Shown: positions 1 through 52,748 of the stretch, piece after piece
Layout of the letters: every line of letters begins with the position of its first letter
Numbering within the stretch: the stretch's first letter is position 1
Sequence record: PV660457
Length of the DNA: 52,748 nucleotides
Source: Escherichia phage LF82-19
Direction: 5' to 3' (one strand)
The notes under the pieces: generated by a model
The model's database searches: none
The model's input: only the letters and a program-made list of their open reading frames with translations
What the model was told of the DNA's origin: nothing
Made by a program: the position numbers and the translations under genes

Positions 1-555
1 ATGTCACATGAAGAAGATAACGAATGGAAAAGCACGAGCGGCGCAGCCAATGAAGCGATCAAGAAAGGGAACTTTAAAGCACTGTATAACAAGAAGTATG
101 GCGACTTGTTTACGGTTTCAAAAAACCATGCTTTCACGCCTGAGCAGCTTTTTGATATGGCTGTTAAATACTTCACCTGGGCGGAAGAGAACGCGCTTAA
201 AGCAGCGGAAACGGCAAGCTTTCAGGGCATTGTGACTGAGAACCTCGTGCATAAGGTGCGCGTATTCACCCTTAACGGACTGTGCCTATTTTGCGGAATC
301 ACAGCCAACGCGATCCACAACTGGCGCAAGCAACCCGGATTTGGTGACGTGGTGGAGTTTATCGACAACGTGATCTATGAGCAGAAATTCCAGCTTGCGG
401 CTAACGGCATCATCAACGCCAGCTTTATTGGCAAGGAGATCGGCATTGATAAAGCGCCGGAAATTAACGTTGCAGCGACGGCGGCGGCTTCTGTTTCAGC
501 GCCAACCACTGAGGAAGTTAAAGACGCGGTGCGTGATATCCTGGGGGAATTATGA
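1..555 (+). CDS. terminase small subunit (putative)
   Basis: 184 aa ORF directly upstream of and overlapping (ATGA) the large terminase; size and position typical of TerS; no diagnostic motif. Confidence 0.5.
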   Translation: MSHEEDNEWKSTSGAANEAIKKGNFKALYNKKYGDLFTVSKNHAFTPEQLFDMAVKYFTWAEENALKAAETASFQGIVTENLVHKVRVFTLNGLCLFCGITANAIHNWRKQPGFGDVVEFIDNVIYEQKFQLAANGIINASFIGKEIGIDKAPEINVAATAAASVSAPTTEEVKDAVRDILGEL

Positions 556-2141
556 TCCAGTGGGAAGACTTGACGGCGGCGCATAAAGCCGCCATTAAAG
601 CGATGAGTGAAACATCGTTCGAGAAGATGCTGCGGATCTGGTTCCAGTTATGCCAGGCGCAGAAGTTCCAAAGCAACTGGCACTTTACCTATCTGTGCTG
701 GAAGGTTGAGCAGATCATCAAGGGTGAGGCTCAAAACGTGATATTCAACATCACGCCAGGATCGGGCAAAACTGAAATCTTCTCTATCCACATGCCTGTT
801 TACGGAATGCTGAAGAGTCCGAAGGTTAGAAACCTAAACCTTTCGTTTTCCGATAGCCTCGTGAAAGATAACGGCATTCGCACGCGTGAGATCATCGGCT
901 CTGACGAATTCCAGGAGCTATGGCCTTGCAAGATGGCGAAAGCCAGCGGTGGAGATATCACGGCGCTAAACGACAACCAGAAAGCGTGGCTTACGCTAAC
1001 CTCCCGCGCCATTGGTGGGCAGGTAACGGGTAAGCGTGGCGGTTACATGGATGATCCTAACAAGCCGTGGGAGTTTACCGGGATGTTGACGCTTGACGAC
1101 CCGGATAAGCCAAAGGATATGTTTTCCGCGATCAAGCGCAAGGCCGCGCACACCTTGCTGAAGAACACCGTGCGATCGCGGCGAATGACAGACCGCACGC
1201 CATGTGTTGTGGTTCAGCAGCGCCTACACGTCAACGATTCAACATGGTTCTTGATGAATGGCGGTATGGGCGGTATGAAGTTTGAGCAGGTTATTATTCC
1301 GGCTCTCGTAACTGAGGAATATAGAGACACGCTTCCTGACTGGTTGAAAGAAGAGTTTGACAATGACGTTTTATCGTCCGATCCGGTCTATATTGACGGC
1401 GTGGCGCATTACTCGTTTTGGCCTGCAAAGGAAAGCGCTGAAAGCCTGTTAGCTTTGCGCGAAGCTGATCTCTACACGTTTGAATCTCAGTACCAGCAGA
1501 AGCCGATCGCGCTTGGTGGTAACGCGTTTAAAGCGGAATGGTTCAAGTATTACGGAGAAAGCGAGAAAGCTGATTTTCCAGTGCCTGACCGCTTCGAATA
1601 CCTGTTTACAACGGCTGATACCGCTCAGAAGGCCGAAGAGATTCACGACTTTTCAGTTTTCGTGTTGTGGGGTAAATATCGCGATCGAATCTATTTCGTC
1701 GATGGGATTCGCGGGAAGTGGGAGGCACCTGATCTGGAAAAGGCCGCGCTGGGCTTCTACAACGAGTCATTCCTGAAGGCTAAGAAGATGAAGGTTGCGA
1801 TCAGAAAGGTTTACATCGAAGACAAGGCGAGCGGAACGGGATTGATTCAGTCGATTAACAAGAAATTGCCGATCGACATTACGCCAGTTCAGCGAAACAC
1901 GGATAAGGTAACGCGAGCTATGGATGCAGCGCCGATACTCAAGTCCGGGCGAGTTGTATTCCCTGATGATCACCCAATGCTTACAGAAATGGAGGCGGAG
2001 TTGGTGGGGTTCACCTTCGACGATAGTCACCCTCACGACGATATAGTTGATAACGTGGTTGACGCGGCAAACTTCGAAATGAACTTGCTTGATGATCCGG
2101 TAGAGCGCATGAAACGCTTAGCAGGAATGAAGAAACAGTGA
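552..2141 (+). CDS. terL: terminase large subunit
   Basis: 529 aa; ATPase N-terminal half and C-terminal RNaseH-like nuclease region with acidic residues; followed by portal. Confidence 0.85.
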   Translation: MIQWEDLTAAHKAAIKAMSETSFEKMLRIWFQLCQAQKFQSNWHFTYLCWKVEQIIKGEAQNVIFNITPGSGKTEIFSIHMPVYGMLKSPKVRNLNLSFSDSLVKDNGIRTREIIGSDEFQELWPCKMAKASGGDITALNDNQKAWLTLTSRAIGGQVTGKRGGYMDDPNKPWEFTGMLTLDDPDKPKDMFSAIKRKAAHTLLKNTVRSRRMTDRTPCVVVQQRLHVNDSTWFLMNGGMGGMKFEQVIIPALVTEEYRDTLPDWLKEEFDNDVLSSDPVYIDGVAHYSFWPAKESAESLLALREADLYTFESQYQQKPIALGGNAFKAEWFKYYGESEKADFPVPDRFEYLFTTADTAQKAEEIHDFSVFVLWGKYRDRIYFVDGIRGKWEAPDLEKAALGFYNESFLKAKKMKVAIRKVYIEDKASGTGLIQSINKKLPIDITPVQRNTDKVTRAMDAAPILKSGRVVFPDDHPMLTEMEAELVGFTFDDSHPHDDIVDNVVDAANFEMNLLDDPVERMKRLAGMKKQ

Positions 2142-2148
2142 TATAATC

Positions 2149-2177
2149 AGCCGGGCTAATAACCCGGCTTTTTTATT
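2149..2177 (+). terminator. hairpin plus T-run between terL and portal
   Basis: AGCCGGG-ctaataa-CCCGGCT followed by TTTTTTATT. Confidence 0.45.
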
Positions 2178-2189
2178 GAGGAAATCGCT

Positions 2190-3506
2190 ATGACTAAGCA
2201 GAAAAAGCCCGTCAAAATGGACTCGTACAACGAGACATTCAAGGGCGCAGGTACAGACCGCGCGCACAGCGGCCTAAACTATTATTACAACGTCACGCAG
2301 TTCTACATTGACAACCCGCTAGCCCGTAAGATTATCGACGTTATACCGGAGGAAATGGTTTTTCCTGGGTTCGGTATCGACGGCGAAACGGATGAGAAGG
2401 AATTTAAATCCCGATGGGATGCGCTGAAGATGAACGAGCAGATTGTTGAAGCGTTTGCGTGGGAACGCCTTTACGGTGGCTCAGCAATCGTGGCTGTGAT
2501 CAATGACCGCCGCGCGCTCACTTCGCCAGCCAAAGAGGGTGCCCCGCTTGAGTCTATCCGAGTGTACGAAAAGGAGCAGGTCAAGATCCAGACGCGAGAA
2601 ACCAACCCGCGTAATGTTCGCTACGGTATGCCGAAGACGTACACCATCAACCCTGGTGGCTCTATGCCTGAGTACGAGATCCACTATTCGCGAATCTACA
2701 TCAACGATGGTGATCGCGTGCCCGGTTCGGTTCGCCGTCAAAATGAGGGGTGGGGTGCTTCCGTTCTTTCTCGCGGAATGATTGATGCCATCACGGACTA
2801 TGACTACTGCGAAGAGCTTGCAACTCAGCTTTTACGCCGTAAGCAGCAAGCGGTGTGGAAGGCTCGCGGCCTGGCTGATTTATGCGATGATGATGAAGGG
2901 CGCTACGCGGCACGAATCAGGCTTGCTCAGGTTGACGATAACAGCGGCGTTGGGCGTGCGGTTGGTATTGATGCCACGGATGAAGAGTACGAAATCTTGA
3001 ACTCCGATATCAACGGCGTTGACGCTTTTCTTGATAAGAAAATGGATCGCATCGTGAACTATTCCGGCATCCATGAAATCATCCTGAAGAATAAGAACGT
3101 GGGCGGCGTTTCAGCGAGCCAAAACACGGCGCTTGAGACATTCTACAAGATGATTGACCGCCGCCGTAACGAGCGATACAGGCCGCTTCTGGAGTGGTTG
3201 TTGCCGTTCATGATTCAAGAGCAAGAATGGTCTATCCGGTTCGACCCTCTCTCTATGCCGTCAGAGAAAGAACAGGCTGAGACATTCGAGCGTTACACCA
3301 ATGCGGTTGACAAGCTGATCACGAATCAGGCTATTGACACCGAAGAGGCGCGCGATACACTTGAATCTGTTTCTGATGTGCTCAAGCTGAAATCCGGCTT
3401 GCCGAAGTTGCCGCCGCGCGATAAGACTGGCAAAGATCAGCAGGGTAAAGAGAAAGTAACCACACTGCCAAAAGGGGCTACAGATGAAGGTTCAGGGGAT
3501 AGCTAA
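2190..3506 (+). CDS. portal protein
   Basis: 438 aa immediately after terL, RBS GAGGAA; size and position. Confidence 0.8.
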   Translation: MTKQKKPVKMDSYNETFKGAGTDRAHSGLNYYYNVTQFYIDNPLARKIIDVIPEEMVFPGFGIDGETDEKEFKSRWDALKMNEQIVEAFAWERLYGGSAIVAVINDRRALTSPAKEGAPLESIRVYEKEQVKIQTRETNPRNVRYGMPKTYTINPGGSMPEYEIHYSRIYINDGDRVPGSVRRQNEGWGASVLSRGMIDAITDYDYCEELATQLLRRKQQAVWKARGLADLCDDDEGRYAARIRLAQVDDNSGVGRAVGIDATDEEYEILNSDINGVDAFLDKKMDRIVNYSGIHEIILKNKNVGGVSASQNTALETFYKMIDRRRNERYRPLLEWLLPFMIQEQEWSIRFDPLSMPSEKEQAETFERYTNAVDKLITNQAIDTEEARDTLESVSDVLKLKSGLPKLPPRDKTGKDQQGKEKVTTLPKGATDEGSGDS

Positions 3507-4248
3507 ACAGTGGCGCTATCCAGAAGCAAGCGAGCGGGAATTATCCCGCTCTCTGGCAACGTTCGCGGGTGAGCTTATCGTGTTTGCTCGCGATCAACTG
3601 GATAAGATGAAGTTTGACGCTAGCGCCGATGAGATAGATCAGGCAGAAAGCGAGCTTGAAGATTACGCCGCGTATCTGATCGCAGGTCTGATGGCCTTGC
3701 TTCCATCGCTGGCGCTGAAGATTTACCGCTTCAACTCGCAGCAGTTTATTGATGTTGCCAAATCTGCTGGCGGGAAAAAGAATCCGGTTGTGGTTCTGCT
3801 TATCGCTCTGGGATATAACGCTAACGAGCCGTGGTATCGTGAGAAAGAAGATAACTGGCTATCTCTCACAGAGGCAAGTTATCGTAAGCTGGCGAATGAT
3901 ATCATTGCTGACTGGTCTAACACCGTAAGGATGGAAAACGCCAAAGGCAAGAGCCGTGAGTATATCGACGATGTGATTGAGCAGCGTTACAAGGTGTATA
4001 CTGGCTGGACGGTAAACAGATCTCGTGGAATCGTTGCGACTTGGAATAGTTTACTGATGCGCGCGCGCCTGGAAGATTCAGGAGTGACGCATTATTTTTG
4101 GCATGGTAAACTTGACGAACGCGAGCGCCTTAAGCACTTGTTATGGGAGAACAAACGAATCGCCATAAACAGCGATCACGTATTCCCAGGTGAAGAATAC
4201 GGTTGCCGATGCTGGGCAACTCCTGACTTTTACAATATCGAGGAATGA
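3484..4248 (+). CDS. minor head / head morphogenesis protein
   Basis: 254 aa overlapping portal stop; position between portal and scaffold. Confidence 0.5.
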   Translation: MKVQGIAKQWRYPEASERELSRSLATFAGELIVFARDQLDKMKFDASADEIDQAESELEDYAAYLIAGLMALLPSLALKIYRFNSQQFIDVAKSAGGKKNPVVVLLIALGYNANEPWYREKEDNWLSLTEASYRKLANDIIADWSNTVRMENAKGKSREYIDDVIEQRYKVYTGWTVNRSRGIVATWNSLLMRARLEDSGVTHYFWHGKLDERERLKHLLWENKRIAINSDHVFPGEEYGCRCWATPDFYNIEE

Positions 4249-5375
4249 AAATGACCACTAAACAACGCTATGATAGCGCACCAATCAAGGCACGATTCGA
4301 TTCAAACGGATATCTTCATGATGAGCCAATCATCGCGCGAATCGGCATTCAATCGTACATGAAACCAGATGGAACCATGCAGCGTGAATTTCGCCCGGCT
4401 AGCGAGGTATTCAGCGAGAAGTCAATGAAGTCTTTTCAAGGGATGCCGATTGTTGAAGGTCACAAGGAGATCACCGTTAAGAACGCGCGAGGTGAGGTTG
4501 TTGGCGCGGTGAGCGGAGCGGCGCGCCGTGACGGAATCGGCTTGCTGTGCCCGATCGTAATTCACGATGGTGAATCAATCGAAAGCGCCAAACGAGGCGA
4601 TGCTGCTGAATTATCCGTAGGCTACAAAACAAACGATATTCATCGCGCCGGGTGGGGCAACGTGGTTACTGGTGAGTACGTATTCAAAGACGATGCGGAA
4701 ATGATGGAGAAGATTTTCCCCAGCGGAACCACGATGAGTGACGAATGGGAAGAGTTCGACGTGCTTCAAACAAACATCGTGCCCAACCACATCGCGAAGG
4801 TTCACAAAGGCCGCGCCGGAATCGCTCGTTTAAACCTTGACGGCTCCGAGGAAATCAAGTACGATTCAAGCGTTGACAATCAACCATCAAAGGAAAATGT
4901 TATGACCGTTAAAATTAAGATCGACTCCGCAGAAGTGGAAGTAACACAGGATGTGGCAAACCACATCGAAGCGCTGAAGGCAACCGCAACGGCAGCCAAA
5001 ACAAAGGCTGATACTCTGGAAGCAGAGCGCGACTCACTGAAAGTTAAGGTTGACGGCCTCCCGGCACTGATTGAAGCCGCGATCGCCGAAGCGAAAACAA
5101 AAGCCGATGCAGAAAACGAAATCAAAACTTTCGCCACTGAAATTGGCGTTAAGTGTGACGGCCTGGATAACAAAGCGATTAAAGTTGCAGTTATCAAAGA
5201 GGTGTTAGGTATCGACGCAGCAGAGAAAAGCGATGCTTATATTGATCAGTCATTTGAAATCGCGCGCGATTCTGATAAGATGGCGGCTAATCGCGTTAAA
5301 ATCTCCGGCTCTAACGGCAAGGAAGACGGCGCTGATACTGGCATCCCTGATGCTCAGGCTCGTTTCCGCAAGTAA
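4245..5375 (+). CDS. prohead protease / scaffold-like protein
   Basis: 376 aa; globular N-terminal half, C-terminal Ala/Lys/Glu-rich coiled-coil-like region typical of scaffolds; upstream of capsid genes. Confidence 0.45.
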   Translation: MKMTTKQRYDSAPIKARFDSNGYLHDEPIIARIGIQSYMKPDGTMQREFRPASEVFSEKSMKSFQGMPIVEGHKEITVKNARGEVVGAVSGAARRDGIGLLCPIVIHDGESIESAKRGDAAELSVGYKTNDIHRAGWGNVVTGEYVFKDDAEMMEKIFPSGTTMSDEWEEFDVLQTNIVPNHIAKVHKGRAGIARLNLDGSEEIKYDSSVDNQPSKENVMTVKIKIDSAEVEVTQDVANHIEALKATATAAKTKADTLEAERDSLKVKVDGLPALIEAAIAEAKTKADAENEIKTFATEIGVKCDGLDNKAIKVAVIKEVLGIDAAEKSDAYIDQSFEIARDSDKMAANRVKISGSNGKEDGADTGIPDAQARFRK

Positions 5376-5433
5376 TAAAACAAGCGGCTGAAATATGCCG
5401 CTTCACTCTCTCTGAAGAAAAGGAAAAATAATC

Positions 5434-5967
5434 ATGGCACTTATTCAAGCAAGCTACACCGTTCACCGTTCAAAGGCATACGCTGGTATGCACGCCGACA
5501 CCTCAGCTTACAACATCGACGGCACTTGCTGCGCTGGTGTTGACAAACTCCCGGTTGGCGTATTCGTCGCACTCGATCCGGCTGGCGGCGTTGTTGACGG
5601 TCACAAGGTAGTAACCAACGTTATCGACACTGCGGCAAGCAACCCTAATCTGGTTGGCGCAACTCTGATGAGCCACGCTTATTCACCTGAAGGTGTTTAC
5701 GATGAAGGTTCAGCAGTGAACGTAATGACCGCCGGGCGCATTTGGGTGCTGTGTGCTAAGTCTTTGGCTGATGCAAACAAGGCATTCAACGTTCAGGTTA
5801 ACATTAACGCAAAAGGTGAAGTTGTTAACCCTGGCTCCGGCGCAATCGGCACTGTTTACACCACCACTGGCGAATGGCTGAAGACTGACGATCCGAATTA
5901 CGACCTGATCAAGGTTCAGCTTACACAGGCTCAGTTCCAGCTTCCGGCATCCGGTGGCGGCGCGTAA
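5434..5967 (+). CDS. capsid-associated protein (decoration-like)
   Basis: 177 aa Gly/Ala/Val-rich protein immediately before the major capsid gene. Confidence 0.4.
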   Translation: MALIQASYTVHRSKAYAGMHADTSAYNIDGTCCAGVDKLPVGVFVALDPAGGVVDGHKVVTNVIDTAASNPNLVGATLMSHAYSPEGVYDEGSAVNVMTAGRIWVLCAKSLADANKAFNVQVNINAKGEVVNPGSGAIGTVYTTTGEWLKTDDPNYDLIKVQLTQAQFQLPASGGGA

Positions 5968-5974
5968 TTAAACA

Positions 5975-5997
5975 GGGAGCTTCGGCTCCCTTTTTAT
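5975..5997 (+). terminator. rho-independent terminator
   Basis: GGGAGC-ttcg-GCTCCC then TTTTTATTT. Confidence 0.55.
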
Positions 5998-6028
5998 TTA
6001 TGTCTACCACAAAAAGATATTGACCGTT

Positions 6029-6043
6029 TAGCAAAAAGTGCTA
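6029..6043. promoter_or_regulatory. palindrome TAGCAAAAAGTGCTA within major-capsid promoter region
   Basis: lies in the spacer between TTGACC (6020-6025) and TATTAT (6042-6047); followed by hairpin GCGTGA ... TCACGC. Confidence 0.45.
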
Positions 6044-6090
6044 TTATTGACGCGTGACCTAATCACGCATTCAATCAAAAGGAAAATGTT

Positions 6091-7044
6091 ATGACCATGA
6101 AACTTGATTCATTCGAGCAGAACGAAATTACGGTAGGCCTTCGCAAGATGGGTGTTGCGGCAAGCAAAGCGGATCGCCTGGGTATCTGGACTGTAGAGCA
6201 GATGAAGCAGACGCTTAAGCGTCAGTATGAAGCGGCTTATCCCGAAACATCAGCGCTGGCGCTCTTCCCGGTTACAACCGAAATTGCACCAACAACCCGC
6301 ATCTTCGAATACATGAAGATTGACGGCGTGACCATGGCGAAAATCATCGCGGATTATACTGACGATCTGCCTCTGGTTGATGCGACCCATAGCCTGGAAA
6401 CAGGCCGCGTACACCGCCTGGGTAACGCGTGGATGATTTCCATTGACGAAATCAAAACTGGTGCGGCGCTGGGTTCTTCCCTGTCTGACCGCAAGGCAAC
6501 ACTGGCGCGCGAAGCGCACGAAACGCTGGTGAATACTCTGGTGTTCCAGGGTTCCAAGCCTCACAAAATTCTGTCTGTGTTCGACAACCCGAACATCACC
6601 CGCGTAACTTCAGCGGCTGGCGCGTGGGCTGACCCTGAAAAGGCAAGCGACGAACTGACGGATCTGATTGAGAAAATGGAAACCCTGACCAAAGGCAAGC
6701 ACAAGATCACCGATATTGTGATCCCGCCTTCTCAGCGTAAGATCCTGGCTAAGCGCATGCCGGAAACCACGATGAGTTACTTGCAGTGGTTTGAGTCTCA
6801 GAACGGCGGTATCACAATTAGCTCAATCTCTGAGCTTGAAGATATCGACGGCATCGGTACCAAAGGCATTCTTGCCTACGAGAAAGACCCGATGAACATG
6901 AGCATCGAGATCCCGGAAGCATTCAACATGCTCCCAATGCAGCCTAAAGACCTGCATTTCAAAGTGCCTTGTACGTCCAAGACTACTGGCCTGATCGTTT
7001 ATCGTCCTCTGACGATTATCTTGCTGGTTGGCGTAGGTAAGTAA
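6091..7044 (+). CDS. major capsid protein
   Basis: 317 aa, strong RBS, flanked by terminators, position in head module. Confidence 0.6.
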   Translation: MTMKLDSFEQNEITVGLRKMGVAASKADRLGIWTVEQMKQTLKRQYEAAYPETSALALFPVTTEIAPTTRIFEYMKIDGVTMAKIIADYTDDLPLVDATHSLETGRVHRLGNAWMISIDEIKTGAALGSSLSDRKATLAREAHETLVNTLVFQGSKPHKILSVFDNPNITRVTSAAGAWADPEKASDELTDLIEKMETLTKGKHKITDIVIPPSQRKILAKRMPETTMSYLQWFESQNGGITISSISELEDIDGIGTKGILAYEKDPMNMSIEIPEAFNMLPMQPKDLHFKVPCTSKTTGLIVYRPLTIILLVGVGK

Positions 7045-7050
7045 GACGAA

Positions 7051-7079
7051 GCCCCTGATTAATTTCAGGGGCTTTTTTG
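7051..7079 (+). terminator. rho-independent terminator
   Basis: GCCCCTGA-ttaatt-TCAGGGGC then TTTTTTG. Confidence 0.6.
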
Positions 7080-7147
7080 TTGACACGCTGCCGGAAAGTT
7101 TTGTATATTGACGGCTCACAAACAAGTAAACCAAAAGGTGAATTATC

Positions 7148-7414
7148 ATGGCTGCAAAGAAAAACGTAATGAAGAACATTGGCGCTTGCCTGGTGCGTAT
7201 CGGCATGGTGGATGTTAAGCCGAACGAAACGATTGAGCTGACAGACGAACAGCTAAATTCACAGGGTGTTAAATCCCTGCTACACCGTGAGGTTTTGGAG
7301 TTCGAAGATGATCCGAAGCGCACGCGTGAACTTCTCGAAGTGATTCGCAAGAAGGCGAAACCAAAAGAAGAGAAGACCATTGAACAGCGTGAGAAAGCGC
7401 CGGATATCGAATAA
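7148..7414 (+). CDS. hypothetical head-region protein
   Basis: 88 aa, charged C-terminus, between two terminators. Confidence 0.45.
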   Translation: MAAKKNVMKNIGACLVRIGMVDVKPNETIELTDEQLNSQGVKSLLHREVLEFEDDPKRTRELLEVIRKKAKPKEEKTIEQREKAPDIE

Positions 7415-7419
7415 CCGAA

Positions 7420-7446
7420 AGGGGGCGTAATGCTCCCTTTTTTTAT
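7420..7446 (+). terminator. rho-independent terminator
   Basis: GGGGGCG-taat-GCTCCC then TTTTTTTAT. Confidence 0.5.
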
Positions 7447-7460
7447 ACCTGGAGGAAACC

Positions 7461-7868
7461 ATGAACGAAGATGAAATGAAGATCGCAGAGATTATGCGAA
7501 AGCTTGCGCCAGCGCTAAAGAACGTGCCAGATCAGACGATTGTTGTTTGGATTAACCTTGCGGAAATGTTCGTGTGTGCCAATAAGTTTGGCGACAAGTA
7601 TCACCAGGCCGTCGCACTCTATACGATGCACCTGATGTTCCTTGATGGCGCGATGAAGGGCGAGAAAGAAACTCTTGAGAGTTATTCACGTCGTGTAACG
7701 TCATTCACTCTGAGCGGTGAATTTTCCACGAGCTACGGGGCAGTGACCGCCAATAATACCGGGCGATCAATCCATGATACGCCATGGGGCAAAATGTACG
7801 ATATTCTCAACAAGAAAAAAGGCGGCGGGTTCGGCCTGATTTCAGGAATCAGAGGTTGTGGGCGATGA
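7461..7868 (+). CDS. head-tail connector / adaptor (putative)
   Basis: 135 aa, position between capsid and tail genes. Confidence 0.4.
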   Translation: MNEDEMKIAEIMRKLAPALKNVPDQTIVVWINLAEMFVCANKFGDKYHQAVALYTMHLMFLDGAMKGEKETLESYSRRVTSFTLSGEFSTSYGAVTANNTGRSIHDTPWGKMYDILNKKKGGGFGLISGIRGCGR

Positions 7869-8245
7869 TAAATTATGCAGAGATTCAGAATCTGACCGAT
7901 CAGGGGATCAACGCTTTTGCTGGTGATGGCGGAGAGTTCGACGTGATCTTAACTGGTGGCGGCGTGCGGGTTGGCGACGATGGAAAGGAAATTGTCGTGC
8001 CGCCTCGGATGGGCAAAGTGCATGGCGCGGTTCGTGCGATCTCCTATCGCTACATCGACGGCGAAAACATACGGTTCGGTGACAAGCGCGCATTCTTCTC
8101 GAACGTCACGCCGCTTGAGAATGGAATGATCGTAATCATCGACGGCGAGCACTGGCGCATAGTTGACACGCGCCCGGTTAACCCTACACAAACGCACGTT
8201 ATCGCATATCGTCCTATACTGCGAAAGGTTGCGGCTCATGTCTAA
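7865..8245 (+). CDS. head-tail joining protein (putative)
   Basis: ATG at 7865 overlaps previous stop (ATGA); track ORF 7784 is an upstream extension. Confidence 0.4.
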   Translation: MINYAEIQNLTDQGINAFAGDGGEFDVILTGGGVRVGDDGKEIVVPPRMGKVHGAVRAISYRYIDGENIRFGDKRAFFSNVTPLENGMIVIIDGEHWRIVDTRPVNPTQTHVIAYRPILRKVAAHV

Positions 8246-8681
8246 TTACCAGGTGCGCAAGTTTCACGGTGATATTTCTCGTTGGATTCTGCGCACTCAG
8301 AAGGGGCTAGAGGACGTGGTTAGAGAGTTCGTTAAATCGGTTCACGCGGAGCTTGTAAAGACCTCACCAGTAGATACAGGGCGATTCCGAGCTAACTGGC
8401 AGATAACCTATAACCACGTACCGCTATACGCTCTCAATGAGTACGACAAAACCGGAGAGAAAACGATCGCGTCAGGGGTTCGAATTGCAAACGCGTTGCC
8501 GTTGGGCAGAGGTGGCGCGGTTACTTCAATCTACTTTTCGAACATGTTAATCTATGCCAACGCGCTCGAATACGGGCATTCACGGCAAGCGCCAGCGGGT
8601 GTGCTGGGGTTGGTGGCGATACGCTTACGATCTCACATGGCGGCGGCGATTAAACAATCAAGGATTAAAAATGGTTTATGA
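8238..8681 (+). CDS. neck / tail component (putative)
   Basis: internal ATG at 8238 overlapping previous stop; track ORF 8163 extension rejected. Confidence 0.4.
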   Translation: MSNYQVRKFHGDISRWILRTQKGLEDVVREFVKSVHAELVKTSPVDTGRFRANWQITYNHVPLYALNEYDKTGEKTIASGVRIANALPLGRGGAVTSIYFSNMLIYANALEYGHSRQAPAGVLGLVAIRLRSHMAAAIKQSRIKNGL

Positions 8682-9081
8682 TGATCTGGATATGTCAGAG
8701 GCGGCGCGCTCCGCTCTCTTCGCTGAGTTCAGGCCGCGATTCGCCATCATGGCTGAAAACGTGGATTTCACAGAGCCTAGCCAGGGTCAGACCTGGCTAA
8801 AGTTCGACTACATCCCGGCTGATAAGATCTACCGCACTATTGACCGCAAGTGCATTTCTTTGCTTGCCATGGTTCAGATCGGCATAGTGTTTGCGCCGGG
8901 CAAGGGCATGACTGAGGCGCGCACCATTGCGAAAGAGATTGCAAACTTTTTCAGTGATGGTAAAATTCTCAACGTGGGTTATGTTTATGAGGGCGCAAGT
9001 TCTAAACCCGTACAGAAATCAGAGCGCGGCTGGATGTTACCAGTACGCTTCACAATGCGATACGATGAAAAGGAGCAGTAA
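8671..9081 (+). CDS. tail completion / terminator protein (putative)
   Basis: ATG 8671 overlapping previous gene end; immediately precedes major tail protein. Confidence 0.4.
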   Translation: MVYDDLDMSEAARSALFAEFRPRFAIMAENVDFTEPSQGQTWLKFDYIPADKIYRTIDRKCISLLAMVQIGIVFAPGKGMTEARTIAKEIANFFSDGKILNVGYVYEGASSKPVQKSERGWMLPVRFTMRYDEKEQ

Positions 9082-9083
9082 TT

Positions 9084-9764
9084 ATGGCACTTCCTAACGG
9101 TTCACAGGTCTTCATTGAGCAGACACGATCCATAACCGAAGTTGAAGCAACGAGCATCACCAACTCGAAAGAGCCAGTTGCGACGGTTGCCGATATTGGC
9201 GATCTGGTAAATGGTGATTACGTGCTGGTTCTCGAATCAGTATGGGCAGGTCTGAAAAACCGCGTCCTTCGCGTCAAGTCTATTGATGCGCTGAAGGTAA
9301 CTCTTGAGGGTGACGGCAGCACGGACACGAGCAACATCAACAAGTTCCCGGCTGGCGGCGCATCAACGCTGGTGAAGATCACAAGCTGGATTGAAATCCC
9401 ATGTATCAGCGACATCGCCAAAACTGGTGGCGAACAGCAGTTTTACACCAAGCAGTGTTTAGCTGATGAGCGAGAGAAGCAAACGCCAACCTTCAAGTCT
9501 GCAACGTCGATCGGCTACACGTTCGATTTCGACTACGCAAACCCGATTACTCAACTCCTGATCGGTTACGACGAAGACGGCAAAACCCGCGCGATGCGTA
9601 TGTTCGTTCCAAAGGCGAGCTACCCGATCCGCACCTTCTCTGGCGTGCCATCGTTCGACGATGTGCCAAACACGGTGATGAACGAAGACGAAACAACCGT
9701 CCTCAACATTTCCCTTGATGGCAAGTATACGCACATGAAGGAATATGTTGCACCGACACCATAA
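9084..9764 (+). CDS. major tail protein
   Basis: 226 aa, followed by terminator then chaperone pair and tape measure (lambda V-G-T-H order). Confidence 0.6.
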   Translation: MALPNGSQVFIEQTRSITEVEATSITNSKEPVATVADIGDLVNGDYVLVLESVWAGLKNRVLRVKSIDALKVTLEGDGSTDTSNINKFPAGGASTLVKITSWIEIPCISDIAKTGGEQQFYTKQCLADEREKQTPTFKSATSIGYTFDFDYANPITQLLIGYDEDGKTRAMRMFVPKASYPIRTFSGVPSFDDVPNTVMNEDETTVLNISLDGKYTHMKEYVAPTP

Positions 9765-9768
9765 TCCG

Positions 9769-9798
9769 AAGGGGGGCTATTGCTCCCCTTTTTCTTTT
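9769..9798 (+). terminator. rho-independent terminator
   Basis: GGGGGGC-tatt-GCTCCCC then TTTTTCTTTT. Confidence 0.5.
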
Positions 9799-9840
9799 GT
9801 GATTTAATACGCGAAACACAACCAATCAGAGGATTTAATT

Positions 9841-10158
9841 ATGTCATTCAAAGTTAAACTGTCCGAGCGCCTCCCTGACTTCCCGCTTGATGTGAAATTC
9901 AACCTTCCGAACGGCACCGAGGCCGAAATTAAATTCACCGTCAAATCACTGAAGGCAAGCGAAGTTCAGGAGCTTTACACCAAGGCTGGCGAGGGCACTG
10001 GCGCTGAGTTCATTACCGCGCTGGCTACCGGGTGGAACCTGGAGGATGAATTTAACGAAGCCAACCAGAACGAGCTGGTAGACAGCTACCCGGCTGTAGT
10101 TCTTGCGCTGGTTTCCGCATACATGGAAGCGCTAGCGGGGTATCGAGCAAAAAACTAA
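9841..10158 (+). CDS. tail assembly chaperone (G-like)
   Basis: 105 aa acidic protein before tape measure; ends just after slippery heptamer. Confidence 0.6.
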   Translation: MSFKVKLSERLPDFPLDVKFNLPNGTEAEIKFTVKSLKASEVQELYTKAGEGTGAEFITALATGWNLEDEFNEANQNELVDSYPAVVLALVSAYMEALAGYRAKN

Positions 10159-10469
10159 AAAGGGCAGTCGAGCTAATGTATCGACGAGTGCCCACAGAAG
10201 CAGAGCTTGCCGATTACGGCCTGACAATGGAAGATTACCTAAATGAAGACCCTGAGATCTTAGAGTTTGATTCAGAGCTTTATGCGTCATGGGAAATGTT
10301 TTGCGCGATGCAAACACAGTGGCGATCTTCCGGCGTTGGCGCAATTGGCCTTGATTATAACGTGTTGCCTATGTTGTTCCGAATCTATAAAATAGAAGAC
10401 GAAGAACTAGCCTTAAACGACGTGCGAATCATGGAAGCGGAAGCGCTGAAACGTATGCACAAAAAATAA
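9841..10469 (+). CDS. tail assembly chaperone fusion (GT-like) via -1 frameshift at 10149-10155
   Basis: heptamer A_AAA_AAC in frame at 10149-10155; -1 frame continues into ORF 10176-10469 without a stop. Confidence 0.5.
10149..10155 (+). other. programmed -1 ribosomal frameshift slippery site
   Basis: X_XXY_YYZ = A_AAA_AAC in correct phase, 3 nt before the G-like stop codon. Confidence 0.55.
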
Positions 10470-10490
10470 GCGCCTTCGGGCGCTTTTCTT
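10470..10490 (+). terminator. rho-independent terminator
   Basis: GCGCC-ttcg-GGCGC then TTTTCTT. Confidence 0.5.
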
Positions 10491-10503
10491 ATATGGGGGT
10501 TTT

Positions 10504-13203
10504 ATGACCGAACAGTATGCAGGTTTGAGCCTTGAAGTTGACGTGTCGCAGGTTGACAAAGCTGCGGTTTCGCTTGAGAACTTCGCGAAGGCGAATGACA
10601 CGGCTGCGAAGGGTGTTGATAAGTTTATCAACCAGGAGCAGGTTGCACGCCAGAAACAAAAGGAATACGTAGAGGAGATCAAGAAGGGTAACGCCGAGTT
10701 TGCCAGGATCGAGAAGGTCATTGACCCGGCAGTGTCAAAGATCAAGCAATTGCAAACCGCTGGCGCAGATCTCGAAAAGCTATGGCAGAAAGGGCTTGTG
10801 CCTGATGAGCGCTTTTTCCAGTTGGGTGACGTTATCGACACTCAGATCGGGGCGCTGAAGAAGTCACAGCAAGCACTGACTGAGGAAGGCCGCGCAGCAC
10901 TGGAAAACGCGAAGGCGAAAGCACAGGCGCAACGTGACGGCGATCGCTTCATCAAGCAGTTGCAGGAGCAAGCCAACGCCGCAACCATGACCAAGACCGA
11001 GATCTTAGAAATGAAGGCCGCGCAGTTGGGCGTTACGGCACAGGCCGCGCCACTGATCGCAGCCATGAACAAGCAGACTAGCGCCATCAATCTTGCTGGC
11101 ATTTCGGCTGGGCAGTACAACCAGGCAATGCGAATGCTTCCGGCGCAGATCACGGACGTTGTGACTTCATTAGCATCAGGGATGCCTGTTTGGCTTGTTG
11201 CCATCCAGCAGGGCGGCCAGATCAAGGACAGCTTCGGCGGAATCGGTAACACGTTCAAAGTGTTGTTGTCTTACCTCAATCCGCTTAATGTTGGCATTGG
11301 CCTGACGGTTGGCGCGCTGGGCGCTCTCATCTTCCAGGTTGTGAAGGCTCGCGGAGAGATTACGGCAGCGCAGAAAGCCGTTGCAGAGTCATTGGGCATG
11401 ACTGGTGATTACGCCGATAAGCTGGCGTTAAACCTTCGCAACATTGCTGACGCTTCAAAGCAGACAGCAGAGGAGGCGGCTAAGGCTTTCATTTCCACGA
11501 AAGATAAAGCGGCAGAGGCACAGGCCAAACTGATTGATGTTGGTTTCAGCTACGACGAAGCGCGCCAGATGGTTGAGAAGTACAAAGGATCGTCTGATTT
11601 CACTTTCCTTAACACGGAGATTGAGCGCCATCGCCTTGAGGTGCTGGGCATTAAAGATGCGTGGAGTGATGCGGCTGAGGAAGTCAAGAACTACTACACC
11701 GGGGCGAAGGAAGGCAAGCAAAGCGTAGCGCTGGGCGGCGCGATTGACCCTATCATCAAGATCATCGAGCGTGCCAAAAATCTCCAGGTTGAGACTAACA
11801 AGGCGCGAATCGAAGGTAACAAGATCGTAAATGATACCGTCAACCTCGTTGAAAAAGAGTACCTTGCAAGCAACCGCGTTGCTGCGGCTAAGAAGGCTCT
11901 TACTGAGGCCGAGAAGTACGCGAAAACAATCGCGGCATCCGGCAACGCTGAGGCGATCAAGCAGTCGAAAGAGCTGATTGAGATTCGCAAGAAGGAGATC
12001 AAGCAAGCTGAGGAGGCTGAAGCGAAGAAGAACAAGCCTAAGAAAGTTTCACAGGGCGCAATTGTTCGATCGCCTGAAGAGCAGCTTGACAAAGAGCTTT
12101 ACACGCTCAAAGCTCAGTTGAAGGTGTTGCAGGAGCATCAAAACATCGGTGAGCGCATTTCAAGCCAGCGTAAATCATTGTGGAGCGTTGAGGCTCAGAT
12201 CTCAATCCTTCAGGAAGCGCAGAGTAAGCGCCGATTGTCGAATGAGGAAAAGGCGTTGCTGACGAGCCAGCAAAAGGTGCTGGCGATGGCTCAGGAGAAA
12301 GCGGAGTTAGGCGATCAGATTTTGGCTCAAGAGAAGTTAAACGCTCTTAATGACAAATCGCTTGCCTTTGTGATCCAAATGAACCAGTCAGCACAAGCCC
12401 TCAACGAAACACGCGCCATGGGCAACCGTGAGGCAGAGCGTGCGGCGGCGAAGGCTAAGATCACCTCTGATTACATGGCGCAGGGTGGCGGCAAGGATGA
12501 TGCAGCGTTGCAGAAGATGATCAAAGCACAGGACGACTACTACGCGGCTGAAGATGCGAAGCGTGCAGACTGGTTAGCCGGGGCGAAAAACGCCTTTGCC
12601 AACTACGGTGACGCGGCAACGGATATGTACTCCAACGTTGGGCAGATTGCCAGCAGCGCGCTTAACGGAATGTCAGATATGATGGCGGAGTTTCTCATGA
12701 CGGGCAAAGCCAACTTTGAGGACTTCGCGAAGAGCATCATCAGCCAGATCATTAAGATGATCACACAGATGGTAATCTTTAACAGCATTTCCGGCATGAT
12801 GGGCGGCGGCGGTTGGTCATTCGCTGGTGCTGGTTTCTCTGGTGGTGGCTACACTGGCGACGGCGGGAAGTATCAGCCAGCCGGAACGGTTCACCGTGGC
12901 GAGTTTGTCATGACCAAGGAAGCAACAAAGAGGATTGGCGTTGACAACCTGTATCGACTGATGCGAGGCTATGCTAACGGCGGTTATGTTGGCGGCTCAT
13001 CTTCCGGCACTGGTGCTGGCGGTAGCTTCGGCGGCGGATTCTCTCTGACGATTGGCAGCATCCCGGTTGACGTGAACAACGGAGGCGATCCGAAAGGCAT
13101 GGAGCAGGGAATTAAGGCAATCTTCCAGCAGATGATTCAGGAGTCATGCGCGCAGGGAGGAGAGGTTTACAACTTCATTCAACAGAAAACAGGAGCGGGT
13201 TAA
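10504..13203 (+). CDS. tail tape measure protein
   Basis: 899 aa, long coiled-coil Ala/Lys/Glu/Gln-rich region, C-terminal Gly-rich segment, position after chaperones. Confidence 0.85.
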   Translation: MTEQYAGLSLEVDVSQVDKAAVSLENFAKANDTAAKGVDKFINQEQVARQKQKEYVEEIKKGNAEFARIEKVIDPAVSKIKQLQTAGADLEKLWQKGLVPDERFFQLGDVIDTQIGALKKSQQALTEEGRAALENAKAKAQAQRDGDRFIKQLQEQANAATMTKTEILEMKAAQLGVTAQAAPLIAAMNKQTSAINLAGISAGQYNQAMRMLPAQITDVVTSLASGMPVWLVAIQQGGQIKDSFGGIGNTFKVLLSYLNPLNVGIGLTVGALGALIFQVVKARGEITAAQKAVAESLGMTGDYADKLALNLRNIADASKQTAEEAAKAFISTKDKAAEAQAKLIDVGFSYDEARQMVEKYKGSSDFTFLNTEIERHRLEVLGIKDAWSDAAEEVKNYYTGAKEGKQSVALGGAIDPIIKIIERAKNLQVETNKARIEGNKIVNDTVNLVEKEYLASNRVAAAKKALTEAEKYAKTIAASGNAEAIKQSKELIEIRKKEIKQAEEAEAKKNKPKKVSQGAIVRSPEEQLDKELYTLKAQLKVLQEHQNIGERISSQRKSLWSVEAQISILQEAQSKRRLSNEEKALLTSQQKVLAMAQEKAELGDQILAQEKLNALNDKSLAFVIQMNQSAQALNETRAMGNREAERAAAKAKITSDYMAQGGGKDDAALQKMIKAQDDYYAAEDAKRADWLAGAKNAFANYGDAATDMYSNVGQIASSALNGMSDMMAEFLMTGKANFEDFAKSIISQIIKMITQMVIFNSISGMMGGGGWSFAGAGFSGGGYTGDGGKYQPAGTVHRGEFVMTKEATKRIGVDNLYRLMRGYANGGYVGGSSSGTGAGGSFGGGFSLTIGSIPVDVNNGGDPKGMEQGIKAIFQQMIQESCAQGGEVYNFIQQKTGAG

Positions 13204-13550
13204 TGGCACTTGATATTTTTAAATGGTGCGTGCAGTTGCAGAATGGCGGTGGCGTGATGAGCGTCACCAACAATGACAGGCAAGTGCAGTTTGGCAACGG
13301 TTTCCGGCAGGTAGGATCTGCTGGGTTCAACACGGAGCGGCGAGAGTATGCGATCGTCTATTTCGGTGAGGACTGGCGCGAGGTTCGGCAATTCCTGCGA
13401 GATCACCGATTGAAACCTTTCGCATTCACGCCACCAGAGGACACGATCGGAATATTCTTGCTGAAGCCTGACACTCTGGCAACCGCACCAAAGGGTAAAG
13501 GTTTGCTTGAGGTAACTTGCACACTTGTAGAACAATTCACAGCAGCGTAA
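13203..13550 (+). CDS. minor tail protein (lambda M-like)
   Basis: ATG 13203 overlapping TMP stop (TAATG); first of M-L-K-I-J order. Confidence 0.65.
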   Translation: MALDIFKWCVQLQNGGGVMSVTNNDRQVQFGNGFRQVGSAGFNTERREYAIVYFGEDWREVRQFLRDHRLKPFAFTPPEDTIGIFLLKPDTLATAPKGKGLLEVTCTLVEQFTAA

Positions 13551-13555
13551 AATAA

Positions 13556-13581
13556 AGCCTCCTAACGGGGGCTTTTTTATT
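13556..13581 (+). terminator. hairpin plus T-run
   Basis: AGCCTCC-taac-GGGGGCT then TTTTTATT. Confidence 0.45.
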
Positions 13582-13590
13582 GGGGGTAAT

Positions 13591-14337
13591 ATGTCACCAG
13601 CATTTGAGAACGCACTAGCCAGTTTATACCCTGGCGAAATCATCACATTGATAGAGGTTGACGGCACCAAGTTTGGCGCGCAGGTCTACCGCTTCCACGG
13701 CGAAAACATCGCCTTTACTCCTGAAGAGATTCTTGCGGCTACTCAGCCGGGCGGAAGTCTTCAGCCGAAAACAATCACGTTCCAGGGTAACGAATACGGC
13801 GCGCGCCCGTTCGGGATTTCTGGCGTTAACTTCAACGGCAACGGCAAGGCAGGAAAGGTCACGCTCACGCTGTCAAACATTGATAGCCAGGTATCGGCGC
13901 TTATCCGCTCGTATAACGGGATGATGCAAGCGAAGGTCACTATCTGGATAACTCAGAAAGATTTGCTTGCCGACGATGGCACCGTTTCGCCAGGTGACTT
14001 CAGAAAGCTTGTGTACTTCATCGAGCGACCAAATTTTGTGGATCAGAACGTGGCGCGGTTCGAGCTTACCAGCCCATACGATATGGATGGCATCATGATC
14101 CCGGCGCGAATCACTCAGAGCGTTTGCTATTGGGCGCAGCGCGGTTGGTATCGCTCAGGTAAGGGTTGCAGCTACAACGGCAACCGATATTTCGATAAAG
14201 ACAACAATCCGACAGACGACCCAAGCCAGGACGTTTGCGCAGGAACAGCAACGGCGTGCAAGCTTCGCTTCGGCTCAGATCAGGAACTTGATTTCGGCGG
14301 TTGCGCAGTGGCTTCACTTGACAGAAGGAATCAATGA
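13591..14337 (+). CDS. minor tail protein (lambda L-like)
   Basis: 248 aa with C-terminal Cys cluster; gene order. Confidence 0.7.
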   Translation: MSPAFENALASLYPGEIITLIEVDGTKFGAQVYRFHGENIAFTPEEILAATQPGGSLQPKTITFQGNEYGARPFGISGVNFNGNGKAGKVTLTLSNIDSQVSALIRSYNGMMQAKVTIWITQKDLLADDGTVSPGDFRKLVYFIERPNFVDQNVARFELTSPYDMDGIMIPARITQSVCYWAQRGWYRSGKGCSYNGNRYFDKDNNPTDDPSQDVCAGTATACKLRFGSDQELDFGGCAVASLDRRNQ

Positions 14338-15062
14338 TGTTACAGCCAAAAATTAAGATGGCAATCTTCGAACATGCGAAAGAGGTTTACCCGCACGAGT
14401 GTTGCGGCGTGGTGACTCAAAAGGGGCGAGTGCAGAAATATTGGCGAGTGGATAACGTACACTCTGATCCTGAAAATCATTTCCAGATGCATCCTGTGCA
14501 ATACGCCGAAATCGAAGACGACGCGGAGCTAACCACGATCGCCATCGTTCACAGTCACACAGGAGACGGTGCAACAACGCTACCGAGCGCGCACGACAAG
14601 TGCATAATGAATGAAATGCAAGTGCCATGGGTTATCGTTAGCTTGCCGGAGGGTGATTTGAGGGTTGTTAATCCAGAGTCAATCCCTCTGATTGGTAGAC
14701 CCTGGGCGCTTGGATCGTATGATTGCTGGGGGCTGGTGATGGCGTGGCACCGTGAGCAGGGCGTGATCTTGAATGACTTCAGAAAGCCCTACGAGTGGTG
14801 GAAGCCGGAGCATGGAGAAAACCTCTATCAAGAAAACTATCTTGCGGAGGGGTTCGTTGAAACAGGTAAAGATCCAGAGCCAGGGGATATGGTAATATTC
14901 CAGCTACAGGCTAACGTATGGAACCATGCGGGAATCTACGTGGGCAACAACCAAATCCTTCATCACGCATTCGGAAAGCTGTCAAGGCACGATATTTATT
15001 CTGGATGGTATCAGGATCACGCGGTAATGATTTGCAGACATAAGGACTTAAAACCATGCTGA
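14334..15062 (+). CDS. tail assembly protein (lambda K-like; MPN/JAMM + NlpC/P60)
   Basis: E..ECCG and HSHTGDGATTLPSAHD JAMM-like motif; C-terminal YDCWGL ... H ... H NlpC/P60-like Cys-His. Confidence 0.8.
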   Translation: MMLQPKIKMAIFEHAKEVYPHECCGVVTQKGRVQKYWRVDNVHSDPENHFQMHPVQYAEIEDDAELTTIAIVHSHTGDGATTLPSAHDKCIMNEMQVPWVIVSLPEGDLRVVNPESIPLIGRPWALGSYDCWGLVMAWHREQGVILNDFRKPYEWWKPEHGENLYQENYLAEGFVETGKDPEPGDMVIFQLQANVWNHAGIYVGNNQILHHAFGKLSRHDIYSGWYQDHAVMICRHKDLKPC

Positions 15063-15649
15063 AGACGATTAAACTTTCAGGCTCGTTGGGCAAACGCTTT
15101 GGCGTATTCCACAAATTTTGCGTAGACAGCTACCCGGAGGCAATTCGGGCGCTTTCATCCCAGGTTGAAGGATTTAAGGAATACATGCAAAGCGAGGTTG
15201 GATCGCGAATGAGCTACGCAATTTTTGTGGACGGCAAGAACATTGGCGCTACGGATGAGCACGCCTTCGCCATCGCGAAAGAGATTCGCATCATCCCGGT
15301 TCCGACTGGCTCAAAATCTGGCGGACTGTTTCAGATTGTGGTTGGCGCTGTGATCATGGTTGCGGCATTCTATACTGGCGGAGCGTCGCTGGCGCTAATG
15401 GGAACGTTCGCAACGTCAGCTTTCATGATGGGCGGTGCAATGGTGCTGGGCGGCGTGATGCAGATGATCTCACCGCAGCAGGGCGGAATGAAGATGGAAA
15501 TGCAGAGCAGCAAGAACAAGCCATCATACGCATTCGGCGGAGCAGTAAATACCACGGCGGCTGGCTATCCTTTGCCGCTACCATACGGACGACGAACGAA
15601 CGGCGGCGCGGTGTATTCAGCCGCGAGTGTTGCCGAAGATATGAGCTAA
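15056..15649 (+). CDS. tail assembly protein (lambda I-like)
   Basis: 197 aa with hydrophobic Gly/Ala/Met-rich C-terminal half; between K-like and J-like. Confidence 0.65.
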   Translation: MLKTIKLSGSLGKRFGVFHKFCVDSYPEAIRALSSQVEGFKEYMQSEVGSRMSYAIFVDGKNIGATDEHAFAIAKEIRIIPVPTGSKSGGLFQIVVGAVIMVAAFYTGGASLALMGTFATSAFMMGGAMVLGGVMQMISPQQGGMKMEMQSSKNKPSYAFGGAVNTTAAGYPLPLPYGRRTNGGAVYSAASVAEDMS

Positions 15650-15654
15650 CAGAA

Positions 15655-15678
15655 GCCCGCCTTGCGCGGGTTTTTTTT
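15655..15678 (+). terminator. rho-independent terminator
   Basis: GCCCGC-cttg-CGCGGG then TTTTTTTT; TATAAT at 15685-15690 follows. Confidence 0.5.
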
Positions 15679-15726
15679 CGCCTGTATAATGGGTTCTTCT
15701 ATAAACCGCACGAAAAGGTAAACACA

Positions 15727-18700
15727 ATGAATAAAAAAGTGTTAGTGCATGGCTCAAAGGGTGGTTCACCAAAGCCGCACACGCCACAGGAAATGGAAGA
15801 CAACTTAATTTCAATCAACAAAATTAAGGTGCTTCTGGCTATTTCTGACGGTGAGATTGATCCTGATTTCAGCCTTAAAGATCTGTATCTCAATGACGTT
15901 CCTGTGCAGTCGAAAGAAGGAACGATGAACTACGATGGCGTGATTGCCGAGTTTAGACCGGGAACGCAAACGCAATCTTACATTCAGGGTTTTACTGACA
16001 CGGCAAGCGAGGTGACTGTAAACCGAGCGCTGAAGCAAGATAACCCTTTCATCTTCCCGGTAACGAACAAAAGCATTTCAGCGGTACGCGTTAAGATCTT
16101 CATGCCTCGCGGCGTAAAGACAGAATCAAATGGAGATATGGTTGGCGTTAGGGTTGAATACGCGATTGATTTCGCGGTTGATGGTGGATCATACCAGGAG
16201 GTTCTTAAGGACGTAATCGACGGTAAGACGATGAGCGGCTACGACAGAACCAAACGGATTAACCTTCCTGAATTCAACGATCAGGTATTGGTGCGCGTGC
16301 GTCGTGTAACGATGGATTCAACAGACGCAAGATTGATTGATGAGATCAGCGTGCAATCATATGCTCAAGTTGTCGATGCTAAATTCCGTTACCCCCTGAC
16401 CGGGCTGTTATACGTTGAGCTGAACAGCGCAATGTTCCCACAAATGCCAAATATCAGCGTCAAGAAAAAATGGAAGCTGGTGAAGGTTCCGAGCAACTAC
16501 GATCCAGTAGCGCGCGAGTATCACGGCACATGGGATGGCAGTTTTAAACAGGCATGGAGCAATAACCCTGCATGGGTGCTTTACGACTTGATCACCAATC
16601 AGAGATACGGACTCGACCAGCGCGAATTAGGGATTGATGTTGATAAGTGGAGCTTGTACGAAGCCGGGCAGTATTGCGATCAGCTCGTGCCGGACGGCAA
16701 AGGCGGAACAGAACCGCGCTACCTGTGCGACGTTGTGATTCAGTCTCAGATTGAAGCGTACACGCTAGTGCGTGATATTTGCTCTATCTTCCGTGGGATG
16801 AGCTTTTGGAACGGTGAAAGCCTATCTATCGTGATTGACAGGCCGCGTGATGCGTCTTACATCTTCACGAATGATAACGTGGTGGGCGGTTCATTCTCCT
16901 ACACGTTCGCCAGTGAAAAGAGCATGTACACAACATGCAACGTGACGTTTGACGATGAGCTGAACATGTACCAGCAGGACGTTGAAGCTGTGTTTGATCT
17001 GGATGCGTCTATTCGATTCGGGCACAACCCGACAAGCATAACGGCGATCGGATGCACGCGACGGAGTGAGGCAAACCGCCGAGGGCGCTGGATTCTGAAA
17101 ACGAACTTGCGCAGCACGACAGTTAGCTTTGCTACCGGGCTTGAAGGTATGATCCCAATGGTGGGCGATGTGATTGCGGTTGCGGATAACTTCTGGCAAA
17201 GCAATCTGACGCTTTCCCTTTCCGGGCGATTGATGGAGGTTTCAGGCATTCAGTGCTTCACTCACTTCCGAGTTGATGCGCGGCCAGGTGATTTCATTAT
17301 CGTTAACAAGCCTGATGGTAAGCCAGTGCGCCGCACGATTGCTAACGTATCAGCAGACGGAAAGACCATTGAACTAAATATCGGCTTCGGCTTTGCGGTT
17401 CAGCCAAACGCGGTATTCGCGATTGACCGTCAAGATCTGGCGCTTCAGCAGTATGTTGTTACCGGAATCAGCAAGGGTGATGGAGACGAGGAGTTTACTT
17501 ACTCGATCACGGCGGTTGAGTACGACCCGAACAAGTATGACGAGATTGATTACGGCGTTAACATCGACGACAGGCCGACGAGCATCATCGACCCTGACAA
17601 CATGCAGCCGCCAGAAAATATCAGCGTTTCGTCATATTCCAGGATCGTGCAGGGCATGAGCGTTGAGACGATGGTTATCGGGTGGGATAAGGCGCAGTAC
17701 GCGAGCACATACGATGTTCAATGGCGCAAGGATAATGGTAACTGGATTAACACTCCACGCACCGCAAACACAGAGGTTGAGGTTGAAGGCATCTATGCTG
17801 GCGTTTACCACGTCCGAGTAAGATCGACTTCAGCGGCTGGTAACTCTTCGCCATGGTCAAGCGTAGTGACGGTGAGCTTAACTGGCAAGGTTGGAAAGCC
17901 AGGAGCGCCGACGAGCATCACGGCGAGCACGGATGAGGTGTTTGGTATTCGCGTTAAGTGGGGTATGCCAGCAGGATCAGAGGACACGGCCTACATCGAG
18001 CTTCACCAGTCGAAAGACGGAACGCCGGACAATGCAAGCCTGTTAACGATGATTCCTTATCCTCAGTTTGAATACTGGCACGCGGTGCTCCCGGCTGGTT
18101 ATGTGAACTGGTATCGGGCGCGAGCAGTTGACCGAATCGGCAACGTCTCTGATTGGTCTGACTTCGCACGCGGCATGGCTTCGGATGATGTGGATCAGAT
18201 TTTGGACGTTATCAAGATTGACATTGAGGACAGCGAGATTTTCAAAGAGCTTGCCGAAAATGCAGTTGATACCGCCAACAAGATCAAAGACCAGGCGCAG
18301 ACGGATATTCAGAACGCATTAGCGAATGACTACAACCTGCAATGGACTCGCAAGCAGAACGGCGCACGTAAGGCCGAATACGGTCAAGCGGTGATTCTCA
18401 TTGCCAATGAGACAGAAGCTCGTGTAGCGGCGATTGAGGAGCTTAGAGCGTCAATCAATGACGATATCATTGCTCAAATCAAAACGATTCGAGAAGCGGT
18501 AGCAAATGAGGAGGAGGCACGAGTTAAGGCGGTTCAGGAGCTTGACGCTAAGTTTGCCGGGCAGATTGGAGACTTGCAGACAGCAACAGAGGCGAGCGTA
18601 TCGCGTCTGGATGAGGCGATCGCAAATGAGTCAGAGGCAAGAACTCAGGCAATTTCACAACTCGATGCGAAGTTCCAGGGCGTCATTGATGGAGTTAAGG

Positions 18701-19278
18701 CCGACACTGAAGCCAGCATTACGCGAGTTGATAAAGCCATTGCTAGCGAGACTCAAGCCAGGGTTGAGGCAGATACAGCGCTTGGTGTTCGGGTTGGTAA
18801 CACTGAATCCGCCATCACGCAAAAGCTTGATTCATGGATTCAGAACGGGCAGCCGGGAGCGTCGTATAACGTCAAGTTGGGTATCAAGTACAACGGGCAG
18901 GAGTATAGCGCAGGGATGGGGATGCAGTTGGTTAGCGATCAGTATGGCGTTAGATCGCAAATCCTGTTTGACGCTGACCGATTCGCAGTTGGCAAGATTG
19001 AGAATGGCTCTATTCGTCAGTTGCCGTTTGTGATTGAGGGTAATCAGGTATTCATTCGTGATGCGCTGATTAAAAACGGCTCCATCACTAACGCAATGAT
19101 CGGAAACGTCATTCAGTCAAACAACTATGTTGCTGGTTGGGCTGGTTGGAGAATGGACAAGAACGGAAACCTTGAGATTAACGGCAGCGCCGGAAACGGA
19201 AGGCTGACCATTAACAACAACATCATTGCCGTATATGATGGTAACGGTGTGTTAAGAGTTCGAATGGGATTGTTCTAA
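15727..19278 (+). CDS. tail tip / host specificity protein (lambda J-like)
   Basis: 1183 aa after I-like gene; fibronectin-like middle region and C-terminal coiled repeats. Confidence 0.85.
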   Translation: MNKKVLVHGSKGGSPKPHTPQEMEDNLISINKIKVLLAISDGEIDPDFSLKDLYLNDVPVQSKEGTMNYDGVIAEFRPGTQTQSYIQGFTDTASEVTVNRALKQDNPFIFPVTNKSISAVRVKIFMPRGVKTESNGDMVGVRVEYAIDFAVDGGSYQEVLKDVIDGKTMSGYDRTKRINLPEFNDQVLVRVRRVTMDSTDARLIDEISVQSYAQVVDAKFRYPLTGLLYVELNSAMFPQMPNISVKKKWKLVKVPSNYDPVAREYHGTWDGSFKQAWSNNPAWVLYDLITNQRYGLDQRELGIDVDKWSLYEAGQYCDQLVPDGKGGTEPRYLCDVVIQSQIEAYTLVRDICSIFRGMSFWNGESLSIVIDRPRDASYIFTNDNVVGGSFSYTFASEKSMYTTCNVTFDDELNMYQQDVEAVFDLDASIRFGHNPTSITAIGCTRRSEANRRGRWILKTNLRSTTVSFATGLEGMIPMVGDVIAVADNFWQSNLTLSLSGRLMEVSGIQCFTHFRVDARPGDFIIVNKPDGKPVRRTIANVSADGKTIELNIGFGFAVQPNAVFAIDRQDLALQQYVVTGISKGDGDEEFTYSITAVEYDPNKYDEIDYGVNIDDRPTSIIDPDNMQPPENISVSSYSRIVQGMSVETMVIGWDKAQYASTYDVQWRKDNGNWINTPRTANTEVEVEGIYAGVYHVRVRSTSAAGNSSPWSSVVTVSLTGKVGKPGAPTSITASTDEVFGIRVKWGMPAGSEDTAYIELHQSKDGTPDNASLLTMIPYPQFEYWHAVLPAGYVNWYRARAVDRIGNVSDWSDFARGMASDDVDQILDVIKIDIEDSEIFKELAENAVDTANKIKDQAQTDIQNALANDYNLQWTRKQNGARKAEYGQAVILIANETEARVAAIEELRASINDDIIAQIKTIREAVANEEEARVKAVQELDAKFAGQIGDLQTATEASVSRLDEAIANESEARTQAISQLDAKFQGVIDGVKADTEASITRVDKAIASETQARVEADTALGVRVGNTESAITQKLDSWIQNGQPGASYNVKLGIKYNGQEYSAGMGMQLVSDQYGVRSQILFDADRFAVGKIENGSIRQLPFVIEGNQVFIRDALIKNGSITNAMIGNVIQSNNYVAGWAGWRMDKNGNLEINGSAGNGRLTINNNIIAVYDGNGVLRVRMGLF

Positions 19279-19283
19279 TAGAA

Positions 19284-19312
19284 AAGGGAGCCTTGCGGCT
19301 CCCTCTTTTTTT
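19284..19312. terminator. bidirectional terminator between convergent J and minus-strand genes
   Basis: GGGAGCC-ttgc-GGCTCCC flanked by T-run on + and A-run (T on minus). Confidence 0.55.
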
Positions 19313-19643
19313 ACATCACTTTATTGTAGATAACCGGGCTTCGGCTGGTTTGCTGGGTAATCATGTCAAGCTTGTATTCAGCGCCGCGATTCCACTCGAA
19401 GCGTAGCGTATAAGTGTTTACGTCGCCGTAGCACATTACGTGTTTGAACTTGCGCAGGTGCTTATCAAATATCACGTTTGTGCTTTCTTCAATATTCACC
19501 GTCCGATCCTGGCAGTTTACAACCGCCACGGTTGAGCCAGTAAGAGACATTCTGGAAGCGTCAACCGGATATCCGATATTAACGTTCAAAGCCATAGCGT
19601 TTAAAGGAGCTAAGAGAGCCATAGCGAGCATGATTTTTTCCAT
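19311..19643 (-). CDS. secreted small protein (signal peptide)
   Basis: start at MEKIM (RBS GAGGAA 7 nt upstream); N-terminus MLAMALLAPLNAMA looks like a signal peptidase I substrate; track ORF to 19688 is an extension. Confidence 0.45.
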   Translation of the reverse strand: MEKIMLAMALLAPLNAMALNVNIGYPVDASRMSLTGSTVAVVNCQDRTVNIEESTNVIFDKHLRKFKHVMCYGDVNTYTLRFEWNRGAEYKLDMITQQTSRSPVIYNKVM

Positions 19644-19674
19644 TGGTGTTTCCTCGATTCGTTTATTTAAATTG

Positions 19675-19717
19675 ATTATATCCACCAATCAGGGCGCGTG
19701 CTTAGCAATTCGTGCTA
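19675..19717 (-). promoter_or_regulatory. palindrome TAGCA-N5-TGCTA plus -10 TATAAT (22-nt gap)
   Basis: on minus: TAA-TAGCACGAATTGCTA, 22 nt, TATAAT; precedes secreted protein gene. Confidence 0.5.
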
Positions 19718-20368
19718 TTAGTTCCACCCAAGGAATCGAGCCATTGGAATCTTTAGGTTTCCGCGACCGTTGAAAATATCATTAAACCCTCGCTGATTTC
19801 GTCTGATCCATGTAGTCTGCAACTCCGAGCCAGTCCAGCGCATGAGGTTGCCAGAGTAACCAGAGGCAACGCCATCCGTTGACATTTCACCCATGCAGGA
19901 CTCCCACAGAAAGAATGGGTTGTAACCAGGTGATACGCTGGCAACGTTACCCTCAAGAGGCCAATTCCCGGCAACCTCAAGGAAGCCAGTTACACGAGGC
20001 ATTGAGGCAGCGCCCAAAGCAGACCAGATCAGTTGCCCGGAACCGTCGAACACGTCAAGCACGCCAGATGGAAAGTTTGCGTTTCTGGTTGTCCTGATCA
20101 CGCGGATTGAGTTTGGTAGGAACATATCAGATCCCGGAAACCCCCACGCGCCGTTAGAAAGAAATTGCACCCAATGCAAATATCCGTCTTGCTTCCTCGT
20201 GTTTTGGTTTAGGTAAGCCAGTGAGCTTATGTTGCCAAAAGGTGTGTTTAGGTTGTAGTCACCAGTATTTAAATATGACGGGTTGAAAGATGAGTGGTAG
20301 ATCGTGTGTTTCTGATCTGAGTTAATCATCATCGCCCCGGCGTTATTGTATACCTCAAAACCAGGCAT
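19718..20368 (-). CDS. hypothetical protein (MPG-paralog, long)
   Basis: 216 aa; shares MPG(F/L) N-terminus and (F/W)DGSG(Q/N)LI motif with the upstream 99-aa ORF. Confidence 0.45.
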   Translation of the reverse strand: MPGFEVYNNAGAMMINSDQKHTIYHSSFNPSYLNTGDYNLNTPFGNISSLAYLNQNTRKQDGYLHWVQFLSNGAWGFPGSDMFLPNSIRVIRTTRNANFPSGVLDVFDGSGQLIWSALGAASMPRVTGFLEVAGNWPLEGNVASVSPGYNPFFLWESCMGEMSTDGVASGYSGNLMRWTGSELQTTWIRRNQRGFNDIFNGRGNLKIPMARFLGWN

Positions 20369-20377
20369 ATTGCCCCC

Positions 20378-20677
20378 TCAGTTAAATTTGTAAATTTCGA
20401 TATCCATCGTCACATCGTTAAACGGGTTGCTTGTTGGTAGGTAGATAACATCAACAGCATTCTCACGCGTTACGCAAGCGTAAGCACTCCCTATGTAGAT
20501 GTTTGCGTATTTGATGCAAGCAAACGAGTTGTAACCGTTTATTCCGACAACAGCAAAAGACACGATCGAAGTCGAGCGCGGGAACACGATTTGCTGACGA
20601 TGCACAAAGCGAGTGCTGAAATCTCCGAGATCCACAATCAGATTTCCCGACCCATCCCATGCTTGTAAACCAGGCAT
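20378..20677 (-). CDS. hypothetical protein (MPG-paralog, short)
   Basis: 99 aa; RBS GAGGTGG; paralog of 19718-20368. Confidence 0.45.
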   Translation of the reverse strand: MPGLQAWDGSGNLIVDLGDFSTRFVHRQQIVFPRSTSIVSFAVVGINGYNSFACIKYANIYIGSAYACVTRENAVDVIYLPTSNPFNDVTMDIEIYKFN

Positions 20678-20712
20678 AATGCCACCTCGTGAGTTTGTTT
20701 GATTGAGTGCAA

Positions 20713-20741
20713 ATAATACACCAGCGAGCAGACAAAATCAA
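20713..20741 (-). promoter_or_regulatory. sigma70-like promoter for the minus-strand MPG operon
   Basis: on minus: TTGATT - 17 nt - TATTAT. Confidence 0.35.
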
Positions 20742-21115
20742 AGTCAACATGTCGTTCCTGTAGTTAGCTGTTAAGAAAATCACTTTCCGGCGATTTCGAT
20801 ACACGCAACTACAGAAAACTACAGCGTTATACATTGCGTAAGTATATATATAATAAGGGTTTATCTAATATTATTATTATTACTATATTCATGTTGTAGT
20901 TAGTGTAACGGTATCGTTTGGTGATTCCCGGATATCTTTTCGAATAGTTGAGTTAATTGTGTGGTTATTAGGATGCCGATACCTGGCTACCCCTCCGCAA
21001 TCCGCGTTAAAATCGATACACGCAACTACAGTCAGCATTCATGCGGGTTTGAAGGGTGTTTTTTGTAACGAATGCCATTATCGACAAAAAATAACACTAA
21101 CGACACGTTATATAT

Positions 21116-21143
21116 TTGACAAAGCGAATGAACCGCGTATACT
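21116..21143 (+). promoter_or_regulatory. strong sigma70-like early promoter
   Basis: TTGACA - 16 nt - TATACT, about 35 nt upstream of the exonuclease gene. Confidence 0.55.
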
Positions 21144-21176
21144 CAGCCACATCAACCACAACTGAGGAATAAAGTG

Positions 21177-22232
21177 ATGAATCCAACAAGACCTGAATCA
21201 GATTTTTTCTGGTTCACCAGCGATAAAATGCCGAACGATTTTTACCACGACAAAGAGGCATGGACTTTTGATTTCGTATCAGGCTCCAGCCTTTGCGACA
21301 TTCACCAATCGTCACCCGCTTCATGGTTCTTCGCCAAAAACGAGATCACAAAGGCGCTTGAGTTTGGTACTCAGTCACACACCAACTTTGAATCGAAGTC
21401 GCTGTTTGATGCAACGTATCGACGCGCACCAGCCCCGGAAGACTTCGAAAACTTGATTACGTCTCAGGCAGCGCTGGCTACGAAGTTGAAATCATTCGGC
21501 CTGACTGGTACAAGCGGGAAGCAATATCCAGAGCTGATCAAAATGATGGTTGATTGCGGTGAAGATCTTAACGTGTTGTGGCTTATTGATATGATCGCAC
21601 AGTGCCAGGCTTGGGCTGATGGCGTTGAGTTGGTCAAGGCTGAGGATTACGACAAGTGCAAGATGATGCGCGCCGTTCTGGAATCAGTGCCGGAATACGC
21701 AATGATGATGGAAAGCCCAACGGCAATGCACGAGCTTTCATTGTTCGGAAAGATCAGCGGCGTTGACGTAAAAGTCAGACTTGACTACGTTGACACGGTT
21801 ACTGATCCAAACCTCATTCGTCATTTTGGGTACGATCCAGAGCTACACCCTGAAATCATTGTGATTATGGACTACAAAACGACGAGCAGCGCCAACCCGG
21901 CAGATTTTGACCGAAAGGCATTCGATCTTGGGTATTATCTGAAGATGGCATTGCAGCGTGATTTATTCGTCAAAGTGTACGATGAGAAGCGCCCCGTTTG
22001 CTTGGTTCTGCTTACACAGGAAAAGAAAGAGCCATTCTTGCCACTTGGAAGGCCAATGACGCGCGAGCAGCTTCTTTTAGGCCGCAAGCAGTATATGGGT
22101 GTCATTCACACTTACTCGATCTGCAAGGAATCAAACGTTTGGCCTGGCTATGCAAACGGCGCTCCTTTCGTTAGCCTTGAAACGCCTGACTACATCAAGC
22201 GCCAGCATAAGGATATTTTCGGCGGAGAGTAA
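21177..22232 (+). CDS. PD-(D/E)xK-type exonuclease (putative recombination exonuclease)
   Basis: ATG 21177 with RBS GAGGAA; D ... IMDYKTT motif resembles D-(D/E)xK; adjacent to annealase and SSB. Confidence 0.45.
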   Translation: MNPTRPESDFFWFTSDKMPNDFYHDKEAWTFDFVSGSSLCDIHQSSPASWFFAKNEITKALEFGTQSHTNFESKSLFDATYRRAPAPEDFENLITSQAALATKLKSFGLTGTSGKQYPELIKMMVDCGEDLNVLWLIDMIAQCQAWADGVELVKAEDYDKCKMMRAVLESVPEYAMMMESPTAMHELSLFGKISGVDVKVRLDYVDTVTDPNLIRHFGYDPELHPEIIVIMDYKTTSSANPADFDRKAFDLGYYLKMALQRDLFVKVYDEKRPVCLVLLTQEKKEPFLPLGRPMTREQLLLGRKQYMGVIHTYSICKESNVWPGYANGAPFVSLETPDYIKRQHKDIFGGE

Positions 22233-22274
22233 TAGCACTAAAAGCTAAACAAAAGCGGTGATGTTTGGTATAAT
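22233..22274 (+). promoter_or_regulatory. palindrome variant TAGCA-N5-AGCTA plus hairpin with TATAAT
   Basis: TAA-TAGCACTAAAAGCTA, 21 nt, TATAAT inside hairpin AGCGGTGA ... TCACCGCT. Confidence 0.45.
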
Positions 22275-22311
22275 CACCGCTCAATCAAACGAACGAAAAG
22301 AGGCATAAGCA

Positions 22312-22971
22312 ATGCGAACTTCAGAAAGTATTATCAATGTTTCAAAGGCTCTCATCGAGGCGAAAAAGAAATTTGCCATCGCCAAAAAATCCGGTTTTAA
22401 CAAACACCTCAACTCCCATTATTCAAACCTGACGGATGTATTGGAGGCGATCGAGCCAGCGCTGAAAGAGCTTGATTTGATGGTTATTCAGTCAAACCTT
22501 GAAAGCACGACAGATAAGGTTATGCACATCGAAACGCTGATCCTTCATACATCCGGCGAATGGCTTGCATTCCAGTACAACATGCCTATAGAGAAAATCC
22601 AGGCTCAGGCATACGGCTCAACAACATCATACGGGCGACGTTATGCACTTTGTGCCGCGCTCAGCATCACTCAGAGCGACGACGACGCAGAGATCGCGAA
22701 ACGCACCGCGTCGGATTACAAAAAGCTGGTAGCAGATTGCAACGATATCGAGGCGCTTGGAACCATTTACCAAAGTGCCAAGCAATCACTCGGAGCGGCA
22801 GAGTGGAAAATTGCAGAGGAGCATTTGCGCAAACGCAAAGCAGAATTGCAAGCCGGAACGGCGCGAGGATTTAACCCACCTCAAAAGCAGGAAGCGCCAA
22901 AGAAACAAAATCAGGTTGAAGAGAAGCCACAACATCCGGTAGACTCTCAAAACATCGAAGACTTTAACTAA
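22312..22971 (+). CDS. single-strand annealing protein (ERF-like, putative)
   Basis: 219 aa between exonuclease and SSB; YGRRYAL segment; Lys/Gln-rich C-terminus. Confidence 0.45.
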   Translation: MRTSESIINVSKALIEAKKKFAIAKKSGFNKHLNSHYSNLTDVLEAIEPALKELDLMVIQSNLESTTDKVMHIETLILHTSGEWLAFQYNMPIEKIQAQAYGSTTSYGRRYALCAALSITQSDDDAEIAKRTASDYKKLVADCNDIEALGTIYQSAKQSLGAAEWKIAEEHLRKRKAELQAGTARGFNPPQKQEAPKKQNQVEEKPQHPVDSQNIEDFN

Positions 22972-23012
22972 ACCAAAGGGGGCGAAAGCCCCCTCACTAA
23001 CAGGAAATCAAA

Positions 23013-23498
23013 ATGCCGCACATCATCACAGGTGAGATCAAAAAAGCCCCGTACACCAAAGACGGAAGCAACAATAACGGGCGATGGAAAATGTACATTG
23101 TCGATCTGAGTGAGCGCATGAAAGTGCGCAACCCTGACACACAGGCCGATGAAGTTGTTTACACAAACTACAAGGCAACCTTCTTTGCAAAAGAAAACGT
23201 CATGCAGTGGTACGATGAAGCGTTCCAGGTTGGCAAGGTAATCAGCGTAACGTGTGACACGCTGCAAATCACCAGCCGAGATCACAACGGCAATACGTAT
23301 CTTACGGCTGAAATGATCCGGCCTCAACTGACCTTCAGCCAGCGAGAGGCTCAGCAGCAGGGATGGGGGCAACCACAGCAGCCGCAAGGCAATCAGCAAC
23401 AAAGCCAGCACAGACCACCACAGCAGCGACCACAGCAGCGACCACAGCAGCAACAGCCACAGCAGGGAAATCAGTTTGACGATGACATTCCATTCTGA
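23013..23498 (+). CDS. ssb: single-stranded DNA-binding protein
   Basis: C-terminal DDDIPF acidic tip, the E. coli SSB-type tip, preceded by Gln/Pro-rich linker; OB-fold-sized N-terminal domain. Confidence 0.7.
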   Translation: MPHIITGEIKKAPYTKDGSNNNGRWKMYIVDLSERMKVRNPDTQADEVVYTNYKATFFAKENVMQWYDEAFQVGKVISVTCDTLQITSRDHNGNTYLTAEMIRPQLTFSQREAQQQGWGQPQQPQGNQQQSQHRPPQQRPQQRPQQQQPQQGNQFDDDIPF

Positions 23499-23509
23499 CG
23501 GGTAAAAAT

Positions 23510-23535
23510 AAAGGAGCCTTTCGGCTCCTTTTTTA
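23510..23535. terminator. bidirectional terminator between ssb and tail fiber
   Basis: AGGAGCC-tttc-GGCTCCT then TTTTTTATTT. Confidence 0.55.
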
Positions 23536-25752
23536 TTTCAGCAATAACGACTCAAGTTTAGCAAGGCGCTCTTCCATTTCCTCCATTCTGTTACCCATGT
23601 AAACCATAGCACAGGCCATATCAGTAAGCATGACGTTTGAATCAAGAGCTAGCGTATCGTCCTTAAATCCAGTCTCGATCTGCCTGGCAACGTACTCCTC
23701 ACCATTCTCGTTGACTCCGATAACATCTTCAAAGATCGGAGCGCCAGGGACTACTTTCACATACTGACTATCAACTTTATTCAAGTCCTGAGCAATCAGA
23801 CCGAATCTCTGTGTGTCAGATCCCTTATACTTGAACATGGTTGGGAGCCACTGCATTACGCGATCATAGCTCTCCTTTCCTTCGGTGTATTTGATATCCC
23901 ACTTAAGATCCCGGTCAGACGTTGGCGCTTTCTGGAATGTATACCCCCCATCCCATCCTCCACCCTGACCCCATGAGATAATATCTGATGATGGTGCATG
24001 GAATTCAAATCCGCGATGGTACGCACCATCACCAAGCATCTTAATTACTGCGCGAGGCCATCCGTTGTTCCCGCTAGAAATCATACCAAGAGAGGTATTC
24101 ATTCGATACCCGCCAGTTGATGTGGTTGCCCCTGAGATCAATGAAGCATATCCGGCATCATTACCCGTTACATCACCAGCAAAGAACGTACTCCCCATGT
24201 AATCATTTGGCTGCGCCCAACCTCCTTGAGTTAACTTACCAAGAAACCCCCTTGGAGAAGATATGTGACCGCCGTATGAGTTTATGAATTTAAACTCCTT
24301 CCAGTCACTTCCTTGGTTGTTCACTCCGATCTTGAAGTGATCAATATCAGTGCCACTACCGCGAACCCCCCCAATCTGCCAGTAACCAGAGTACCAGTTA
24401 CCTTGAACCAGGTTAACCCAACTATTAACAGAGCCATCACCAGCAGCGTTTTGAATCAGGATGTTTTTGTTTCCGCCACTCTGAGTTGAAACAACGATCG
24501 ATTTACCCTGCTTTGCCTCTACGTTTCCGTTTGTTGCAACCAGAGCGCCGCCGCTAATCGTTCCGACGGCTGTCAGCGATGCAACTCCGGTAATGTTCCC
24601 CGCCTCATCAAACTGATAGTAGTTCCCCTTTCCTCCAGCCGTGTTTGCCGTGTGAATCGTTGTCTTTACAACGCCGCCTTGTAGTTCATTGTAAAATCTT
24701 GAGTTTGATTGCAGCGTTGCGCCGTCAGCAGAAAGCCTTTTACTCTCAATCAGCCCCCCACTAGTTGCTGAGCCAAGTGTTGTAGCCTCCACGCCTCCAA
24801 ATCTCACCGCTTGACCCGAGCCGATACCAAGATTGTTTCTTGCTCCGTCAGCAGTTGTTGATCCAGTGCCACCAGATCCGATAGGGATCGGGATTACATT
24901 TCCGTTACTATCCTGCCACTGGAAAATCCCATCATCGCCAATCGTCAGCCTTTTTGTTCTATCTGGCGTGCTAATGTAGTTACGCGTTCCAATGTGGCGC
25001 AGCCAGTCAAGATCAAGGTTCGTCCTCGCGGCTTGTACGTCAGTAAGATCAGATAGGTTATTTGCCTTCTTTAGCTGTTCGTCAGGGTTAGCCGTTGCTG
25101 CGCGGTCTGCTTCAGCCTTGGCTCGTGCTGCATCGTCACGAGCGGCGGCGGCAGATTGCCCGGCGCTGGTTTCGCTGTTTGCTGCATTCGTCTCGCTTAC
25201 CCTGGCGGCATCCTTGCTGGCTCCGGCTTGGGTTGCGGCAACTTCGGCGGCAACGCGTTGCTGATAAGCTTGCTGGTTCTGGCTTCCGGCCTCGCTTGCA
25301 CTTTGTGCGGCGGCGTTCTTGCTTGCCTCAGCTTCGTTTGCGTTAACTTCAGTACGATCAGCATCAACGCGAACGGCAGACTGAAGATCTTTCAGCTCTT
25401 GCAGGTTAAAGTTCTTGAAGAAATCCATAGCCTCCTCGATCACAGTTTCCTTGCTTTGGTAGTAGCGCAGAGTTTCAGCCACATCTTGAGCAAGGCCATC
25501 AACAGTGATTGAGTCATGCAGCAGGATTACATAGTTCGTACCATCCGGCACAACTGCATCATCCGTTTGGATCGCTCGCATTTCCGTGTCACTCACGATC
25601 GCGGAAATAGTAACCAGCGTTAGTGGTTGAGTTAAAAACACCATCGTTGCCCCAACGCGAATCAGAGACAGCTTGTCTTGCCATTTCGTATCAACGCCAG
25701 TTACAACGCCGTTAGCGGCCAATCCCGCCGTTCCTCTACGATAAATCGCCAT
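23533..25752 (-). CDS. tail fiber with C-terminal peptidase S74 intramolecular chaperone domain
   Basis: C-terminus DRDLKWDIKY ... GLIAQDL ... LAKLESLL typical of the autocleaving chaperone domain of fibers/endosialidases; Gly/Ser/Thr-rich beta-like middle; start at ATG 25752. Confidence 0.75.
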   Translation of the reverse strand: MAIYRRGTAGLAANGVVTGVDTKWQDKLSLIRVGATMVFLTQPLTLVTISAIVSDTEMRAIQTDDAVVPDGTNYVILLHDSITVDGLAQDVAETLRYYQSKETVIEEAMDFFKNFNLQELKDLQSAVRVDADRTEVNANEAEASKNAAAQSASEAGSQNQQAYQQRVAAEVAATQAGASKDAARVSETNAANSETSAGQSAAAARDDAARAKAEADRAATANPDEQLKKANNLSDLTDVQAARTNLDLDWLRHIGTRNYISTPDRTKRLTIGDDGIFQWQDSNGNVIPIPIGSGGTGSTTADGARNNLGIGSGQAVRFGGVEATTLGSATSGGLIESKRLSADGATLQSNSRFYNELQGGVVKTTIHTANTAGGKGNYYQFDEAGNITGVASLTAVGTISGGALVATNGNVEAKQGKSIVVSTQSGGNKNILIQNAAGDGSVNSWVNLVQGNWYSGYWQIGGVRGSGTDIDHFKIGVNNQGSDWKEFKFINSYGGHISSPRGFLGKLTQGGWAQPNDYMGSTFFAGDVTGNDAGYASLISGATTSTGGYRMNTSLGMISSGNNGWPRAVIKMLGDGAYHRGFEFHAPSSDIISWGQGGGWDGGYTFQKAPTSDRDLKWDIKYTEGKESYDRVMQWLPTMFKYKGSDTQRFGLIAQDLNKVDSQYVKVVPGAPIFEDVIGVNENGEEYVARQIETGFKDDTLALDSNVMLTDMACAMVYMGNRMEEMEERLAKLESLLLK

Positions 25753-25775
25753 TGTCAACACCTCTTGTTAGTAAA

Positions 25776-25790
25776 TAGCACGAATTGCTA
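25776..25790. promoter_or_regulatory. palindrome TAGCACGAATTGCTA downstream of tail-fiber -10
   Basis: lies between the extended -10 and the RBS of the tail fiber gene, opposite in orientation to early-promoter copies. Confidence 0.45.
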
Positions 25791-25796
25791 AAACGC

Positions 25797-25805
25797 ATTA
25801 TATCA
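25797..25805 (-). promoter_or_regulatory. extended -10 element (TGATATAAT) for tail fiber gene
   Basis: TGnTATAAT on minus strand about 45 nt upstream of ATG. Confidence 0.4.
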
Positions 25806-25817
25806 GGCATTCAGGCA

Positions 25818-25841
25818 ATAAAAAACCCTCCGAAGAGGGTT
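25818..25841 (-). terminator. rho-independent terminator after primase
   Basis: on minus: AACCCTC-ttcg-GAGGGTT then TTTTTTATT. Confidence 0.5.
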
Positions 25842-25851
25842 GTTGTTCGAT

Positions 25852-26787
25852 TTACTCCAGTCTGTCAATAAGAGATTGCGGATCGTATAGCCTACGCTGC
25901 ATCCCCTGGCGGAAATTGTCATTGTTCGGCAAGATTACCCTCAGATCCCGATCGTCAGCCATGCACAGGGTTTGGTAATCGGTAGACAGGCAAGCAACGC
26001 GAAGCTCACGATCTCCTTTGTATCGCCAAGCCACAATTTCAAGGTTCTCGGGCGTGAAAGTGACCCATACTTCCTGATTGGTTGCCGTCGCTACGCGATG
26101 CCCTTCGATTATGTCGCACACCAGATAAATAGAGCCAGTGCCAGCACCAAGCTTAACAACTGAACCGCGAGAATGATCGCGAGCCATAAAAGAATATTCC
26201 CCACTTTCATTAACAAACAGGATATTACACATTTCATCATCCAATCCTTCCGGTTGAGCGAGATAGCACGGATATGCATGAATAAGCGATTCTCCGCCAT
26301 TCTCGCGAGGTTTTACGCCTACAATGAATGATTCATCCAATAGGCACTCATAAACGCTTAGAGGCGTGCTGGCTCGCAATTCAGTGCGCTCCATAACAGC
26401 CATACAGGCATCGTGATCAACTTGCTTGCCAATATTGGCATCGGTTGTTCTCGCTATGCGCTTGTAAGCCTTCACGCGGTACTCTTGCGGAACCTTGCCC
26501 AAGAAGCGCCCCAGGATGTTAACCGCCTCGCTGTATGGCTCACCAGTCAGCTTCATGACCCAGCCAATGCCTTTATCGTTACCGCATGCGTTACAGATCG
26601 CCCCGCCGTCACCCTTCGACTCAAGGTTATCAGTCCAGCGGAAGCGGTCATTGCCGCCACAGTTTGGGCATGGCTGGTGTTTGCCATTGAATACGGTTGA
26701 GGGAAGAGCGCATATTGACTGCAACGCCTCGCGCCATAATCCTTTCATGTATGGCAAAACTTCCTCTTTCTGGTACATCATCGACAT
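25852..26787 (-). CDS. DNA primase (zinc ribbon + TOPRIM-like)
   Basis: N-terminal CPNCGG ... CNACG four-Cys zinc ribbon; followed by acidic-motif catalytic region. Confidence 0.6.
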   Translation of the reverse strand: MSMMYQKEEVLPYMKGLWREALQSICALPSTVFNGKHQPCPNCGGNDRFRWTDNLESKGDGGAICNACGNDKGIGWVMKLTGEPYSEAVNILGRFLGKVPQEYRVKAYKRIARTTDANIGKQVDHDACMAVMERTELRASTPLSVYECLLDESFIVGVKPRENGGESLIHAYPCYLAQPEGLDDEMCNILFVNESGEYSFMARDHSRGSVVKLGAGTGSIYLVCDIIEGHRVATATNQEVWVTFTPENLEIVAWRYKGDRELRVACLSTDYQTLCMADDRDLRVILPNNDNFRQGMQRRLYDPQSLIDRLE

Positions 26788-26842
26788 CGCAAAAACTCCA
26801 GTATAAAAAAGGGTTGCACCGATTATGGCACAACCCGCGAGA

Positions 26843-27301
26843 TCATTGATTAGCTTTTCGTGCTTTCAGTGTTTTCCAGGATGGTTGCTCCGGCTTGGTT
26901 TCTAACTCTTCCTTTCTCACCACGCGCAGCATGTGACGCTTTTTGCATCGGACTGTTAGCGGCTTGCCGTTGCCGTCGAATGACAGATCAGGGCGGCACC
27001 ACGACGCGCGGAAACCTCCGCCATTTCGTTTATATGCGTTGTGCGCCAGTTGCGCGCCTCGCGCTGAAATCATGCCGCGTTGCCGCCACTCATAAACAAC
27101 CTGAAGCGAAACGCGCAATTCTTTCGCCAGCTTTGCAGGTGAGCCGTAGAATTCAAGGATGGTATCTAATCTAGCCTTAAGCCCGGCCTTTACTTCGTCT
27201 CGTAAAACATAGTAACCTACTGGACGTTTTCGGCGCTTAGCGTCACTTCCGCGCTTCGTTCCATTGTTCCCATTAAGCGTGCGTTTATCTACGGTTTCCA
27301 T
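26843..27301 (-). CDS. HTH DNA-binding protein (Cro/YdaS-like, putative regulator)
   Basis: AKLAKELRVSLQVVYEWRQRG HTH-like segment; basic N- and C-termini; divergent from helicase promoter. Confidence 0.5.
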   Translation of the reverse strand: METVDKRTLNGNNGTKRGSDAKRRKRPVGYYVLRDEVKAGLKARLDTILEFYGSPAKLAKELRVSLQVVYEWRQRGMISARGAQLAHNAYKRNGGGFRASWCRPDLSFDGNGKPLTVRCKKRHMLRVVRKEELETKPEQPSWKTLKARKANQ

Positions 27302-27314
27302 AATTATTCCTCAA

Positions 27315-27356
27315 TAGCATTTTTTGTTAAAACTGGATTGTTGAGGCGTGTATTAT
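27315..27356 (+). promoter_or_regulatory. palindrome TAGCA-N5-TGTTA plus -10 TATTAT
   Basis: TAGCATTTTTTGTTA, 21 nt, TATTAT; upstream of helicase operon. Confidence 0.5.
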
Positions 27357-27393
27357 ATCAATCAAACGAACGAACATCAAAGGCATTAACACG

Positions 27394-29463
27394 ATGAAAA
27401 TCAAGAGCATCAAGAAGCAGATTGAGGAGTTAGGCGAGGATAAGATCGCAGAGCTTCAAAAGAAATTCACTTTTGGTGACATTGTTCCTTATGCGTATCA
27501 GTGCGTCATGTACGACGAGATCGCAAAGCGCATTTCCGCATACAAACACCCATTCTTTGTTAAGGCTTCCGTGTCGGCTGGCAAAACAGTTGGGTTTGCC
27601 ATGGTGGCGGCGCGGTGCAGGGAAATGACTAGCGCAAAGTTTCCAAAGGGTTTATCAATGGCAATCCTCGCTCGCCAGGGTGAGATCGTATCTCAGGATA
27701 GCCAGGAGCTAACAAACTTCGGCGTGCCGAATAGCGTTTACTGCGCCGGGCTTGGTACTAAATCTGCATACTTCCCGATCGTCGTTGGCTCTGAGGGTTC
27801 AGTTGCAAACGGGCTTTTCAAGGCTCTCGGAGACTTCGCGCCAATGGTTGTCGGCATCGACGAATGTCACCAGGTGGATTGGGAAGACCTTGCAGACTCG
27901 ATCGAGAAGAACGAAAGCTATGAGGAAATGAGCAGACCAAAGGATGAGGCTTACATGATCAATGGCGAAGTAGTCGATCGCGGGTTGAAGATATCAAGCC
28001 TCATGGAAACCCTGGGAACAGTTGCACCAGGTGCCGGGCGCTCTCAGTACACGATAATCATTCGTGAGTTGCAGCGTCGATGCCTGGAAGTTCACGGAAA
28101 GGAACTACGCATATTCGGCATGACTGGTTCAGAGTTTCGCGGCACAACTCCGATCCTTGTTGAGAATATGAAACTCAAAGGCTTCTGGCGCGAGCAGGTA
28201 ACGAACATTGATACGAACTACCTCATTGAGTTTGGCTCGGTTGTTCCAACCGTCTTCGGCTCAACTGGCGGGTTAGGCTACGATCTGGAAGAGTTCAAAG
28301 CGTCAAGCGAAGATGGAACAAAAGACTTTGACGCGAAAGTAATGAAGAAGATGGAGGAGAAGATCCACAAGGATGCTTCCATGACGGCAAGAATTATGGC
28401 GGCGGTTGTGGAGGAAGCGAAGAAGCGAAACGGCGTTCTAATTACTTGCTCAGGGCAACGACACTGTAAAGAGGCGGCTAGTTACCTGCCTGAAGGCTCA
28501 ACGTATGCGATCATTACTGAGAAGACCGGAACGAAACAGCGCCAGCAAATCCTTGATGATGCAAACCAGGGAAAGATAAAGTACATCTTCCAGGTTGTGG
28601 CATTGACGACTGGCGTTAACGTGCCGTTTTGGGATTTCTCCGTGATACTCCGTAAGATTGGCTCTCTCACATTGCTGATACAGTTGCTTGGGCGCGGAAT
28701 GCGACTTTTAAAGGCGTGGCAAATCGCAATGGGGATGGTGAAGACAGATCACCTTGTTTGGGATTTTGCCGGAACTATGGACGAATTAGGCCAACTTTAC
28801 TTTGACCCGATTCTTGAGGAAGCTCAGTATCAACGCCGTTTCGACTCGAAGAAGGAGCCTAAAAAATGCCCTATTTGCGGTCATGAAAACAGTTTCTTTG
28901 CTCGTCGCTGTATCAGTCGGGATTTGAACGGAAACAGATGTGAGTATTTCTGGAAGTCGAGAACGTGCGAGGATCAGGTTGACGATCGAACCGGGAAAGT
29001 TATTGTGAAGGGTTGCGGTGTTCAAAATGATGTTGTAGCTCGAATCTGTAGGGGTTGTGATGCTAGCCTAACAGATCCCAACGCCAACTTAACCGGGAAG
29101 GCGTACACAAAAAACGACTGGTGCCAGGTTCTCAGCTTTGAGGTTGGGCTTACCAAAAACCAGACCGGGATCATTTATAAATATCGCTTGCGTGATATGC
29201 TCGGAGAGGAGTTTAACGCATACGAGAAGTTTTTCCCTGAGTCTCAGGCTCAGGTATGCCACACGATATGGAAAACAAAAGGCGTGCTTCCACACGTTCA
29301 CGATTCGAAAGTGGCAAAGCTTATGGCAGCATACAGGAGCGCGCGCCTGATCTTACAAAACGCGCACCACATCGCGCACCCGGTACGGGTTACGCATCGC
29401 AAAAACGCAAAGGGCGAAGATATCATTTCGCGCAAGGACTTCGGTCTTAATGAGGGCTTATGA
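27394..29463 (+). CDS. DExH-box SF2 helicase with C-terminal Cys-rich zinc-ribbon cluster
   Basis: Walker A SVSAGKT, DECH box, helicase C-terminal region, then CPICGH ... C ... C ... GCG ... CRGC cluster. Confidence 0.75.
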   Translation: MKIKSIKKQIEELGEDKIAELQKKFTFGDIVPYAYQCVMYDEIAKRISAYKHPFFVKASVSAGKTVGFAMVAARCREMTSAKFPKGLSMAILARQGEIVSQDSQELTNFGVPNSVYCAGLGTKSAYFPIVVGSEGSVANGLFKALGDFAPMVVGIDECHQVDWEDLADSIEKNESYEEMSRPKDEAYMINGEVVDRGLKISSLMETLGTVAPGAGRSQYTIIIRELQRRCLEVHGKELRIFGMTGSEFRGTTPILVENMKLKGFWREQVTNIDTNYLIEFGSVVPTVFGSTGGLGYDLEEFKASSEDGTKDFDAKVMKKMEEKIHKDASMTARIMAAVVEEAKKRNGVLITCSGQRHCKEAASYLPEGSTYAIITEKTGTKQRQQILDDANQGKIKYIFQVVALTTGVNVPFWDFSVILRKIGSLTLLIQLLGRGMRLLKAWQIAMGMVKTDHLVWDFAGTMDELGQLYFDPILEEAQYQRRFDSKKEPKKCPICGHENSFFARRCISRDLNGNRCEYFWKSRTCEDQVDDRTGKVIVKGCGVQNDVVARICRGCDASLTDPNANLTGKAYTKNDWCQVLSFEVGLTKNQTGIIYKYRLRDMLGEEFNAYEKFFPESQAQVCHTIWKTKGVLPHVHDSKVAKLMAAYRSARLILQNAHHIAHPVRVTHRKNAKGEDIISRKDFGLNEGL

Positions 29464-29879
29464 TTACTGACAAGGGCGATTATCTTGAATATTACACCCC
29501 TGATAAGGGGTGTACCCTGAAGGAAGAGACTCACCAGGTTAACGGCGTTTCGTGGCTAAAGTACCACTACCCAAACCTGATGTTTTGGCACACGGTCAAC
29601 GAGGGGCAGAAGCACATAAACACAGCCCTAAAAGATGAGCAAGCCGGGCTTAAGAAAGGTGTCAGCGACTTCGTATTTCTGATTGGTCATTTCGATCGGA
29701 AATATTGCTTTGGGGCTATTGAGCTGAAGCGCACCAACAAGAGCGGAAAGTACAAGGCATCACCAGTCAGTAAGGAGCAGAAAGCTTTCCTTCTCGGTGT
29801 GCGTGAACGTGGGGGGTTCGCGGCTGTGGCTTACGGATTCGAGGAGTTGAAGAAAGCCGTTGAGGACATGATGAAATAG
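29460..29879 (+). CDS. VRR-NUC-like nuclease
   Basis: 139 aa with D ... SDFVFL ... IELK PD-(D/E)xK-like motif; overlaps helicase stop. Confidence 0.55.
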   Translation: MITDKGDYLEYYTPDKGCTLKEETHQVNGVSWLKYHYPNLMFWHTVNEGQKHINTALKDEQAGLKKGVSDFVFLIGHFDRKYCFGAIELKRTNKSGKYKASPVSKEQKAFLLGVRERGGFAAVAYGFEELKKAVEDMMK

Positions 29880-29919
29880 CACTATTTGCTAAACCTGTGC
29901 CGGAACAATCCGGCATAAT
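29877..29919 (+). promoter_or_regulatory. palindrome TAGCA-N5-TGCTA plus hairpin with CATAAT
   Basis: stop codon TAG is the first half-site; 22-nt gap; upstream of dam. Confidence 0.5.
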
Positions 29920-29949
29920 GCAACTACACAAACAAACAGGAATGAGATC

Positions 29950-30663
29950 ATGATTGACGAGAACGATAAAGACACAATGACGTTTGAAGAAATGGAGCAC
30001 GGCTTGTATTCAACTCGCGCACTGGTTGCCGGGTGCCACTACCAGCCAGTGAAGCCGGAAACGTACTATCGCGTTTCAGGGCATCGTTACGTTGGCAGCA
30101 AAACGCCTGACGTTGTGCGTGACTTGTGGGCAACCGATCGCGAATTGATTTCGTGGATGGAAGAGCGTTACGGAAAGTATGATATCGACGCAGCGGCAAG
30201 CGCGAATAATGCCGTGTGCGAAAAGTTCTACGACGAGCAACGTAACTGCCTGAAAATCTGGTGGGGAAAGAATAAGCACATCTGGCTTAACCCTCCGTAC
30301 TCACATCCTGATCCATTCGTGAAGAAGGCCATTGAGCAGATGGAGCATGACAACCAGATTGATATGCTTCTTCCTGGCGACAACTCAACGGCATGGTTTG
30401 CAGAGGCGCGCAAAAACGCTGCTGAGATCATCTGGATTGAGGCTGAGATCACAGAGATTGACCAGCAGGAATATTGCCGAACCGGGCGACTCGCTTTTAT
30501 TTCCGGCCTAACCGGAAAGCCAGTTGACGGCAACAACAAAGGGAGTGTGATTTTCATCATGCGCAAACTGAAAGAGGGTGAGACGCAACAAACACACTAT
30601 GTGAGCGTTTCTGAGATCTGCCCAGGCGTAAGCCGCAAGAAACCACGTAAACGGAGCGTTTAA
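29950..30663 (+). CDS. dam: DNA N6-adenine methyltransferase (phage Dam-type)
   Basis: NPPYS catalytic motif; 237 aa. Confidence 0.75.
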   Translation: MIDENDKDTMTFEEMEHGLYSTRALVAGCHYQPVKPETYYRVSGHRYVGSKTPDVVRDLWATDRELISWMEERYGKYDIDAAASANNAVCEKFYDEQRNCLKIWWGKNKHIWLNPPYSHPDPFVKKAIEQMEHDNQIDMLLPGDNSTAWFAEARKNAAEIIWIEAEITEIDQQEYCRTGRLAFISGLTGKPVDGNNKGSVIFIMRKLKEGETQQTHYVSVSEICPGVSRKKPRKRSV

Positions 30664-30665
30664 AA

Positions 30666-30878
30666 ATGGCTACTGCATTCGGACTGTATAAGGCAAAAGT
30701 TATTCGCGCTCTGATGGCGGCTGGATTCAAGCACAACGCGGAGGAATTCGCTGATTGCCTTGATATGAGCTTTGACGAGATCAAGCATCTTCACCACACG
30801 CAATGGGGAGAATCAATCAAGCGCGATCTCGAAGAGTACCGGAAAGAGAATCCGCACGAATTCGCAACACAGCACTAA
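30666..30878 (+). CDS. hypothetical protein
   Basis: 70 aa ORF, 2 nt after dam stop. Confidence 0.4.
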   Translation: MATAFGLYKAKVIRALMAAGFKHNAEEFADCLDMSFDEIKHLHHTQWGESIKRDLEEYRKENPHEFATQH

Positions 30879-30912
30879 TTGCTAAACGTACCCGGCGAAA
30901 GTCGGGTATTAT
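30870..30912 (+). promoter_or_regulatory. palindrome cAGCA-N5-TGCTA plus -10 TATTAT
   Basis: stop TAA inside spacer; 22-nt gap. Confidence 0.45.
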
Positions 30913-30940
30913 TATTTTACACCAACAAGAGGAATCACCC

Positions 30941-31189
30941 ATGAAAACCAAACTCACCATCAAAGACACCATGAGCACTTACAACTTTACTGAGTCTCGC
31001 GGTAAAGTGCTGATGCCTCACATGCTGAAGCTTGCACAGCAGACCGCGCGCGAGTCCATTGAGCTTGGATCTGATGGCGGCCTTCATGAGGTGATTTCAG
31101 TTGTATACCTCCGCGCAGCGTATGGTCACTTGGAGGTTTCCACCCTTGAGCAAATGGCGGAGGCGTTCGATCTGTATGGTAATAGTTGA
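30941..31189 (+). CDS. hypothetical protein
   Basis: start MKTKL with RBS AAGAGGAA; track ORF 30803 runs through the promoter and is rejected. Confidence 0.4.
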   Translation: MKTKLTIKDTMSTYNFTESRGKVLMPHMLKLAQQTARESIELGSDGGLHEVISVVYLRAAYGHLEVSTLEQMAEAFDLYGNS

Positions 31190-31409
31190 AGAGGGTAAAC
31201 GCGCCGTTTGGGAGCACTGCAAAGAGGCTGGCATTGACGGCGACATAGCGCTAATCGCAAAGTATTTCGATATCAAGGATATTTGCCTGATCTACAATGG
31301 CAAAATGACCTACATCGAAGATAGGCCGCGAAAGATGGTTAGGATCGCGGTAGCCACCAAGCCGGATAAAGACGTAGCGGCGTACATCAAGGAAACAAAG
31401 AAAAAATGA
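31176..31409 (+). CDS. hypothetical protein
   Basis: internal ATG overlapping previous gene end. Confidence 0.35.
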   Translation: MVIVEEGKRAVWEHCKEAGIDGDIALIAKYFDIKDICLIYNGKMTYIEDRPRKMVRIAVATKPDKDVAAYIKETKKK

Positions 31410-31663
31410 ACCTCCCGCACCTGGATTTCAACCCGCATGATTACGATGAATACTCAGGGCAGGTAACAGACGGCGATTACCGAATGATTCCGTTCGCTGA
31501 CTGGTTGCCTCCTGACTTTGAAGACGTTCTATGCAGTCGAGGCGGCGCGTTCAAACTGATGTACTTTAGCCCGGCTACTGGTATGATGGTTCCCAGCGAA
31601 ACAGAATGCGCAAGCGAAGCGCTTGAACCTTCACAGCTCACTATATGGTTGAAAAAGATTTGA
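31406..31663 (+). CDS. hypothetical protein
   Basis: 85 aa, ATGA overlap with previous gene. Confidence 0.4.
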   Translation: MNLPHLDFNPHDYDEYSGQVTDGDYRMIPFADWLPPDFEDVLCSRGGAFKLMYFSPATGMMVPSETECASEALEPSQLTIWLKKI

Positions 31664-31746
31664 TGCGCTGTTTAATTCCTGTATTATTACCGCCGATTAT
31701 CGGTTTTATTATTATCTATCAACTAATTATGAGTTAAGGATTTGTT

Positions 31747-32883
31747 ATGTCACTGAAGAAAATCACCGACGAGCAGTTAAACGCCGAGCGAGAGTCGGGT
31801 AAAACTTACCGCCAGATCGCGGAAGAGTACGGAATGAACATACGCACCGTCGAGGCTCGCGGCGCACGCCTGGCTAAGAAAGGTTTCGGTCACGGTAACG
31901 GCGATGCATCGCGATTTGTTCCAGAAGGCTTCATGGTTAAGGGCACATCAACCATGCACCGCGCGAACGGAGAGGTTATCGTTAGCTGGACGAAAACCAA
32001 TCAGGATCATGAGAAGTTAGCCGCCATGCTTGAGCACGCGATCGAGGCGTTTTGCGTTGAGCTTCCACGCGCAGCCGCTACACCTTCCAACGTTGGTGAG
32101 GTGATGGAGAACCAGCTCGCGCTTTATCCTGTATTCGATCTGCATATCGGTGCAATGGCTCATAAGCATGAGTGCGGCGAGAACTACTCAACCGATATTG
32201 CCGAGAAGGTTTTGGGCGATTTCTTCAAGTACGCTGTGAACGTTGCGCCGAAGGCGAAGAAGGCGGTTGTGCTGGTTGGCGGTGACTACCTCCACTCTGA
32301 CGGCCTGGACGCTGTAACACCCGCAAGCGGTCACGTTCTGGATCAGGACTCACGTTACGCTAAGCTGGTTCACGTTGCCATTCGCTCACTCCGTCGCGGC
32401 GTTGCGCTTCTGCTTGATAAGCATGAAGAGATTGAGATCCAGATTATCGAAGGCAACCACGATCAGGCGGGTATGATTTGGCTACGCGCTGCAATGGCGG
32501 CATACTTCGAAGATGAGCCGCGCGTCACGGTTGACACATCGCCTATGATCCTTCACCGTACCAAGTGGGGCAAAACGCTGTTAGGCTACACTCACGGTCA
32601 CACGATGAAGAAAGCAGAAACCCGCCTCCAGGCGCTGGCTACTGACTTCCGTTCTGAGTTCGGCACGAGTGAATTCGTTTATACTCACTCAGGGCATTGG
32701 CATCACCAGACGCTTACAGAGCACACCTTAGGCATTGACGAGGTTCACGGTCAGTTAGGTGCCAAAGATGCGTATGCGGCTCGCGGTGGATGGCGCTCAT
32801 ATCGCCAGGCGGCGGTAATTGTCTATGATAAAGAATTTGGCGAGGTAGGCCGATTCGTTTATCGTCCTCAGATGAGCAAATAG
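31747..32883 (+). CDS. HTH domain fused to calcineurin-like metallophosphoesterase
   Basis: N-terminal TYRQIAEEYGMNIRTVEARGARL HTH; then DLHIG, GGDYLHSDG, EGNHD, GHTH, GHWHH metallophosphatase motifs. Confidence 0.6.
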   Translation: MSLKKITDEQLNAERESGKTYRQIAEEYGMNIRTVEARGARLAKKGFGHGNGDASRFVPEGFMVKGTSTMHRANGEVIVSWTKTNQDHEKLAAMLEHAIEAFCVELPRAAATPSNVGEVMENQLALYPVFDLHIGAMAHKHECGENYSTDIAEKVLGDFFKYAVNVAPKAKKAVVLVGGDYLHSDGLDAVTPASGHVLDQDSRYAKLVHVAIRSLRRGVALLLDKHEEIEIQIIEGNHDQAGMIWLRAAMAAYFEDEPRVTVDTSPMILHRTKWGKTLLGYTHGHTMKKAETRLQALATDFRSEFGTSEFVYTHSGHWHHQTLTEHTLGIDEVHGQLGAKDAYAARGGWRSYRQAAVIVYDKEFGEVGRFVYRPQMSK

Positions 32884-32923
32884 CACTTTTTGTTAAAAGC
32901 CGATCGCGTTGGTCGGCTATACT
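32881..32923 (+). promoter_or_regulatory. palindrome TAGCA-N5-TGTTA plus hairpin with TATACT
   Basis: TAG stop is the first half-site; 22-nt gap. Confidence 0.5.
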
Positions 32924-32952
32924 CATTTCATCAACTCAGAGGAGTAACGGAA

Positions 32953-33057
32953 ATGAAATCTATCTTAATCAACGTGGTCTGTTTTGCATTGGGCGCTGGC
33001 GTAGTTGCTTCCAGCCTTTGGGTTATCAATCTCGCTTCAGTATTCAAGGGCTTCTAA
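32953..33057 (+). CDS. small membrane peptide (34 aa)
   Basis: MKSILINVVCFALGAGVVASSLWVINLASVFKGF, one TM helix; RBS GAGGAG; not in ORF track. Confidence 0.3.
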   Translation: MKSILINVVCFALGAGVVASSLWVINLASVFKGF

Positions 33058-33231
33058 ATGAAAGTTAAATGTATTCGCAATGACTCTAAATCGCTCCCGT
33101 TCCATGTGAACCAGTTTTACTCTATCGGGTTCGATCACGGCGGCGGGAACTTCGAAATTTATGACGGTTGCGGCTCCTGTATTATTGCCCCGCTAAATGG
33201 GCATTATCTGGAATTCGTTATCGTCAAATAA
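33058..33231 (+). CDS. small protein, member of MKVKC family
   Basis: 57 aa starting MKVKCI ... FYSIG; not in ORF track. Confidence 0.4.
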   Translation: MKVKCIRNDSKSLPFHVNQFYSIGFDHGGGNFEIYDGCGSCIIAPLNGHYLEFVIVK

Positions 33232-33256
33232 AGCAACACATTCATCACCTTACCTA

Positions 33257-33286
33257 TCGGGAGCCTTTTACGGCTCCCTTTTTTGC
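33257..33286 (+). terminator. rho-independent terminator
   Basis: GGGAGCC-tttta-CGGCTCCC then TTTTTTG. Confidence 0.5.
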
Positions 33287-33363
33287 TTCTTTTTTATTCC
33301 GAGCCGGGTTACAATCCTTTTACTAACTAAATATTGACATTCAAAGAGTTTAAGGATCTGATC

Positions 33364-33582
33364 ATGAGGGAAGTAATCAATGCAGTAACCAGCGCCACAG
33401 GCGGCGCGTCACTAACCGGAGCGGCTACAGGTCAGTTAGTTATTGCTGGCGCAACGTTCGTGCTATTCGTTGGCTTCGGTGTTTGGGGTGCTTACTGGAA
33501 ATACCAGGACAGCAAAGCAATTCGTGAAGCCCTCAAATCCGGCAATCTGGAAGAGGCGATCAAACTAAACGGGAAAAAGTAA
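33364..33582 (+). CDS. holin (putative)
   Basis: 72 aa with Gly/Ala-rich TM segments and charged C-terminus; immediately upstream of endolysin. Confidence 0.5.
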
Positions 33583-33583
33583 C

Positions 33584-34069
33584 ATGAAGAGATTAGTAGC
33601 CGGGGCTGCATTCGGTGCAGCTCTCGCCTTAACGCCTCCCCTGGTGGAGCAGGTTGAAGGCATTCATTACGATCCATACAAAGACATTGCCGGGATCTGG
33701 ACGGTGTGCGCTGGCATTACCGGGAGCGATGTAGTGCTAGGGAAGCGATATACTCAGCGCGAGTGCGATGCGTTGCTTTTCAAGCATATCGAGATCGCAA
33801 GGAAGGAAGTTGACAAGCGCGTAAACTATCCGATCCCGGACACGATGCGCGCAGCAATGTACAGCTTCACGTTTAACGCTGGCACTGGCGCTTTTCGTGG
33901 CTCTACAATGCTGAAGCTTATCAATCAGGGCAAGTTGCCTGAGGCATGTAATCAGCTTTGGAGCTGGACTTACTACACCAACCCGAAGACCGGGAAAAAA
34001 GAGAAGTCGAAGGGGTTGAAGAACCGCCGCGCCTTTGAATACAACTACTGCATGAAGGAATTAAAATGA
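33584..34069 (+). CDS. endolysin, lysozyme-like with SAR-type N-terminus
   Basis: E-x8-D-x5-T catalytic triad spacing ([16 protein letters not shown]); N-terminal Gly/Ala-rich weakly hydrophobic segment. Confidence 0.75.
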
Positions 34070-34497
34070 AACGCGTAAGCAACTCAATGCTGATCTTCGT
34101 AACCATCCTCGTGTTCGTTGCAGTGACTTCGCTATCTGGTTGCTCAACGGCTGGCGCTCTGACTGGTTTGATCGGCAGCAAGCCGGAAATCTCAGCACAG
34201 GCCGGAGCGGAAAACACGAAACAGACGGTTGGCCTAAACAACAAAGTGGATCAGTCAAGCGAGGTGGAAACCACGATTCGTGATTCAAAGGTTGGAAAGG
34301 TTGACAGCTCTAACGGAAAGAAGACCAGCGCATCAAGCATCACGGCTGAAACCATCAAGGCCGACAAGATCGAGATTCGCAATAGTGATGGAGAGGCGTT
34401 TGGTATTGCGGCTGGTTTCTTCGTCGCTGGTCTGATTGCAGGTTCAAGCGCCGTTGCATACTTAGCAACGAGACGCAGAAACAACAAAGGAGCCTAA
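34066..34497 (+). CDS. unimolecular spanin (lipoprotein with C-terminal TM domain)
   Basis: lipobox LSGC after signal sequence plus C-terminal hydrophobic helix; same architecture as T1 gp11. Confidence 0.65.
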
Positions 34498-34514
34498 CGG
34501 CTCCTTTTTTATTT
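34487..34514. terminator. bidirectional terminator after lysis cassette
   Basis: AGGAGCC-taac-GGCTCCT then TTTTTTATTT. Confidence 0.55.
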
Positions 34515-34721
34515 GTAACGCTTTGCCAGTATCAGAAGTTCACCAGCATCATTGCACAACGTGTGCTCATCCTTCTTCCCGGCTCGCATCGAACTATTCA
34601 GCAGTGACAGCAGGGCGTAATTTAACTCGTCCTCCGTCACCCCTTGAGAGGCGCAAGCCTCAATAATCGCGTTGATTAGGTTTTGAGCAACCAAAAAGTT
34701 CATCGTCGCTGAGCTTGTCAA
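34509..34721 (-). CDS. hypothetical protein (uncertain)
   Basis: 70 aa ORF overlapping terminator and next ORF in another frame. Confidence 0.3.
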   Translation of the reverse strand: MTSSATMNFLVAQNLINAIIEACASQGVTEDELNYALLSLLNSSMRAGKKDEHTLCNDAGELLILAKRYK

Positions 34722-35022
34722 TATTCATCATCTCCCATGTGTAACGATCCTCTTCACCGCCGTAACAGTTGAAATCAAATTCAAAGGGGCGCTTCTGCGC
34801 CCCCTTGCTCCAGTACCAGAGGTTTACGCCGTCAAGGTAGCCCAACCCCATCATCCTTGCAACAAACTCCTTAGAAGCGCTTGAGGCGAAGTAACGAGGG
34901 GTTACGTTAGCGGCCTTTGCAAGCCGCTCGCACTCGTGATGCTTGAAAATGAATTGCGCCAAGTGTTGGCGGTTGAATTTCGTGTAACTCTCACAGAACT
35001 TATACAGATCCAGAAGGAACAT
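34660..35022 (-). CDS. hypothetical protein
   Basis: 120 aa, Trp/Tyr-rich; overlaps downstream ORF by about 60 nt. Confidence 0.4.
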   Translation of the reverse strand: MFLLDLYKFCESYTKFNRQHLAQFIFKHHECERLAKAANVTPRYFASSASKEFVARMMGLGYLDGVNLWYWSKGAQKRPFEFDFNCYGGEEDRYTWEMMNIDKLSDDELFGCSKPNQRDY

Positions 35023-35024
35023 GA

Positions 35025-36611
35025 TTACCCCAGCAAGCGTGGATTAACGTAAATCTTATCACCGATCAGGCAAGTGTAATTCTTCTCGTCAAGCATCGGC
35101 AGCAAGTGATCTTTGATTCGTGTCATTGTTCCGGCCTGGCCTTCGAATGGTCGAACCTTGCGCGCGGCCTCGTAAAGCGCCCGAAGACCAACAACGCCCT
35201 TCCCCTGCTTTCCGCTCTTGATCAGCAAGTCAATAAGCTTGTTCATTTCTGCTGAATCGCCAGCGTGCCCGGCAGACGACGCGGAAGAAAGATAGGTCTT
35301 GCTCAGCTCGTTAAACATGATCACGGCCTCCTGCATTGTGTCAAGCTCAATCTCTCGACTCTTCGGCGCATTGCTTCCGTTTGGTGAGAACCAGTTACGG
35401 ATCACATGCAGAACCGACGCGATACGAATCGCCTGTTTATCGAACTTGCCCAGCGCACCGCGTAACATGGTGTGCGAGTATTTCCCGCCGTCTGCCAAGT
35501 GTGGCTCCATCGCCTGGCGTGCGTTGTTAAGGTACTTCATCGCGCTCTTGCTCACCGTGAGCTTAACGTCAACCTCACTCATGATGGCGTGTATCAGCTT
35601 GAAGTAATCAGCTTTCAGGCCGCCGTCAATAGGCTCGTAAGTTGACTCGCCATTGTCATTCACGAAAACACGCTCACCAAGGAATGACTTCTCACGAACC
35701 AGCAAGAAACGCTCAGAAACACCGATACCGCGCGCACCTGCATTCATGATCGCGTTGATTGTCTCGTCCTGCGCGATAACCGAAATACAACCCATAGCCA
35801 CGAATGACATGTTGTTATCAGCGTTCGCACGAGCGATAGACACGTTCCCTGCATCCCATGCTTTCAGCACAAGCTCGCTGTTTGTCTTCTTCGAACCGTC
35901 ACCATACGTCATGCCCAACAGGCTGTTAACGGATGTCGCTTCGTCCGAGATCACAGCGAAGTTGCCTTGACGGTTGTTAATGCGTGCCAAGCCTTCAGGC
36001 GTGGTATCTGAAACAGGGAAAACGATATCGCAAAGGCGCTCAAGCTTCTCTTCAAGATCCTCTTTCTCCTCAAACAGCGAGGCCATTTCAGATGGCGCTT
36101 TCTCCTGTTTCATTTCCTTCGCCAGCGCAGACAGTTTGGCGAGAATCTTTTTACGCTCACGCTTACGAGCCTCGTTGAGTCGCTCAGTCTCCGCGATCAT
36201 TGGCGCGATGGATAGCGAGTTGATTGCGGATTTCCCCGTTGATGGTGGCTGACTGGTTACAACGTAGAGCGCAGTTGGTTGTTGCGTTCCGTGATAGTCA
36301 ACCGTGAACCTACCCAGCATGGCGGCAGACACGCAACCTACAAAGTGCATATAGGCTGAAGACTCAGGGAATTGAACCGATCTCGCGGCGTTGCGTGAGA
36401 GCTTGCCGACCACATCACTATCGTTGCCCAGGGAAATAACAGGATATTTATCATTACCTGAATCAATCTCTACCGGAGCCTTCCAGAAGGATTGGGATTG
36501 ACGATATCCATTCGCATTTATGGCAACGCGGAGCGGCGGCAACCCTTCGGCCTTTGCAACCTCGATCACTTGTTCCGGCGAAAGTTTATCATCATTGAAA
36601 ATATCGAACAT
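35025..36611 (-). CDS. P-loop NTPase, putative replication helicase/initiator
   Basis: Walker A-like PPSTGKS; 528 aa; in replication gene neighbourhood. Confidence 0.45.
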   Translation of the reverse strand: MFDIFNDDKLSPEQVIEVAKAEGLPPLRVAINANGYRQSQSFWKAPVEIDSGNDKYPVISLGNDSDVVGKLSRNAARSVQFPESSAYMHFVGCVSAAMLGRFTVDYHGTQQPTALYVVTSQPPSTGKSAINSLSIAPMIAETERLNEARKRERKKILAKLSALAKEMKQEKAPSEMASLFEEKEDLEEKLERLCDIVFPVSDTTPEGLARINNRQGNFAVISDEATSVNSLLGMTYGDGSKKTNSELVLKAWDAGNVSIARANADNNMSFVAMGCISVIAQDETINAIMNAGARGIGVSERFLLVREKSFLGERVFVNDNGESTYEPIDGGLKADYFKLIHAIMSEVDVKLTVSKSAMKYLNNARQAMEPHLADGGKYSHTMLRGALGKFDKQAIRIASVLHVIRNWFSPNGSNAPKSREIELDTMQEAVIMFNELSKTYLSSASSAGHAGDSAEMNKLIDLLIKSGKQGKGVVGLRALYEAARKVRPFEGQAGTMTRIKDHLLPMLDEKNYTCLIGDKIYVNPRLLG

Positions 36612-36638
36612 GTTAAAAACTCCTTGTTTGGTTGCTCA

Positions 36639-36682
36639 ATGATAGAGCAACCAATGATAGTGCGTTTTGGCAAAAAGTGCTA
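36639..36682 (-). promoter_or_regulatory. palindrome TAGCA-N5-TGCCA plus long hairpin with TATCAT
   Basis: 23-nt gap; 10-bp stem TTGGTTGCTC/GAGCAACCAA with TATCAT in loop. Confidence 0.45.
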
Positions 36683-36686
36683 TTGG

Positions 36687-37103
36687 TTATAAATATTTTG
36701 CTTCAAATGTTGTGCCGTCTGCGATCGAAAATCCAACCTCCTCGCGGTAAAGGTTCCACGGTGAGCCGTCCTCGTCAAAGATAAGCCCGGCAACCCCACC
36801 AAGCGCCCTGCCTGAATCCACCTGGTAGCGCTTGCCAACCTTAAAGGATTTCTTCATTGGGTTCTTGTGATCCAGCGTCATGCACTTCAGGGTTTTAGTT
36901 TTCATCTCAACGAATGTTGCAGCAACGACGCCATCCGATGAAACGAAAATATCACCGCTTACGCCAACCGAAAGCACGATCTTAGCCTTGCCCTTGCCGA
37001 TTGAAATGTTGCCTTCATCGTCAACTTTCGCCTTATACATGTGGTTAGCGTTGAAGGTTTTAGTTAATGACATGGTGCATTTGATCTTGATTGACTTTGA
37101 CAT
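36687..37103 (-). CDS. hypothetical protein (possible MKVKC-family relative)
   Basis: start MSKSIKIKCT with RBS GAGGAA; track ORF to 37166 runs through promoter. Confidence 0.4.
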   Translation of the reverse strand: MSKSIKIKCTMSLTKTFNANHMYKAKVDDEGNISIGKGKAKIVLSVGVSGDIFVSSDGVVAATFVEMKTKTLKCMTLDHKNPMKKSFKVGKRYQVDSGRALGGVAGLIFDEDGSPWNLYREEVGFSIADGTTFEAKYL

Positions 37104-37132
37104 TTTTAGTTCCTCGTTGTTGGTGTGAATGA

Positions 37133-37175
37133 ATAATAACAAAACCCGCCGAAGCGGGTTTAACAAAAAGTGCTA
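37133..37175 (-). promoter_or_regulatory. palindrome plus terminator-like hairpin plus -10 TATTAT
   Basis: on minus: TAGCACTTTTTGTTA-AACCCGCTTCGGCGGGTTTTG-TTATTAT; same 40-nt element as 48965-49007. Confidence 0.5.
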
Positions 37176-37865
37176 TTTGTAACGGTTGTACTGGAAGACG
37201 GCGCGAGCGAATCCGCGCGGAGTTAGGGAGCGGAGTTGCTTAGTCTTCGCAGACTTTCCGCCGAGGAACTTCCAGCCCCAAAAGAAATGCAAGCCTTCCT
37301 CTTTTGGTAATGGTGCCTTCTCTGGCTCGCGGAAACCGTTGCCATGCCAGATGCAAGTTTTTTTCGTGTAGCCGTCTCGCAGTGGCATTTTGGGGTGCCA
37401 GGAGCCTTCACGCGCATCGACGTATTGCCCGAAGTCACGAGGATGGAAATAGAATTTAGGCTTGCCCAGGTTTTCCGGCTTTGACATTGCCCCTACCGGG
37501 TTTTCAATCATCCACGGGATCTGGTAGCGTTCGCCAATCTCAATGACAACCTTTGCACACTCAAGCGCATATTTCATTTCGGCGTCGTCTCTCTCGTGCT
37601 GCGCGCCAGATTGGGCAAACAGAGTGCAATCCGGGAAGCCAAAAACGATATCAGGCTTGGGCAACCCCAGGATCTCAGCCTTTGTGATGAAATCCTTATC
37701 AATCCACGTATTCACATATCGGATATTTGGGTGATTCATCTTCACGGCGTACTCGCCATGATTGCCGGAGTCAGCGTTGAAGCATATCACCTGACAACCA
37801 ACCTCAGCCCAAGGCAATCCCATAATGCCGGAGCCGTCAAACAGCGACCATACAACACGCTTCAT
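37173..37865 (-). CDS. C5-cytosine methyltransferase-like protein (short)
   Basis: motif I LFDGSG, motif IV FPDCTLF (PC), motif VI ENP (ENV-like); only 230 aa, no obvious target-recognition domain. Confidence 0.55.
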   Translation of the reverse strand: MKRVVWSLFDGSGIMGLPWAEVGCQVICFNADSGNHGEYAVKMNHPNIRYVNTWIDKDFITKAEILGLPKPDIVFGFPDCTLFAQSGAQHERDDAEMKYALECAKVVIEIGERYQIPWMIENPVGAMSKPENLGKPKFYFHPRDFGQYVDAREGSWHPKMPLRDGYTKKTCIWHGNGFREPEKAPLPKEEGLHFFWGWKFLGGKSAKTKQLRSLTPRGFARAVFQYNRYK

Positions 37866-38083
37866 TCTGCCACCTCTTCAAATTTAGCCACGCCCAGGAT
37901 TACCCATCCTTTATGGTGCATAGTAACCGCTTGCCACTCGAATGAGCCGTTGCGGCGCTTCTCATCGCCAGTGATCACAGCATCACCGCCAACCTTCACG
38001 GCATCGTAGATTTTACCTTTCGTGAAGTGTGGCTTTTGCTTCTTATCGGTTGGCGAAACAGCGCCAGTACATTTCAGTTTCAT
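37862..38083 (-). CDS. small protein, MKLKC family member
   Basis: MKLKCTG ... FTKGKIY N-terminal motif. Confidence 0.45.
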   Translation of the reverse strand: MKLKCTGAVSPTDKKQKPHFTKGKIYDAVKVGGDAVITGDEKRRNGSFEWQAVTMHHKGWVILGVAKFEEVAE

Positions 38084-38092
38084 TGCAGATCC

Positions 38093-38332
38093 TTAAAATG
38101 GAATTTCATCTTTGCAAGCTTGACATACTTTCTCAGGCGTGCATGAGCAGTTATAAGCGCAAACAGAAACCGGATTATTGCCGATAACCTTGCTTTCTGA
38201 TTGGTGATCCATTCCACCAAGAGCATCATCAAGCTCTATGCACCCATAGGCAACCATCATTGCCCACTCGTCGTTAAGCCCGGCATCCTTAGCCGCGCGG
38301 TGGCGGCTCCAGAAGTTATTGACGTTCTTCAT
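38093..38332 (-). CDS. hypothetical Cys-containing small protein
   Basis: start MKNVNN with RBS GGGAG; N-terminal part of track ORF 38093-38623 is low-complexity overlap and rejected. Confidence 0.35.
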   Translation of the reverse strand: MKNVNNFWSRHRAAKDAGLNDEWAMMVAYGCIELDDALGGMDHQSESKVIGNNPVSVCAYNCSCTPEKVCQACKDEIPF

Positions 38333-38558
38333 TCTCGCGCTCCCGATCCTGATAGCCGATTTCAACGAGCGCGGAGCCAGCAGCCTCGACGAATTCCATG
38401 TTGCAGCACATAAAGAAAAGTTCCTTGTATTGCTGAGGAACATCAAGCGCATCGATAATCTCTCTTGCGCGATCTTCATCGATATCGTTGCGATATAGCC
38501 CGATCTGGCGCGAATGCATACGGAACGTCGCGCCAGCTTCAATCTTGTTGATAGCCAT
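38316..38558 (-). CDS. hypothetical acidic protein
   Basis: 80 aa. Confidence 0.4.
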   Translation of the reverse strand: MAINKIEAGATFRMHSRQIGLYRNDIDEDRAREIIDALDVPQQYKELFFMCCNMEFVEAAGSALVEIGYQDRERENEERQ

Positions 38559-38561
38559 TTA

Positions 38562-38786
38562 TTAGCTCCAGGAGTTGATAAACATTGCGTTACCTTCAAG
38601 AACCTGAATAACTTCAAACTCACTGTATTTCGTCAGGCCGGAACCTGGGGTTTTGCCAACCACAAAGGAGCCATCACGGCGAGCGGTAATGCAAATCTGA
38701 GTCAGGCCGGATGCGCGATCCAATTTCACGCGAACGGAGCCAGTTTTATCCAGGTGTGCCATGATATTTGCGGTTTTAACTTTCAT
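38562..38786 (-). CDS. hypothetical protein
   Basis: start MKVKT with RBS AAGGAA; track extension to 38831 overlaps promoter. Confidence 0.4.
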   Translation of the reverse strand: MKVKTANIMAHLDKTGSVRVKLDRASGLTQICITARRDGSFVVGKTPGSGLTKYSEFEVIQVLEGNAMFINSWS

Positions 38787-38816
38787 CTTCATTTCCTTGT
38801 TTGTTGGTGTAACTGC

Positions 38817-38859
38817 ATTATTGCAGATCACGCCGATTTAGTTTTAACAAAAAGTGCTA
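38817..38859 (-). promoter_or_regulatory. palindrome TAGCA-N5-TGTTA plus hairpin with AATAAT
   Basis: TAG stop of upstream gene is the first half-site; 22-nt gap. Confidence 0.5.
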
Positions 38860-39204
38860 TTTGATGCCGTCAAAGGTTGTGTATTTCAGGTTCACACTGA
38901 CCTTGCCATCATCGAAATGGAAAGCGGGAGCCTCAAAGCGGATGATGTTATTCATCGTTCCGGCCTCTACGTAGCGTCGTGCGCCATTTCTCATGGGGAT
39001 AACGCTGACTCTCTTTGCCGCATCGAATGGATTTGAAACGCCAAAGTATCGACATACAGCGCCGCGCAACGCCTCATCTTCATGCTTATGCATATCACGG
39101 ATGAGGCGATTTTTAGCGTCCATCATCACATCATAGCTTGCACAGCTAGAGCCGATGTTGCTATATTCGCGCATTCCGCCAACCTTGAATTGATTGTTGT
39201 TCAT
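38857..39204 (-). CDS. hypothetical protein
   Basis: 115 aa. Confidence 0.45.
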   Translation of the reverse strand: MNNNQFKVGGMREYSNIGSSCASYDVMMDAKNRLIRDMHKHEDEALRGAVCRYFGVSNPFDAAKRVSVIPMRNGARRYVEAGTMNNIIRFEAPAFHFDDGKVSVNLKYTTFDGIK

Positions 39205-39449
39205 GGTAACTTTACCTCGTTGTATTCACAGAATTCGATTACATATTCACAGCTATCGGTTGACTCAGTGCCGCGCAGAACATCACAGCCGCCATCACTA
39301 CCCAAGAAGGCCGGGCATGAAGCGCACAGCGCGCCGCCGCAATTCGATTCGACGATTGACATTCCGTTACACCTTCCGCCGCCGAATCGGTGCGGAAAGT
39401 CATAGGCGCGGCAGTCGCACGTAACCTGGTGTCGCTTACGCTTTTGCAT
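39201..39449 (-). CDS. cysteine-rich small protein (putative metal-binding)
   Basis: 12 Cys in 82 aa, including CDC and CxxC-like spacings. Confidence 0.45.
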   Translation of the reverse strand: MQKRKRHQVTCDCRAYDFPHRFGGGRCNGMSIVESNCGGALCASCPAFLGSDGGCDVLRGTESTDSCEYVIEFCEYNEVKLP

Positions 39450-39660
39450 CTGCCAGCCACTTAGCGTATTTTGCGCGCTGATTCATTGAGCAGGTGATCC
39501 CCTCTTCCTTCATGTTGCTCGCGCGGTAGATCTCAACCTGTGATTCCGTGTTTAACTTGCCATCACGAACGTAAACGGAGCCACGGAAGGTGTGGAAAAC
39601 TACATCTTTCATGGTTGCAGCCAGCGCCAGGAATTCAGACTTTTTCATCATATGTGCCAT
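39436..39660 (-). CDS. hypothetical protein
   Basis: 74 aa. Confidence 0.4.
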   Translation of the reverse strand: MAHMMKKSEFLALAATMKDVVFHTFRGSVYVRDGKLNTESQVEIYRASNMKEEGITCSMNQRAKYAKWLADAKA

Positions 39661-39691
39661 TTGCTTATCTCCGTTTCGTTTTAGTGGTTAC

Positions 39692-39734
39692 ATTATGCCG
39701 GGTTTCCGCCCGGCACGTTTAGCAATTAGTGCTA
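39692..39734 (-). promoter_or_regulatory. palindrome TAGCA-N5-TGCTA plus hairpin with CATAAT
   Basis: on minus: TAGCACTAATTGCTA, 22 nt (GTGCCGGG ... CCCGGC hairpin), CATAAT. Confidence 0.5.
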
Positions 39735-39941
39735 TCAGATTGATTCGATTACCGCGTGGAAATCTTTGCGGGTTTTGCAGTCTGCCAGGCGTGCATAACA
39801 TGCTTTAGCGTAGTCAGTATCGGCCTGAGTTTCGAAGATGCCACACTCTTTGGCGATAGCTTTTAATGTACGCTTTCCGCTTTCGATATCAGCCTTGATG
39901 CCGTTGATGGTGTTGATGTCGATGATGTTAAGAGTTGTCAT
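39735..39941 (-). CDS. hypothetical protein
   Basis: 68 aa. Confidence 0.4.
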   Translation of the reverse strand: MTTLNIIDINTINGIKADIESGKRTLKAIAKECGIFETQADTDYAKACYARLADCKTRKDFHAVIESI

Positions 39942-39978
39942 TTTGCTATCCTTTTGTGTGCTTCGTTTCGATGGAGTA

Positions 39979-40021
39979 ATAATAGCAAAAGCCAGATCGG
40001 GAGTTTTAGCAAAAAGTGCTA
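39979..40021 (-). promoter_or_regulatory. palindrome TAGCA-N5-TGCTA plus -10 TATTAT
   Basis: 22-nt gap; palindrome itself flanked by inverted repeat CCGGATCGGGA / TCCCGATCTGG. Confidence 0.5.
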
Positions 40022-40083
40022 TTTTCCCGATCCGGCGCGCGGAACATCTGCCCCATGGTTTGGGGTGTTAACCAGTCAGAGCG

Positions 40084-40512
40084 TCATGCGTAATAAAGCC
40101 CTGATGTTAGTTTCTCAACGTCAACCTTCGCCTTGTACGGCTTATCACACCCAAGGCACCAGGCTATATAATCAGCGCCATGATCACAAGACGAAATCCA
40201 GACGCGCCATTGCTTTGACCCGGCGTGCCAGCGATACAGAACCTTGTAATCCTCACTATGGAAGTAAACGCCATCATCATCATCGCGGATGATATGCCCA
40301 CGCTCAAACAGCTTGAAGCGCTTCACGGTTTCGATGATGTAGCGCGCCTGAGGGTTAGCGCTCCCGGTTTTGTACACGCGCCCGGCTGACATTTTGCCTT
40401 CACTATCACTGATGCGAACCATCGTCATTCCACCATCGACGTGCTGACGGGTAACAGTGGCACCACGGCTTTTGGCGAACTCCAGCGCCTTGATCAGATG
40501 TTTGTTTTTCAC
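40084..40512 (-). CDS. hypothetical protein
   Basis: 142 aa. Confidence 0.45.
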   Translation of the reverse strand: MKNKHLIKALEFAKSRGATVTRQHVDGGMTMVRISDSEGKMSAGRVYKTGSANPQARYIIETVKRFKLFERGHIIRDDDDGVYFHSEDYKVLYRWHAGSKQWRVWISSCDHGADYIAWCLGCDKPYKAKVDVEKLTSGLYYA

Positions 40513-40724
40513 GCTTTATTCCTCGTTAATTTGAAAGTCAATTCAACCTCGCCCACAACCTCCGCCATCCCATGATTTACCATGTAACGAAACTCTTCAT
40601 AGGTAAATGCGGTTTGCGCTGGCAGGCCATCCATGATGCGCATACAAGGCAACTCACTGTAGCGCGTCATTGGGATCGCGTACTCGCGCCCGGTTGTCTT
40701 AATGCGGATAAGTTTCATTTTCAT
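40509..40724 (-). CDS. hypothetical protein
   Basis: 71 aa, overlapping neighbours by 4 nt. Confidence 0.4.
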   Translation of the reverse strand: MKMKLIRIKTTGREYAIPMTRYSELPCMRIMDGLPAQTAFTYEEFRYMVNHGMAEVVGEVELTFKLTRNKA

Positions 40725-40906
40725 TGCGCCTCCATCTCCTCAACTGAACCACAGTACCCTTTCTCATTGTTGATCTCATCCTCACGAGCAACCGCATCAC
40801 TCTCTTTAAGCCATACGCTATCAACCTCTGAGTCTCCGCCACTAAAGAACTCGTGACGCATCACAACGTATACGATCATAACCACTCCATTGCTTTGATG
40901 ATGCAC
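40721..40906 (-). CDS. hypothetical acidic protein
   Basis: 61 aa. Confidence 0.35.
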   Translation of the reverse strand: MHHQSNGVVMIVYVVMRHEFFSGGDSEVDSVWLKESDAVAREDEINNEKGYCGSVEEMEAQ

Positions 40907-41124
40907 TCTGCCTGTGAGCCGATAAACGAGTTGTCTTTGGTATCAGCTCTCCACTGACGCGATCCTTTTGCCACCTGGGTGCACGTAATCATAACGCCAC
41001 CACGATAACCAACCTTGAACGCGTTTGATGTCTTGCCATTACTGCGCTTACGGAAATGGTCAGTAACGATTACTCCGTTGTCAGTTGCAGCGTCGATTGC
41101 TTGCTGAATGGTTAACTTGCTCAT
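40876..41124 (-). CDS. hypothetical protein
   Basis: 82 aa. Confidence 0.4.
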   Translation of the reverse strand: MSKLTIQQAIDAATDNGVIVTDHFRKRSNGKTSNAFKVGYRGGVMITCTQVAKGSRQWRADTKDNSFIGSQAECIIKAMEWL

Positions 41125-41127
41125 AAA

Positions 41128-41367
41128 TTACCCCTTGATAGTCAGGCCGAAAGCCTCAACCAGAATGTCACTTGCAGCGTGCATTTCGCAACGAGCAACC
41201 TCACGGTCATCAAAATTCTCTACAGCGTACATCACAACACCACGAGCCTGATCAGCTTCTACAAACTGGTTGCAACGGTCATTCAGTTCTTTCGCTAACT
41301 CAGCGTCAAAATCAGCCGTTACGCCTTCGATAAACTCCGCCTCGGTGATGATGTTCATGTAGCGCAT
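41128..41367 (-). CDS. hypothetical protein (first gene of minus-strand early operon)
   Basis: 79 aa, RBS GAGGAA. Confidence 0.45.
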   Translation of the reverse strand: MRYMNIITEAEFIEGVTADFDAELAKELNDRCNQFVEADQARGVVMYAVENFDDREVARCEMHAASDILVEAFGLTIKG

Positions 41368-41398
41368 TGCTGTTTCCTCAGTTCGTTTCGTTGAGATA

Positions 41399-41441
41399 AC
41401 TATAGCCGAAACATCCTGAGTGGTTTTAGCAAAAAGTGCTA
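41399..41441 (-). promoter_or_regulatory. palindrome TAGCA-N5-TGCTA plus -10 TATAGT
   Basis: 22-nt gap; leftmost promoter of the minus-strand early operon. Confidence 0.5.
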
Positions 41442-41562
41442 TTGATTCGATTTATCCAATTATTCCATTATTCCAACTATTCTGGAATATTCCTGAATAA
41501 CCGAATATCTGGAATAGTCAAAATGACTATGGCTCTCCGTTCGTTTTAGCGAACAAACGTTC

Positions 41563-41582
41563 GATGTGATGTGATGTGATGT
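41563..41582. repeat. (GATGT)x4 tandem repeat
   Basis: GATGTGATGTGATGTGATGT in divergent control region. Confidence 0.6.
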
Positions 41583-42015
41583 GAATGAGGGTGAGGAGGC
41601 GATCAGATCTGATCCCGAAACTTTTTCCCTCACCGCACGATTTGCTAATGAATTGTCGTGCCTGTAGTTGTATGTTGTGTTTTACGTTTTCCGTGGAAAT
41701 CGGTACGCGCTACTACGCGGAATAACAATGTTATGCTTTATATATAGATATATAAGTATATATAAAATAAAGGTTTTTTATTATATATATTATCTAATTT
41801 CATAACACTTTATAACGTGTTGTGTTTGTTCCGCCGGACGCGGAGTGATTGATATGTTTCGCGGCCTATTTATGCCTATATTGTGAAATATGGGTAGGGG
41901 GATATATACCCCTCCGAAATCCGCAACAAACGCTTAATACGCACTACAACCCAGCAGGAATGCACCATGTAGAGGAGATTTTGTTGATAATGGCAATAAT
42001 CGACACAAATTAATC

Positions 42016-42044
42016 TTGACTACAATTAAGCTTTTCCGCATTAT
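42016..42044 (+). promoter_or_regulatory. strong sigma70-like early promoter
   Basis: TTGACT - 17 nt - CATTAT, about 30 nt upstream of first plus-strand early gene. Confidence 0.55.
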
Positions 42045-42076
42045 GGCGGCTCAACCAATCAGATGAGGTATCACCC

Positions 42077-42574
42077 ATGACACTTGCAGAAGTATTGCGC
42101 TATATGGCAACCGAAGCCATGAAATCCCCTGAGAAGGAGATCACCGTGCCAGTGTGGCAAATCCTGGTTCAGGCACACAATCTGGACGCTGACGAGCGCC
42201 GCGCATTACAGGCAGACTTTGACAAGCGCGTTGAGCTGGTAGCAAGTGAGAAGCGCCTGACCAACTCGTACATCACCAACACCTGCAACCGCATGAAGGA
42301 AATGATCGCGGCTGACCTATCCATCACCACAAAGCGTGGCGAGGACGACGGCGGGAATCGGACGCTCACCCTGGGCGTTAAGCCCGGCGCAATGAAGCTG
42401 GGCAGTCGGAGCAAGTCGGAGAACATCGCGGCGAAGAATGCAGTGCAGGATTTTGCCCGGCGCATCATGGAGATTGCCCCAGCACTAGATAGCCTGAGCG
42501 ATGATCGCGTTGCTGGTGCCGTCGATGGCGTGCGCATGATGAAAGAGCTGATTGCCAGGGAGGCCGGACTATGA
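42077..42574 (+). CDS. hypothetical protein (first plus-strand early gene)
   Basis: 165 aa. Confidence 0.5.
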   Translation: MTLAEVLRYMATEAMKSPEKEITVPVWQILVQAHNLDADERRALQADFDKRVELVASEKRLTNSYITNTCNRMKEMIAADLSITTKRGEDDGGNRTLTLGVKPGAMKLGSRSKSENIAAKNAVQDFARRIMEIAPALDSLSDDRVAGAVDGVRMMKELIAREAGL

Positions 42575-42783
42575 AGCTTCGAATAGCTATCGTTTCCGTT
42601 GTGCTGCCATTCAGCGGCGAGCGCAAAAACACATACGCCGTTCAAAAGCGGATCGGCTTCTTCTGGTGGCAGACGCTTACCCTGTGTGACAGCTTGCCCC
42701 AGGCGCGCCACTATGTACGCCACACCCTGGAAGATCGCAGTGGTGAAAAGCTGGTCAAGGTTCTGAATCGTTATTCCTCTTGA
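42571..42783 (+). CDS. hypothetical protein
   Basis: 70 aa, ATGA overlap. Confidence 0.35.
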   Translation: MKLRIAIVSVVLPFSGERKNTYAVQKRIGFFWWQTLTLCDSLPQARHYVRHTLEDRSGEKLVKVLNRYSS

Positions 42784-42798
42784 ATGGAATAATTGGAA

Positions 42799-42841
42799 TA
42801 GCACGAACTGCTAAAACACCAGATCGGGGCTATGCCATAAT
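42799..42841 (+). promoter_or_regulatory. palindrome TAGCA-N5-TGCTA plus hairpin with CATAAT
   Basis: 22-nt gap; hairpin GGGGCTA ... TAGCCCC. Confidence 0.5.
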
Positions 42842-42872
42842 AGCCCTACACCAACAAAACGAGGTTAGCACA

Positions 42873-43088
42873 ATGGAAACTGTAACAATCGGCGCTAAGC
42901 CGCCATCATTTGACAACTTCCCGTCGCAATTCGTTGAGGATGAATACGGTGACGAAACAGAGGTGTCTTTAATTCACTCGTCAGGCAACAAGTCTGTACT
43001 CATGGAAAGCGGCAACATGATTTTCACGCCAGATCAGGCGCGCGAACTGGCTGCGGCTCTCATCAAGGCGGCTGAGGTGTGCGAATGA
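42873..43088 (+). CDS. hypothetical protein
   Basis: start METVT; track extension from 42780 covers the promoter. Confidence 0.4.
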   Translation: METVTIGAKPPSFDNFPSQFVEDEYGDETEVSLIHSSGNKSVLMESGNMIFTPDQARELAAALIKAAEVCE

Positions 43089-43294
43089 AGTTCAAAACTA
43101 CATACGTATCACCGCGCGCTCGCGTTGCATTCAACCTGCGCAAGGGTATGACATACGACGCTGAGAAGATTGGCAATCAGATTTCGGTGCGCGTGCCTAT
43201 CGGTAGGCTCATCATCAAGCTCCAGGGAGAGAGGTTCATGAGTCGCTCAATGACGGGCGAATTACTCGCGGCATGGGAGGAAGTGAAAAAATGA
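43085..43294 (+). CDS. hypothetical protein
   Basis: ATG overlapping previous stop (ATGA). Confidence 0.4.
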   Translation: MKFKTTYVSPRARVAFNLRKGMTYDAEKIGNQISVRVPIGRLIIKLQGERFMSRSMTGELLAAWEEVKK

Positions 43295-43599
43295 TGATTT
43301 TGAATGACCGAGAGGAGCTACAGGAAGCCGTGAGACTGGCGCTAAAATCAGACGTGCCATTTATCGAAGTTGTGCTTTGCGTGGCTGCCAGCCTCGATGT
43401 ACGGCCCCGTGTGGCTGCTTTCATGGTTCACTCTAACACCTTCGATATGGCTGGCACATTCCAGGGTGATAAATTCCTTGAATTCTTGATGCAGCTAACC
43501 GATAAGTTCGAAGCCATGCATCCTGACCGGATAAGCGCCAGTGGGCAGATCCTGATCGAGGAGTTCACCAACTTTGTGATTCGCGGTACATGGCGATAG
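43291..43599 (+). CDS. hypothetical protein
   Basis: ATGATG start overlapping previous stop. Confidence 0.45.
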   Translation: MMILNDREELQEAVRLALKSDVPFIEVVLCVAASLDVRPRVAAFMVHSNTFDMAGTFQGDKFLEFLMQLTDKFEAMHPDRISASGQILIEEFTNFVIRGTWR

Positions 43600-43639
43600 C
43601 ACTTTTTGTTAAACGTGTGCCGGGCTAATCCGGCATACT
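43597..43639 (+). promoter_or_regulatory. palindrome TAGCA-N5-TGTTA plus hairpin with CATACT
   Basis: TAG stop is the first half-site; hairpin TGCCGG ... CCGGCA; 22-nt gap. Confidence 0.5.
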
Positions 43640-43669
43640 GTCACCACACCAACCAATCAAGAAGTCAAC

Positions 43670-43948
43670 ATGAAGACGTTAAAAGAGATTTTGGCAGAAA
43701 TTGACGAGGCTGCGCTCAAGGATAATGACGACGAGGCCACAACAAGCAAGAAGATCCTGACTTGCGGAGCCACTCACATTGCGCAAGATGCAGACGGCGC
43801 AGTATTCGCATTCAGGGGTAAGCCAACCGCCACGAAAATTGAGGATATGACGGAGTGGTTTAGCGGCGAAAAAGGTGAAGTGCTGTTATTCTGCGCAGAC
43901 CTGGAAAAGCCAGAAGATTGGACGCAGTGCATTTGGGAGCTGCCATAA
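43670..43948 (+). CDS. hypothetical acidic protein
   Basis: 92 aa. Confidence 0.45.
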   Translation: MKTLKEILAEIDEAALKDNDDEATTSKKILTCGATHIAQDADGAVFAFRGKPTATKIEDMTEWFSGEKGEVLLFCADLEKPEDWTQCIWELP

Positions 43949-44268
43949 TGAAAAAGTTTGTCGGATCGTGTTTGCTGGTTTCTGTCCTGGCGCTGGCGTT
44001 CATCGCTCTCGCAGGGTGTGACGACTCAACCCGCGTGCCTCGTGAGCAGCGTAGCAAGGTGCGGGTCACAACGGCTGAATCCGGGCGCGTGCAGGTGCGC
44101 AAGATCAGCGAATTCCGTGACGACCTGGCTTATGACAGCTATCGAGGCGTGTACATCATCACGGACACTGAAACCGGGCAGGAGTTCATAGGCGTTAGCG
44201 GTGTTGGTATCAGTGCTATCGGGCAACACAATTGCGGCAAAAACTGCTGGAAGAAAGATGAGAGATAG
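43948..44268 (+). CDS. lipoprotein (early-expressed)
   Basis: MKKFVGSCLLVSVLALAFIALAGC: signal peptide with lipobox LAGC. Confidence 0.55.
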   Translation: MKKFVGSCLLVSVLALAFIALAGCDDSTRVPREQRSKVRVTTAESGRVQVRKISEFRDDLAYDSYRGVYIITDTETGQEFIGVSGVGISAIGQHNCGKNCWKKDER

Positions 44269-44308
44269 CACTTTTTGTTAAAACTGCCCGGAGCGATTCG
44301 GGCATAAT
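44266..44308 (+). promoter_or_regulatory. palindrome TAGCA-N5-TGTTA plus hairpin with CATAAT
   Basis: hairpin GCCCG ... CGGGC; 22-nt gap. Confidence 0.5.
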
Positions 44309-44337
44309 GATTTCACACCAAACGAGAGGAAGTGAAA

Positions 44338-44952
44338 ATGTTTAAATTAGTTCGCGGCGTAACAACTCCAAATGACATTCTTATCCATGTTGCATCCGGC
44401 GCACGCTATGACGTTCCTGACAACACCAAACAGGTTGCAGTAGATCAGGATGGAGAAATATACGCCTATGAATCCGGCATGGCTAAAGTAGAGCACGGGC
44501 ACACCGGATGGAGTGATAACGGATATGATGGTTTTGTCAAGTGCATCGGTAAGATTCCGAGCGATCAGGAAAACATGCCGAAAGGTGTATTCCCTGGATG
44601 GCTGGACTCATTGACAAGCATCGACGCGCTTAAGCTTTCGCCGGAATACGCCCCGCTAGGCAGTAAGAAAAAGATTGAGATCGCAACACCCGTTCGCATT
44701 GGCGGCTCACAACTCCGCGCTCGTGTCACGGAATATCTTGACCGCAAGATGAAGGATAACGTTGTCGGATCTGTTCGGGCGCGCCACTTCCTTTCTGACA
44801 TTCGAAGCGAGGGCTTCACGTTCGAGAACTACCGCACAGCCGATCTCGTCCTGGCTCTGGTTACTATCGGGTGCGATCTCAAGCTGGCTCGTGACTATGC
44901 AGCATTCCGCGCCATTGATGATGCGGTTCACTTTGTGCGAGGTGAGGCATGA
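44338..44952 (+). CDS. hypothetical protein
   Basis: 204 aa; ATG 44338 preferred over GTG 44332. Confidence 0.5.
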   Translation: MFKLVRGVTTPNDILIHVASGARYDVPDNTKQVAVDQDGEIYAYESGMAKVEHGHTGWSDNGYDGFVKCIGKIPSDQENMPKGVFPGWLDSLTSIDALKLSPEYAPLGSKKKIEIATPVRIGGSQLRARVTEYLDRKMKDNVVGSVRARHFLSDIRSEGFTFENYRTADLVLALVTIGCDLKLARDYAAFRAIDDAVHFVRGEA

Positions 44953-45080
44953 ACCTAACAACTCTTGAGGCGATCATTGTCGCTACCGCTGGCTTACTCG
45001 TTGCTGGCATCATCATTGAGCAAATTGCCTATACCTGGTTGCAGATTGTTAAGCGCCGGAAGGAGAAAGGTGATGATTAA
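44949..45080 (+). CDS. small membrane peptide (43 aa)
   Basis: MNLTTLEAIIVATAGLLVAGIII ... single TM helix; overlapped by a second 34-aa TM ORF at 45073-45177. Confidence 0.3.
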   Translation: MNLTTLEAIIVATAGLLVAGIIIEQIAYTWLQIVKRRKEKGDD

Positions 45081-45174
45081 TGCAATCGGCGCGGCATGTC
45101 TTCTTGCTTCCGTCACTGTGGTTGCGGTTGGCGCTGTTTGGCTAATGGCAAAAATATTGCGTGAGATTGACGAA

Positions 45175-45217
45175 TAGCACGAATTGCTAAAACGGCATGG
45201 CTCCTGAGTGGTATCAT
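45175..45217 (+). promoter_or_regulatory. palindrome TAGCA-N5-TGCTA plus hairpin with TATCAT
   Basis: hairpin ACGGCATG ... CATGCCGT; 22-nt gap. Confidence 0.5.
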
Positions 45218-45249
45218 GCCGTTACACCAAACAAACAGGAGTCACCCAA

Positions 45250-45615
45250 ATGAAAGTTAAATGCATTAGTTCAGACGTTTTGCTTGATGGTTACTACACC
45301 CCAGGTAGAGTCTACCGATTAAGGCGAGAAAGGGGCAAAAGCTATAGAACCGTTAAATCAAACAGAGGCGTTGATCTTGGTGTTATCCACGACCCATTAA
45401 AAAGAGGTCGGTTTTTCGTTGCTGGATTTGAACGTTGTGTGTTTGATTCGGCTCCGCACCGATTCGTGAAGCGCAACCAAAGCGCCGCGCTGGGGCAGAT
45501 TGAGATCGACTATACGCGATGCAAGCGCAGCATTCGCAATCAGGCTCGCAACATCGCAAAAGAGCACTTCTCGTGCGGCAAGCTTGAGAAGATTGCGCGA
45601 GGCTATAAGCGATAG
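45250..45615 (+). CDS. small basic protein, MKVKC family member
   Basis: MKVKCI ... YYTPGRVY; Arg/Lys-rich. Confidence 0.5.
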   Translation: MKVKCISSDVLLDGYYTPGRVYRLRRERGKSYRTVKSNRGVDLGVIHDPLKRGRFFVAGFERCVFDSAPHRFVKRNQSAALGQIEIDYTRCKRSIRNQARNIAKEHFSCGKLEKIARGYKR

Positions 45616-45655
45616 CACTTTTTGCTAAAACTTCCGCAAGGGCATTTGATATAGT
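45613..45655 (+). promoter_or_regulatory. palindrome TAGCA-N5-TGCTA plus hairpin with TATAGT
   Basis: hairpin AAGGGCA ... TGCCCTT; 22-nt gap. Confidence 0.5.
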
Positions 45656-45695
45656 GCCCTTATTGAAGCAGAGCAAACCAATCAGAGGATTCAAC

Positions 45696-45905
45696 ATGGC
45701 AATACCAACATTTACCCGTAAGCAGTTTACCGAGTTCTTCCGCCTGGTTAACATGAGCGGCAGCCCGCACCAGATGGATCGCATCACTAGCCGCCTTGAA
45801 ATGCCCAAGTTCGTTGAGGCAGTCGGGCGCAAGAATTGCAATAGCATGTGGGCGCTGATTAATGGCGGCGTTACACCATCAACCTTAGACCCGGAGATCA
45901 AATAA
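45696..45905 (+). CDS. hypothetical protein
   Basis: start MAIPTF; track ORF 45654 overlaps promoter. Confidence 0.45.
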   Translation: MAIPTFTRKQFTEFFRLVNMSGSPHQMDRITSRLEMPKFVEAVGRKNCNSMWALINGGVTPSTLDPEIK

Positions 45906-46270
45906 TGCGCATTCGTTTATTAAACCCGTCAATCTATACCGGAATGGAGCTGAGCAAATACAACTCAGATCCTATGCACGACGAAAGCAACTACCCGGTT
46001 ATTGTTGAAGCGTCAGAGAAGGATCACAACGGCTTTGAATTCACAGGCCGGGCGCATGTAAGCTACAAGGAGCTTGATCGCGTATTCCCATACGGATTCG
46101 AGCGCGACAAGTGCGAACCTGGGAAGGGCATTGGCTGGTGGAATAACCCGGTAAAACGAGACGCTAAAACGCCTCAAATCTCATGGGAGCCAGTATCACC
46201 GTTTGACTACTGGAACAAGCTGAAATCATCCCGCCCGGTTGGTGACGTGGTTCCGGCGGGGTACTTATGA
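45905..46270 (+). CDS. hypothetical protein
   Basis: 121 aa, Trp-rich. Confidence 0.45.
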   Translation: MRIRLLNPSIYTGMELSKYNSDPMHDESNYPVIVEASEKDHNGFEFTGRAHVSYKELDRVFPYGFERDKCEPGKGIGWWNNPVKRDAKTPQISWEPVSPFDYWNKLKSSRPVGDVVPAGYL

Positions 46271-46518
46271 GAAAATTAACCCGCGATGAGGAGCGTTTTA
46301 AATCGTGCCTCAAGAAGTCAAAGCAGAAGGCTATCATCATGGATCGCAACTCATCCGGTCAAGCCTTCTGGCATTTCCCGGACGTTGAGCAAACGGGATG
46401 GCACCCGGACACTATACGAGATCTCATGCGTGATGATCTTGTTGAGTTCGGGTTAATGGATAGTGGGCACCCTAACGGACAGCCGCGATACAGTAACGCA
46501 AAGTGGATAGGGGGTTGA
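46267..46518 (+). CDS. hypothetical protein
   Basis: 83 aa. Confidence 0.4.
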   Translation: MRKLTRDEERFKSCLKKSKQKAIIMDRNSSGQAFWHFPDVEQTGWHPDTIRDLMRDDLVEFGLMDSGHPNGQPRYSNAKWIGG

Positions 46519-46519
46519 T

Positions 46520-46708
46520 ATGCAGATCTACAAATCGCCAGGCGGAGCAAGATATGTCGTTGTTGATGGCGTTGTTTACTGCAAGCCAGCAGATGGAAGC
46601 ATGGTTTACAGGCCGCGCATGACGGTTGAGCGATATCTTGAGCTTATCGCTGGCGGTCTTCTGACATTCCATTGCGTTATTCGCCCGGTAATGTTCAAAA
46701 AGCACTAA
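46520..46708 (+). CDS. hypothetical protein
   Basis: 62 aa. Confidence 0.4.
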   Translation: MQIYKSPGGARYVVVDGVVYCKPADGSMVYRPRMTVERYLELIAGGLLTFHCVIRPVMFKKH

Positions 46709-46742
46709 TTGCTAAAACTTGCTAAGAGGCATTTGTTATAGT
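46700..46742 (+). promoter_or_regulatory. palindrome aAGCA-N5-TGCTA plus hairpin with TATAGT
   Basis: stop TAA inside spacer; hairpin AAGAGGCA ... TGCCTCTT; 22-nt gap. Confidence 0.5.
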
Positions 46743-46780
46743 GCCTCTTGTCGAGTTAACACAAATACAGAGGATTTGAA

Positions 46781-47485
46781 ATGAGCATTCAACGCTACTA
46801 CCCTGAAGTGAAGTACACAGTGCGGGAAACTCGCGTTAATATGGCTCCACACGAGCGCGGAAGCTATGTGACCTATGAATCACACATCGAAGAATTGCGC
46901 CGCGTACAGGCCGAATTAGACGCCTTAAAAGCGATGCAAAAAAGCGATTTTTTCTATCACCTAAAGCCAGTCTTCGAAAAGGCGCTTGAAGAGGCGATTG
47001 CTATCGTCGTGAAGCAAGCCAGCCAATCAGTTTTCAAGGTTGACGCTGAGGCGCTAATTGCTGCTGACGTTGGCCGTTGGATGGAGAAGCACATGAACGA
47101 GCGCGCCGGATTTGCAACTGGCAGCCTGTTTGTGGGTGATGTAGAGGTTGATTTCGACAACAACAAAGTCAAGATCACCGATGCGCTAATCAAGAGCGGC
47201 GTTGTGACTGAAAGCGAATTATTCTCTTTCCCTAAGGCACGAAAGAACATTGTCGTTTGCACAAGCGCCGATGAAGGTAGCGGTTTCACTATTGGAAAGA
47301 AATACGCATTCGATCGCAATGAAGGGAACATTATCCGAATCTGCCAGGATGATTTTGTTTCAGATCTCGCAGAGGATGATTGCTGGATTGCAAGCCGCCG
47401 CCGAAACCTGGTAAGCGGTGAATTCAGATACTTCTTACAGGGGCATACAGAAGGCAAGCGCGCATCTTTCGAGATCGTTGAATAG
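46781..47485 (+). CDS. hypothetical protein with C-terminal MKVKC-family-like segment
   Basis: 234 aa; internal VVCTSADEGSGFTIGKKY matches the family motif. Confidence 0.5.
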   Translation: MSIQRYYPEVKYTVRETRVNMAPHERGSYVTYESHIEELRRVQAELDALKAMQKSDFFYHLKPVFEKALEEAIAIVVKQASQSVFKVDAEALIAADVGRWMEKHMNERAGFATGSLFVGDVEVDFDNNKVKITDALIKSGVVTESELFSFPKARKNIVVCTSADEGSGFTIGKKYAFDRNEGNIIRICQDDFVSDLAEDDCWIASRRRNLVSGEFRYFLQGHTEGKRASFEIVE

Positions 47486-47525
47486 CACGAATTGTTAAAC
47501 GGGCATGTGTTCCGACTGGTATCAT
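47483..47525 (+). promoter_or_regulatory. palindrome TAGCA-N5-TGTTA plus -10 TATCAT
   Basis: 22-nt gap; CCGACTGGTATCAT resembles 45175 and 49742 copies. Confidence 0.5.
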
Positions 47526-47555
47526 GTGCCAACACAAACAAGCAAGGGGCTTTAA

Positions 47556-47723
47556 ATGTTCGAAGAAAAGAAACACAGGCCGGAACAAGCTTACTCAAGG
47601 GTATCACGCACCGTTAAAGAGCGTAGGCGCTGGGTTAAGTATTTCATGAATCAAGGCCACACCAGATCGGTTGCGATTGGCCTGGCTAAGTGGGCAACAA
47701 ACAACTACAACGGGAAAAACTGA
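47556..47723 (+). CDS. small basic protein (55 aa)
   Basis: MFEEKKHR ... ; stop overlaps next ATG (TGATG); not listed separately in track. Confidence 0.35.
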   Translation: MFEEKKHRPEQAYSRVSRTVKERRRWVKYFMNQGHTRSVAIGLAKWATNNYNGKN

Positions 47724-48355
47724 TGAACTTTCAAATGTACACTATGATCAAGCATCACTTACTTACTCATCCAGATCAGCCAGTCTACATCTTCGACTAT
47801 GACGGCACGCTTTCGGATGGCTCTCACCGACTGGACAAGTTGCCAACAAAAGATTTGCACCTCACCGAAAGCTGGGAAGAGTTCAATCGCCTTGCTTCAT
47901 TCGATGAGCCGATCGAAACAACCATTCAGGTGATGAATTCACTTTATAAGGCTGGCGCTTTCGTTATCGTGTTAACCGGGCGCGCCGATAGCGTTGTTGA
48001 AGAGTCAACACAATGGCTGCATGATGCTGGGGCGAAATATACAGTGATGGTGATGCGTGGGCGTGACGACAATCGCAAGGACACGATCATCAAGGAGGAA
48101 TTCTTGCGCTACATCGGACTTGAGCGAATTACAGCGGCGTGGGATGATAGCCCAAAAGTGATCGAGCATTTCCGATCGCTGGGCATCACAACCTACCAGG
48201 TTTGTGATTATGGCGATAAGACTCACGCGCATCTACAGTCACACGGCGTGAAAGATGCTGGCGGAGAGTGTGAGCATATTTGGGAGCGTCACAGTATTGG
48301 TGACGATTATTATGAATGCTGTGTTTCATGCGGCAGATCAAGAGGCATTAAGTAA
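47723..48355 (+). CDS. HAD-family phosphatase (polynucleotide 3'-phosphatase-like)
   Basis: FDYDGTL (DxDGT) motif I near N-terminus; start at 47723 not 47690. Confidence 0.6.
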   Translation: MNFQMYTMIKHHLLTHPDQPVYIFDYDGTLSDGSHRLDKLPTKDLHLTESWEEFNRLASFDEPIETTIQVMNSLYKAGAFVIVLTGRADSVVEESTQWLHDAGAKYTVMVMRGRDDNRKDTIIKEEFLRYIGLERITAAWDDSPKVIEHFRSLGITTYQVCDYGDKTHAHLQSHGVKDAGGECEHIWERHSIGDDYYECCVSCGRSRGIK

Positions 48356-48963
48356 TGGCAACTATCATCATTCTGAATGCGCCGCCGCGCGCCGGGAAAG
48401 ACACGATCGCGAAAATCATCGACGAGCAATACGGCTTGCCAGTTGTGAGCTTCAAAACTCCGATGTTCAACATTGCTCGCGGCATCTTGGGCGAAGCGGA
48501 TTTTAAAGAGTTCATGGCGGTTTACGAAACAGACCGCAAGGACACACAGCCGTTAAGTATTCTGCATGGCAGCACTTGCCGCGAGTTTATGATCTGGATT
48601 AGCGAATCCGTGATTAAGCCTCATTTCGGCAAGAAGCATTTCGGCTGGCTTATGGCTGATTTGCTCAGCGAAATGGAGGATGATGTTGATCTCACAATTT
48701 GCAGCGATGGCGGGTTCCCGGATGAGGTAGAGGCGTTGATTGACTTCGGGCACCGTGTCAAGCTGGTTCGTATGCACCGTGAAGGCTTCGACTTCTCGAA
48801 AGATAGCCGTGACTACATCTACCTTTCCGAAGAGTACAAGAGCAAGCCTGGTGTTGTTGAGTTCGATCTGACATTGCAGGACGGTTGCCCTAATCTGGCT
48901 GCTGAGACTATCGCGTCATTGTTCATTGCCCATCATAAACCAGATAACGAGATCCCTTGGTAA
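48355..48963 (+). CDS. P-loop kinase (polynucleotide or nucleotide kinase-like)
   Basis: Walker A-like NAPPRAGKDT; ATGA-coupled to the phosphatase. Confidence 0.55.
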   Translation: MATIIILNAPPRAGKDTIAKIIDEQYGLPVVSFKTPMFNIARGILGEADFKEFMAVYETDRKDTQPLSILHGSTCREFMIWISESVIKPHFGKKHFGWLMADLLSEMEDDVDLTICSDGGFPDEVEALIDFGHRVKLVRMHREGFDFSKDSRDYIYLSEEYKSKPGVVEFDLTLQDGCPNLAAETIASLFIAHHKPDNEIPW

Positions 48964-48964
48964 A

Positions 48965-49007
48965 TAGCACTTTTTGTTAAACCCGCTTCGGCGGGTTTTG
49001 TTATTCT
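48965..49007 (+). promoter_or_regulatory. palindrome plus terminator-like hairpin plus -10 TATTCT
   Basis: TAGCACTTTTTGTTA-AACCCGCTTCGGCGGGTTTTG-TTATTCT; inverted duplicate of 37133-37175. Confidence 0.5.
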
Positions 49008-49036
49008 TGCTTTAACGAAACGAAATGGAGTGAAGA

Positions 49037-49267
49037 ATGAAAACTTTATCAGAGCTGAAGTCGATCGCGGCTGACTTGCAGGAGCGAATGAAGCCACTAA
49101 ACCACAAGCTGGAAAACTCGCGCATTACTATAGCCTCAAGAATGTCTATCGAGTGCTCACTGCGCGAACTTAAAATCATGTGGCATGATGCCATGTGCGA
49201 CGTTCACGCTCACCCTGAGTACGAAGGTGAGTTTAAATTCCAGAAAGAAAACAACCCATACCGATAA
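49037..49267 (+). CDS. hypothetical protein
   Basis: 76 aa. Confidence 0.4.
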   Translation: MKTLSELKSIAADLQERMKPLNHKLENSRITIASRMSIECSLRELKIMWHDAMCDVHAHPEYEGEFKFQKENNPYR

Positions 49268-49277
49268 GGATTCAATA

Positions 49278-49574
49278 ATGAACACTATCAAAAAGTTGAC
49301 TCCAAACATGGCAACCAAAATCAAGTACGAGATCCCGGAGGATGGCACATTCTTAGCCGTCTGGACTTATCGCGAGATCCCGTACTCCGGTACTTATCAA
49401 TGGCGAAACGGCGAGCTTGCCGTGTGGGTTGATGGCGTTGGCTGGGAAATTGCCGGGCATGGAGCGGCGGAGGACTATTACGATTTCAACTGCCTCGTGT
49501 CTATGGCTAGTGGTGAGAATTACGGCGGTGCTTGTCACTTTGTTGCGGTTGTAGTGGTTGAGGAAACAGCGTGA
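49278..49574 (+). CDS. hypothetical protein
   Basis: start MNTIKK with RBS TAAGGA; track ORF 49185 is an extension. Confidence 0.4.
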   Translation: MNTIKKLTPNMATKIKYEIPEDGTFLAVWTYREIPYSGTYQWRNGELAVWVDGVGWEIAGHGAAEDYYDFNCLVSMASGENYGGACHFVAVVVVEETA

Positions 49575-49744
49575 AGACTTTTATTATTTTCCTAGTTGGC
49601 GCTTGCATGGTTAGCGTTTCTGATAACTTCACAGTTTTCGTTGGCGCTGCGATGGTGTCGTGGGCTTACTACCGATGCGGAAAGGCTGACGGAATAGCGG
49701 AAGGTAAACGCCAGGCGCTGGCATCCGGCACTAAGTTAAAGTAG
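49571..49744 (+). CDS. small membrane peptide (GTG start, 57 aa; uncertain)
   Basis: GTGA overlap with previous stop; two hydrophobic segments; ends at TAG that forms the next palindrome half-site. Confidence 0.25.
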   Translation: MKTFIIFLVGACMVSVSDNFTVFVGAAMVSWAYYRCGKADGIAEGKRQALASGTKLK

Positions 49745-49784
49745 CACGATTTGTTAAAAGGGGATTCGTCCTGACTGGTATAAT
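49742..49784 (+). promoter_or_regulatory. palindrome TAGCA-N5-TGTTA plus hairpin with TATAAT
   Basis: hairpin GGGGATT ... AATCCCC; 22-nt gap. Confidence 0.5.
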
Positions 49785-49814
49785 CCCCACATCAACCAAG
49801 CAGAGGAAACGATC

Positions 49815-50267
49815 ATGAAATTAGTTTGCACATCATCACGCGTCAAAAGCTTCACCGTTGGAAAGAAATATGAAAGCCGCACAGTCGAGCATTACGGAAT
49901 TGTTACGCACGAGGTGGACGGAGACACCGCTTGCGGCTGGGTGATTAACGATGGCCTGAGCATTTGCGGAGCTGATCACTCAAACCCAATGGCAACTTTC
50001 CGCAAGGATAAGAGCATGATGAAGATGCTTGTTCGCGCATTCGTATTGGTTGCAAAGGCTCGCGGTTGGGGTGATAGCAAGAGCGGGGCTTACAAATCCT
50101 GGAGCGGCACACCTTACAAAAACTCCAGAGATTGGGCGCGAGCTATTGCCTTCAGCTACGATGTTGGGAGTGTTGCGCGCGAGATAATTGATGAAGATCC
50201 TAACGTGAAACTCATCGACCAGGAAGCGGTAAACCTGTTTGCCGAAAACGAGATCGACAACTGGTAA
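49815..50267 (+). CDS. MKLVC family protein
   Basis: MKLVCTSSRVKSFTVGKKY N-terminal motif; 150 aa. Confidence 0.5.
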   Translation: MKLVCTSSRVKSFTVGKKYESRTVEHYGIVTHEVDGDTACGWVINDGLSICGADHSNPMATFRKDKSMMKMLVRAFVLVAKARGWGDSKSGAYKSWSGTPYKNSRDWARAIAFSYDVGSVAREIIDEDPNVKLIDQEAVNLFAENEIDNW

Positions 50268-50329
50268 TTTGCGCAAGGCCGTTTATAATAGCGGCCTTAC
50301 TCAGACAAACCAATCAGAAGGAAATCACC

Positions 50330-50758
50330 ATGAAATTACGTTGCACATTCCTTGAGCCAGCTTTCGCAAAAGCTCTGGCTGAGTTCTACACCATCGGCAA
50401 AACTTACGCCGCATCCATCAAGCCGGGATCAAAGGTTGGCGCTGTGCTGGTGGAGTCAAACGAAGGCAATGAAGGCGATCAGCTTGCAGCAGTTCCGAGC
50501 CGCTCAGGGTTCGAGGTTCAAATTAAGAACCAAATTCCGATCGCAAAGTTCGAGGTTGTTGGCAAGCGTGCGGTGAAGCTTGTTAAGACTGAGAAGCGCG
50601 TAACGCTGAAACTTGATGGCGTGGGGAAATCAGATAAGCGCCGATTCCGCCGTGTTTGCCGCCAGTATCGAAAGTTGAAATTCATCAACCCTGGATTCTA
50701 TTATGATCTGGAATCCGATCGCCACATGGCTAAACTTGCGCGACATCACCGCCGATAG
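50330..50758 (+). CDS. MKLRC family protein
   Basis: MKLRCT ... FYTIGKTY; basic C-terminus; preceded by hairpin AAGGCCG-tttataatag-CGGCCTT. Confidence 0.5.
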   Translation: MKLRCTFLEPAFAKALAEFYTIGKTYAASIKPGSKVGAVLVESNEGNEGDQLAAVPSRSGFEVQIKNQIPIAKFEVVGKRAVKLVKTEKRVTLKLDGVGKSDKRRFRRVCRQYRKLKFINPGFYYDLESDRHMAKLARHHRR

Positions 50759-50798
50759 CACTTTTTGCTAAAACTCGAAATCGGGGTTGCGATATAGT
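50756..50798 (+). promoter_or_regulatory. palindrome TAGCA-N5-TGCTA plus hairpin with TATAGT
   Basis: hairpin GGGGTT ... AACCCC; 22-nt gap. Confidence 0.5.
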
Positions 50799-50831
50799 AA
50801 CCCCATCGAAACGCAACGGAGCAAACGAAAA

Positions 50832-51062
50832 ATGAAAAAGTACCCAACTGCGATGATTATCCGCACCACTAACCGCGTAGAAGCCGATGCACTCACCCTG
50901 GCCGAATGTGGTTTCAAGGTTGGTGATATCATCGAGCTTGACGGATGCTACTGCGACGGCACAGCAAGTGCAAAAGCGATTCGCGAAGGGCTTGGGATTC
51001 GCGTAGGCGATAACGTCAGCCTTGAGGCTTGCGAATATGTTGTTGTGGAGGGTTCTATATGA
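50832..51062 (+). CDS. hypothetical protein
   Basis: start MKKYP; track ORF 50787 starts inside the promoter -10. Confidence 0.4.
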   Translation: MKKYPTAMIIRTTNRVEADALTLAECGFKVGDIIELDGCYCDGTASAKAIREGLGIRVGDNVSLEACEYVVVEGSI

Positions 51063-51364
51063 TTTGGGTTCACACTTACGGCGTGGGCAAGTTCGGCAAG
51101 CGCATTATAAAAACCATCCACGAGAGCGCCGAAAGCGCTGAGGACTCACAAAAAGTCCTTGGTGGAACGGTTGAGCAGTTCATGAGCACAGAAGAGGTTG
51201 CGATCGAGAAATACCATATCGCCAACGCTGCGCGCCAGGAAGTTAGCGATATCATTGACGACTTCAGCAAGCACGATCCGGCATCCTACGGTTCGCCGGG
51301 ATGGGATGCGAAAAAGCTGAAGGCGTGCAACATGATCAACCAGATTATCGAAGGGGATTTTTGA
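51059..51364 (+). CDS. hypothetical protein
   Basis: ATGA overlap start; 101 aa. Confidence 0.4.
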   Translation: MIWVHTYGVGKFGKRIIKTIHESAESAEDSQKVLGGTVEQFMSTEEVAIEKYHIANAARQEVSDIIDDFSKHDPASYGSPGWDAKKLKACNMINQIIEGDF

Positions 51365-51598
51365 ATGTTCGGACTGAGTGAGCCGCACTGGAACATAGTT
51401 AAGAGCCAGGCGCGAAAGCTGAATGAAGCGGTTAAAGCAATGCCGGAGAAAGATCGCAAAAATGACCGCCTGATGATTCAGGTTATCGACAAGCATCACC
51501 AGCCGATCGCCACCATCATTGAGCGCTTGAAATTCACTTGGACGGCTGGATATTTAGCCGGGCGCGTGGGAAATAAAACTAACGGAGATTATGAGTAA
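51365..51598 (+). CDS. hypothetical protein
   Basis: 77 aa. Confidence 0.4.
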   Translation: MFGLSEPHWNIVKSQARKLNEAVKAMPEKDRKNDRLMIQVIDKHHQPIATIIERLKFTWTAGYLAGRVGNKTNGDYE

Positions 51599-51780
51599 TG
51601 GCAGGATTTGACAGCACGAAAAAAGACGCTACGCAAGAAGAGTGGAAGGAACAGCTTGATTGCATCGTCGAACTAAACGGCTACAACCCTGATTTCATCC
51701 CTGATTCATGGCTTGATGCATATGATGGCGGCGCTGAAGTGGCTGATTTCTTTTACGATAACTATGACTCGGAGGAATAA
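51598..51780 (+). CDS. hypothetical acidic protein
   Basis: 60 aa. Confidence 0.35.
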   Translation: MAGFDSTKKDATQEEWKEQLDCIVELNGYNPDFIPDSWLDAYDGGAEVADFFYDNYDSEE

Positions 51781-51986
51781 TGTTTAAGCATCTGCCAAAG
51801 AAAGGCGAAATCATTCGCTGTGATTCAGTAGTTGGAGCCGCGCCGTTTATGGTTGGCGTTGAGTACACCGTTGAACATGTTGATCGCAAAGTTGGTCACA
51901 TCTACGTTTACGGTGACGAAGGCAACCTCGAGGCGATCGACTACCCGCAAGACGCTGTACACGGAAAGTTTTCAAAAGTTGATTGA
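51780..51986 (+). CDS. small protein, possible MKVKC-family relative
   Basis: IIRCDSVVGAAPFMVGVEY segment. Confidence 0.4.
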   Translation: MFKHLPKKGEIIRCDSVVGAAPFMVGVEYTVEHVDRKVGHIYVYGDEGNLEAIDYPQDAVHGKFSKVD

Positions 51987-52150
51987 CGACACCTTCGCTG
52001 AGTGGTAAATTAAAAAGCGTAGACAGAAGAGGCGCTTAGAGCGCAACGGGCATCACGTTTGATGCAACTTAGTTTACAGCGTCATTGATGGCGCTTTCAT
52101 TCGGTGCATAGTGGTAAGCACGCCGTAGACCCGTAAGCGGCACAAATTCA

Positions 52151-52238
52151 GGAAGGTTGGCAGAGTGGACGATCGCGCACGGTTGCTAACCGTCAAGCCG
52201 GAAACGGCTCAAGGGTTCGAATCCCTTACCTTCCACCA
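52151..52238 (+). tRNA. tRNA-Ser (anticodon GCU), class II with long variable arm
   Basis: acceptor GGAAGGT/ACCTTCC, anticodon loop TTGCTAA, variable stem GCCG-gaaa-CGGC, T-arm AAGGG-TTCGAAT-CCCTT, encoded ACCA end; D-stem and anticodon stem slightly imperfect. Confidence 0.6.
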
Positions 52239-52252
52239 ATCAAAGAGGTTTG

Positions 52253-52432
52253 CATGTTTGATGTTAAACTCACTATCTTGTTAATGGGGCGCTCATGCGC
52301 ATCATGCAAGCAACACTTCGAGTGCACCGTTGAGGCGGAAACATCCGAAGATGCCGTGTCAAAGGCAAAGGCAATGGCGGGAGCCGATCCCACTACTCAC
52401 AAGTTTTTAGTTAACTACGTAAGGAAAAAGTA
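52253..52432 (+). CDS. small Cys-containing protein (59 aa)
   Basis: RBS AAGAGG; CASCKQHFEC segment; not in ORF track. Confidence 0.35.
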
Positions 52433-52434
52433 AA

Positions 52435-52668
52435 ATGCTGAATTCAATTTTGTTTATCGTCCTGGGTGTGATTATTGGCGTTATCGTCGTTGTTGCGTGG
52501 GCTGGCCTGTGGTCGCGAAAGCTACTGGCAAAGAACCAATTCGCCTCAGCGCGCTTCGATACGAAATCAAAAGAATGGCGCATTTGCGGCAAGTACGCAA
52601 AGATCGCACAGGAGTTGGTAGACATTCGCGAAGGACGAAAGCCTGGCGCGATTAAGTACATCGACTGA
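52435..52668 (+). CDS. small membrane protein
   Basis: N-terminal TM helix LFIVLGVIIGVIVVVAWAGLW; 77 aa. Confidence 0.4.
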   Translation: MLNSILFIVLGVIIGVIVVVAWAGLWSRKLLAKNQFASARFDTKSKEWRICGKYAKIAQELVDIREGRKPGAIKYID

Positions 52669-52674
52669 TAAACA

Positions 52675-52697
52675 ACCCGCTTCGGCGGGTTTTTTTG
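52675..52697 (+). terminator. rho-independent terminator
   Basis: ACCCGC-ttcg-GCGGGT then TTTTTTTG; third copy of this hairpin. Confidence 0.5.
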
Positions 52698-52708
52698 CGT
52701 CTGCAATC

Positions 52709-52717
52709 TGGTATAAT
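52709..52717 (+). promoter_or_regulatory. extended -10 promoter (TGgTATAAT) reading toward window end and terS
   Basis: followed by RBS AGGAGG at 52734-52739, 9 nt before the window end, which abuts the ATG at position 1. Confidence 0.45.
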
Positions 52718-52748
52718 CGAACCTCATCAACAAAGGAGGGAAGGAACA

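Follow-up and report, generated by a model that had tools for sequence, protein, structure and literature searches.

Two plus-strand open reading frames (ORFs) fill the interval 47723-48963 of the 52,748-nucleotide stretch of Escherichia phage LF82-19 DNA analyzed here (record PV660457; hereafter the window). They raise the question of whether a phosphatase gene followed by a kinase gene represents a split polynucleotide kinase/phosphatase (Pnk), as a sequence-only reading of this DNA had proposed, or whether the two enzymes serve the phage in another way. According to our analyses, these two early genes most likely serve nucleotide supply, rather than being an RNA-repair enzyme split in two. 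Both ORFs were present as proposed. Since 324 homologues of the phosphatase and 163 of the kinase were found in the database at E≤1e-3, and since the kinase family comprises 3,679 representative clusters, we regard both as conserved genes and not as chance ORFs.

Genomic context and transcription unit

The order given by the sequence-only reading, phosphatase and then kinase, was correct on the plus strand, but the gene overlaps that it described were borne out only in part. A TGATG overlap exists (47721-47725) but joins a 55-aa ORF to the phosphatase gene, and the ATGA overlap is absent: the junction between phosphatase and kinase is TAATG (48353-48357), with a one-base overlap, and a Shine-Dalgarno sequence (AAGAGG) is located 9 nt 5' of the kinase ATG. 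Such overlaps suggest that translation of the phosphatase and the kinase would be coupled. The 55-aa ORF is probably the first cistron on the phosphatase-kinase transcript. Neither this ORF nor a 234-aa ORF had a Pfam or PHROG match, and homologues were found in none and in one of 80 related loci, respectively; both ORFs, which lie a short way 5' of the pair, appear to be lineage-specific early genes. Sixteen nucleotides 3' of the kinase stop codon lies a strong terminator-like hairpin (48979-48998; 8-bp stem with 5 GC pairs) with the tail TGTTATTCTT, and the pair therefore seems to end its transcription unit. A domain ('VCTS...GKxY') that several neighbouring small ORFs seemed by eye to share was not supported by all-against-all blastp at 1e-3.

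Escherichia phage LF82-10 (PV660453) and three sibling isolates are 100% identical to the window over positions 47400-49100. The annotation of PV660453 includes terminase, siphovirus tail genes, a RecE-like exonuclease, Erf, SSB, primase, helicase and Dam-type methylases, and neither a DNA polymerase nor a ligase is found among the 83 features that it lists at positions 1-50000. We read this annotation as that of a T1-like phage. PV660453 exceeds the window by 147 bp (49 codons), a difference located in the tail-fibre gene; up to that point the coordinates of the genes otherwise agree, and the change in length looks like receptor-binding variation between sibling isolates.

Table 1. Features of the window discussed in the text, by position.
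Feature	Position	Strand	Remark
SSB	23013-23498		ends FDDDIPF
Tail-fibre gene	23533-25761	-	differs in length from PV660453
phrog_704 'DNA repair exonuclease', 378 aa	31747-32883	+	phrog_704 at 4.8e-149
Cys-rich protein, 79 aa	38093-38332	-	ends CKDEIPF
234-aa ORF	46781-47485	+	
55-aa ORF	47556-47723	+	TGA stop overlaps phosphatase ATG as TGATG
Standalone Pnkp-type HAD phosphatase, 210 aa	47723-48355	+	GenBank label 'polynucleotide kinase'
HAD motif I, D25-Y-D27-G-T29 (DYDGT, codons 25-29)	47795-47809	+	nucleophile and acid/base aspartates
C-terminal Cys/His mini-domain of phosphatase (C183, H185, C199, C200, C203; CxH...CCxxC)	48269-48331	+	
T4 gp1-like P-loop kinase, 202 aa, putative (deoxy)nucleoside monophosphate kinase	48355-48963	+	
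P-loop A-P-P-R-A-G-K-D-T	48379-48405	+	gp1/phosphomevalonate-kinase-type GKD replaces GK[ST]
Flexible acidic C-terminal tail DNEIPW of kinase	48943-48960	+	resembles SSB C-terminal tip
Intrinsic-terminator-like hairpin and T-rich tail	48979-49008	+	16 nt past kinase stop

Domain assignment of the phosphatase and the kinase

The first protein had been described as a HAD phosphatase with a DxDGT motif, and this description proved accurate. The motif is present as DYDGT, and the protein scores 63 bits in the Pfam family HAD_PNKP (PF25109), where the cutoff is 27.6 (E = 4.3e-17; positions 3-139 of the 143 in the profile are covered), and matches phrog_415 at 2.8e-62. Its only clear sequence relatives in the PDB are the phosphatase domain of T4 Pnk and Pnkp1 of the Pnkp1/Rnl/Hen1 repair complex. 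By structure comparison its fold is closest to solved Pnkp phosphatase domains, and the proteins most similar to it in structure are all enzymes of polynucleotide ends. Motif I aligns with D165/D167/T169 of T4 Pnk and is invariant in 26 of 26 aligned sequences. All twelve T4 Pnk residues that were checked find counterparts in the alignment with T4 Pnk: D165, D167, T169, R176, D187 and S211 correspond to D25, D27, T29, R36, D61 and T85 of the window protein, and R213, R246, D254, K258, D277 and D278 to R87, R112, D120, K124, D141 and D142. Ten of these T4 residues (D165, D167, R176, D187, S211, R213, D254, K258, D277 and D278) we take to be essential in T4 Pnkp on the strength of mutagenesis by the Shuman laboratory. 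Across the phosphatase family, HAD motifs I-IV and the window residues D25, D27, R36, D61, T85, R87, D120, K124, D141 and D142 are conserved. Judged from its sequence, the protein is a genuine Pnkp-type HAD domain, and the label 'polynucleotide kinase', which is widespread on proteins of about 160-245 aa, is misleading because they consist of the phosphatase domain only and have no kinase domain.

The standalone phosphatases form a clade with a highly conserved insert after motif I (HRLxxLPTKDLHLTESWxEFN) and a conserved C-terminal L-x-SHGV motif. The Cys/His mini-domain at the C-terminus is found only in a subset of the homologues; the AlphaFold model has a three-stranded sheet at residues 187-209 (pLDDT 70-81), and the mini-domain is likely an optional zinc-binding knuckle.

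The second protein matches phrog_139 end to end (2.7e-42, residues 1-188), and phrog_31701 is its only other PHROG match. T4 gp1 matches phrog_139 over the same profile span (1.8e-65), whereas T4 Pnk matches phrog_505 and phrog_2071, neither of which is matched by the window kinase. In both structure searches the best match was T4 gp1 (PDB entry 1DEK). Human phosphomevalonate kinase, which shares the GKD-type P-loop of the window kinase, ranked third; Pnk or RNA kinases were not the closest fold in these searches, and no PNKP chain was among the structural matches listed. The fold is of the two-domain gp1 type with a GKD P-loop. In our family alignment (A1), this loop shows no variation at G14, K15 and D16 and next to none at T17; the corresponding sequence in T4 gp1 is RSGKDT. 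In T4 Pnk, Asp35 after strand 2 is the acidic general base that activates the 5'-OH. By a positional analogy drawn by eye, the kinase family has an invariant lysine (K34) where this acidic residue would be expected.

Several other sequence comparisons of the kinase were confined to the P-loop. Pfam returned sub-threshold P-loop matches only (PF21448 DNMK with 12.2 bits against a cutoff of 27.1), and PDB sequence searches with the single sequence or the A1 profile were uninformative, giving adenylate kinase and AAA ATPase matches at the P-loop level. Aligning A1 by hhalign to a single T4 gp1 or T4 Pnk sequence did not discriminate between them, as the P-loop alone was aligned for both (25 residues in the case of T4 Pnk). 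The dNMP-binding residues of gp1 include K37, R68, R132, M135, D175, R177, E181 and D204 (PMC10653934, Table 2), and R177 binds both the phosphate and the base of the dNMP (PMC10653934). An HMM built from 258 family members aligned gp1 residues 128-197 with the conserved core of the kinase, at a weak score of 13.9 bits overall. In this weak-scoring alignment, R132, M135, D175, E181 and R197 of gp1 pair with the invariant or near-invariant R76, M79, D118, E124 and R139; D204 was paired with D150 by eye, beyond the HMM alignment. R177 coincides with an invariant glycine (G120), K37 is out of register and R68 is unaligned.

Taken together, fold and family membership indicate that the kinase resembles the T4 gp1 deoxynucleotide kinase rather than T4 polynucleotide kinase. 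The sequence-only reading had itself named two findings that would speak against a split Pnk. One of them, a kinase aligning better with dNMP kinases, is what we obtained, as shown by phrog_139 with T4 gp1 and by 1DEK as the best structural match. The other, a phosphatase of the sugar-phosphatase type, is not, since the protein passes HAD_PNKP and has the Pnkp-type residues. Thus, the phosphatase half of that proposal holds and the kinase half, which is gp1-like and not Pnk-like, does not.

A less canonical form of end healing deserves consideration at this point. The HAD protein would remove 3'-phosphates or 2',3'-cyclic phosphates, and the gp1-like kinase would be a 5'-OH polynucleotide kinase, the two acting in DNA or RNA break repair, possibly together with a metallophosphoesterase, while a host ligase seals the break. 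That the phosphatase has its closest relatives in Pnkp1 and T4 Pnkp, both enzymes of RNA/DNA repair, and that every polynucleotide-phosphatase residue checked is retained, favours this explanation, which we nevertheless consider unlikely. The lack of an RNA ligase noted by the sequence-only reading was upheld at the sensitivity available, with annotation, Pfam scans and tblastn all negative: none of ten hypothetical ORFs scanned with Pfam, including all four of at least 200 aa, contained a ligase domain, and tblastn with T4 RnlA gave nothing below E=0.26. The 234-aa ORF, considered as a divergent ligase, was rejected, as it has no KxDG motif in addition to the lack of matches described above. 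A literature search for defence-related phenotypes of the phosphatase and kinase genes found nothing relevant. Krischvirus JSE (L085 3998-4474) encodes a 158-aa standalone Pnkp-type phosphatase with 35% identity to the window protein, whose gene overlaps the nrdB stop codon about 1.1 kb 5' of denA and is labelled 'polynucleotide kinase' despite having no kinase domain. JSE also encodes complete pseT and rnlA, and its standalone phosphatase is therefore no substitute for Pnkp. A role in nucleotide supply is favoured over RNA repair because JSE has this phosphatase in addition to pseT and rnlA, because no ligase was detected in the window, because the kinase looks like a mononucleotide-type enzyme, and because T1 and TLS reuse host nucleotides (see below).

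Gene order, fusions and a third gene

We compared 80 IMG/VR loci containing a gene for a kinase homologue. In 75 of them the phosphatase gene lies 5' of the kinase gene on the same strand; of these, 38 have the two side by side, and 37 have small genes spanning 0.49-2.1 kb in between. In Kagunavirus K1ind2, which is not a T1-like phage, the phosphatase and kinase genes overlap within a three-gene cassette located in the structural module. When 1.84 billion representative proteins were searched with a profile for kinase relatives, 3,679 representative clusters were obtained. Almost all of these are standalone, but two, P0259 (403 aa) and P0266 (461 aa), are phosphatase-kinase fusions, in which a HAD_PNKP/phrog_415 domain at the N-terminus is followed by a phrog_139 domain at the C-terminus. 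The fusions look real and not like artefacts, as they are less than 50% identical to each other and yet have a linker motif in common, and as two or more samples yielded P0259, the longest contig measuring 60.7 kb. A Pbunavirus 'polynucleotide kinase/phosphorylase' (phrog_4889) was examined as a second kind of fusion and rejected, since the 190 aa at its C-terminus show no relationship to the window kinase. This 342-aa protein of Pseudomonas phage crassa (L089 2504-3532), with an N-terminal HAD_PNKP domain and an uncharacterised C-terminal domain, is encoded between the thyX and DNA polymerase genes.

A third gene accompanies the pair in several phages. The phrog_704 protein of the window has the motifs DLH, GGD, GNHD and GH, which we read by eye as those of a calcineurin-like metallophosphoesterase; no Pfam or PDB sequence match was found apart from a weak N-terminal match to a Sigma70_r4-type HTH (Pfam E 0.007). 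It is 43% identical to the product of the gene beside fusion P0259 (L087) and likewise 43% identical to that of the gene immediately 5' of the phosphatase gene in K1ind2. Of the 80 loci, 21 have a phrog_704 gene directly 5' of the phosphatase gene and on its strand. The gene recurs beside the pair or a fusion in unrelated phage backbones (L086 2389-4555; L087 8001-10500). In the window it is located 15 kb from the pair, 5' of the lysis cassette.

Gene order, natural fusions and a co-localising third gene argue that the phosphatase and the kinase are functionally linked. The opposite view, that the two have separate jobs and merely travel together in the early region, would have the kinase boost dNTP synthesis while the phosphatase, for example, destroys a 3'-phosphorylated or cyclic-phosphate defence signalling nucleotide or repairs phage DNA ends. 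It draws on the small genes that split the pair in 37 of 75 loci, and in TLS, too, the phosphatase (gp09) and kinase (gp14) genes are set apart by other small genes (PMC11447400). Moreover, distant kinase homologues such as those of rV5-like and Erwinia phages have no annotated phosphatase under or beside the match, and the JSE phosphatase gene is located beside nrdB with no kinase among the JSE genes shown. Nonetheless, 75 of the 80 loci and two different groups of phages keep the same order and strand, and two diverged fusions with a conserved linker argue for a common pathway or complex, which makes separate jobs improbable in our view. The fusions also speak for end healing, because their domain order is that of mammalian PNKP, and the label 'DNA repair exonuclease' on the metallophosphoesterase points the same way. 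The fusions and the metallophosphoesterase neighbour tie a Pnkp-type 3'-phosphatase to a mononucleotide-kinase fold, and no described pathway accounts for this tie.

Probable role in nucleotide supply and relation to known systems

With moderate confidence, we interpret the pair as a nucleotide-supply module of a T1-like lytic phage. In this interpretation, the phosphatase would most likely remove 3'-phosphates from DNA breakdown products (3'-phosphate ends, deoxynucleoside 3',5'-bisphosphates and 3'-dNMPs), so that fragments could be digested further and 5'-dNMPs would be left as kinase substrate; the likely nuclease partner would be the metallophosphoesterase 'exonuclease'. The diverged T4-gp1-type kinase would then convert 5'-dNMPs from degraded host DNA to dNDPs, and host Ndk would convert these to dNTPs for the host polymerase that replicates the polymerase-less phage. 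What the analyses establish are the families and folds, the conservation of active-site residues and of gene order, the fusions and the co-localising third gene; we infer the substrates, the way in which the flux runs, a connection with the breakdown of host DNA and the translational coupling. T1 and TLS degrade the host chromosome, reuse its nucleotides and depend on the host polymerase (PMC11447400).

Several observations run counter to nucleotide supply. The kinase shares only 16% identity with gp1, the Pfam DNMK profile matches its P-loop only, and, within the weak 13.9-bit alignment, an invariant glycine replaces gp1 R177 and K37 is out of register. Salvage of 5'-dNMPs has no obvious need for a 3'-phosphatase, and the structural relatives of the phosphatase act on polynucleotide ends. 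Finally, small genes split the pair in nearly half of the ordered loci, and the nuclease gene of the window is distant. A variant in which the HAD protein is a (deoxy)nucleotidase acting on selected mononucleotides, while the kinase pulls the other dNMPs forward and the dNTP pool is thereby biased in favour of the phage, is very unlikely: the phosphatase residues checked are all of the Pnkp type, no modified-base or pool-exclusion pathway is evident in the annotation of PV660453 (positions 1-50000), and if phosphatase and kinase had the 5'-dNMPs as a common substrate, the result would be a futile cycle. If the nucleotide-supply interpretation is true, the window offers a routine case of a host-DNA-degrading lytic phage with its own dNMP kinase. 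T4 and T5 likewise bring their own dNMP kinase, and that of T7 is gp1.7.

Of 120 close homologues, 67 have the acidic tail of the kinase, as against none of 147 distant ones; the family consensus is DDIPW, and residues 191-202 have a block-mean pLDDT of about 60. The SSB of the same phage ends in a similar sequence, and the C-terminus of the 79-aa Cys-rich protein is a third SSB-tip-like one in this phage (Table 1). These tails may dock the kinase, SSB and the 79-aa protein onto SSB-tail-binding partners, which suggests a route by which a polymerase-less phage could bring dNTP synthesis to the host replisome. Phosphatase, kinase and phrog_704 metallophosphoesterase could even be one three-enzyme machine, whose genes are found apart, in a contiguous cassette or with phosphatase and kinase fused, and that either heals DNA breaks with 3'-phosphate and 5'-OH ends or channels 3'-phosphorylated products to dNDPs, and that in T1-like phages docks at the fork via the SSB-mimicking DDIPW tail. 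We put this forward tentatively, as a possibility of rather low probability; in its DNA-healing version it would employ a kinase fold that is not known to act on polynucleotides.

Compared with T4 gp1 (1DEK; 241 aa), the window kinase is shorter (202 aa), is only 16% identical and has the invariant glycine in place of R177, with the Pfam DNMK match restricted to its P-loop, and T1-like kinases add the acidic ...DDIPW tail. The window phosphatase differs from T4 Pnk (1LTQ, 5UJ0) and Capnocytophaga Pnkp1 (4XRP) in that it is standalone, without a Pnk-type kinase and without an Rnl or Hen1 partner, and in its extra insert after motif I, its L-x-SHGV motif and its optional Cys/His mini-domain. The contrast drawn earlier to T4 Pnk, which is a single chain with the kinase preceding the phosphatase, is correct, as the window has separate polypeptides with the phosphatase first. 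Mammalian PNKP, a DNA 3'-phosphatase/5'-kinase, has its HAD phosphatase before its P-loop kinase, an order common to the window pair and to fusions P0259 and P0266. In PNKP the kinase is of the T4 Pnk family, whereas that of the window is gp1-like and the window pair has no FHA domain. The closest known counterparts are the 'PNK' and 'dNMP kinase' genes of the Drexlerviridae T1, TLS and KanT1, which by their annotations belong to the same two gene families, and GenBank entry PV660453 carries sequences identical to the window pair under these names. A 2026 survey of 522 Drexlerviridae describes genes arranged as exonuclease-PNK-dNMP kinase and proposes that this arrangement improves the supply of nucleotides (PMC13164509). 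Both the gene pair and its interpretation as a nucleotide-supply module are thus already in GenBank and in the literature (PMC13164509; PMC11447400), and the accessible parts of these two articles contain no mention of the fusions or of the cross-family triad. What the present analyses add to these known systems, as modest leads and not as a discovery, are the natural fusions, the three-gene set outside the T1-like phages and the SSB-like tail of the kinase.

Follow-up and report, generated by a model that had tools for sequence, protein, structure and literature searches.

Positions 52151-52238 on the plus strand of the window, as we call the entire 52,748-base stretch of DNA analysed here, represent what is by sequence and predicted structure a genuine class II tRNA-Ser(GCU) gene. 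The explanation that we favour with good confidence is that the phage carries a functional gene, which would be co-transcribed with a conserved leader and would supply an isoacceptor reading AGY codons. Adaptation to codon bias is not the reason why the phage keeps this tRNA. The gene is already known, as it is annotated in LF82 phage genomes and in a sister genus, and it is real but ordinary; regarded as a tRNA gene alone, it is of little importance. The leader is the more novel item of the region, the tRNA having been inserted immediately behind it.

Identity, structure and conservation of the tRNA gene

ARAGORN, a check that the first-pass annotation of this DNA had itself proposed, called tRNA-Ser(gct) with the anticodon at nucleotide 35 as the sole tRNA in the window, and the pseudogene or non-tRNA score that had been named as contrary evidence was not obtained. 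In a search of the whole window, Rfam family RF00005 matched positions 52151-52235 over its full length (model positions 1-71) with 44.9 bits and E = 2.1e-06, the gathering score of this family being 29 bits. RF00005 was the only Rfam family above threshold anywhere in the window. The two independent predictors concur on coordinates and anticodon, and the claim of an 88-nt class II tRNA-Ser(GCU) with an encoded CCA end was thereby reproduced to the nucleotide. The annotation of records PV660453-5 and PV660462 and the covariation described below agree with this assignment.

As read from the sequence and the ARAGORN drawing, the acceptor stem comprises 7 bp (GGAAGGU/ACCUUCC) and is followed by discriminator A73 (position 52235) and the encoded CCA. 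The D-stem consists of G10-C25, C11-G24, an A12·C23 mismatch (52162/52174) and G13·U22. In the anticodon stem, C27·C43 (52178/52194) is on top, then come four Watson-Crick pairs and the loop UUGCUAA with the anticodon GCU at 52185-52187. The variable arm is a 5-bp stem capped with a GAAA loop, and the T-arm is canonical (GGGTTCGAATCCC) with the T-loop TTCGAAT. A C-C first pair in the anticodon stem and a weak D-stem had been pointed out before, and both were confirmed in the ARAGORN structure as C27·C43 and A12·C23. The molecule has the 7-bp acceptor stem, the D, anticodon and T arms, the 7-nt anticodon loop, the U33 and the purine 37 of a tRNA, and the anticodon GCU together with the long variable arm places it among class II tRNA-Ser. 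The universal tertiary nucleotides (T8, A14, the GG of the D-loop and GGTTCGAATCC of the T-arm) are present and invariant in an alignment of nine homologs. U8, A14, G15 with C48, G18G19, U33, A37, G2:C71 and C11:G24 are all intact, and the A-G-N-G-G spacing of the D-loop resembles that of serV, the E. coli tRNA-Ser(GCU).

Bacterial SerRS recognizes G2:C71, C11:G24 and a G15:C48-type core, as established in the tRNA-identity literature. All of these body elements are present in the window tRNA and are common to serV. The minor Ser determinant of the E. coli type, G73, is absent, since the window and phage NBD2 copies have A73 whereas serV has G73. We flag A73 in a phage tRNA-Ser because the LeuRS of E. 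coli uses this nucleotide as its main determinant. For SerRS, it is mainly the variable arm and the tRNA body that count. Among the phage homologs position 73 is A, G or U, and this variability suggests that it is not critical.

When the window was compared with NBD2, the tRNA proved to be 92.0% identical and the flanking CDS 61.6-84.2% identical, and because of this difference we regard the tRNA-Ser gene as being under purifying selection. The NBD2-type tRNA has the same length of 88 nt, anticodon GCU, A73 and encoded CCA as that of the window, and the variable and T arms of the two do not differ. The seven differences between the two include a full compensatory swap at 7:66 (U7-A66 in the window, A7-U66 in NBD2) and changes from G·U to Watson-Crick or the reverse at 5:68 and 28:42 (G5-C68 and A28-U42 in the window, G5·U68 and G28·U42 in NBD2). 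The remaining changes are one in the D-loop and two, C23 and C43, that make the mismatches of the window, where the NBD2-type copies pair as A-U at 12:23 and as C-G at 27:43. Pairing is kept in four of the six stem substitutions between the two lineages. Comparison with outgroups indicates that what the window has at 7:66, 68 and 23 is the more common state.

Covariation was assessed with nine distinct 88-nt phage tRNA-Ser(GCU) sequences. Across these homologs 96.6% of the cloverleaf cells are paired, and compensatory double changes occur in 19 of the 26 pairs. The observed values were reached by none of 500 shuffles, and register-shifted alignments were 34-48% paired. The covariance-model score of the window tRNA (44.9 bits) is the lowest of those determined, the others being 46.9 for Aeromonas phage Ahp1, 49.4 for Vibrio phage R29Z, 50.6 for NBD2, 56.8 for serV and 57.2 for phage Sf11. 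Its cloverleaf was calculated at -25.1 kcal/mol, and an alternative fold is more stable by 9.1 kcal/mol; the corresponding gap is similar in R29Z (8.1 kcal/mol) and Ahp1 (9.2 kcal/mol). Repair of both window mismatches in silico lowers the cloverleaf from -25.1 to -32.4 kcal/mol, and the gap shrinks to 3.0.

These values could be taken to mean that the tRNA of the LF82 lineage is drifting towards a pseudogene and that the two mismatches are the first signs of decay. The lowest score among the homologs and the gain in stability upon repair would fit such a process, as would the fact that C27·C43 is confined to the LF82 phages and is the sole unpaired anticodon-stem cell among the nine family members, in a variant that is so far limited to four near-identical isolates of a single site. 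However, the score still lies 16 bits over the Rfam threshold, the universal nucleotides are intact and the conservation of the tRNA exceeds that of all flanking CDS, which is not what characterizes a pseudogene or a decoy. The D-arm GGCAGAG…ATCGCG with A12·C23 occurs also in the tRNA-Ser of Ahp1 and R29Z, and its presence in these unrelated phages indicates that the weak D-stem is a recurrent feature, probably ancestral or tolerated. The 27:43 mismatch lies at the end of a helix, a place at which the disturbance should be smallest. Decay is thus very unlikely in our estimate, and the earlier suggestion of a structural variant or decoy finds no agreement with the intact tertiary nucleotides, the conservation above that of coding neighbours and the A12·C23 shared with R29Z and Ahp1. 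Most likely the window tRNA gene is functional and stands at the weak end of its own family.

Transcription unit, conserved leader and insertion site

A consensus scan revealed a sigma-70-like promoter at 51983-52011 on the plus strand, with TTGACG, a 17-nt spacer, TAAATT and a TG upstream of the -10 element. The TTGAC and TGnTA elements of this promoter are conserved in NBD2, T1, SH6 and IME347. Transcription of the leader, the tRNA and two small genes probably starts from this predicted promoter. The first small gene (52254-52433, plus strand, 59 aa) is preceded by the RBS AAGAGG (52243-52248, plus strand), belongs to phrog_2919 (PHROGs E = 3.5e-29) and is listed as a hypothetical protein in LF82-10. 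The second (52435-52668, plus strand, 77 aa) has a hydrophobic N-terminus and was assigned to DUF7299 (Pfam PF23973, E = 9.9e-22) and phrog_5976 in PHROGs. The scan detected no terminator-like sites between the 3' end of the tRNA and the first downstream gene. An intrinsic-terminator-like hairpin with a 7-pair stem (5 G-C) followed by TTTTTG was found at 52674-52698 (plus strand), where it would end the unit before the terminase operon; a rho-independent terminator is annotated at the corresponding site of T1.

Upstream of the tRNA lies a hairpin-rich leader of ~133 nt (52018-52150, plus strand), which carries no annotation in any of the records examined. Between the window and NBD2 its 3' half shows 97% identity, against 62-84% for the flanking CDS. 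Homologs of promoter and leader are present in T1 (NC_005833, ~7590-7754), IME347, SH6 and NBD2. A 50-nt block of the leader is conserved at ~89% identity in T1 and in about 70 further Drexlerviridae records, where the element is likewise without annotation. The invariant leader block reads CGCCG(T/C)AGACCCGTAAGCGGC. Hairpins are predicted on the plus strand at 52032-52044, 52050-52065, 52079-52094, 52104-52121 and 52122-52141, the third of them being present only in the LF82/NBD2 lineage. The hairpin at 52050-52065 exhibits compensatory double changes at four of six pairs across lineages. At 52104-52121 the pairing segments change from GTGC/GCAC to GGGC/GCCC to GTTGC/GCAAC, and at 52122-52141 a C-G pair becomes U·G; the changes in these last two hairpins favour a structure formed at the RNA level on the plus strand. 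The covariation statistics of the leader are thin because only three or four independent lineages contribute. A search of the leader against Rfam gave no matches at E<=10. We consider this element, which is shared across Drexlerviridae, to be a candidate for a new cis-regulatory or non-coding RNA.

The hairpin at 52104-52121 resembles a D-arm (GTGC-ATAGTGGTAA-GCAC). A second tRNA or a tRNA remnant within the leader was considered but is not supported, with ARAGORN finding none in the leaders of the window, T1, SH6 and IME347 and Rfam yielding none at E<=10. The heptamer CGTAGAC was also tried as a genome-wide repeat motif and is not enriched (3 observed, 3.3 expected).

Comparison with T1, SH6 and IME347 identifies the tRNA as a clean insertion between the conserved 3' end of the leader and the RBS of the next gene. 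At the junction T1 reads …AATTC|AAGAGGATTGCATAATG, and the window reads …AATTC-A[tRNA]ATCA|AAGAGGTTTGCATG. By this comparison the tRNA was cleanly inserted in the Vilniusvirus/LF82 lineage. Its position exactly between the leader 3' end (…AATTC) and an RBS, which adjoin in T1, SH6 and IME347, could mean that the tRNA is kept mainly as a module for RNase P and RNase E that parts the leader RNA from the downstream mRNA, with decoding being secondary, and the leader is still 97% conserved though it now lies ~95 nt from the RBS. A pure processing signal, however, would have no need of a conserved anticodon loop, Ser identity elements and an encoded CCA, and yet all of these have been kept. Furthermore, a helix of the leader 3' end with the SD region that would bracket the tRNA, in the manner of the CAAUUC/GGAUUG hairpin of T1, is predicted neither in the window nor in NBD2. 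We assign an almost negligible probability to a role of this kind as the main reason for keeping the tRNA.

Right after the terminator, 52700-52748 on the plus strand contain a promoter like those of the extended -10 type (TGGTATAAT) together with a strong RBS (AAAGGAGGGAAGGAACA) that continues past the window end. Presumably these elements serve the terminase small-subunit gene at position 1 across the circular junction. Like the GenBank records, the window begins at this gene, which shows the 'genome junction' to be a linearisation convention only. The earlier placement of the tRNA just before the genome junction was right in so far as 510 nt separate the tRNA from the end of the window, but the junction itself is merely the linearisation at terS.

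Related phages, the 88-nt tRNA family and host serV

In its first 1500 and its last 1349 bases, the window matches Escherichia phages LF82-10, -11, -12 and -40 with 100% identity, and the records of these phages (PV660453-5, PV660462; host E. coli LF82, soil, Iowa) already annotate tRNA-Ser at this place. The nearest classified relatives are the Vilniusvirus members NBD2, HazelMika and KLB19 (Drexlerviridae). Each of them annotates a 92%-identical tRNA-Ser (NBD2_gt01 in NBD2) at the same position, which is located, as in the window, between the conserved leader and the two small genes plus terminase operon. For KLB19, "one tRNA for serine" without correlation with codon usage has been described (PMC11845039). 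ARAGORN found no tRNA in the homologous region of T1. The first-pass annotation had stated that a tRNA is not expected in a T1-like genome; this is correct for T1, which has none, but does not extend to the LF82 phages and all sampled Vilniusvirus members, where tRNA-Ser is annotated. The tRNA is unusual across T1-like phages broadly, yet expected in the Vilniusvirus/LF82 clade. A single tRNA is a common finding in mid-sized siphophages.

The ends of the window are identical to those of PV660453 (52,895 bp) and PV660454/5/62 (52,979 bp), and the window is 147 or 231 bp shorter than these records, respectively. With matching ends and a shorter length, the window either has an internal indel when set against the deposited LF82 phage genomes or represents another sibling isolate. 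Two annotated reading frames, HazelMika_86 (1533-1790) and KLB19 MVRG_087 (1542-1790; both in coordinates of the compared loci), start inside the tRNA with ~50 nt of overlap, whereas NBD2 and LF82-10 annotate a shorter ORF that starts 3' of the tRNA. The starts of HazelMika_86 and MVRG_087 are probably over-extended start calls.

By its sequence features the window tRNA belongs to a family of 88-nt tRNA-Ser(GCU) that has so far been found in phage genomes and viral contigs. The same 88-nt design is present in Cedarrivervirus Sf11, in Bas81, in KlebP_265-like phages, in Vibrio phage R29Z and in Aeromonas phage Ahp1, and this compact form accordingly recurs in phages as unrelated as Cedarrivervirus, a Vibrio siphophage and an Aeromonas straboviral phage. 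The Sf11-type tRNAs share with the window the loop UUGCUAA, the variable-arm core CGGAAACG and the T-loop TTCGAAT and are identical to it at 67-69 of 88 nt. They differ in having G or U instead of A as the discriminator and in their genome contexts, as they are often found beside tRNA-Arg(UCU) and sometimes tRNA-Met(CAU) (PMC11769527), whereas the window tRNA is solitary. A general avoidance of C32 (s2C32) by phage tRNAs was rejected, since the tRNA-Arg(UCU) of Sf11 and the tRNA-Ser(GCU) of Vibrio phage pv27 keep C32.

A sequence signature for the sister subtypes matched 19 IMG/VR contigs, in 18 of which ARAGORN called tRNA-Ser(GCU). When it was applied to 185,579 bacterial and archaeal species with one genome per species, two stretches matched and ARAGORN detected a tRNA in neither. 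The signature needs AAN before CGGAAACG and the window/NBD2 subtype has AGC at this site, so that this subtype is not matched and the absence from bacterial genomes holds for the sister subtypes only. With regard to tRNA variants of the Vilniusvirus type, IMG/VR yielded only NBD2 and two metagenome-contig scans yielded none.

Host serV resembles the phage tRNA in being of class II, in its anticodon and T-loop, in the A-G-N-G-G spacing of the D-loop and in its encoded CCA. It differs in its length of 93 nt, a variable arm with a 7-bp stem and a 5-nt loop, C32, G73 and a cloverleaf of -42.0 kcal/mol. The phage variable arm is 5 nt shorter than that of serV, and stems and variable arm differ throughout, while the sole difference within the anticodon loop is position 32, where the phage has U and not C. 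Blastn matches to the phage tRNA were absent in 5,426 complete E. coli genomes; this result and the differing architecture led us to rule out that the phage recently captured serV from the host.

In addition, Erwinia jumbo phage Hallingskeid (PQ464590) encodes a 91-nt class II tRNA for Ser with the anticodon ACT (ACU, with an unusual A34) at locus positions 301-391. It shares the acceptor stem GGAAGGT/ACCTTCC and A73 with the window tRNA, and the same blastn match recurs in the Salmonella/Klebsiella jumbo phages 7t3, Munch and fENko-Kae01.

Codon usage and reasons for carrying the gene

The window and T1 were compared by the same ORF-calling method, and 46 annotated E. coli K-12 CDS served as the host sample. 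AGY codons occur at 23.1 per 1000 codons in the window, at 22.8 in T1, which has no tRNA, and at 26.4 in E. coli K-12; their share of all Ser codons is 0.35, 0.33 and 0.47, respectively. In the structural-gene block AGY amounts to 21.3 per 1000. AGC is the most-used Ser codon of the phage (17.7 per 1000). Compared with the E. coli K-12 sample, the phage over-uses TCA (17.4 versus 5.1 per 1000), AGA (5.0 versus 0.8) and AGG (4.2 versus 0.3), none of which can be read by a GCU anticodon. The phage has no tRNA for any of these codons, and T1 is biased alike. Codon compensation was rejected on these grounds: neither overall nor in the structural block is AGY enriched over the host sample or over T1. 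The comparison of AGY usage in phage and host had been suggested beforehand as a check on the idea that the tRNA compensates codon usage, and the outcome contradicts it: AGY is below the host sample and no higher than in tRNA-less T1, and the over-used Ser codon is TCA. Owing to this tRNA-less relative, codon compensation can be excluded cleanly here, and for this reason the gene would be a sensible choice for screens that look for tRNA-targeting defences.

According to our preferred explanation, that of a functional gene supplying an AGY-reading isoacceptor, the promoter at 51983-52011 would give rise to one RNA comprising the leader, the tRNA, the two small genes and the terminator. As in tRNA maturation generally, RNase P and the 3' processing enzymes of the host would excise the tRNA from this transcript and trim it, with CCA being already encoded. 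Host seryl-tRNA synthetase would charge it via the long variable arm, G2:C71 and C11:G24, and the charged tRNA would decode AGC and AGU. E. coli K-12 has a single gene for the AGY-reading tRNA, serV, which was found in one copy within the 50 kb of E. coli K-12 sequence examined. The likely benefit for the phage would be a supply under its own control of the only isoacceptor that reads AGY, whose most-used Ser codon in the phage is AGC, and its copy may act as insurance against loss of the host tRNA during infection by host shut-off, turnover or a tRNase.

A more specific proposal, also raised in the first-pass annotation, is counter-defence, in which the phage copy would be a nuclease-resistant substitute for host tRNA-Ser(GCU) that is cleaved or depleted by a tRNase of the host or of a prophage. 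As codon compensation fails both in the window and in KLB19 (PMC11845039), there is space for a different selective reason. For other tRNAs such counter-defence is an established concept (PMC10264068, PMC11464382, PMC11555353): T5 tRNA-Lys acts against PARIS and T5 tRNA-Tyr against Retron-Eco7. Like the T5 tRNAs, the phage tRNA-Ser is a copy of a host isoacceptor, is not explained by codon usage and departs from the host sequence within the anticodon loop or close to it. For the T5 tRNAs, nuclease, host target and rescue have been demonstrated, whereas the phage tRNA-Ser is known here from sequence and its sole loop difference is at position 32. The anticodon-loop U32, where serV has C32, and a variable arm that is 5 nt shorter and GAAA-capped would be compatible with resistance, although U32 is not universal, as C32 is present in the tRNA-Ser(GCU) of pv27 and in the companion tRNA-Arg(UCU) of Sf11. 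The repetition of the 88-nt design in unrelated phages, the absence of blastn matches in the 5,426 E. coli genomes and the lack of a tRNA gene with the sister-subtype signature in the 185,579 species genomes also count in favour of the proposal. T1 and most Drexlerviridae, however, manage without a tRNA, and a literature search gave no nuclease that targets E. coli tRNA-Ser(GCU). A Pnkp-type end-healing enzyme pair is encoded 3-4 kb upstream of the tRNA and would suit counter-defence, but a Pnkp gene is also present in tRNA-less T1. Taken together, we judge counter-defence to be conceivable but unlikely.

Distinctly unlikely in our view is a broader, joint reading, which would have a mobile 88-nt tRNA-Ser(GCU) lineage serving as a nuclease-resistant stand-in for the host's only AGY tRNA and the leader as a new Drexlerviridae ncRNA. 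The lineage meant here would be horizontally mobile, with U32 and a short GAAA-capped variable arm, and has so far been seen in phage genomes and viral contigs only. If true, such a nuclease-resistant lineage would imply a hitherto undiscovered tRNase defence of Enterobacteria directed against tRNA-Ser(GCU) or against tRNAs with long variable arms.

As to the end-healing enzymes themselves, the reading frame at 47690-48355 (plus strand) encodes a Pnkp-type HAD phosphatase (PF25109; phrog_415, 'polynucleotide kinase'), and a separate P-loop kinase ORF (phrog_139) follows directly at 48355-48963 (plus strand). T1 annotates a single polynucleotide kinase of 176 aa (ST64). Judged by these family assignments, the phosphatase and kinase ORFs look like a split T4-type polynucleotide kinase-phosphatase for the healing of RNA or DNA ends.

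Follow-up and report, generated by a model that had tools for sequence, protein, structure and literature searches.

The Escherichia phage LF82-19 record is opened at the terS start codon, between the packaging genes and their conserved upstream control region

In the record of phage T1 (NC_005833), small ORFs and a rho-independent terminator annotated at 8322-8344 are followed by terS at 8396, by terL and by another terminator. This record was opened at the mapped pac end and has an annotated terminal repeat at 1-2800, with terS lying 8.4 kb inside it, and no promoter is annotated in front of terS. PMC11447400 describes the T1 late region, after Roberts et al. 2004, as terminator-flanked modules ("transcripton") with RpoD promoters; according to the same source, neither an RNA polymerase nor a sigma factor is encoded by T1-like phages, and T1 transcription relies on host RpoD, a reliance that T1 shares with the genome considered here. 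For phage TLS, pac-initiated headful packaging has been shown experimentally, with restriction mapping of a submolar pac fragment. The TLS record begins with about 590 nt of non-coding DNA, which is followed by small ORFs, and terS is found at 8792.

The closest ICTV-classified relative of the genome considered here is vB_EcoS_NBD2 (NBD2; Vilniusvirus, KX130668), with an overall identity of about 75 %. A tRNA-Ser gene, two small ORFs, a cassette with TGGTATAAT, terS and terL occupy 9.4-12.1 kb in the interior of the NBD2 record, and the portal gene follows, to 13.5 kb. Short units consisting of a stem-loop and a promoter are also familiar from T4-type phages, where PeSL (promoter-early stem-loop) cassettes sit at gene boundaries and are better conserved than the flanking genes. 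PeSLs are present in many copies, carry early promoters and lie in hyperplastic regions, with evidence of recombination-mediated shuffling. The cassette described below is likewise a short stem-loop and promoter unit at a boundary, although the likeness is one of analogy only. Unlike PeSLs, only two such cassettes were found per genome, and they stand ahead of conserved late genes.

The whole stretch of LF82-19 DNA that was analysed (PV660457), referred to here as the window, is 52,748 bp long, has a GC content of 49.59 % and carries tRNA-Ser as its only tRNA gene; the same length, GC content and tRNA gene number are given for LF82-19 in Table 1 of PMC12509680. The window opens on the A of the terS start codon and reads, from this ATG, ATGTCACATGAA. 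Its last 80 nt read TGA TAAAC AACCCGC TTCG GCGGGTT TTTTT GCGTCTGCAATC TGGTATAAT CGAACCTCATCAACAA AGGAGG GAAGGAACA. An earlier note on this DNA had taken these two ends to mean that the window is a circularised or permuted assembly opened at the terS start, and probably the whole genome. The features on both sides of the join are listed in Table 1, together with the other elements that are discussed below.

Table 1. Features of the window at the join of its two ends and at related sites
Feature	Coordinates	Strand	Remarks
terS, small terminase, 184 aa, P22 gp3-like	1..555	+	phrog_606 E=1.9e-56; Pfam PF16677 GP3_package E=2.4e-14
terL, large terminase	552..2141	+	phrog_38 E=4.6e-105; Pfam Terminase_6C
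Terminator after terL, closing the terS-terL module	2149..2175	+	T1 homologue annotated at 10545-10573
Second cassette: terminator ACCCTC-TTCG-GAGGGT, T-run, TGATATAAT	25797..25841	-	conserved in T1
Divergent non-coding gap, predicted pac site and physical end	41367..42077		about 10.7-11.3 kb upstream of the join
Last ORF before the join, 77 aa, DUF7299 / phrog_5976	52435..52668	+	stop TGA at 52666-52668
Rho-independent terminator, AACCCGC-TTCG-GCGGGTT and run of seven T	52674..52696	+	terminator scan; hairpin 52674-52691, T-run 52690-52696
Extended -10, TGGTATAAT	52709..52717	+	-10 hexamer 52712-52717
Predicted transcription start zone of the terS-terL mRNA	52722..52726	+	usual 5-9 nt from -10 hexamer to +1
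Shine-Dalgarno AGGAGG	52734..52739	+	9 nt (GAAGGAACA), then ATG at position 1

Joined to its start, the end of the window yields an order of genes and a stretch of intergenic DNA that run uninterrupted in relatives whose records open elsewhere. The order of small ORF, terminator, -10, RBS and terS is contiguous and internal in all nine named relatives (T1, TLS, NBD2, KpV522, ESCO41, YP10S2, Phc, Henu7 and BananaBelafonte). For example, the intergenic DNA of NBD2 contains TGATAAACTAACCCGCTTCGGCGGGTTTTTTTACGTCTGCAATCTGGTATAAT...GGAGGGCGGAGCCATGTCAC, which is the end and the start of the window in one piece, and the NBD2 record opens in the divergent gap that corresponds to about 42.0 kb of the window. 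By tblastx, window position 1 corresponds to T1 position 8396 or so and window 52.5 kb to about T1 8.1 kb; the order of terminator, terS, terL and second terminator is the same as in T1, and after rotation the window is colinear with T1 over its entire length, with no break at the join. Small ORFs homologous to the last ORF before the join also sit before terS in NBD2, YP10S2, ESCO41 and LF82-10.

The published methods point the same way. The genomes of the LF82 phages were obtained as SPAdes contigs that were circularised by k-mer overlap trimming, and they were annotated using Pharokka with its dnaapler reorientation option (PMC12509680, which also gives the LF82-19 reads as BioProject PRJNA1263023, BioSample SAMN48508516). 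The libraries are of the Illumina DNA Prep (tagmentation) type, which blunts terminus signals. Because the gene order across the join is contiguous in relatives opened elsewhere, the opening of a circularised or permuted genome at terS is supported, and both this proposal and that of a whole genome have held up. We consider it very probable that the complete genome of a virulent T1-like coliphage (Drexlerviridae, related to NBD2) is represented in the window at unit length, and that it came out of assembly as a circle and was opened, by convention, at the first base of the terS ATG. Position 1 reflects an annotation landmark rather than a physical end. The explanation is an ordinary one: the genome has been published, linearisation of this sort is standard practice, and terminator/promoter modules of the T1 type are already known.

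The sibling records show the same opening point. All four of them (LF82-10, -11, -12 and -40) start at the same terS ATG, their terS is 100 % identical to that of the window, and the LF82-10 record is flagged as circular. The last 25 kb of the window matches LF82-10, LF82-11 and LF82-12 at 100 % identity, in one piece and up to their final base. The siblings are longer than the window, LF82-10 by 147 bp and LF82-11, -12 and -40 by 231 bp. This offset is already there at window position 27749, and so the responsible indel or indels lie within 1-27748, the structural and tail half, over which PV660453-55 and PV660462 were compared. We note that, by its documentation, dnaapler opens genomes at terL, yet the LF82 records open 551 bp earlier, at the terS ATG; the choice of the opening base is therefore not fully documented.

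In practice, the window is best handled as a circular map, in which the last 80 nt belong to terS as its control region and in which the coordinates say nothing about genome ends or packaging. Opening a genome at a start codon cuts promoters off their genes, and this is relevant to the annotation and engineering of the LF82 phages, which are candidates for phage therapy.

The terS gene is a genuine small-terminase gene. It is so annotated in the LF82 siblings, and its product has 62 % tblastx identity to ST54 of T1. Upstream of the ATG, the only alternative start in the same frame is a TTG within the T-run that lacks an RBS, and a TAA closes the frame. The start of terL overlaps the stop of terS, so the two genes belong to the same transcription unit. 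The NBD2 annotation differs at this point, as its terS begins at an ATG inside the promoter sequence TATAATG (KX130668 9986). A start homologous to that of the window, ATGTCAC after GGAGGG, lies 36 nt downstream, and so the annotated NBD2 terS is probably 12 codons too long.

The last 80 nt of the window had been described as containing a terminator hairpin, an extended -10 and a strong RBS, with no ORF. All of this proved correct, the extended -10 and the RBS to the base, and the region contains no credible ORF. The terminator was recovered by a terminator scan, which ranked it first among the sites of the last 2.7 kb. It has seven pairs, five of them G-C, and a four-nt UUCG loop, and the hairpin is predicted at -11.9 kcal/mol. 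The 89-nt region as a whole folds no better than its shuffles (z = -1.27), which is expected of a hairpin that is short and local, and the value adds no support. A nearly identical hairpin, (A)AACCCGCTTCGGCGGGTT(T), is found three times in the genome, at 48979-48998 (+), 52674-52691 (+) and 37142-37161 (-).

The word AGGAGG by itself shows no enrichment in the window, with 14 copies against 14.9 expected; what gives weight to the copy in front of terS is its position, 9 nt from a verified terS start. An SD of the GGAG type is found at the equivalent place in the relatives. At the extended -10, no recognisable -35 occurs at a spacing of 16-18 bp, where GTTTTT/TTTTTT of the terminator T-run is found instead. 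A standard -35/-10 promoter scan did not report the site, which is consistent with a promoter that lacks a -35 and is not evidence against it. The window contains six copies of the word TGNTATAAT, where 0.96 would be expected, and none of 100 shuffles reaches this number; each of the six is intergenic and has the orientation of the ORF that follows it. One further copy of TGGTATAAT, at 22266-22274, lies inside an 8-bp inverted repeat (GCGGTGAT at 22255-22262 and ATCACCGC at 22273-22280), which could be an operator or a structure that overlaps the -10.

The same arrangement of terminator, -10 and RBS is found upstream of terS in all ten comparison genomes, that is, in the nine named relatives and in one IMG/VR contig (L011). 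In each of them, a hairpin of -11 to -16 kcal/mol is followed by at least six T. The distance from the T-run to the -10 hexamer is 14-16 nt, except in Henu7, where it is 8 nt, and the hexamer is 24-34 nt from the terS ATG. The hexamer is TATAAT in eight of the genomes, TATACT in KpV522 and TAAAAT in T1, and it is preceded by TG in nine of the ten, TLS having AG. T1 has TGGTAAAAT where the window has TGGTATAAT, and its leader differs as well.

The stem of the terminator is also informative. The pairing is kept, through compensatory changes, in three different stems, AACCCGC/GCGGGTT, GCCCCGC/GCGGGGT and AAGCATCC/GGGTGCTT, which are at the same position and each of which is followed by a T-run of at least six. 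In Henu7, BananaBelafonte and ESCO41, the stem sequence is changed and the pairing is kept. These stems were compared by eye after each had been folded, and the comparison covers 10-11 genomes and the three stem types.

Other records give a similar picture. With the joined sequence as query, blastn matched 445 phage records; among the 60 matches listed, those to Klebsiella (Webervirus-type) records cover nothing but the cassette (query 77-176, about 80 % identity), and in most cases they lie in the interior of the record. An IMG/VR scan with a 17-nt promoter block found only five contigs, two of which presumably are the NBD2 and ESCO41 genomes. Another (L010) was set aside as an unrelated chance match within apparent coding sequence. 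The scan thus yielded only two new cassettes, and in both the order upstream of terS is contiguous.

The degree of conservation is higher than that of the surrounding DNA. A 44-nt core that runs from the terminator stem through the -10 (52674-52717) has 98 % identity to NBD2 and Phc, 93 % to KpV522 and YP10S2, 89 % to TLS, 86 % to T1 and 70 % to ESCO41, whose stem differs. Identities of 42-73 % are seen for the flanking ORFs and the terS coding DNA, compared with 86-98 % for the core (70 % in ESCO41). Within the core lies the spacer YCTGCAAT, which is dispensable for recognition by sigma-70. It has been tempting to ask whether the cassette is more than a terminator and a promoter, e.g., a site for a phage-encoded regulator that times the packaging genes or, as has been proposed for PeSLs, a recombination linker between the early and packaging modules, but we consider this rather unlikely. 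A homologue of ST23, an annotated transcriptional regulator of T1, is encoded at about 26843-27301 (-). A cassette that is conserved across genera would serve as a ready-made promoter/terminator part for T1-like phages, and it opens no new question.

Taken at face value, these elements suggest how the boundary would work, the cut at the terS ATG having parted terS from its own control region in the last 80 nt. First, the terminator would halt transcription coming from the small ORFs and tRNA-Ser of the rightward block. Host sigma-70 RNA polymerase would then restart at the -35-less TGGTATAAT, 15 nt past the T-run, with transcripts predicted to begin in the start zone given in Table 1. The mRNA would have a short leader, predicted at about 23-27 nt, that carries AGGAGG ahead of the terS ATG, and it would span terS and terL and end at the terminator that follows terL. 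The site is best read as a conserved extended -10 promoter of the sigma-70 type ahead of the packaging genes, one whose activity is predicted from its sequence and conservation. Because the site has no -35, and because the literature searched (with a loose query) contained no transcription-start mapping for Drexlerviridae, both activity and timing are given here as predictions.

Similar patterns occur elsewhere in the window. For example, a terminator at 5974 is followed by TTGACC-16-TATTAT, and a terminator at 7048 is followed by TTGACA-18-TATATT. The combination of a terminator with an extended -10 was found only twice, before terS-terL and before the tail fibre. The second of these cassettes is upstream of the tail-fibre gene at 23533-25761 (-), and its T1 counterpart shows a compensatory change in the stem and an identical 22-nt leader, TTAGCAATTCGTGCTATTTACT. 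This leader could form a small 5' hairpin, AGCA/TGCT.

The earlier note had called the promoter in front of terS a late one, and this label fits the fact that the two cassettes stand ahead of virion and packaging genes, which is not proof. It is possible, although we find it doubtful, that the promoter works and is not late. A near-consensus sigma-70 extended -10 would then be active from the moment of DNA entry, and any timing would have to be imposed by other means. Promoters of the extended -10 type are as a rule constitutive, and in principle no phage factor would be needed; as described above, the T1-like phages bring neither an RNA polymerase nor a sigma factor of their own. However, both cassettes that join a terminator to an extended -10 precede virion or packaging genes, and the spacer YCTGCAAT is conserved beyond the needs of sigma-70, which leaves room for a regulator. 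The T1 proteins of the region in question were classed as late in the classical literature, and this also counts against early firing.

Whether TGGTATAAT works as a promoter at all can be asked too. If it did not, terS would be expressed by read-through, e.g., from TTGACG-17-TAAATT at 51983-52011, and the conserved block would have another purpose. The missing -35, a transcript start that is only predicted and the AG that TLS has in place of TG would agree with this, as would a copy of TGATATAAT at 2139-2147, which implies that not every match need be a promoter. The latter copy overlaps the terL stop codon and precedes the terminator between terL and the portal gene, the reverse of the usual order, and so it may be non-functional or may give a very short terminated RNA. 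Nevertheless, we judge the absence of promoter function to be very unlikely, as the strong terminator directly upstream would block read-through, the -10 hexamer is retained, always close to the ATG and at a set spacing from the T-run, in all ten comparison genomes, the enriched word TGNTATAAT always points towards the next ORF, and promoters inside terminator-flanked modules are described in the T1 literature.

That the ends of the window are true physical ends, either those of a cos or short-DTR phage or those of a phage with pac at or in terS, as in P22 and Sf6, so that the join would be interrupted in the first headful of the virion, is scarcely credible: many phage records do start at real ends and terS is P22 gp3-like by Pfam, but the window ends share no terminal repeat, the cut falls exactly at a start codon and splits a conserved promoter and RBS from terS, the contigs were circularised and one sibling is flagged as circular (see above), the mapped ends of T1 and TLS are 8.4-8.8 kb upstream of terS, and terS has no P22-like pac motif. 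No exact repeat of 5-399 nt is shared by the two ends, which argues against a DTR, a leftover SPAdes overlap and a record of the cos type.

The P22 pac site is located inside gene 3. A search for the P22-type pac motif (AAGATTTATCTG, with at most two mismatches) found none in terS and two weak matches elsewhere in the window, where 4.7 were expected. A pac site inside terS was thus set aside as unsupported.

By homology with T1 and TLS, the physical end of LF82-19 is predicted instead in the large divergent gap, and packaging would start about 11 kb upstream of the join, near 41.4-42.1 kb. The T1 record end maps to this gap by colinearity (tblastx), and window 41425-41501 has short matches to both sides of that record end (T1 102-131 and 48752-48798). 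The T1 and TLS records both open with non-coding DNA ahead of rightward early genes; the T1 record has leftward genes at its other end, and so this non-coding stretch is the divergent gap. We consider the gap likely to be a pac and/or origin region. It is 710 nt long, between leftward and rightward early genes, and contains iteron-like TATTCC/GGAATA repeats at about 41450-41525, a tandem (GATGT)n run at about 41563-41584 and an AT-rich block at about 41737-41800.
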